Assembly (NCBI GenBank): GCA_964468425.1 | Contig: CAYXSZ010000013.1 | Location: 1-8,885 of the forward strand | Direction: 5' to 3' | Length of the DNA stretch: 8,885 nt | Source of the DNA: Candidatus Woesearchaeota archaeon | GTDB taxonomy: Archaea > Nanobdellota > Nanobdellia > Nanobdellales > Nanobdellaceae | In this document: in pieces, positions 1 through 8,885 of the stretch | Position numbering within the stretch: the stretch's first letter is position 1 | Layout of the letters: each line of letters starts with the position of its first letter | Position numbers and translations under genes: made by a program | The notes under the pieces: generated by a model | Databases searched by the model: none | What the model was told of the DNA's origin: nothing | The model's input: the letters and a program-made list of their open reading frames with translations, nothing else

Positions 1-34
1 TAGAGTCCCAAGGGGTTACTATTCTCTCATTCAT
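1..34 (-). CDS. Possible 5' end of a leftward gene running off the window (MNERIVTPWDS...)
   Basis: The ATG at 34-32 (minus) opens a frame that stays open to base 1, only 11 codons. An AT-rich TATA-like box (reverse complement of 57-68, TAAAATTTAGAA) lies about 28 nt upstream, the same geometry as other starts here. It is too short to identify. Confidence 0.25.
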   Translation of the reverse strand, partial: MNERIVTPWDS

Positions 35-79
35 AATAGCTTATTTAACTTTTGTTTTCTAAATTTTATCATTTGAGCT

Positions 80-166
<87 letters not shown>

Positions 167-197
167 CTTTAATTTTAAACAAACAAAACGAAATTCT

Positions 198-210
198 AAA
201 AATAAATAAA
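198..210 (-). terminator. Oligo-T tract after the eL19 stop (putative archaeal terminator)
   Basis: The minus strand directly after the stop (213-215) reads TCTTTATTTATTTTTAG. Its T5 run corresponds to plus A198-A202. Confidence 0.4.
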
Positions 211-212
211 GA

Positions 213-659
213 TTATTCGATGTATCGTCTTTCCTTGAGCCAAAAGAGTAGGTGAGATCTAGATCTGAAGTAACCTCCTTTGCACATCATGTAAAGCTTT
301 CTGTAAAGCTTTCTATCTATCTTACCTTTTTGTTTAAGAGTTCTGAGAAGTCTTCTTAAAGCTCTAATTTTATTGATCCATTCTTCCTTCTTATTAGTTC
401 TTGCTCCCCGAGCTCCCTTTCTTCTCCCATAACCTCTCCTCCTTCCTTTTTTTCTTTGAAGGTGTCTAACCCTCGCCCAGTACCTCGTTTGTCCATCAAC
501 GGGTAGAACTTTTATAACACCTTTTTCGATGAGAACTCGAATGTCGTCTTTTGTAAGAGCTTTTGAAACTTCTTCAAGTTTAGTAGGATCTATCCAGATT
601 CTATCTTTGCCTACTCCTGCAACATCTGCAGCCATTCGCTTCTGGATGGAGACATCCAT
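213..659 (-). CDS. rpl19e: 50S ribosomal protein L19e (eL19)
   Basis: 148 aa. MDVSIQKRMAADVAGVGKDRIWIDP...TKDDIR.LI..G...RKKGRRRGYGRRKGARGAR...YRKLYMMCKGGYFRS matches the archaeal eL19 family along its full length, with typical size. Confidence 0.95.
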   Translation of the reverse strand: MDVSIQKRMAADVAGVGKDRIWIDPTKLEEVSKALTKDDIRVLIEKGVIKVLPVDGQTRYWARVRHLQRKKGRRRGYGRRKGARGARTNKKEEWINKIRALRRLLRTLKQKGKIDRKLYRKLYMMCKGGYFRSRSHLLFWLKERRYIE

Positions 660-681
660 TTTCTATGTAGGAGTATAGTTT

Positions 682-1128
682 TTAAAATCTGGTAACTACT
701 TCTCCACCAGCTTCCCGAATCTTCTCTATCGCGGATTCAGATGCGTAGTCCGTAACCACTCTTACTGGCACTGAAATTGTTCCCGATCCAAGCAATTTAT
801 TGTAACCTAATTCTTTTAAGTTTATAACTATTTTTCCATCCTCTTCTTTAAGATTTCCTTGAGACTTGAGCTTGAAAATTAAATCTTCTAGCTGATAAAG
901 GTTTATTTCTCGAACTTCTCTTCTTCTTGGTGGGACAAAGCCTCTTTTGTCCTTGAACTTTTCAGGATTTTCTTTAAGGATTTTCAGGAGCTTTTGCTTC
1001 TTAAACCTCCATCCGGCGTTTCCTCTTCCTCCCCTACATCCAGCTCCCCTGTTTCTATCGTTTTTACCCCTTCGAGCATAACGTTTTCCGAGGTATTTCT
1101 TGTACTTCTTTTTTCGTCGAACTACCAT
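682..1128 (-). CDS. rpl15: 50S ribosomal protein L15 (uL15)
   Basis: 148 aa. Contains the RGAGCRGGRGNAG glycine-rich motif, the ...LGYNKLLGSG... segment and C-terminal ...AIEKIREAGGEVV, all typical of archaeal uL15. The gap to eL19 downstream is 22 nt, so they are probably co-transcribed. Confidence 0.93.
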   Translation of the reverse strand: MVVRRKKKYKKYLGKRYARRGKNDRNRGAGCRGGRGNAGWRFKKQKLLKILKENPEKFKDKRGFVPPRRREVREINLYQLEDLIFKLKSQGNLKEEDGKIVINLKELGYNKLLGSGTISVPVRVVTDYASESAIEKIREAGGEVVTRF

Positions 1129-1181
1129 TTTTTAAATTGCAATAAGACTTTTATATTCTTTATCCGGAAGAGTATAATCGC
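1129..1181. promoter_or_regulatory. Divergent promoter region for uL15 (minus) and tRNA-His (plus)
   Basis: A single strong TATA-like element, CTTTTATATTC (1148-1158), is centred about 25 nt from the uL15 ATG (1128) and about 29 nt from tRNA-His G-1 (1182). No other comparably placed AT box is present. Confidence 0.5.
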
Positions 1182-1253
1182 GGCCCCGGTGGTGTAGCGG
1201 CAGCACGCGGGACTGTGGATCCCGTAGGCCGGGTTCGAATCCCGGCCGGGGCC
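1182..1253 (+). tRNA. tRNA-His (anticodon GUG) with genomically encoded G-1
   Basis: 72 nt. G-1 (1182) lies opposite discriminator C1253. Acceptor stem GCCCCGG/CCGGGGC. D stem GTGT/GCAC. Anticodon arm CGGGA-CTGTGGA-TCCCG. 4-nt variable loop. T arm CCGGG-TTCGAAT-CCCGG. No encoded CCA. Confidence 0.95.
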
Positions 1254-1260
1254 TTAAGAA

Positions 1261-3045
1261 TTATTCCAAATACATTTCCAAGATTTCTACAACTTTTTCT
1301 TTTCCTAAAGCTGCAATCAAGCTTACTATCTTTGGTCCTGCGTCTTTGTTTATCAAAATTTTATAGAGTTTTTTGTAGAAGTCTTTAGGACTTGTCTTCT
1401 CTTTGATTATCAAATGTATTTTAGTTTGAACTTCCTCAAAATCTATTTTATCGAGAGTTTTTATGTATTCTGCGATTTCTCTCAGTAGATCTTTTTCAAT
1501 CTCTGTTAATTCTATATTCACTTTTTCTTCACCAAGTGAAATTCTTAAATATTCAGGAGCATAATTTCTTCCCCAGTAACCTGCCTTTCTTACACGATCC
1601 AACACTCTTAGGGCTTCTAAGAACCCAAGATTCCTTTCCAAGTGTCCAGTTCTCGTGAGAACTTCATCAATTTTTGAAATTGTTTCTTTAATGAGGTTCT
1701 CGTCAAGACTATCAAGAATTTCGATTGTTGGCTTATGAGTATTTACGAGAAGTTTCTCCGGAAGCAGAAGCTGACCAATTATTGCACAAAAGTTGTATGG
1801 AACTCTGAGTGGTTTTTTATTTTCAATTTTTCCGTGGGTTACCAAATAATAAACTGTGAGTTCTTCGTAGCTTGCGAGGTTTCTTTCTGAAACTGTTTTA
1901 GAATCTAAAGAATCTATCGAAAGCTCTCCCGACCTTATCAGTTCTATTGTTCGATAAACCTTTTCCTCGAGAGCGTCAAATTCATTTACTAATAAGTGAA
2001 TGTTTTTCAAATCTATATCCCGAGCTACTCCCGGTCTCTTTGTGTAGAAATAAAGAAACACTTCAGGTTCGATTATTTTCAAGAATTCCGTGATATTCCA
2101 AAGATTTCCCTTCGAGCCCGACATTTTCTTTCCATTTACAGTGAAGAACTCATACACTACTGGAATTGGAGCCTCATAGTTAAACACTTCTTTAGCTATC
2201 TTTGGAGAAACTTTCCAGGATGACGTATAATGATCTTTGCCCATCGGCTCAATTATTGTTTGGAAATAAACCCAATTTAGTGCCCATTCAACATACCAAT
2301 CGAGCTTTCCAAAGCGGATAGTTGTTTTCCCCTCATATCCACAACCGTTAACCGTGGTCTTTTTTAAATGTCTTTTTTCGCATTTATAAGAAACTTCTAG
2401 CGTTTCTGGATTGTAATCTGTTACTAAAGTAGTTCCAATTCTTCCACAGTTTTGACATATCGTCGAAAATGGATAATCTCTTATATGTTCCTTTAGCTCC
2501 TTATAAATCTCGTTAATCTTATCTTTTGATTCTAAAGCTCGCTTTGTAAGTTCTATCCATTTTCCAGAGTGGTAAAGAATATTTGGAGAATAATACTCGA
2601 ACTTAACGCTGTTTAACAAACCCAATCTTTGCAGTTCATTGAAGTAAACTGAAATAAAATGCTCTGACCAGGATGTGTGACATCCGAACGGATCTGGAAT
2701 TGCACATACAGGAAATCCGTCGTAGAGTTTTTCGTATTCTTCTTTGTTTTTGAATTCAATTAGGTTTCCTTCTTTATCGCAGATAATTGGAGGAAAACCT
2801 CTAATAGGGTCTCTGTCGTCTGAGGTGAAAACGACTCTTGACTTGTGACCTAAAACTTCGATGCACTTGGCGATGAAGCAAGATCTAATAACATCATTAG
2901 CATTTCCGATGTGAAGGACTCCCGTAGGAGTATTCGCACACCTGACAGTTATTATTTCTATGTTTTCTCTATTAGCTCGTTCAATTCCCTTCTTCGCAAC
3001 CTGGACAGCCCAAAAATTCGATCTCTCAAAAATTTCTTTCCACAT
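1261..3045 (-). CDS. lysS: Lysyl-tRNA synthetase, class I
   Basis: 594 aa. HIGH-type motif TGVLHIGN and KMSKS-type motif KMSGSKGN. PDPFGCHTSWSEHF, MGKDH, VPYNFCAIIGQL and C-terminal GPKIVSLIAALGKE parallel archaeal class I LysRS (Pyrococcus-type sequence, from memory). A Cys-containing insertion is present (CQNCG...CEKRH...GCG). Confidence 0.93.
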   Translation of the reverse strand: MWKEIFERSNFWAVQVAKKGIERANRENIEIITVRCANTPTGVLHIGNANDVIRSCFIAKCIEVLGHKSRVVFTSDDRDPIRGFPPIICDKEGNLIEFKNKEEYEKLYDGFPVCAIPDPFGCHTSWSEHFISVYFNELQRLGLLNSVKFEYYSPNILYHSGKWIELTKRALESKDKINEIYKELKEHIRDYPFSTICQNCGRIGTTLVTDYNPETLEVSYKCEKRHLKKTTVNGCGYEGKTTIRFGKLDWYVEWALNWVYFQTIIEPMGKDHYTSSWKVSPKIAKEVFNYEAPIPVVYEFFTVNGKKMSGSKGNLWNITEFLKIIEPEVFLYFYTKRPGVARDIDLKNIHLLVNEFDALEEKVYRTIELIRSGELSIDSLDSKTVSERNLASYEELTVYYLVTHGKIENKKPLRVPYNFCAIIGQLLLPEKLLVNTHKPTIEILDSLDENLIKETISKIDEVLTRTGHLERNLGFLEALRVLDRVRKAGYWGRNYAPEYLRISLGEEKVNIELTEIEKDLLREIAEYIKTLDKIDFEEVQTKIHLIIKEKTSPKDFYKKLYKILINKDAGPKIVSLIAALGKEKVVEILEMYLE

Positions 3046-3080
3046 AATAATCTTTAAATCGATTCAGTTTAAAAGAGTTT
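3046..3080. promoter_or_regulatory. Interleaved divergent promoters for lysS (minus) and the C/D sRNA (plus)
   Basis: CTTTAAAT (3052-3059) lies about 26 nt upstream of 3081 on the plus strand. GTTTAAAAG (3067-3075, minus CTTTTAAAC) lies about 26 nt upstream of the lysS ATG at 3045. Confidence 0.5.
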
Positions 3081-3135
3081 GTGTGAGGAATACGATGTCG
3101 TCTGAGTTGTGAAGAGGAGCTCTCGCCCTGATCAT
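3081..3135 (+). ncRNA. Box C/D sRNA (2'-O-methylation guide), dual guide
   Basis: Order of elements: C box GTGAGGA (3083-3089), 12 nt, D' box CTGA (3102-3105), GTT, C' box GTGAAGA (3109-3115), 12 nt, D box CTGA (3128-3131). Both spacers are exactly 12 nt. The box deviations occur only at position 5. The region is a GC-rich island in an AT-rich spacer, with a TATA box at about -26 and a T5 run at 3145-3149. The reverse strand lacks the pattern. Confidence 0.75.
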
Positions 3136-3764
3136 ATCTTAAGCTTTTTCTTTAACTCCCGAAACTTATCTTCTGTTGGATAGAAATCTTTGTAGTAATT
3201 CATTTTATCCAGTAACCAGTTTAAAATAACTATAGTTTGAGACGAAAAGTAAGCCAAATCTCCAAGAGACACAAACGTTGATTTATCCTTTAGCCATTTT
3301 AATTCTTTTTTTGGAATTCCGAGAAAGTCTCCTATAACAAAAACGGGATTTTTGATTTCAACATCTTCTATGAACTCGCCAGATTTGTCTAATACATAAA
3401 CGTTCCTTCCGCTTTTAGCGTAATCCTCGATGAGCTCTCTGAATGATCGTTTTTCTACAGTAACTCCAGGAAATGGGTTAGTGATACTTTTTCTCCTAAA
3501 TTTTTTAAGGGACGATGCCAAGAGAGAAGTAACATCCTTCTTTGACCATGGAGTTCTTGGATTTGACTCGATTTTCAAACGAATTGGAGGAATTGGTGGA
3601 CCGTTCAAGGATAAATCAAATACGACATTCTTTCTTAGTCCATTTGAAATAAAAAAAGCGTGAATCAACGAATTGACAAGAACATCTATCCTTCCGGATC
3701 TGTATATATCTTTGAACTCTCCGTCAGTTCTAACTGTGTTTGAATAAAAGACGAAAATCCGCAT
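3132..3764 (-). CDS. trmY: tRNA (pseudouridine54-N1)-methyltransferase TrmY (SPOUT, DUF358/COG1901)
   Basis: 210 aa. GRIDVLVNSLIHAFFISNGLRKNV...LNGPPIPP.RLKIE...GVTVEKRSF.ELIEDY...VYVLDKSGE...NPVFVIGDFLGIP..E...L parallels the Mj1640/TrmY family pattern as I recall it. The size is typical. Confidence 0.75.
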   Translation of the reverse strand: MRIFVFYSNTVRTDGEFKDIYRSGRIDVLVNSLIHAFFISNGLRKNVVFDLSLNGPPIPPIRLKIESNPRTPWSKKDVTSLLASSLKKFRRKSITNPFPGVTVEKRSFRELIEDYAKSGRNVYVLDKSGEFIEDVEIKNPVFVIGDFLGIPKKELKWLKDKSTFVSLGDLAYFSSQTIVILNWLLDKMNYYKDFYPTEDKFRELKKKLKI

Positions 3765-3766
3765 AT

Positions 3767-4165
3767 TTATTTAATCGCAAACTTGCTTAATACTCTTTCG
3801 ATTTCATTTAAAACTTCTTTGGCATCGCTGTAATAAAATAAATGAGTTTTGCAGAAACAATCTGTCGAGCCAAATTTTTTAAAAACTGTTTTACCCTTGA
3901 GTGCGTTAGCAACTTTGCATTCTATTTTAAATTCGCTAGGAAGTAAAACACAAGCTAGTATTCTTGAGTGCTCCAATAAATAATCTATGTGCCACCTCTT
4001 TCGCTTTTCAGATTTTAAATGCCTTTTTACGCGATCTGCAAGTGAATTCATGGCAGAACCAACATAAATATAAAAACCTGATGGGAACTTCGCTTCTTTG
4101 TTCATGATCTTCAGAGTTATCGGATTTTCCAGAAAAATAACCAGTAAGTAGCACCCCCTATTCAT
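3767..4165 (-). CDS. DUF123 (COG1833) GIY-YIG/Uri-superfamily nuclease-like protein, function unknown
   Basis: 132 aa. GCYLLVIFL...GFYIYVGSAMNSLADRVKRHLKSEKRKRWHIDYLL...ECKVA...FGSTDCFCKTHLFY carries the hallmark DUF123 motifs. The stop lies 2 nt before the trmY ATG. Confidence 0.85.
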   Translation of the reverse strand: MNRGCYLLVIFLENPITLKIMNKEAKFPSGFYIYVGSAMNSLADRVKRHLKSEKRKRWHIDYLLEHSRILACVLLPSEFKIECKVANALKGKTVFKKFGSTDCFCKTHLFYYSDAKEVLNEIERVLSKFAIK

Positions 4166-4225
4166 TGTCGTTCCTTGTCGTTAACGAGCTGTCGTTTTGT
4201 CGTTGATCTCTGTCGTGCTGTCGTT
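4166..4225. repeat. Six direct copies of YTGTCGTT (minus strand AACGACA), arranged as three roughly 21-bp units
   Basis: TGTCGT occurs at 4166, 4176, 4190, 4198, 4211 and 4219, giving pairs spaced 10, 8 and 8 nt. Pair starts are 24 and 21 bp apart (21-22 bp when measured between the upstream members of each pair on the minus strand). The copies fill the whole spacer between the GPN-GTPase stop (4230) and the DUF123 ATG (4165). Confidence 0.9.
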
Positions 4226-4229
4226 CATA

Positions 4230-4949
4230 TTAGATATCCCCGCAGGTGCAAAATAACTCCTCTATCATACACTTTACTTGATAAAAATCTTTGTCGTGCT
4301 TTGCTGAGATGAATATAGGTCTTTTCCAGATTGTAGAATATTCGTAAAATTCTGAGAAGCAATTGGCGATTAGCTCAGAAAGAGCATCCTTTTCTTTAAG
4401 CTCTTTAAAGTAAGTTCCGCAAATAATTTTACTTTTAACTTCTTCTAAGTTCTTAATTAAGTCTTTTTTGTTAATAATCGTTAGAGCTTCCGTTTCGAGC
4501 CTCAGAGCGATAATAACACTCCAAGCGAGAACGCCTACAAAATTTTCAGGAGATAAAACATCGAGAGCGTCGATTAAGAAAAGTAGAGCTACATCTCGAT
4601 CTATTTTTCGAAATTCTTCGAGAATTTTCTTACCACAATCTCTGTAAAGAAACAACTCGAGTTGACCTGGTGTATCTACGATTTTCCAGCGAGTGTCGGG
4701 AAATTTTTCGATGAGATTGTCTATGTAATGCAGAGAGATCTCGATGGATTTTATTATTGCCGAATTTGGTCCAATGTTGTATTTCTTCATGACTTCTTCA
4801 GCCTTTACAAATTCTCGAATAGATACATCGCACTTTAGATCGTTCCCCGGATCCAAGTTAACTAAGCAAGAATCTTCTATATACTCCGAAAATTTCTGAG
4901 AAAATGTTGTTTTTCCCGAACCCGCCGTTCCAAGGACAAAGACTATCAT
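4230..4949 (-). CDS. GPN-loop GTPase (PAB0955/Npa3/XAB1 family)
   Basis: 239 aa. P-loop GTAGSGKTT, NLDPG, the GPN motif (NIGPNSAI), DTPGQLELF, NKKDL and C-terminal FCTCGDI. All resemble archaeal PAB0955-type GPN GTPases. Confidence 0.9.
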   Translation of the reverse strand: MIVFVLGTAGSGKTTFSQKFSEYIEDSCLVNLDPGNDLKCDVSIREFVKAEEVMKKYNIGPNSAIIKSIEISLHYIDNLIEKFPDTRWKIVDTPGQLELFLYRDCGKKILEEFRKIDRDVALLFLIDALDVLSPENFVGVLAWSVIIALRLETEALTIINKKDLIKNLEEVKSKIICGTYFKELKEKDALSELIANCFSEFYEYSTIWKRPIFISAKHDKDFYQVKCMIEELFCTCGDI

Positions 4950-4983
4950 TAAATTTTAAACAGTTTAAAATTCTAATTATTTT
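4950..4983. promoter_or_regulatory. 34-bp divergent promoter region with a 21-bp perfect palindrome
   Basis: AATTTTAAAC-A-GTTTAAAATT spans 4952-4972. AT-rich boxes lie about 27 nt from the HIT ATG (4984) and, for CTAATTAT at 4973-4980, about 27 nt from the GPN ATG (4949). Confidence 0.5.
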
Positions 4984-5388
4984 ATGGAGGGTTGCATCTT
5001 CTGCAAAATTGTGAACAGAGAGATACCGGCGTATGTCGTATACGAAGATGACAATGTAATTGCATTTTTAGATATATTTCCGCTGTCAGAGGGGCACACT
5101 TTAGTAATACCTAAAAAGCATTACTCAAGATTATCTGAAATGCCTGAAGAAGAGGCAAAGAAATTTATAGAAAGTTTTCATAAAGTCGTTAAAATTATTG
5201 AAGAAAAGATTTCCAAGGATTACAACATAATTGTAAATCAAGGTAAGCTTGCGGGACAGGAGATAATGCATCTACATTTTCATATAGTCCCTAGATATGG
5301 TAAAGAGCAAATATTCTTGTGGAATTCCCACAAACTTACCGAGGAAGAGGTAAAAAGAGTGTTCGAAAAATTAGGAAAACAGTTTTAA
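4984..5388 (+). CDS. HIT-family (histidine triad) nucleotide hydrolase/transferase
   Basis: 134 aa. N-terminal CIFCKI, DIFPLSEGHTLVIPKKH and the histidine triad HLHFHIVPR. Confidence 0.9.
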   Translation: MEGCIFCKIVNREIPAYVVYEDDNVIAFLDIFPLSEGHTLVIPKKHYSRLSEMPEEEAKKFIESFHKVVKIIEEKISKDYNIIVNQGKLAGQEIMHLHFHIVPRYGKEQIFLWNSHKLTEEEVKRVFEKLGKQF

Positions 5389-5426
5389 TTTTTTAATTTT
5401 CAGAATTTTAACTATAGGCTCTCACT

Positions 5427-5501
5427 GGGGCCGTAGTCTAGCCTGGCAAGGATGCCGGCCTGGGGCGCCGGTGGTCGCGGGTTCGAATCCCGCCGGCCCC
5501 A
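5427..5501 (+). tRNA. tRNA-Pro (anticodon GGG)
   Basis: 75 nt. Acceptor stem GGGGCCG/CGGCCCC. Anticodon arm CCGGC-CTGGGGC-GCCGG. T arm GCGGG-TTCGAAT-CCCGC. Discriminator A5501. No encoded CCA. Confidence 0.95.
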
Positions 5502-5548
5502 ATCTATAAACAGATAAAAAGAACAAATCTAAATTGTTATAGAATTCT

Positions 5549-5554
5549 AAAAAA
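5549..5554 (-). terminator. T6 tract immediately after the eL14 stop (putative operon terminator)
   Basis: The minus strand reads TAG-TTTTTT-AG, with the stop at 5555-5557. Oligo-T is the usual archaeal termination signal. Confidence 0.5.
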
Positions 5555-5929
5555 CTAAGCGTTAATCTTAATTTCTGCCTTTTTTCCAGGAGAACCTAAG
5601 GATTTTGCAACCTCTTCCCAGCTTTCTCCAAATTTATCTTTATAGATATTTATGATATCCTGCGACAATAGATTGTCTCTCCTAAGCTTCCAATAAGAGA
5701 CAGGAATACCATTTTCAAGCATAGCTTTGACAACTTCCTCGGTGGAAGCTCCTGGTTTTATGTCAAGTCTCTTAGGAAGGGGTTCTAGGTGCTTTATGTT
5801 GACTCTTCTTCGTTTGAGATCCCCATCAACAATTACAAAGTTTTCATCAATTATATCGACTACGACGCACCTCCTTCCAGCTTCTCTTCCACGAATTTTA
5901 ACGCAAACTCTCCCGACTTCGATTACCAT
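5555..5929 (-). CDS. rpl14e: 50S ribosomal protein L14e (eL14) with an unusual C-terminal extension
   Basis: The N-terminal ~80 aa, [36 protein letters not shown]...[11 protein letters not shown]...[12 protein letters not shown], match archaeal eL14 (KOW-like). About 40 extra C-terminal residues have no counterpart in the ~80-96 aa archaeal proteins I recall. Confidence 0.85.
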
Positions 5930-5938
5930 TTAAAGTTT

Positions 5939-6202
5939 TTATTGAATAGTTTTTAAAGCTTCTTCACGAATGGCTCGCTTGAGCTCTCTTTCAAGACACT
6001 GGTGACATAGATATCCTCCGTAAATTCTAGAAACTCTCTTTTGAGACTTCGGATACTTTCTCAAGCGTCTCGGATGATCTCGAACAACTCCACGCAGAGG
6101 TTTTTTACAGATGGCGCATTTAGCATAATCGCCCTTGGCTTTCTTTATTAGAACTGTTATCCTTCCTTTTGGTGTTCTACGAATTACTACTCTTTTCCCC
6201 AT
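5939..6202 (-). CDS. rpl34e: 50S ribosomal protein L34e (eL34)
   Basis: 87 aa, basic. The Cys pairs CAICKKPL...CHQC (zinc-ribbon-like) and RRTPKGR...RIYGG are typical of eL34. The position between a DUF106 protein and eL14 matches the conserved archaeal cluster. Confidence 0.9.
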   Translation of the reverse strand: MGKRVVIRRTPKGRITVLIKKAKGDYAKCAICKKPLRGVVRDHPRRLRKYPKSQKRVSRIYGGYLCHQCLERELKRAIREEALKTIQ

Positions 6203-6635
6203 TAGCTTCCTTTTTCACAAAATTCTTATATACCTTTTTAGCGATCCCTCCTACTAGTGAAATCAAGAAGTAAAAGAGAATATACGTTCCCAACGCTCCA
6301 AGCCAGTTTCTGTTTAAAATCGGAACAATAAATGGAAGTTCAAGGACCTTAGCGTCTCCTAACACAATCTTAATTAAGATCAAAGCTGCAACTACAATTG
6401 CTGATGAAATGATAAAGTATTTATACATTTGCTTTTGTATTTCGAGTATTTGCGAAAGCGCTTCTTCATCGAGCTCTTTCCTACCTTTGAGTTTCTCCAC
6501 CAATTCTTTACTTTTTTGATTAACCTCATCTAGTTTGAGTTTAATTCTAATAAACTCCAACGAAATATAAACACCGAGTGCAAGAAAGAAAATGATCAAA
6601 GCGTTCATTTTATTTCTTAGAGAGAACCTTTCCAA
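6177..6635 (-). CDS. Small 3-TM membrane protein, probable DUF106 / archaeal YidC-Oxa1-like insertase
   Basis: Predicted layout: TM1 (NALIIFFLALGVYISLEFI), then a ~40-aa charged coiled-coil (KLKLDEVNQKSKELVEKLKGRKELDEEALSQILEIQKQ), then TM2 and TM3. The position directly after secY and before rpl34e is where DUF106 sits in many archaea. The start is ambiguous: ATG 6635 overlaps secY by 26 nt, while ATG 6608 (MNALII...) lies 1 nt after the secY stop. Confidence 0.6.
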   Translation of the reverse strand: MERFSLRNKMNALIIFFLALGVYISLEFIRIKLKLDEVNQKSKELVEKLKGRKELDEEALSQILEIQKQMYKYFIISSAIVVAALILIKIVLGDAKVLELPFIVPILNRNWLGALGTYILFYFLISLVGGIAKKVYKNFVKKEANGEKSSNS

Positions 6636-7959
6636 TTAAGGGAAGCAAGTGTACTACGTTGTTTCGTACGAAGTCCTCATAAATGCTATAAGCTACCACG
6701 ACTAGAAGCAACAAAGATGTTCCTGCCATTAGAGATCCCAATATGTTAGCGATCGCCGCTAGAAAGCCAATAAGAATTCCAGAAAGGATGCTGATAGGTC
6801 TAATGTATCTTTCTAGTGTTCGCTCCAAAATTCTTGGATCTCTTACGCGTAAGGGAAACATGTATGAAGAAATTAATTGCTGTGCGATGGTTTTAGCATC
6901 CATTCCAGCAGAGATCACCCAAAGATAAGAAAGAATGGTTGCACCAACTACATAAATCGCGAAATAAACGATTATGTGAAGTAAAGTCATTGGAGTAATG
7001 TACGAAATTCCGAAATCTGCTAGATTTTTGATTATATTTGGTGGAACTAAGATCCATGGTGGTTGGTTTGAATGAGTAATTAACATATAGATGTTTTCTA
7101 TTTGAACAATCAAGGCATAGAGAAGGATTATTGGGATAACTGAAGTATACAAAATGTTTATTGGAAACTTCATAACCCTGCCACCAACTCTAGCCATTAA
7201 CAGAGGAACTTCTACGCGAACAGCTTGTAGATACGCTGCTAATATCAAAATTCCAAAAGTAACAGCTATTCTTAGTATCCAAGCGAGTCCTTGAACGAGA
7301 TCTCCCTGAGCTAGCGCTGAGATTGCAAGGAATATAGCTCCAGTAGCGGTCTGTCCTTGAACTGGAGGAAGGAAATTGAAGATTCTAATCATGAGTGCTC
7401 GTGAAATCGAAGCTAGAATGAACAGGTTAACTCCTGCTGTTATTCCGTATTTTAAACAGTAGTCATCGAGTAGGACTATCACCAAACCACCAAGAACTAG
7501 TTGGAGGAATATTATTAAGTAAAGCAACCAGGGATTTACTCCGAGGCTAAAATCGGGTTTTAAAGCACCGAGAGCAAGGATTGAGACTGACTCGAGAATG
7601 ATGAACAAAAATGTGAGGAACCTTTGATAGTTATCAAATTGTATTCTCCCTTCTTCCGTATTTAAATTTATATTTAGAATTCCACCTCCGACAAGAAGCT
7701 GGAGGAAAATTCCAGCCATAACGATTGGTCCAATACCAAGAGTCGCGAGAGTTCCGAAGGAAGACCCCCAAACCCACGAAAATTCTTTCAGACGCATAGA
7801 GATATTTGGAGATACGCCCCAGATGGGAATTGTAGCGAGAATGAAATAGAGAATCAAAACTGCTAACGTGTGCTTCAAGCGTTCGTTAAAGGTAAGGAGT
7901 TGGGAAGGATTTTTCACTATTGGAACATAATCTGCAAATTTACTGATGAACCAATCCAT
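6610..7959 (-). CDS. secY: Preprotein translocase subunit SecY (Sec61 alpha)
   Basis: 449 aa, polytopic with about 10 hydrophobic segments. The N-terminal ...LTFNERLKHTLAVLILYFILATIPIWGV and overall length match archaeal SecY. Confidence 0.95.
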   Translation of the reverse strand: MDWFISKFADYVPIVKNPSQLLTFNERLKHTLAVLILYFILATIPIWGVSPNISMRLKEFSWVWGSSFGTLATLGIGPIVMAGIFLQLLVGGGILNINLNTEEGRIQFDNYQRFLTFLFIILESVSILALGALKPDFSLGVNPWLLYLIIFLQLVLGGLVIVLLDDYCLKYGITAGVNLFILASISRALMIRIFNFLPPVQGQTATGAIFLAISALAQGDLVQGLAWILRIAVTFGILILAAYLQAVRVEVPLLMARVGGRVMKFPINILYTSVIPIILLYALIVQIENIYMLITHSNQPPWILVPPNIIKNLADFGISYITPMTLLHIIVYFAIYVVGATILSYLWVISAGMDAKTIAQQLISSYMFPLRVRDPRILERTLERYIRPISILSGILIGFLAAIANILGSLMAGTSLLLLVVVAYSIYEDFVRNNVVHLLPLIGKVLSKK

Positions 7960-7992
7960 GAACTTTCAAGTAGGAAAAAGGTTTAAATTTAT
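7960..7992 (-). promoter_or_regulatory. secY promoter (TATA box overlapping the upstream stop codon)
   Basis: Minus-strand ATAAATTTAAAC (reverse complement of 7981-7992) is centred about 27 nt upstream of the secY ATG (7959), implying a leaderless mRNA. A T5 run (reverse complement of 7975-7979) lies between the TATA box and the ATG. Confidence 0.5.
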
Positions 7993-8885
7993 GTCTGCTG
8001 TCCACTGAAGGTCTGAGCCACCTTCCCGCCAAGGTGAGGCGGCAACATCGAAAAAGTCTGATAGGAAAAGGGAGAGTATTGAGTTACCTGAATTTGGGGG
8101 GAATACATAGTAGAGTAAACTGTGGGCCATCCAGAAAAGTACTCCGGTCTGAATAAGGCTGAATGGTAAGAAGTCTCCCCAGGAGGGACATAACCACACA
8201 GCTCGAGAATATAAGAGAGCCCTTTCTTATAATTTCTATAGTAATGGGAATACCACCCCCCTACTTCCTGTATCATGTATACCCCTTCTTTTGAAAGGAC
8301 GTCTCTCAACTCTTCTAACTCTGCTTTTGTGATATCGCTCCAATCCATTCCCGGGATCATATGAGAATCTTCCCCATACATCGCTTCGGCAACATGGACA
8401 TGCTTTATGTACGGTTTTAGTTGTCTGATCCAATTAAGAATGTCTTCTTTTGTGTAACCTTCTTTGATAAAGCCCTTTAAGTGCGCTATATCGACATTAG
8501 CTCCAATTTTTTCATTAACGAATTTGTCAACGCTCCCGAACTTTTTTTCAATTATACTTTTAATGTCTGGATTCTTATTAATAACCTCTTTTAGAGCTTC
8601 TCTAGCATTTTCAACGAATTTTATCATCTCATCAGGTCTAGTTCCCACTAAACCAGCGTAAGAATTTTCGATTACCAATTGAGGAAGAACCTTTTCAAGT
8701 TTCTCGGGATCCTTAAGCCAGTCGGGGTGATATTCTTTGAGATACGAAATTACCTTTTGATAAGCTTCTGCAATAGTGTTTTTAGCTACCTGAGGAGCGA
8801 ATTCCGGGACAGGTTTGACAAACGAAATTTTTTTCTGAATAAAAATCTTACCAAGCTCGTTCGTAAGCTCTCTATAGTACTCTAC
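7989..8885 (-). CDS. Xylose-isomerase-like / AP-endonuclease-2 (endonuclease IV-like) TIM-barrel protein, 5'-truncated by the window, with an atypical low-complexity C-terminal tail
   Basis: The listed ORF begins at a TTG, but the frame stays open to base 8885 (upstream translation VEYYRELTNELGKIF...LPQ). The motif series VIENSYAG / NVDIAHLKGFIKEGY / HVHVAEAMYGEDSHMIPG / YMIQEVGG parallels the metal-ligand motifs of endonuclease IV-type TIM barrels (lEN, DtcH, HlND...H, ilE). The functional call is tentative. Confidence 0.5.
   Translation of the reverse strand, partial: VEYYRELTNELGKIFIQKKISFVKPVPEFAPQVAKNTIAEAYQKVISYLKEYHPDWLKDPEKLEKVLPQLVIENSYAGLVGTRPDEMIKFVENAREALKEVINKNPDIKSIIEKKFGSVDKFVNEKIGANVDIAHLKGFIKEGYTKEDILNWIRQLKPYIKHVHVAEAMYGEDSHMIPGMDWSDITKAELEELRDVLSKEGVYMIQEVGGWYSHYYRNYKKGLSYILELCGYVPPGETSYHSALFRPEYFSGWPTVYSTMYSPQIQVTQYSPFSYQTFSMLPPHLGGKVAQTFSGQQT

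Follow-up and report, generated by a model that had tools for sequence, protein, structure and literature searches.

A probable box C/D sRNA upstream of lysS in a Nanopusillaceae-type nanoarchaeon, with a guide complementary to 23S rRNA helix 89

Introduction

The archaeal box C/D small RNAs (sRNAs) that lie closest to the element considered here have been described in three organisms. Nanoarchaeum equitans, which belongs to the same phylum-level lineage, has 26 C/D sRNAs mapped by RNA-seq; these often abut or overlap RNA-modification genes, and in small RNA genes of this organism a box A, TTTAAA, precedes the transcription start by 26 nt (Randau 2012, PMC3491384). In Sulfolobus acidocaldarius, the published target of the D guide of sR17 is 23S A2743, and in Ignicoccus hospitalis, sR204 is a double guide on the same two rRNA segments that are discussed below (Dennis 2015, PMC4644070). 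The latter study describes double guides as having targets within 100 nt and as tolerating G:U pairs, reports that many archaeal guides aim at tRNA or 5S rRNA, and states that a pair other than Watson-Crick at position N+5 gives binding without methylation; the origin of shared guides was left open there (Dennis 2015, PMC4644070).

Here we analyze a short plus-strand element in an 8,885-nt stretch of Candidatus Woesearchaeota contig CAYXSZ010000013.1, referred to as the window. A preliminary description, made by reading the letters, had proposed a box C/D sRNA hidden between two minus-strand genes. We consider it highly probable that positions 3081-3133 (+) encode such an sRNA, with a D guide for the equivalent of E. 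coli A2469 in 23S helix 89 and a D' guide that would dock on 23S positions 2501-2508. This assessment draws directly on the architecture of the element, its statistical significance, its conservation, its complementarity to archaeal helix 89, and the identity of the site with published predictions.

Results

Two ORFs on the minus strand, at 1261-3045 and 3132-3764, leave an 86-bp spacer between them, as the preliminary description had noted. The first encodes a class I lysyl-tRNA synthetase (LysRS, gene lysS; Pfam PF01921, E=3e-79) and is the divergent neighbor of the element; the second is a trmY-type tRNA (pseudouridine54-N1)-methyltransferase gene (Pfam PF04013) and is its convergent neighbor. 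On the plus strand, box C, GUGAGGA (3083-3089; RUGAUGA with G at position 5), is followed by the 12-nt D' guide AUACGAUGUCGU (DNA ATACGATGTCGT; 3090-3101), box D', CUGA (3102-3105), the 3-nt D'-C' linker GUU (3106-3108), box C', GUGAAGA (3109-3115), the 12-nt D guide GGAGCUCUCGCC (DNA GGAGCTCTCGCC; 3116-3127), and box D, CUGA (3128-3131), directly followed by the trmY stop codon (plus-strand TCA, 3132-3134). The spacer lengths of 12 and 12 nt fall within the 10- to 12-nt rule of the class. Both C-type boxes deviate from RUGAUGA at position 5, and the G-A dinucleotides required for sheared pairs and the k-turn are intact, in agreement with the preliminary description; a check of the sequence also placed the boxes, both guides, the GTT linker, the upstream CTTTAAAT, and the downstream T5 run exactly where it had put them.

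The mature sRNA is predicted to be about 51 to 57 nt long and to occupy 3081-3133 (+), its ends being estimated from Rfam alignments (3079-3133), a match to model R1 (3084-3132; see below), and the conserved island in alignments A1 and A2. A putative box A/TATA element, TTTAAA (3055-3060, +), lies within CTTTAAAT (3054-3061) and would place the transcription start near G3081. In the L132 and L138 orthologues described below, a TTTAAA likewise precedes box C by 20 to 33 nt, which is a weak indication of a promoter because the spacers are AT-rich. A second motif, TTTAAAA (3070-3076, -), about 27 nt upstream of the lysS ATG at 3045, probably serves the divergent lysS as its TATA box, to judge by its sequence and position. 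The T5 run (3145-3149, +), which falls within the 3'-terminal part of trmY, coded on the other strand, may serve as a transcription stop; a clean T-run is not kept in the L132 and L138 orthologues. An island of ~51% GC lies inside the 86-bp spacer. There is no terminal stem, as the preliminary description had observed, with at most 2 bp possible (G3081-C3133 and U3080-A3134); that description had counted this as a weakness, but it is no objection in Nanoarchaeota, because the C/D sRNAs of N. equitans have ends that "are not base-paired" (Randau 2012, PMC3491384). Folding of the region gave a minimum free energy that falls short of significance (z=-1.8), which is what a C/D sRNA lacking Watson-Crick structure should show.

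The strict pattern RTGANGA-N12-CTGA-N2-8-RTGANGA-N12-CTGA has a single match in the window and none in 3,000 dinucleotide-preserving shuffles, both strands being searched; a much looser C/D pattern was present in 1.8% of shuffles. Model R1, built solely from 25 experimentally (RNA-seq) mapped N. equitans C/D sRNAs, scored the candidate at 14.6 bits (E=2e-4) and had no other significant match in the window; the runner-up site there scored 4.7 bits (E=0.29), and the L132 orthologue was detected with E=9e-7. Nine archaeal C/D families of Rfam, including sR2, sR17, sR3, sR14, and sR35 (RF01139, RF01144, RF01133, and others), aligned over their full length and anchored on the boxes at 3079-3133 (+), all with scores below gathering. 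The best Rfam match of the window was sR2 (RF01139), with 20.3 bits against a gathering threshold of 42 bits, and sR17 (RF01144) gave 19.6 bits for the window and 29.6 bits for the L132 orthologue against a threshold of 36 bits. Each of these families is defined by its guides, and those of the window sRNA differ, so that it lies outside every matched family; membership of Rfam sR17 itself was considered and rejected, its score being below gathering and the Rfam consensus guide being different.

Orthologues were found in two related Nanopusillaceae-type lineages, L132/L133 and L138, each divergent from and upstream of lysS. The L132 orthologue reads ATGATGA-CTACGATGTCGT-CTGA-GTT-ATGATGA-AGAGCTCTCGAA-CTGA, with fully canonical boxes and spacers of 12/12, and the L138 orthologue reads ATGAAGA-TAGCGATGTCGT-CTGA-CGAC-ATGACGA-GGGGCTCTCGTAA-CAGA, with spacers of 12/13; the 13-nt D spacer of L138 would move N+5 to G2468. 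Box D' is identical in both, and the linker is GUU in L132 and CGAC in L138. The box design (12/3-4/12-13) and the guide cores are thus kept in both related lineages, the 9-nt core of the D' guide, CGAUGUCGU, is conserved in all three, and the sRNA stands out as a conserved island from an AT-rich flanking spacer that cannot be aligned between lineages. Scoring by a model and conservation in relatives had both been proposed as checks on the preliminary description, and both came out in its favor.

Linkage to lysS is common to the three lineages, with the element on the opposite strand each time and at different distances from the lysS ATG (36, 229, and 56 nt across the three copies). Adjacency to trmY is lost in L138, where the element itself is intact, and the TrmY proteins of the three sRNA-bearing lineages share 67 to 74% identity. 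The downstream neighbors of trmY differ in loci L006-L009 and L134-L141, and an orthologue beside trmY in reference genomes was sought and discarded, synteny being broken in L006-L010, L134-L137, and L139-L141. The element tracks lysS, not trmY; the lysS-trmY setting given in the preliminary description describes the window correctly, but as a linkage it extends to lysS and not to trmY. In L001, an apparent gene-free stretch of 1.5 kb is an uncalled 427-aa ORF.

These observations bear on whether the motifs might have come together by chance, or might act in cis on the flanking genes and not as a stand-alone guide RNA. As a cis-element, they could belong to the promoter or 5' region of lysS, to the terminator or 3' UTR of trmY, or to an L7Ae-binding k-turn of an mRNA; their location in a promoter-containing spacer, directly against the trmY stop codon, would suit such a role, and L7Ae is reported to bind k-turns in some archaeal mRNAs (PMC5539422), which offers a precedent. 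The boxes, however, read on the plus strand only, opposite to the minus strand that carries lysS and trmY; their distance from the lysS start codon is not fixed (see above), and the L138 element has remained intact without trmY. Chance is opposed by the absence of the architecture from all 3,000 shuffles, and both forms of this explanation by a guide that is perfectly complementary to rRNA (see below). We regard either form as extremely improbable.

The window copy might instead be decaying or weakly functional, having lost, at position 5 of its two C-type boxes, the U of the canonical motif and, with it, some capacity for assembly. Its boxes, GUGAGGA/GUGAAGA, do depart from the ATGATGA/ATGATGA of L132, and its R1 and Rfam scores are lower than those of the L132 copy. 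The sheared-pair G-A dinucleotides are intact, however, and position-5 variants are common in expressed sRNAs, with UGAAGA in N. equitans and UGAGGA in published sRNAs of I. hospitalis and M. kandleri. Moreover, five independent metagenome contigs from different samples share an identical 49-nt core, and the guides are intact, the D guide being a perfect 12-mer complement. The contig is carried by ENA ERZ23491583, JGI 3300041922, 3300007771, and 3300028838, and run ERR2021503. Decay therefore seems to us very unlikely.

The D guide is complementary at 12/12 positions to GGCGAGAGCUCC in helix 89 of the 23S rRNA of other archaea (E. coli 2465-2476), the region that the preliminary description had tentatively suggested for this target. 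The N+5 nucleotide is the equivalent of E. coli A2469, with A opposite U in a Watson-Crick pair; a guide of this class is expected to form at least 9 contiguous pairs. Shuffled guides attain a 12/12 complement with P=4.6e-4. The target pattern, combined with an anchor in the peptidyl-transferase center (PTC), was found in at least 120 metagenome contigs, every one with a 24-nt gap, in the context GGGAUAACAG-N10-target-N24-CGAUGUCGGCU (the upstream part also as GGGATAACAG-N10-target); the contigs that carry it are archaeal LSU rRNA. When 116 23S contigs with the perfect target were classified against seven references, none was Nanoarchaeum-like. rRNA contigs were also sought through protein-database queries, using pseudo-peptides from N. 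equitans 23S and spurious ORFs on rRNA genes; this route reached Bathyarchaeia (L142), Nitrososphaerales (L143), and two unassigned contigs (L144 and L145), the host 23S not being among them, and the target core CGAGAGCUC is kept in all of these contigs. N. equitans, the sole sequenced relative with a published 23S, reads GGCGAAAGUUCC at the helix 89 site, which gives an A.C mismatch with the D guide beside the target nucleotide and one G.U pair. The same target is presumed in the 23S of the host itself. A literature search for experimentally mapped 2'-O-methyl groups in archaeal helix 89 returned nothing relevant, and no convincing complement to either guide turned up in the window's three tRNAs or in the tRNAs of related loci.

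The D' guide presents a different picture. The perfect target that the preliminary description had predicted for it, ACGACAUCGUAU, was found nowhere in the tRNAs, related loci, and archaeal rRNA searched, with 0 matches of at least 10 Watson-Crick pairs among the three tRNAs of the window, in ~120 kb of Nanopusillaceae-type loci, or in ~120 archaeal rRNA contigs. A search for seeds of 7 to 8 nt in the 16S and 23S of seven reference archaea, N. equitans among them, gave one 7-mer, GACAUCG, in a variable hairpin of M. kandleri 23S. The search of both guides against rRNA and tRNA, which had been suggested at the outset, thus succeeded for the D guide (12/12, in the 23S of other archaea) and yielded no perfect match for the D' guide. 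A scan of a viral collection with a signature of the D' core returned four chance matches, none of them with C/D architecture.

What the D' guide can pair with is the universal 23S strand C2501-G2508, through 6 Watson-Crick and 2 G.U pairs, and N+5 then falls on U2504. On 2501-2508, the D' guides of the window, L132, and L138 all adopt the register known from Ignicoccus sR204. The core CGAUGUCG is the same in sense as the universal strand 2501-2508, and the tandem U.G/G.U falls exactly at N+5/N+6. The duplex is short, 8 bp including the 2 G.U pairs; its energy of -10.3 kcal/mol is attained by 3.3% of shuffled guides and drops to -1.6 kcal/mol at 75°C. The idea of this pairing arose post hoc. 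Docking of the conserved D' guide on the neighboring PTC strand C2501-G2508 is, on the evidence of complementarity and register, its most likely role. Because U2504 would face G, the D' arm may merely hold the rRNA, in a chaperone-type contact, and not methylate it.

Alternatively, the sRNA could be genuine but have another, perfect target for its D' guide, 5'-ACGACAUCGUA-3', methylated on its fifth nucleotide, C. This target would sit in a lineage-specific segment of the host rRNA, in a tRNA, in 5S, or in another stable RNA, so that ACGACAUCG would be expected in some stable RNA of the host, and the likeness to the PTC strand would arise incidentally from the D' core being nearly palindromic. 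The strict conservation of the 9-nt core in three lineages, despite the divergence of their TrmY proteins, implies selection for a target; methylation normally needs a Watson-Crick pair at N+5, and tRNA or 5S is aimed at by many archaeal guides (Dennis 2015, PMC4644070). A perfect duplex would also be far more stable (-16.7 versus -10.3 kcal/mol). Against it stand the negative searches for matches and seeds given above, the M. kandleri 7-mer excepted, and the fact that the PTC pairing register is exactly that of the published sR204, whose other guide aims at helix 89. A hidden target of this kind is possible, but we do not think it probable.

Discussion

Most likely, to go by the sequence comparisons, the spacer sRNA is real but ordinary and would direct methylation of one helix 89 adenosine beside the center where peptide bonds are formed. 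A compact sRNA of a Nanopusillaceae-type nanoarchaeon would be transcribed from ~3081-3133 (+), divergently from lysS. By analogy with characterized archaeal C/D RNPs, box C/D should form a k-turn and box C'/D' a k-loop, and the two would be bound by L7Ae, Nop5, and fibrillarin. In the assembled RNP, the D guide would pair with the 5' strand and loop of helix 89, 5'-GGCGAGAGCUCC-3', and fibrillarin would 2'-O-methylate the nucleotide opposite the guide base that lies fifth before box D, the equivalent of A2469. The D' guide would dock 35 nt downstream, on C2501-G2508, with its 6 Watson-Crick pairs and 2 central G.U pairs, which would make this a "double-guide" sRNA like Ignicoccus sR204.

A further proposal is that the D' guide has become a binding-only arm. 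The RNP would then methylate A2469 while transiently clamping U2504-G2505, 35 nt away, which would stay unmodified; in the reduced Nanopusillaceae, a double guide like Ignicoccus sR204, able to methylate, would have evolved into a dedicated PTC-folding chaperone contact. We offer this as speculation that is rather unlikely to hold. The conserved, wobble-bearing D' arm provides a concrete and testable case for the proposed "binding without methylation" by double guides.

The locus leaves the current understanding of C/D sRNAs unchanged; it adds one RNA gene missed by annotation to a DPANN lineage that is uncultured and genome-reduced. Protein-only gene calling misses such genes, and here nothing but an 86-bp spacer containing a ~51% GC island pointed to one.

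Among known systems, the N. equitans C/D sRNAs resemble the window sRNA in being compact (52 to 60 nt), with 12-nt guides, a 2- to 4-nt D'-C' linker, and no terminal stem; GTGAAGA/ATGAAGA (UGAAGA) box variants are common among the 26 mapped sRNAs, and TTTAAA box A lies ~26 nt upstream of some of the genes (Randau 2012, PMC3491384). They differ in that neither window guide occurs in any of the 26, and N. equitans, with GGCGAAAGUUCC in its 23S, has no sRNA for the helix 89 site. Sulfolobus acidocaldarius belongs to another phylum, yet the D guide of its sR17, CGAGCUCUCGCA followed by CUGA, has the same 10-nt core, GAGCUCUCGC, and the same register as the window guide (Dennis 2015, PMC4644070); its target A2743 corresponds to E. 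coli A2469 and is the same nucleotide. Its D' guide, CUAAAAAACCGG, is unrelated and without a predicted target, and its linker is 5 nt long. Ignicoccus sR204 targets G2744 (E. coli G2470, in helix 89) with its D guide and U2778 (E. coli U2504) with its D' guide, the latter in a register identical to that of the window D' guide on C2501-G2508. Unlike the nanoarchaeal D' guide, with its U-G/G-U at two central positions, the sR204 D' guide is a perfect antisense with A-U at N+5; sR204 also differs in its long terminal stem, its degenerate D and D' boxes, and a D register shifted by 1 nt (Dennis 2015, PMC4644070). A five-way alignment showed no informative similarity beyond the boxes and the guide core. 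A helix 89 guide is kept by at least three Nanopusillaceae-type lineages, and the site is also guided in Sulfolobus and Ignicoccus, which supports methylation and chaperoning of the PTC region as a recurrent need in archaeal ribosome assembly.

Structure of the lysS-trmY spacer

The 86-bp spacer between two minus-strand ORFs, a class I lysyl-tRNA synthetase (lysS, 1261-3045) and a TrmY-type RNA methyltransferase (trmY, 3132-3764; PF04013), both assigned with Pfam, is occupied by a compact plus-strand element. Box C (GTGAGGA, 3083-3089) is followed by the D' guide ATACGATGTCGT (3090-3101), box D' (CTGA, 3102-3105), a GTT linker, box C' (GTGAAGA, 3109-3115), the D guide GGAGCTCTCGCC (3116-3127), and box D (CTGA, 3128-3131); CTTTAAAT occupies 3054-3061, and a T5 run spans 3145-3149. 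A preliminary description had proposed a box C/D sRNA at 3081-3149, and every box, guide, and flanking motif that it listed is present. The trmY stop codon directly adjoins box D, and an sRNA extended at its 3' end would therefore run antisense to the 3' end of trmY. Two opposed TTTAAA motifs (within 3054-3076), 15 nt apart, make the spacer resemble a back-to-back promoter pair: TTTAAA at 3055-3060 predicts an sRNA start near G3081, and TTTAAAA at 3070-3076, read in the opposite direction, precedes the lysS ATG by ∼27 nt. Their spacing would suit a pair of divergent TATA boxes, serving the sRNA on the plus strand and a leaderless lysS on the minus strand.

By analogy with known box C/D sRNAs, sheared G.A pairs would shape boxes C and D into a k-turn and boxes C' and D' into a k-loop. 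The fifth nucleotide of box C would face U2 of box D in a G.U rather than a U.U pair, and that of box C' would make an A-U pair with box D'. The sRNA would be expected to recruit L7Ae, Nop5, and fibrillarin, with fibrillarin methylating the 2'-OH of the nucleotide paired to the fifth guide base upstream of the box (N+5). A terminal stem is indeed missing, as the preliminary description had noted, but this is normal in the clade (Randau 2012) and is not the weakness it was taken to be.

Pattern and profile searches

The pattern RTGANGA-N12-CTGA-N2-8-RTGANGA-N12-CTGA, searched on both strands, matched once in the window and in 0 of 3000 dinucleotide-preserving shuffles; a much looser variant was matched in 1.8% of shuffles. 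A check against C/D models had been suggested at the outset. When the spacer was scanned permissively with Rfam, nine archaeal C/D sRNA families aligned full-length at 3079-3133(+) with E values of 0.013 or higher, all nine below gathering, as expected because these families are defined by their guides. A profile built solely from 25 non-permuted, RNA-seq-mapped Nanoarchaeum equitans C/D sRNAs (R1; Randau 2012 sequences, alignment A3) gave one significant match in the window, at 3084-3132(+) (14.6 bits, E = 2e-4); the second-ranked site scored 4.7 bits (E = 0.29).

Conservation in related genomes

Five metagenome contigs, of up to 14 kb, encode the TrmY protein, and each carries an identical 49-nt sRNA core. 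Among reference genomes, Nanopusillaceae and "Woesearchaeota" MAGs come nearest (TrmY identity, 61-70%), and the best TrmY relative among 5.8 billion proteins is 74% identical, which marks the host as a nanoarchaeon that is uncultured and sparsely sampled. Gene order downstream of trmY is disrupted in most relatives, and an sRNA orthologue is kept in two lineages. In the first (locus L132, TrmY 74% identical; the same sequence recurs in L133), the trmY-lysS spacer contains ATGATGA-CTACGATGTCGT-CTGA-GTT-ATGATGA-AGAGCTCTCGAA-CTGA. Both the C and C' boxes of this copy are canonical, the spacing is 12/3/12 as in the window, the D' guide is identical at 11 of 12 positions, and the D-guide core GAGCUCUCG is retained; it scores 29.6 bits with Rfam sR17 and E = 9e-7 with R1. 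In the second (L138, TrmY 67% identical), ATGAAGA-TAGCGATGTCGT-CTGA-CGAC-ATGACGA-GGGGCTCTCGTAA-CAGA is found on the strand opposite lysS, 56 nt upstream of that gene, trmY having relocated 3.6 kb away. Boxes and spacing, whose conservation the preliminary description had listed for checking, can thus be followed into relatives. Linkage of the sRNA to lysS holds in all three lineages at distances of 36, 229, and 56 nt, a variation that disfavors a lysS promoter element. The sRNA forms a conserved island, the remaining spacer being alignable merely as AT-rich noise, and the lineages differ at box positions 1 and 5, where change is tolerated, and at the ends of the guides. The trmY-lysS spacer measures 86 bp in the window (3046-3131) versus 299 bp in the nearest relative (L132:1716-2014).

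The D guide and helix 89

A metagenome collection was scanned with GGCGAGAGCTCC-N14-40-CGATGTCGGCT, the predicted D target followed by the universal segment of the peptidyl-transferase centre (PTC). The pattern was found in at least 120 contigs, with exactly 24 nt between the two segments in each match listed and the context GGGATAACAG-N10-GGCGAGAGCTCC-TATCGACCCCGCGG...; sampled loci are archaeal LSU rRNA according to Rfam. Numbering was by alignment to a real E. coli 23S; since the copy used is annotated at 2898 nt, A2451 and A2503-U2506 served as fixed points. Target nucleotides 1-12 match E. coli positions 2465-2476, which make up the 5' strand and loop of helix 89 (H89), the complement being known from other archaea's 23S, and the N+5 nucleotide is A2469; the resemblance to H89 proposed in the preliminary description was correct. 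A shuffled D guide finds a 12/12 complement within a 23S of 2980 nt with a probability of 4.6e-4.

No Nanoarchaeum-like 23S was present among 116 classified contigs with a perfect D target, and a search for nanoarchaeal rRNA via spurious ORFs reached Bathyarchaeia (L142), Nitrososphaerales (L143), and the rRNA-bearing contigs L144 and L145, all four of which keep the H89 core CGAGAGCUC. N. equitans 23S reads GGCGAAAGUUCC at this site, and N. equitans has no equivalent sRNA; the target thus varies within the phylum. The 13-nt D spacer of L138 moves N+5 to G2468. Lineage-specific guide ends may track changes in the H89 stem.

L145, from an archaeon with an AT-rich genome, has the H89 variant GCGCCCGAGAGCUCAAAUCGACGGCGCGG (740-800, minus strand), in which the loop core is retained and stem bases covary, GGG/CCC to CCC/GGC. 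Public protein collections contain P0045, P0046, P0048, and P0049 (170-181 aa), spurious ORFs antisense to the 3' part of archaeal 23S (L142:7448-7975, L143:3968-4480, L144:366-911, and L145:297-809), in which the peptide …SRHRGTKPRGRWELSPAT… is H89 and the PTC reverse-translated; P0047 (203 aa), known here as a protein alone, is a sense-frame counterpart.

The D' guide

Adjoining box D', the 9-nt D' core CGAUGUCGU does not vary among the three lineages and must therefore be under selection. The perfect target predicted for this guide, ACGACAUCGUA, was absent from the window tRNAs, ∼120 kb of Nanopusillaceae-type DNA, the ∼120 archaeal rRNA contigs examined, and the 16S and 23S sequences published for seven archaea, N. 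equitans among them. The core comes close to being its own reverse complement and is sense-identical to the universal PTC strand C2501-G2508, with which six Watson-Crick and two central G.U pairs are possible; U2504 is then at N+5, facing G. The stability of this duplex is modest: -10.3 kcal/mol at 37°C, a value attained by 3.3% of shuffled guides against a 28-nt segment, and no more than -1.6 kcal/mol at 75°C. Dennis et al. (2015; PMC4644070) define a "double guide" sRNA as having two targets ≤100 nt apart, allow G:U pairs, and argue that a guide whose N+5 pair is not Watson-Crick binds its target but does not direct methylation; from these points we infer that the D' arm probably docks 35 nt away from the D target, on the PTC strand. 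A different, perfectly complementary hidden target for the D' guide is a possible but less likely alternative.

The core ACGAUGUCGU (3092-3101) is also self-complementary, with eight Watson-Crick and two G.U pairs, and shares its sense sequence with CGAUGUCG, the universal 23S strand at E. coli 2501-2508; in principle, one sRNA molecule could dimerise with another via this core.

Further candidates and neighbouring sequence

Six more compact C/D-type sRNA candidates, with 12-nt guides and 2-4-nt linkers, were found by regex and R1 (E, 9e-8 to 0.014) in related Nanopusillaceae-type loci, at L006:12639-12694(+), L006:1226-1283(-), L008:3518-3574(+), L134:17775-17830(+), L134:5645-5702(-), and L139:9498-9554(+); none of the six is in the gene-call tables. 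L006:12639 and L134:17775 are orthologues with an identical D' guide, TTCTCCACGGGA, and D guides ACCCTCGATGGA and GCCCTCGATGGA. ARAGORN placed a tRNA-Ser(CGA) at window 82-167 (8567-8652 of the source contig, L001). Gathering-threshold Rfam scans of the full window and L001 missed it, a filter artefact, as a short stretch with laxer filters gave 50.1 bits against a gathering score of 29. A 427-aa ORF at L001:8700-9983(+) is missing from the contig's precomputed gene table, so the region appeared gene-free; it gave no Rfam match except tRNA-Ser and no significant repeats.

Comparison with published guides

The D guide of Sulfolobus acidocaldarius sR17, CGAGCUCUCGCA followed by CUGA (Dennis et al. 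2015 supplements), shares a 10-nt core with the window D guide in identical register, and Ignicoccus hospitalis sR204 has the same D-guide core (PMC4644070). The target table there assigns sR17 D to 23S A2743, sR204 D to G2744, and sR204 D' to U2778; with alignment columns numbered 2700 + index and E. coli A2451 at index 25, these are E. coli A2469, G2470, and U2504. The D guides of sR17 and the window sRNA are therefore predicted to target the same nucleotide, A2469. On sequence grounds we take the element to be a true box C/D sRNA gene, absent from the annotation and of a well-known kind, whose principal target site is already predicted for Crenarchaeota. It is unusual solely in its conserved D' arm with wobble pairs: the sR204 D' guide is perfectly antisense to the PTC strand, whereas the window D' guide can pair in the same register but with G.U.
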